From: a virus | Lineage: Duplodnaviria > Heunggongvirae > Uroviricota > Caudoviricetes | Length of the DNA: 6,599 bases | IMG/VR virus record: IMGVR_UViG_2675903254_000004 | Reading direction: 5' to 3' (one strand) | Part shown: piece after piece, positions 1-6,599 of the stretch | Layout of the letters: every line of letters begins with the position of its first letter | Position numbering within the stretch: position 1 is the stretch's first letter | The notes under the pieces: generated by a model | Told to the model about the DNA's origin: nothing | Seen by the model: the letters and a program-made list of their open reading frames with translations, nothing else | Database searches by the model: none | Program-made: the position numbers and the translations under genes

Positions 1-2118
1 TCACCACGGTGAACAATCCCCGCTGGCTCATATTTGCCGCCGGTTCCCGTAAATCCTCCGGTTGCAAAATGGAATTTCGCCGCAGCGGCCTGAATGGCTG
101 TACCGCCTGACGCGGATGCGCCGCCACCAACAGCCCCGCCAATGGCGCTGCCGATACTCCCGACAATCCCCACCATTGCCTGCTTAAGCAGAATTTCTGT
201 CATCATGGACAGCACGGAACGGGTGAAGCTGCGCCAGTTCTGCTCACTGCCGGTCAGCATCGCTGCCATATTCTGTGCAATACCATCAAAGGTCTGCGTG
301 GCTGCACTTTTTACCTGCGACATACTGTCCGTGGCGCTCTCTTCCCACTCACTCCAGCCGGACTTCAGGCCTGCCATCCAGCTCCCGCGAAGCTGGTCTT
401 CAGCCGCCCAGGTCTTTTTCTGCTCTGACATGACGTTATTCAGCGCCAGCGGATTATCGCCATACTGTTCCTTCAGGCGCTGTTCCGTGGCTTCCCGTTC
501 TGCCTGCCGGTCAGTCAGCCCCCGGCTTTTCGCATCAATGGCGGCCCGTTTTGCCCGTTGCTGCTGTGCGAATTTATCCGCCTGCTGCGCCAGCGCGTTC
601 AGGCNNNNNNNNNNNNNNNNNNNNNNNNNNNNNNNNNNNNNNNNNNGCTCCGGCATGCTTCTCCAGCGTCCGGAGTTCTGCCTGAAGCGTCAGCAGGGCA
701 GCATGAGCACTGTCTTCCTGACGATCGCCCGCAGACACCTTCACGCCGGACTGTTTCGGCTTTTTCAGCGTCGCTTCATAATCCTTTTTCGCCGCCGCCA
801 TCAGCGTGTTGTAATCCGCCTGCAGGATTTTCCCGTCTTTCAGTGCCTTGTTCAGTTCTTCCTGACGGGCGGTATATTTCTCCAGCGGCGTCTGCAGCCG
901 TTCGTAAGCCTTCTGCGCCTCTTCGGTATATTTCAGCCGTGACGCTTCGGTATCGCTCTGCTGCTGCGCATTTTTGTCCTGTTGAGTCTGCTGCTCAGCC
1001 TTCTTTCGGGCGGCTTCAAGCGCAAGACGGGCCTTTTCACGATCATCCCAGTAACGCGCCCGCGCTTCATCGTTAACAAAATAATCATCCTTGCGCAGAT
1101 TCCAGATGTCGTCTGCTTTCTTAAACGCAGCCTCTGCCTTAATCAGCATCTCCTGCGCGGTATCAGGACGACCAATATCCAGCACCGCATCCCACATGGA
1201 TTTGAAGGCCCGCGCAGTCCTGTCTGCCCAGGTCTCCAGCGTGCCCATGTTCTCTTTCAGGCGGCGGGTCTGGTCATCAAACCCTTTCGTTGCGGCCTCG
1301 TTCGCCGCCTGCAATGCCCCGGCTTCATCGCCGGAACGCTGCAACTGAGCAACATACGCAATCTGCTCCGCCGTCACGTTATGGAACTGGCGTGCCATCG
1401 CCGTCAGCCCCGACGTCGGGTCTGTGGTCAGCTTCCCGAAGGCTTCAGCGACCTTGTCCACCTCCACGCCGGATGCAGAGGAGAAACGCGCCACACTCTG
1501 GCTGATGGACGCAATCTGAGCCTCACCGCTTACCCCCGCCTTAACCAGTGCGCTGAGTGACTCGCTGGTCTGGTTAAACGTCAGCCCTGCCGCCTGCCCG
1601 GCTCTGGACAGGACCAGCATACGATCTGCCGTCAGTCCCGCCTGATTGCCGGAAAGGACCAGCGTTTTGTTGAAATCGGACAGGGTTGAGTTGCCCTGAT
1701 ACCAGGCATACGCCAGCGCACCGGTCGCCACCGCCAGCGAGGTGGCCCCCACCATCGGCAGGGTGATCGCACCGGCAAGCCCCCTGAACATGGGGATCAT
1801 CCCGCCGAAGGAGTCCTTCACCTGCCCCCCCTGTTGCAGCAGGATCAGCCACGGACTTTGCCCGCCTGCAAGCTGCGTGGCCACGTCGGTGAACTGTGCA
1901 GGCAGCATACGCATGGCGGCTTTATACTGCCCGACGGAAATCCCCGCTTTCTGTGCAGCCAGCGCCTGTCGGCTCAGCGACTGTTCAACGACTGCCGCTG
2001 TTTTTTTCGCATCACTTTCCGTACCGGAAAAATGACGCCTGACTCTGGCCATCTGCTCGTCAAATCTGGCCGCATCCAGACTTAAATCAACGACCAGATC
2101 GCCTACCGGTTCAGCCAT
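1..2118 (-). CDS. H: Tail tape measure protein (lambda gpH-like); partial, 3' end beyond window start; interrupted by N-run at 605-646
   Basis: ATG at 2118-2116 preceded by GGAGGAG (plus 2126-2132, 7-nt spacer). Translation MAEPVGDLVVDLSLDAARFDEQMARVRRHF... matches lambda gpH as I recall it. The frame stays open from 2118 down to the N-run. Below the gap a different minus frame continues the same protein (LNALAQQADKFAQQQRAKRAAIDAKSRGLTDRQ... through ...AAAAKFHFATGGFTGTGGKYEPAGIVHRGE at positions 1-90). The ORF-track end at 574 is an artefact of reading through the Ns in the wrong frame. Confidence 0.93.
605..646. other. Run of 42 N (assembly gap or masked sequence) inside the tape measure gene
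   Basis: Direct observation. H codons above the gap have their first base at positions divisible by 3 (e.g. 654, 651, 648); below the gap they fall at positions of the form 3k+2 (605, 602). The N-run length therefore cannot be the true length. Confidence 0.99.
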
Positions 2119-2949
2119 ACCGGACTCCTCCTGCGATCCCTTCTGATACTGTCATCAGCATTACGTCATCCTCCGTCATGTCCGCCACATCCGGGGAAGC
2201 GGGGATAACTTCATTCCCGTCCGGGCCAAAGCGGACGCCTCCGGCAAGCCCTGCCGCTTTCTGCATCAGCACATCATCTTCAGGCTCTTCGTCAGCCTCA
2301 CGCCGGTTCAGCAGACTGAAATCCAGCGGATGCATATCCGGATCGCTGAAAAACAGGCTGAGCACGGTGTACGTCAGCCCGGAAAAGTGCATATCCAGCA
2401 GAACATCATGAAAATAATGGGTACTGTAAAAGCGGTGCCAGTCGGCATACTCCGTGGATGACATCCCGGCAAGCATGGCACGCCAGTCGGGTCGCCCCAT
2501 CTCGCGCGCCAGTTTCAGGGCAAAACTCAGCTCACCGTCGAACACTTTCCCGCAGAAACAGGCTCTGCAGGCCCGGCGTCCTCTGCCTGTTCAGGGGCAT
2601 CATTCACCACAAACTCATACATACCGGACAGCCGGTACACCACGTTTTCAGCATGAGAAATTGCCTCTGTGGGCCAGGTGGTAAGCACTTCCTGCTCAAT
2701 CTGTTTAACGGCTTCATTCATGGAAGGCTGCTTTGTCTTCTGCGGATGGTTATGCCACAGGGACATCGCCACCACAAAAGCACCGGTTCTGATGGCGTCT
2801 TCCACTGTAAACTTCCGGTTGCTGTCTGACTCCGCCTGTTCTGCCTGCCGTTTCATCAGGGCGAGATGCTCAATACGCTGCAGGGCTGAAAGTTCAGAAA
2901 GCGTGACGGTCACGCCGTTATGTTCAAATGATTCGGTTTTCAGGAACAT
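2111..2949 (-). CDS. T: Tail assembly chaperone G-T fusion, made by programmed -1 ribosomal frameshift at GGGAAAG (2551-2545); T portion is 2111-2545
   Basis: The -1 frame ORF beginning within the slippery heptamer has no independent SD or ATG and translates (V)FDGELSFALKLAREMGRPDWRAMLAGMSSTEYADWHRFYSTHYFHDVLLDMHFSGL..., which is lambda gpT. Stop TGA at 2113-2111 overlaps the H start. Confidence 0.88.
2527..2949 (-). CDS. G: Tail assembly chaperone G (lambda gpG-like)
   Basis: ATG at 2949-2947 with GGAGAG upstream. The 140-aa product MFLKTESFEHNGVTVTLSELSALQRIEHLALMKRQAEQ...SAGKCSTVS matches lambda gpG in length and sequence. Stop TGA at 2529-2527. Confidence 0.95.
   Translation of the reverse strand: MFLKTESFEHNGVTVTLSELSALQRIEHLALMKRQAEQAESDSNRKFTVEDAIRTGAFVVAMSLWHNHPQKTKQPSMNEAVKQIEQEVLTTWPTEAISHAENVVYRLSGMYEFVVNDAPEQAEDAGPAEPVSAGKCSTVS
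2545..2551 (-). promoter_or_regulatory. Slippery heptanucleotide G GGA AAG (X XXY YYZ) for the -1 frameshift joining G to T
   Basis: The minus strand reads GCG GGA AAG TGT in the G frame (codons S-A-G-K-C near the G C-terminus). Re-pairing in the -1 frame gives GGG AAA then GTG TTC GAC GGT = V F D G, the start of the T-frame ORF. Confidence 0.85.
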
Positions 2950-2964
2950 CGCTGACTCTCCGGA

Positions 2965-3705
2965 TTAACTGTCGGTGACAGTGATTTCTGCAACCGCAGC
3001 AAGTTCACCATTACCGGATACGACCGGAATGTTGACCTTGCCTGCAGCAACACCTTTCACGGTGATGGTCATACCACTGACCGACACGGTGGCTTTTGTT
3101 TTATCCGCAGACACCGCACGGAAGCTCTTGTCGGTTGCGCCTTCCGGCTGGAATGCCACGGTCAGCGTGGTGCTCTGCCCTTTCACCACCGAGGTGCTGG
3201 CAGGCGTCACGGTCATGCCGGTTGCCGCTGTGACCGTGCTGCGATCTTCTGCCATCGACGGGCGTCCCACATTGGTGACCTTCACCGTGCGGGTGATCAC
3301 TTCCTTCGCCGTCACCGCTTTACCGATACTGCTGACCCAGCCACGGAACACATCGACCGTGCCGTTCGGGAAGCGGATTTTATAGGCACGGGTATCACCT
3401 TCATTAAACCACGCCAGCAGCGCCTGCTGCCCCTGCTCTCCGGGCATCCACGCCAGCGTGAAGCTGGTATCTCCGGCTGATTTCTGCCCCTGCCCGGTCG
3501 CAGTCCAGTCCGCATCTTCATCATCGAGATAGCTGTCGTCATAGGACTCAGCGGTCAGTTCGCCGGGCGTCAGGTCTTTAACTTTTGCCAGACGCGACCA
3601 GTCAACGTCTGAAAGCGGATTCGCATAAGGGTCACCGCTCCCCTTATAAACCCACAGGGTGGTCCCGGCACCTTTCACCGGCATTACAGGATTTGGTACA
3701 GGCAT
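2965..3705 (-). CDS. V: Major tail tube protein (lambda gpV-like) with C-terminal Ig-like domain
   Basis: ATG at 3705-3703 with GAGGA upstream. The 246-aa product [57 protein letters not shown]... matches lambda gpV. The C-terminal ~85 aa ([32 protein letters not shown]...[18 protein letters not shown]) is the Ig-like (Big_2-type) domain. The ORF-track start at 3735 is an upstream extension that would overlap U and was not used. Confidence 0.96.
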
Positions 3706-3712
3706 AGCGTCC

Positions 3713-4108
3713 TCACATTTCATAGGTAATGACATAAGTCAGATCGGCTGAACTCCACAGGCCCGCATCATCGTCGCGTCGGTAGTCATAGCCACTGGCC
3801 ACCATACTGGTGATCAACTCTGACAGTGCCGGGATATCGCTCATCACCGGATAAATCCGGGACTCCATCCACGCATCCAGCTCTGAATCCGGCACCTGAG
3901 CAGGCAGGAAAACTTCGATATGCAGCTCCGCCTGCCAGGTATCGCTGTCCAGCTCTTCGCCCGTGTATTCAGCGCCGGTGAGATAAACGGCAACTGCCGG
4001 AAAATCCGCCTCATCAAAAACAGCGGGGCGACCATCAAAAAACGTCGCCCCGGTGTCATGCTTCTCCAGTGCATCCAGTACGGCTGCACGGAGTTCAGTA
4101 TGTTTCAT
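3713..4108 (-). CDS. U: Tail terminator protein (lambda gpU-like)
   Basis: The 131-aa product [71 protein letters not shown]...TYVITYEM matches lambda gpU. The start ATG overlaps the Z stop as ATGA (4105-4108). Confidence 0.96.
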
Positions 4109-4683
4109 CGCTTTATTACCATCCTCAGTTGATGCTGCAGCGCATAGCCCAGCTCTTTCGGAAGACGTTCACGCCGTATCCGCTCAATATTTTGTTTAAA
4201 CGCCGTGGTCAGCGGCACCGCCATCGGGATTTTCACCACATCAATGGGGTAACGGTTTTTCCCGGCCACACGCTGCATAACATGCCACCGGCCATTTTTC
4301 AGTTGCTGAATAAACGCGCCGGGAATACGACGGTTACCCACCACAAGCACGCTGCCGCCACCTTTCAGGGATGAACGCTGCCCCTTTTTACGACGCCTGC
4401 GGCGCGAAAGGACAACCCGCGCATTACCCAGCTTGATTACGGGCAAATCCCCCCGGTTAACCTTGATTCTGGCCTGCGGATTTTTGACCGTGGCCCTTTT
4501 CAGCCTGGCCCTTTCCTTTACCAGTTTCCGGCGTACCTTTGTCTCACGGGCAACCTGTGACACCGACTGCGATATCGCGGATGAAGCAACGCGGTTAATG
4601 GCCATTGCGGCGGCACCGGGCACCGCCGTTCTGCTGATACGGCTGAGGTTTTCAACGGCCTGCTCAAGACCTTTTATGGCCAT
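4105..4683 (-). CDS. Z: Tail completion protein (lambda gpZ-like)
   Basis: The 192-aa product MAIKGLEQAVENLSRISRTAVPGAAAMAINRVASSAISQS...[12 protein letters not shown] matches lambda gpZ, including the RRRRRKKGQRSS basic tract. ATG at 4683-4681 with AGGGGGA upstream. Confidence 0.96.
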   Translation of the reverse strand: MAIKGLEQAVENLSRISRTAVPGAAAMAINRVASSAISQSVSQVARETKVRRKLVKERARLKRATVKNPQARIKVNRGDLPVIKLGNARVVLSRRRRRKKGQRSSLKGGGSVLVVGNRRIPGAFIQQLKNGRWHVMQRVAGKNRYPIDVVKIPMAVPLTTAFKQNIERIRRERLPKELGYALQHQLRMVIKR

Positions 4684-5048
4684 ACATCCCCCTTCCAGCG
4701 GCGACGGTTAACGGCAGGCGGTACGCCCCGCCCAAGCCAGAGATGACAGCTTCCGCCATCATCCGGCGAAATCCGGTCTATCCAGAAGTTTTCCTCACCG
4801 ATGGTCAGCGTGTCGCCGCGCCGCAGCTGCCGCACATCATCAGTCCGGACAAACAGGGACGGGCTGGAGCCTTCAACGCGCACGCCCTGTCCGGCATAGC
4901 TGATATTTTCAGGGTCATCAAAAACACCACGTATCACAGCACCGGACTGCTCACCGGATGTCATGGTGGCTGACGTTCCCATGTACCCGCGTATCGTTTC
5001 ATCGGCGCAGGCAATGGCAGCATCGAACAGGTTATCGAAATCAGCCAC
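4674..5048 (-). CDS. FII: Head-tail joining protein (lambda gpFII-like); GTG start; C-terminus 7 codons longer than the 117 aa I recall for lambda FII
   Basis: GTG at 5048-5046 preceded by GGGAGG. Product (M)ADFDNLFDAAIACADETIRGYMGTSATMTSGEQSGAVIRGVFDDPENISYAGQGVRVEGSSPSLFVRTDD...GVPPAVNRRR followed by WKGDVWP and TAA at 4676-4674. The 3' end overlaps the Z start by 10 nt. Confidence 0.9.
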   Translation of the reverse strand: MADFDNLFDAAIACADETIRGYMGTSATMTSGEQSGAVIRGVFDDPENISYAGQGVRVEGSSPSLFVRTDDVRQLRRGDTLTIGEENFWIDRISPDDGGSCHLWLGRGVPPAVNRRRWKGDVWP

Positions 5049-5059
5049 AGCGCCTCCCG

Positions 5060-5455
5060 TTATTGCATTCTGGCCAGGCCGCGCTCTGTCATTTCAGCTG
5101 CCACACCGGCAGAGACACGGAACGCCGTTCCCGGCAGCACAAATGCCACAGCCTCATCCCGCGTGGCGTGAAGTGCATCAGTATGCAGCGTCACCAGTGC
5201 CACAACCGTGACCAGATCAGCCGTATCAGTCACGGTATCCGGCTGCGCTGATACAACCTCATTTTCATGTCCGGTCAGCGCATTTTCCGGGCTGACAGAT
5301 GTGTCCTGACCGGCAGCGTCATCCGTGTCATCAAGCTCCTCTTCCAGCTCTGCCACACGGAGTGCCAGTTCTTCTTTCGTCCCCGTCAGGCTGACATCAC
5401 GGTTCAGTTGCTCACCCAGCACCTGAAGACGGGCAATCAGTTCATCTTTCGTCAT
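5060..5455 (-). CDS. FI: Head assembly / DNA packaging accessory protein (lambda gpFI-like)
   Basis: ATG at 5455-5453 preceded by GGAGGAG (plus 5459-5465). The 131-aa product MTKDELIARLQVLGEQLNRDVSLTGTKEELALRVAELEEELDDTDD...HTDALHATRDEAVAFVLPGTAFRVSAGVAAEMTERGLARMQ matches lambda gpFI. The ORF-track start at 5494 is an upstream extension into the intergenic hairpin and was not used. Confidence 0.93.
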   Translation of the reverse strand: MTKDELIARLQVLGEQLNRDVSLTGTKEELALRVAELEEELDDTDDAAGQDTSVSPENALTGHENEVVSAQPDTVTDTADLVTVVALVTLHTDALHATRDEAVAFVLPGTAFRVSAGVAAEMTERGLARMQ

Positions 5456-5467
5456 GGACTCCTCCAC

Positions 5468-5494
5468 AGAGAGAAAATGGCCCCGAAGGGCCAT
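5468..5494 (-). terminator. 7-bp stem-loop with UUCG tetraloop plus U-rich tail between E and FI, directly upstream of the FI ribosome binding site
   Basis: Minus-strand RNA reads AUGGCCC UUCG GGGCCAU UUUCUCUCU, then GUGGAGGAGUCC AUG (FI). The arms are plus 5477-5483 and 5488-5494, an exact inverted repeat. Confidence 0.4.
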
Positions 5495-5496
5495 GA

Positions 5497-6522
5497 TTAC
5501 GCCAGTTGTACGGACACGAACGCATCAGGGTCAGCCAGCAGCATCAGCGGTGCTGACTGAATCATGGTGAACTCACGCGCCGGATCGCCGGTGGTCACCC
5601 AGTTTTTCGGGTAGCGGGCAGAGGCGTTAATACCTTCGCGCTGTGCGTCCGCATCCTGAATGCAGCCATAGGTGCGCAGACCGCGTGCCTGAGTGTTCCC
5701 CAGCACCATCGTGTTGTCCGGAAGGAAGTTCTTTTTGACGTCGTTTTCCACGTACTGTCCGGAATACACGACGATCGCCGTATCGCCATACATCCCCTTA
5801 TAGGACACCGCTTCGCCCAGGTCTTTTACCGCTGTCTCCAGCTCGGAATGAGAGCCGCGACGGGTATCCAGCTTCTCCTTGACGGCTTTGAAGGAACGGA
5901 ACAGCGCCCAGCCTTTCGGATCAAACACGATGATATTCACCACACCGCTGGCGTTCAGCGCGTAGGCTTCGATATCGTCGGTCGGGTCATACGTGGACTT
6001 GTCACGCTTGCTCCACTCCGTACCGCCGGACTGCGTGATGTTGTTCGCCACACTGCGGCCCATATCCACTTCAACCGGATCGAAGGCTTCACCGGTCATG
6101 GTGTATTTGCCCTTAAGCACGGCAGAAACTGCCTGCATCTCTTCGACCTGAGCAATGGCCAGCTCTTCGTCTCGCATGTTCTGCAGGATGATGCGACGGC
6201 GGCGGTAAGCCGGGTCCGCCAGATTCTGTGGATCTTCATCCGGCAGGCGACGCAGGGTCATCTGCGGATTCACTTCATGCTTGGGTTTGACATATCCCGG
6301 CGTAAATTCAGAGGTGGAGCCGCCACGGGAGCGGATAACCTCACCGGAAACAATCGGCGAAACGTACAGCGCCATGTTTACCAGTCCCGGAATTTGTGAG
6401 AGATAGACTTTCTCCGTGGTGAAGGGATAGCTCTCACGGAAAAAGAGACGCAGAAACAGCGGATCAAACTTAAATTTCTGCTCATTTGCCGCCAGCAGCT
6501 GGGCGGTTGTGTACATCGACAT
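5497..6522 (-). CDS. E: Major capsid protein (lambda gpE-like)
   Basis: ATG at 6522-6520. The 341-aa product MSMYTTAQLLAANEQKFKFDPLFLRLFFRESYPFTTEKVYLSQIPGLVNMALYVSPIVSGEVIRSRGGSTSEFTPGYVKPKHEV...MLLADPDAFVSVQLA matches lambda gpE. TAA at 5499-5497. The ORF-track start (GTG at 6549) lies inside the upstream hairpin and was not used. Confidence 0.97.
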   Translation of the reverse strand: MSMYTTAQLLAANEQKFKFDPLFLRLFFRESYPFTTEKVYLSQIPGLVNMALYVSPIVSGEVIRSRGGSTSEFTPGYVKPKHEVNPQMTLRRLPDEDPQNLADPAYRRRRIILQNMRDEELAIAQVEEMQAVSAVLKGKYTMTGEAFDPVEVDMGRSVANNITQSGGTEWSKRDKSTYDPTDDIEAYALNASGVVNIIVFDPKGWALFRSFKAVKEKLDTRRGSHSELETAVKDLGEAVSYKGMYGDTAIVVYSGQYVENDVKKNFLPDNTMVLGNTQARGLRTYGCIQDADAQREGINASARYPKNWVTTGDPAREFTMIQSAPLMLLADPDAFVSVQLA

Positions 6523-6535
6523 AAAAAAATCCCGT

Positions 6536-6557
6536 AAAAAAAGCCGCACAGGCGGCC
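6536..6557 (-). terminator. GC-rich stem-loop followed by U7 between D and E (intrinsic-terminator-like, or an mRNA processing/stability element)
   Basis: Minus-strand RNA reads AAAGGCCGC CUGU GCGGC UUUUUUU. The arms are plus 6543-6547 and 6552-6556, and the U-tract is plus 6536-6542. The E leader that follows (ACGGGAUUUUUUU AUG) is AU-rich with no strong SD. Confidence 0.4.
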
Positions 6558-6577
6558 TTTAGTGATGAAGGGTAAGG

Positions 6578-6599
6578 TTAAACGATGCTGATTGCCGTT
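6578..6599 (-). CDS. D: Head decoration protein (lambda gpD-like), last 6 codons plus stop only; 5' end outside window
   Basis: The minus strand at the window end reads ACG GCA ATC AGC ATC GTT TAA = T-A-I-S-I-V-stop, the lambda gpD C-terminus as I recall it. It sits about 55 nt upstream of the E start, the same spacing as in lambda. Confidence 0.8.

What the first reader, a model, noticed from the sequence alone, without database searches (positions are those of the whole stretch)
605..646. Frame-breaking 42-N gap inside the tape measure gene hides an unknown amount of sequence
The H reading frame is intact on both sides of the N-run but is offset by one base across it, so the 42 Ns are a placeholder. 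My recollection of lambda gpH puts about 64 residues between the flanking peptides TLEKHAG and LNALAQQ, which would mean roughly 188 nt is missing; 188 is also congruent with the frame offset. This is the only place in the window where sequence I cannot read could differ from the lambda layout (indel, repeat collapse, insertion). Everything else is accounted for.
Basis: partly seen in the sequence, partly recalled or inferred. Interest (0 to 1): 0.45.

Follow-up and report, generated by a model that had tools for sequence, protein, structure and literature searches.

The report
Assembly gap inside lambda-type tape-measure gene
The 42 unread bases are an assembly placeholder for about 188 ordinary bases of a well-known phage tail-length gene, sitting exactly where two near-identical prophage copies in related E. 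coli genomes differ, so the finding is an artefact and not new biology.

Summary
Positions 605-646 are the window's only N-run (42 N). It lies in the minus-strand tape-measure gene H, and the reading frame is shifted by one base across it.

The window is not lambda itself. It is a lambdoid prophage of the STEC O26/O103/O111 type, with 0 mismatches over all 6,557 readable bases to E. coli 2003-3014, which has an intact 853-aa H.

The cause can be inferred. In two related complete genomes (E2865, RM8385), a second prophage copy of H is identical to the window-type copy from 279-604 and from 793-1048 (coordinates with the 188 nt restored). It differs at 605, 699, 717, 747, 750 and 792, so the first and last hidden bases are the outermost differences between the copies. 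Shared k-mer runs end at 604 and resume at 793 for every k tested. This is what an unresolved assembly bubble between repeat copies looks like.

The source contig could not be found, so the gap was not closed directly. A hidden insertion or length variant is unlikely (about 3%). Interest is low.

The parts
605..646 (.). Run of 42 N. It is a placeholder for about 188 nt, covering gpH codons 491-554 apart from the two bases at each end that are readable.
   Evidence: the only N-run in the window; the flanks are 188 nt apart in relatives.
647..2118 (-). 5' part of tape-measure gene H: residues 1-490 plus the first two bases of codon 491. It contains the Pfam TMP_2 domain (residues 54-256).
   Evidence: translation; annotation of the relative that is identical at every readable base; Pfam on that relative's protein.
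1..604 (-). Middle to C-terminal part of gene H: the last two bases of codon 554 and residues 555-754. It contains Pfam Tape_meas_lam_C (residues 627-701). The last ~99 codons of H lie beyond the window edge.
   Evidence: (only one open frame, starting LNALAQQ).
279..604 (.). 326 nt that are identical between the window-type H copy and a second prophage copy in the same genome (E2865, RM8385). This is a collapsible repeat that ends exactly at the left edge of the gap.
647..902 (.). 256 nt (793-1048 with the 188 nt restored) that are identical between the same two prophage copies. This collapsible repeat starts exactly at the right edge of the gap.
2111..2545 (-). Gene T reading frame, expressed as the G-T fusion (tape-measure chaperone).
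2527..2949 (-). Gene G (tail assembly chaperone).
2545..2551 (-). G GGA AAG slippery heptamer for the -1 frameshift that makes G-T. A simulated -1 shift gives an open G-T fusion.
2965..6522 (-). Context genes V (2965-3705), U (3713-4108), Z (4105-4683), FII (4674-5048), FI (5060-5455) and E (5497-6522), all intact. The 3' end of D starts at 6578.
   Evidence: annotation of the identical relative; no internal stops; 92.7-99.0% identity to lambda.

Best explanation
The N-run is a scaffolding placeholder left by a short-read assembly of an E. coli genome of the STEC O26/O103/O111 type that carries several lambdoid prophages. It replaces 188 nt of ordinary tape-measure gene H (gpH residues 491-554, part of the unresolved helical 'ruler' that fills the tail tube). 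At least one other prophage in such genomes has an H gene that is identical for about 326 nt to the left and 256 nt to the right, but differs at six sites within those 188 nt, including the very first and very last base. An assembler collapses the identical stretches, cannot choose between the two versions of the island, and joins the flanks with Ns whose number (42) is only a rough distance estimate. The true sequence is most probably the 188-nt haplotype of the identical relatives (plus strand GCTCCTGATACG...GATTTTCTCATTC). That would give an intact 853-aa H and a normal-length tail. What is shown: the 188-nt spacing in relatives, the identity of the flanks, and the match between the gap edges and the variant sites. 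What is inferred: that the source genome also holds the second copy, and that an assembler bubble produced the Ns.
For: (1) 188-nt spacing. The flanks are exactly 188 nt apart in lambda and in two E. coli prophages and in 17 of 19 loci from species-representative genomes. All 25+25+30 listed best hits span the query length plus 146, as do 56 of 57 evenly sampled full-coverage E. coli rows.
(2) Identity to a complete relative. The window has 0 mismatches in 6,557 readable bases to NZ_CP101292.1, where H is annotated as an intact 2,562-nt gene. The hidden peptide is identical in lambda and in two STEC-type relatives.
(3) Census. The reconstructed 388-nt segment is held at 80% coverage or more in one place by 3,722 of 3,734 matching records, and 57 of 60 sampled rows are a single 388-nt piece.
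(4) Copy number. The region is present 4-9 times in the closest genomes.
(5) Gap edges. In E2865 and RM8385 the window-type copy and a second copy differ near the gap only at 264, 278 | 605, 699, 717, 747, 750, 792 | 1049 in restored coordinates. Only 1 of 1,165 placements of a 188-nt interval has both ends on variant sites, and it is the observed one.
(6) Simulation. Shared k-mer runs between the two copies end at 604 and the next long one starts at 793 for k = 21 to 127.
(7) Second haplotype in the closest relatives. At least 14 of the 30 genomes that matched the whole window at 100% also hold it at 100% over 388 nt elsewhere on the chromosome.
(8) Hot spot. Only 408 records are >=99% identical over the query centred on the hidden part, against 1,937 for the flanks-only query. 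Lambda versus the relative has 5 SNPs in the 188 nt and 15 in the other 2,374 nt (Fisher p = 0.013), and all five inside are synonymous.
Against: The source contig and its reads were not found, so the gap was not closed and the second copy is not shown to exist in the source genome. The number 42 is unexplained, being 146 short of the true distance. The assembler got past the isolated between-copy SNPs at 264, 278 and 1049 without a gap, so the two-copy model is a simplification. NZ_CP101292.1 itself was not among the 60 tied rows shown for the second haplotype, so it could not be assessed.
Confidence: 0.92

Rival explanations
1. The Ns were put there on purpose by a data provider or pipeline (masking), and are not the result of an assembler failing on a repeat.
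For: The description of the genome-contig collection says a few stretches are masked and read as runs of N. The source record could not be found to check this.
Against: A mask normally keeps length, but 42 is not 188. Both edges fall exactly on the outermost variant sites between prophage copies of related genomes, at 1 of 1,165 possible placements. An arbitrary mask would not be expected to do that. None of the 19 genome-contig loci holding this sequence has any N.
Confidence: 0.04
2. The source prophage really differs here. One version is a 146-nt deletion with 42 unread bases, which would frameshift and inactivate H. The other is a larger insertion, such as an IS element, hidden in the gap.
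For: The literal reading of the window gives a frameshifted H that stops at 574. STEC prophages are often degraded: the window-like copy in E2865 has an internal stop in the C40 peptidase gene, and H138 is a decayed prophage.
Against: No contig in the viral or metagenome collections has these flanks 42 positions apart. None of the evenly sampled E. coli rows has that spacing. An IS insertion would leave the flanks adjacent in the reference, not 188 nt apart, and would give a gap estimate above 1 kb, not 42. The relatives that are identical at every readable base have the plain 188 nt.
Confidence: 0.02
3. The gap hides a natural in-frame variant of the ruler segment, either the +21-nt (7-residue) type or a recombinant of the two haplotypes. 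The tape measure would then differ slightly from that of the relatives.
For: A +21-nt variant with a diverged patch exists inside exactly this segment, after residue 515 (H127; H198). About 142-146 records have a diverged version (60-80% identity) as their best copy. The segment is a hot spot of variation. Gene conversion between prophage copies is plausible.
Against: The +21 variant sampled across the flanks, H127, is only 97.5% identical there, whereas the window's flanks are 100% identical to relatives carrying the 188-nt form. A recombinant of the two 188-nt haplotypes would change no amino acid, because the five differences between the lambda-type and window-type haplotypes are synonymous.
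Confidence: 0.02

Closest known systems
Bacteriophage lambda gene H / gpH tail tape-measure protein (J02459 10542-13103, AAA96548.1; PDB 8iyk chain H)
   Same: It occupies the same position in the operon, after G and G-T and before M. The readable parts are 99.5-99.7% identical in nucleotides to lambda H. The domains are the same, TMP_2 and Tape_meas_lam_C. The peptides flanking the gap are identical, and in the relatives so is the hidden peptide.
   Different: The window is not lambda itself. The neighbouring genes G, V, FII, FI and E are only 92.7-97.6% identical to lambda, and the closest relative's H protein differs from lambda gpH at 5 residues. In the window, 188 nt are replaced by 42 N.
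Lambdoid prophage tape-measure gene of non-O157 STEC (WP_000840230.1 in E. coli 2003-3014, NZ_CP101292.1; WP_000840236.1 in E2865 and RM8385)
   Same: 0 mismatches (2003-3014) or 1 mismatch (RM8385) over all 6,557 readable bases of the window, with the same gene order from H to D.
   Different: Those records are complete genomes with the 188 nt present. The window has the N-run.
Estimated-size scaffold gaps in short-read draft assemblies, caused by unresolved bubbles between repeat copies
   Same: The run consists only of N, and its length does not match the homologous distance. Its edges lie at the ends of stretches shared between repeat copies, and the region is multi-copy in relatives.
   Different: The assembler, the library and the source record are unknown, so this is inferred from relatives and was not read from an AGP file or a gap annotation.

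Membership tests
Lambda-type tail tape-measure protein (gpH family) | N-terminal TMP_2 domain (PF06791) | tested here: met
   E = 7.4e-70, residues 54-256, on the protein of the relative. The window's readable bases 647-2118 encode those residues with 0 nucleotide mismatches to that relative.
Lambda-type tail tape-measure protein (gpH family) | Tape_meas_lam_C domain (PF09718) in the C-terminal third | tested here: met
   E = 3.7e-21, residues 627-701. These are encoded in window 1-604, which is identical to the relative.
Lambda-type tail tape-measure protein (gpH family) | The gene lies directly downstream of the G / G-T chaperone pair, which has a -1 frameshift site | tested here: met
   T overlaps the start of H (2111-2118). 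GGGAAAG is at 2545-2551 on the minus strand, and a simulated -1 shift gives an open G-T fusion.
Lambda-type tail tape-measure protein (gpH family) | One uninterrupted reading frame of about 853 codons, whose length sets the tail length | tested here: inconclusive
   In the window the frame is broken by the N-run and the 3' end lies outside the window. In every close relative the frame is intact at 853 aa.
Assembly (scaffold) gap caused by a repeat-copy bubble | A run of N whose length disagrees with the homologous distance | tested here: met
   42 N against 188 nt.
Assembly (scaffold) gap caused by a repeat-copy bubble | The gap edges coincide with the ends of sequence shared between repeat copies | tested here: met
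   the copies differ at 605 and 792 and are identical over 279-604 and 793-1048; shared k-mer runs end at 604 and restart at 793 for k = 21 to 127. This was tested in two related genomes, not in the source.
Assembly (scaffold) gap caused by a repeat-copy bubble | The source genome holds two or more copies, and reads show mixed bases or raised coverage at the site | not testable with these tools
   The source contig and reads were not found. The relatives hold 4-9 copies.

The most novel reading that the evidence does not exclude
The source prophage might carry a ruler segment of a different length behind the Ns, for example the natural +7-residue variant or a product of recombination between prophage copies. 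Its tape measure, and in principle its tail length, would then differ from those of its otherwise identical relatives.
Probability: 0.03. Interest if true: 0.15.

Novelty: not a real feature. Interest (0 to 1): 0.04.

Why it matters
It matters little for biology. The gene is lambda-type H, one of the best-known phage genes, and the hidden part is almost certainly the ordinary 188 nt.

The practical point concerns annotation. Read literally, the window gives a frameshifted, truncated tape measure of 514 aa, which a pipeline would call a pseudogene or a defective prophage. That call would be an artefact.

The case also shows that short islands of variation between otherwise identical prophage copies are where short-read assemblies of STEC genomes break. 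N-run edges that coincide with variant sites between copies are a usable sign of this kind of gap.

Tried and rejected
Searches for the source record, all negative:
- An exact pattern of the two flanks 42 positions apart found nothing in viral contigs or metagenome contigs. One search showed that a pattern N does match a sequence N.
- A left-flank 45-mer scan of genome contigs gave 19 loci, none with Ns.
- A look-up of the literal 514-aa read-through product found nothing.
- The phage collection has no 100% match; the best is 99.7%.

Ideas considered and dropped:
- IS insertion: the flanks would then be adjacent in the reference, not 188 nt apart.
- An internal repeat within H causing a collapse: the hidden 188 nt share no 14-mer or longer with the rest of the 12.3-kb locus.
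- A functional hot spot for ManYZ or SNIPE interaction: the literature places that at gpH A304V, in the region of residues 300-400, which is in the readable part.

I could not list every copy of H within one genome, because the search tool shows only the best place per record. Two copies per genome were recovered indirectly by using two different queries.

H138, whose span looked 12 nt short, turned out to be a decayed prophage with only a partial match. I did not follow it further.

Full report
**Observation.** The window contains one N-run, at 605-646, exactly 42 bases long. It lies inside a long minus-strand reading frame. From the ATG at 2118 the frame is open down to 647 and ends ...LRTLEKHAG plus two leftover bases, GC. 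Below the gap, only one of the three minus-strand frames of 604..1 is open, and it begins LNALAQQADKF.... The two frames are one base out of register across 42 N. A literal reading therefore runs through 14 unknown codons into the wrong frame and stops at 574.

**What the region is.** The first 2,200 bases are 99.6% identical to lambda J02459, where they cover genes H and T. The window is not lambda itself. Over all 6,599 bases the best matches are prophages in complete genomes of non-O157 Shiga-toxin-producing E. coli (O26, O103, O111 and relatives). Against E. coli 2003-3014 (NZ_CP101292.1) there are 0 mismatches in the 6,557 readable bases. That record's annotation gives the gene order on the minus strand: tape measure H, T, G, V-like tail tube, U, Z, head-tail joining FII, FI, major capsid E, and the end of D. 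All of these are intact in the window, and the G GGA AAG slippery site for the G-T frameshift is kept at 2545-2551. Identity to lambda is 99.3-99.7% in H and T but 92.7-97.6% in G, V, FII, FI and E, so this is a mosaic lambdoid prophage. The relative's H protein has the Pfam domains TMP_2 (residues 54-256) and Tape_meas_lam_C (residues 627-701), and it matches the lambda tape-measure chain 8iyk_H end to end.

**How much is hidden.**
- In lambda and in two E. coli prophages, the 30-mers on either side of the gap are exactly 188 nt apart.
- The same holds in 17 of the 19 loci found by scanning one genome per species. Of the other two, one is cut off by the locus edge and one is a low-coverage contig with an indel.
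- Every best hit listed in three searches spans the query length plus 146, which is 188 minus 42.
- In an even sample of the 3,732 matching E. coli records, 56 of 57 full-coverage rows have that span. The exception has +21 nt.
- The hidden stretch encodes gpH residues 491-554: ANEKISQQRRDLWKAESQFAVLEEAAQRRQLSAQEKSLLAHKDETLEYKRQLAALGDKVTYQER. It is identical in lambda and in two STEC-type relatives.
- A census with the reconstructed 388-nt segment found it at 80% coverage or more in one place in 3,722 of 3,734 matching records. 57 of 60 evenly sampled rows are a single 388-nt piece.

**Why the gap is there.** The region is multi-copy. 3,712 of 5,426 complete E. coli genomes match the flanks query, the median is 2 places per genome, and the closest relatives have 4 to 9 places. 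For strain E2865, two different queries returned two different places, which gave me two copies from one genome. Below I use coordinates in which the 188 nt are restored, so the hidden part is 605-792.

The window-like copy and the second copy differ near the gap only at 264, 278 | 605, 699, 717, 747, 750, 792 | 1049. They are identical over 279-604 (326 nt) and 793-1048 (256 nt). The first and last hidden bases are therefore exactly the outermost differences of a small island between the two copies. RM8385 (O103) gives the same result. Its window-type copy has 1 mismatch to the window and the same 188-nt filler as 2003-3014. Of the 1,165 ways to place a 188-nt interval in that neighbourhood, only one has variant sites at both ends, and it is the one the Ns occupy. 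A k-mer comparison of the two real copies shows that the shared runs, which are what an assembler collapses, end at 604, and that the next long one starts at 793, for k = 21, 31, 55, 77, 99 and 127.

At least 14 of the 30 genomes that matched the whole window at 100% also carry the second haplotype at 100% over 388 nt elsewhere on the chromosome. The remaining 16 could not be assessed, because the list is cut off at 60 tied rows. The island is also a hot spot across the population. Only 408 records are >=99% identical over the query centred on the hidden part, against 1,937 for the flanks-only query. Lambda and the relative differ at 5 of the 188 hidden bases but at only 15 of the other 2,374 bases of H (p = 0.013), and all five inside are synonymous.

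From this I infer that the source is a short-read scaffold of a multi-prophage E. coli genome. The assembler could not resolve this bubble, and it joined the flanks with an estimated number of Ns.

**Function of the hidden part.** From the literature, gpH is the ruler around which the 32 gpV rings polymerise, and it sets the tail length. Only residues 818-849 have been resolved, in the tail tip. The rest, including residues 491-554, is an unresolved oligomer inside the tube (PMC10721106, read). The site linked to ManYZ-independent DNA entry, and the region that correlates with SNIPE susceptibility, lie at A304V and around residues 300-400, which are readable in the window (bioRxiv 10.1101/2025.11.03.685801, read). 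Nothing specific is known to map to 491-554. A natural variant with 7 extra residues after position 515 and a diverged patch does exist within the hidden segment. However, the example sampled across the flanks (H127) is only 97.5% identical there, whereas the window's flanks are identical to copies with the plain 188-nt form.

**Limits.** I could not find the source record in the viral, metagenome or species-representative collections, or through the literal read-through protein. The gap is therefore closed only by inference from relatives. The number 42 is unexplained (188 - 42 = 146). The assembler passed the isolated between-copy SNPs at 264, 278 and 1049 without a gap, so with 4-9 copies in such genomes the real assembly graph is more complex than my two-copy comparison.

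**Verdict.** The feature is an assembly artefact lying over an ordinary and well-known gene. The chance that something unusual is hidden is a few percent, and even then it would most likely be a known kind of minor length variant.

Noticed in passing
L005-L023 (genome-contig loci): An exact 45-mer of lambda gene H occurs in 19 species-representative assemblies, 18 of them not Escherichia (for example Paenibacillus, Pseudomonas, Shewanella, Chromatium, Bradyrhizobium, Enterococcus). Several contigs are about 48.4-48.5 kb, the size of a whole lambda genome, and many carry about 1x coverage in their names. Where the whole H gene is present, its identity to the relative equals that of lambda J02459 (99.219%). 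This looks like lambda DNA contamination or spike-in in public assemblies, not prophages.
   Followed up: partly
L004:1899-4481 (NZ_CP080139.1), and H198 NZ_CP058618.1; corresponds to the hidden segment of the window: There is a natural in-frame +21-nt (7-residue) insertion after gpH residue 515, with a diverged patch around it, giving a tape measure of 860 aa. About 142-146 E. coli records have a diverged version (60-80% identity) of this segment as their best copy.
   Followed up: partly
window 2527-6522: The window is a mosaic lambdoid prophage, not lambda. H and T are 99.3-99.7% identical to lambda, but G is 96.0%, V 97.0%, FII 96.3%, FI 92.7% (with a 3-nt indel) and E 97.6%.
   Followed up: yes
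window 4674-5048 (-): RefSeq annotates the head-tail joining gene (FII) of the identical relative from a GTG start at 5048, giving 124 aa. Lambda FII is annotated as 117 aa from an ATG 21 nt downstream. This is probably only a difference in start-codon choice.
   Followed up: no
L026:626-1369 (E2865, NZ_AP018808.1 647519-648262): In E2865 the prophage copy that is almost identical to the window has an internal stop in the C40-family peptidase gene (lambda K homologue). That copy is therefore probably defective for tail assembly, even though its H gene is intact.
   Followed up: no
window 605-646 versus restored coordinates 750-792: 188 - 42 = 146 = 2 x 73, and the last two between-copy variant sites are also 42 nt apart. 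Either could hint at how the scaffolder arrived at 42, or both could be coincidence (note).
   Followed up: no

Follow-up and report, generated by a model that had tools for sequence, protein, structure and literature searches.

The DNA analysed here is a stretch of 6,599 nucleotides, referred to as the window, whose minus strand carries the morphogenesis genes of phage lambda in the lambda order. On the basis of the map of open reading frames and of the comparison with lambda, E was placed at about 5497-6522, FI at 5060-5455, V at 2965-3705 and G at 2527-2949, followed by the first two-thirds of H, all on the minus strand; T, on the same strand, is entered via the GGGAAAG slippery site at 2545-2551 and its frame runs on to 2111. 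The lambda programmed -1 frameshift heptamer of G/T, GGGAAAG, is thus conserved at the end of G (...SAGKCSTVS*). In reverse complement, the window matches lambda 6058-12013 at 97.85% identity, and at 99.67% past a run of 42 N. This run, at 605-646 within the tape-measure gene H, replaces around 188 nt of lambda and of the locus in E. coli O26:H11 11368; since these nucleotides are present both in lambda and in the near-identical O26 locus, the N represent masked or scaffold-gap sequence and no deletion. The gene that has diverged most from lambda is FI, with 16 differences in 132 aa including a deletion of one residue, which suggests a mosaic patch or, possibly, a faster evolution of the FI linker region.

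The gene of interest, FII, encodes the head-tail joining or head closure protein and occupies 4674..5048 on the minus strand, corresponding to 124 amino acid residues. Its open reading frame begins with GTG, as in lambda, within a start context that is identical in both. Towards its end, the minus strand reads ...CCG CCT GCC GTT AAC CGT CGC CGC TGG AAG GGG GAT GTA TGG CCA TAA in the FII frame. Reading of the sequence and alignment with lambda place the first TGG (Trp118, 4695..4697) at the site of the lambda TGA stop, the variant base being position 4695, which is G on the coding strand and C on the plus strand. The extension of seven codons that follows from this, WKGDVWP (4677..4697), is coded by the Z ribosome-binding region and by the first 7 nt of Z, and the new TAA stop (4674..4676) is made up of Z codons 3-4 (ATA AAA) read in the FII frame. 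The Z Shine-Dalgarno, AAGGGGGA (4687..4694), in the window lies within the FII reading frame; it is identical in the window, in lambda and in phage 4A7. The Z gene itself (4105..4683, minus strand) encodes the tail completion protein of 192 aa with two substitutions relative to lambda, and has its ATG at 4683-4681, so that FII and Z overlap by 10 nt and the TAA corresponds to nt 8-10 of Z. Z in turn overlaps by 4 nt (ATGA) with U (3713..4108, minus strand), which encodes the tail terminator, the protein that the C-terminal loop of FII contacts, and whose product differs from that of lambda by D97E only.

In the annotation of lambda (NC_001416), Fii spans 7612-7965 (117 aa) and Z starts at 7977, leaving a spacer of 11 nt. 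This matches what a sequence-only reading of the window had put forward, namely a lambda FII of 117 aa ending NRRR with its stop about 11 nt before Z. The same reading had described a stop lost by one base relative to lambda, which the reference alignment confirms (TGA versus TGG), a seven-residue extension running across the Z Shine-Dalgarno and ATG, which is read directly from the window, and a termination of FII 7 nt inside Z, which agrees with the positions of TAA (4676-4674) and ATG (4683-4681); all coordinates that it gave are correct. The comparison that it proposed, against the lambda reference and other lambdoid FII genes, was carried out, and lambda has no such extension, its protein of 117 aa ending at RRR. 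Indeed, over the alignment that starts at FII codon 108 and crosses the junction into Z, the change from TGA to TGG is the sole difference between the window and lambda.

The two FII proteins are co-linear up to NRRR and identical at 112 of 117 positions (96%, E = 8e-85). A phmmer search of the PDB with the window FII retrieved lambda gpFII as sole match (1K0H/8K37, E = 1.6e-74), and the precomputed PF05354 (Phage_attach) domain is present on FII homologues. Both the homology to lambda gpFII, which covers the whole domain, and the operon position, between FI and Z and upstream of U, place the window protein in the gpFII family, and the GTG start, the gene order E-FI-FII-Z-U-V-G/T-H and the Z ribosome-binding site are all common to lambda and the window. 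The differences are TGG for TGA, 124 versus 117 aa, and an overlap of 10 nt versus a spacer of 11 nt. With seven residues beyond RRR, the window protein departs from the C-terminus ...PPAxNRRR-stop at around residue 117, which is typical of the family, although not formally defining.

The conservation of this C-terminus was analysed across the family. Among the 120 cluster representatives listed, about 45 have exactly 117 aa; their identities range over 59-99%, and they belong to Escherichia, Salmonella, Citrobacter, Cronobacter, Klebsiella, Leclercia and Enterobacter. The other lengths inspected are mostly fragments, frameshifts and fusions. An exact RRR end is present in 84 of the 148 family proteins that were fetched, and several more have RRR variants with one substitution and unchanged length. 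The WKGDVWP tail occurs in five of the 148, all of one haplotype; two Salmonella-type forms continue for one or two residues past RRR, and the remaining tails, QGGMLCP in P0066 and another short one in P0053, are each a singleton stop-loss. P0066 results from an independent event in a 63%-identical homologue (L131, 8346-8375, on a Logan SRR16828820 contig), in which RRR is followed by CAG GGA GGA ATG TTA TGT CCA TAA; its tail has likewise seven residues, as translation terminates at the same TAA from Z codons 3-4. In phage 4A7, whose FII matches that of the window at 64.5%, the protein has 117 aa and the TGA, the 11-nt spacer and the same ribosome-binding site are found. Eight of the nine possible single-base changes of TGA abolish the stop. 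The fact that the stop has been kept over such divergence, together with the singleton status of the other stop-losses, suggests that an extension of FII would usually be selected against over the long term.

We have then considered how widespread the TGG junction is. Many finished E. coli chromosomes, that of O26:H11 11368 among them, contain a 301-bp segment spanning it at 100% identity. For the counts, 31-mers centred on the variant base were searched with megablast, so that a match must include this base, and the resulting figures are lower bounds since junctions with other flanking SNPs go uncounted. Within 5,426 complete E. coli genomes, the TGG 31-mer was found at 209 places in 198 genomes and the TGA 31-mer at 3,181 places in 2,432 genomes, TGG making up around 6% of the counted chromosomal copies of the junction. 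The same 31-mer search in sequenced phage records with this junction gave 81 with TGA and none with TGG (0/81), while in IMG/VR TGG is present on 2 contigs versus at least 120 for TGA, both TGG contigs bearing UViG identifiers that resemble those of isolate genomes. The contrast between phage (0/81) and chromosomal (209/3,390) copies corresponds to a one-sided Fisher p = 0.006 if copies are taken as independent. They are not: laboratory derivatives of lambda account for many of the phage records, and clonal STEC for many of the genomes. The contrast is a hint of a cost of the TGG allele and no proof of it. A comparison of the 124-aa protein to phages by tblastn is uninformative as to an extended FII in isolates, since the alignment passes through the stop and coverage is 1-124 even for lambda; the identity was at most 98.4% for any phage record.

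A corresponding picture is obtained at the protein level. RefSeq/PGAP annotates a 375-nt CDS as 'head-tail joining protein' of 124 aa (WP_000752961.1, UniRef100 A0A0F3VHN9), represented in O26:H11 11368 by ECO26_RS03155, and this CDS ends in WKGDVWP at the equivalent position, as in the window. Between the 6.6-kb window and the O26 11368 locus there are two mismatches, with part of H masked by the 42 N and no difference in FII or in the junction. The exact 124-aa protein is found on at least 1,000 contigs in a collection of 15 billion proteins, with UniRef and 'MULTISPECIES' RefSeq names, and its 117-aa twin of the same haplotype is likewise on at least 1,000 contigs. It is therefore near-certain that TGG is a genuine E. 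coli prophage allele, of which the existence, the frequency and the genomic contexts are directly observed, and the 124-aa FII is an already catalogued natural minority allele of a very well known protein.

The origin of the allele is indicated by Perceval (OV696612), a sequenced phage that has the same FII-Z haplotype as the window but keeps TGA and an FII of 117 aa: in 300 nt there is a single mismatch, precisely the A of TGA. TGG is therefore a derived stop-loss. Other 124-aa descendants of it are P0129 and WP_484082880.1 (strain N96), whereas P0036 and P0137 are descendants with an internal deletion, and in P0119, from another genome, a frameshift after WKG joins FII to Z in a fusion of 183 aa. 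Decay of the allele continues, as illustrated by this FII-Z fusion and by the IS3-family element that splits FII in O111 (L169, 12402-14037).

Six TGG carriers were inspected in respect to their genomic context, and these fall on two prophage backbones. O26:H11 11368, O111:NM 08-4377, A15 (from an otter) and E105 (from a fish) carry the allele at the DLP12/argU site, between fimZ/tRNA-Arg and ompT/envY. The prophage of O26:H11 11368 is a defective one, in which C contains ISCro1/IS66, K has an internal stop and an IS3 insertion is also present, and that of O111:NM 08-4377 is a remnant, in which IS3 splits FII and IS1203 cuts H. In A15 and E105 all genes from Nu1 to the tail fibre are annotated intact, and E105 and O26 have the same E, FI, FII, Z, U, V, G, T and H proteins. 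EC01307, with an intact morphogenesis operon, and N96, with a frameshift in E, have instead a Qin-type backbone, with cspI, ydfR, rrrQ, gnsB and nohA. With the defective copy in O26 11368 the window shares 99.98% identity, and with IMG/VR locus L006 100% over 2.7 kb; STEC genomes hold up to five copies of the junction. Clearly, the occurrence on two backbones and the operons annotated intact in A15, E105 and EC01307 rule out that the allele is limited to one decayed prophage. TGG predates the IS insertions, and it has passed from one backbone to the other, whether as phage or through recombination of co-resident prophages. Among the genes of the full-length prophage at the DLP12/argU site (O26 11368 L003, E105 L168) are also the morons iss/bor, an ompC-like porin and lom; the K-12 DLP12, which keeps nohD and has lost the morphogenesis genes, is presumably a deletion remnant of such a prophage.

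The structural consequences of the extension can be considered in the light of the lambda virion, in which the gpFII hexamer sits under gpW and binds the gpU ring, with all residues from 4 to 117 resolved by cryo-EM (Xiao et al. 2023, PMC10721106). [quoted passage not shown] This bears out the importance for head-tail joining that the sequence-only reading had attributed to the C-terminal region of FII, and as the C-terminal loop contacts gpU, the seven added residues begin at the head-tail interface. A compensating change in the gpU O-loop (residues 25-37) was looked for by comparison with lambda and none was found, since the only substitution, D97E, lies outside the O-loop, and this candidate was rejected. 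With gpU differing only by D97E and Z by two substitutions, there is no sign of compensation.

We have also analysed the effects that the stop-loss may have on the translation of FII and Z. In the predicted RNA fold of the 100-nt junction the minimum free energy is identical for TGA and TGG, and the fold is no more stable than that of shuffled sequence (z-scores 0.0-0.5), with no sequestering structure; an effect of the SNP on the RNA structure at the Z start was thus rejected. The SNP is located immediately 5' of AAGGGGG, the core of the Z Shine-Dalgarno, and the changed base pairs with the anti-Shine-Dalgarno in neither allele. As it is outside the core, it should not alter the Shine-Dalgarno pairing, and a strengthening of the site by the SNP was likewise rejected. 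What does change is the place of FII termination, which in lambda is on the Z Shine-Dalgarno, 11 nt before the ATG, and in the window is past both the Shine-Dalgarno and the ATG, 7 nt after the latter. Both distances, 11 nt upstream and 7 nt downstream, are within the range of ribosome reinitiation, so that the tighter FII-Z coupling proposed from the sequence is possible, although unsupported, and it is just as possible that independent Z initiation is occluded.

In respect to known arrangements, stop and start of FII and Z do overlap on one mRNA, the TAA lying 7 nt past the first base of the Z ATG, as in coupled overlapping genes. The likeness to the coupled overlaps of phage late operons, such as the Z/U ATGA of the window itself, consists in an upstream stop within a few nucleotides of a downstream start on a polycistronic mRNA; the difference is that the FII/Z overlap arises from a recent stop-loss and is no conserved arrangement. 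Programmed readthrough, in turn, involves a retained in-frame stop, whereas the codon in the window is a sense TGG. Of the three stop codons, UGA is the one that leaks most in E. coli, through misreading by tRNA-Trp, for which reason wild-type lambda should already make traces of the same 124-aa protein. A search of the literature on readthrough of the lambda FII UGA returned nothing relevant.

Altogether, these results are best accounted for by a heritable stop-loss that behaves as a neutral or mildly deleterious passenger, and we consider this statement, taken as a whole and with a phenotypic part that we infer, to be probably correct. An A-to-G transition on the coding strand has converted TGA to TGG in the FII gene of a lambda-type prophage operon, and FII translation continues to the TAA formed by Z codons 3-4, adding the tail WKGDVWP. 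The change arose, perhaps only once, within a haplotype of which versions with TGA are also found (e.g. Perceval), and this passenger would have spread among lambdoid prophages (DLP12/argU-site and Qin-type) and expanded alongside successful host clones such as O26/O111/O103 STEC. At the FII-gpU interface the tail would be tolerated, or would cause mild harm to head-tail joining or to the balance between FII and Z. The allele is most likely without new function, and it can persist because selection acts on prophage structural genes only intermittently. Against the passenger reading, it is noted that operons annotated intact and the presence on two backbones would also fit a functional, even advantageous, variant spreading as virions.

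A first alternative is that the stop-loss is a disabling lesion: the tail would block the contact between FII and gpU, head-tail joining would fail, and the allele would mark non-transmissible, decaying prophages. The fact that loop 108-117 is ordered in the virion and touches the gpU O-loop (PMC10721106) agrees with this, as do the conservation of the RRR end at 117 aa down to around 60% identity and the lack of TGG in the 81 sequenced phage isolates with the junction; in addition, the closest relative of the window is a defective prophage, and in O111 FII was later struck by IS3. However, three of the sampled carriers have all head and tail genes annotated as intact, and a long-standing loss of function fits poorly with two backbones, unless the allele has spread only by recombination of co-resident prophages. 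Moreover, lambda itself should tolerate the traces of the 124-aa protein that are expected from its leaky UGA. It is essentially because of the intact operons on two backbones that we regard a disabling lesion as less likely than a passenger, and on the whole as rather unlikely.

Still less probable is an adaptive variant, in which the tail would change properties of the neck, such as virion stability or the head-tail compatibility of co-resident lambdoid prophages, or the overlap would re-tune Z synthesis in that the initiation of Z would come to depend on ribosomes translating FII. The share of around 6% of junction copies, the two backbones with intact operons and the position of the FII stop, now inside Z, could be taken in its favour, and in STEC genomes with up to five junction copies a mixing of heads and tails is plausible. 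On the other hand, gpU does not co-vary (only D97E, outside the O-loop) and Z has just two substitutions, the sequence of the tail is wholly dictated by the pre-existing Z ribosome-binding site and start, the allele is found in none of the 81 phage isolates and is rare in IMG/VR, the 117-aa end is conserved throughout the family, the RNA structure is unchanged, and clonal expansion of the hosts can account for the frequency. The missing co-variation and a tail dictated by the Z ribosome-binding site make an adaptive role the least supported, and we would give only a slight chance to the 124-aa FII being a functional neck variant, a sort of hard-wired readthrough isoform whose tail, at the FII-gpU interface, alters joining specificity or virion stability among the many lambdoid prophages that share an STEC host, or which re-tunes Z dosage. 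Finally, a sequencing or assembly error in the window, the true base being A and the true codon TGA, which the sequence-only reading had considered an equal possibility, is hardly credible: although the window is draft sequence interrupted by 42 N, and a TGC at the stop codon in a lambda contaminant contig of 0.6x coverage indicates that errors at this site occur, the counts in finished genomes and contigs rule it out, considering that the identical TGG junction is present in 198 finished E. coli genomes from various laboratories and platforms, that the 124-aa protein is annotated in RefSeq and found on at least 1,000 contigs, and that the window is 99.98% identical to one finished TGG genome.

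As a consequence for annotation, the 124-aa FII is to be retained as a genuine allele rather than 'corrected' to 117 aa, and beyond this its importance is small. It may conveniently serve as a lineage marker for one family of DLP12-site and Qin-type lambdoid prophages of E. coli, including those of O26/O111/O103 STEC, and it constitutes a natural test of how far an extension of the gpFII C-terminus is tolerated at gpU, as well as of how lambda late-operon expression responds to a stop shifted across the start of the next gene. If the tail does affect head-tail compatibility, the allele would be relevant to the ways in which co-resident prophages prevent the mixing of their parts or take advantage of it.

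In the course of the analysis the lambda FII-Z junction was also met in GTDB representative genomes (L132-L167) of about 30 unrelated taxa, among them Arthrobacter, Chromatium, Shewanella, Neobacillus and Bradyrhizobium. These matches are mostly on short, low-coverage or approximately 48 kb contigs, and are thus almost certainly lambda DNA contamination. The codon at the stop site is TGA in 35 and TGC in 1, a scan that is uninformative on the host range of the allele because most of the matches are such contamination in unrelated taxa; the single TGC, on a 0.6x contig of Pseudoxanthomonas (L153), is probably a read error. A similar case is the record MW057783.1, 'Campylobacter phage CJLB-4' (H148), of 48,361 bp, in which the FII match has the score and identity of that in lambda and lies at nearly the same coordinate, 7531 versus 7612, so that from its sequence this record looks like lambda rather than a Campylobacter phage.
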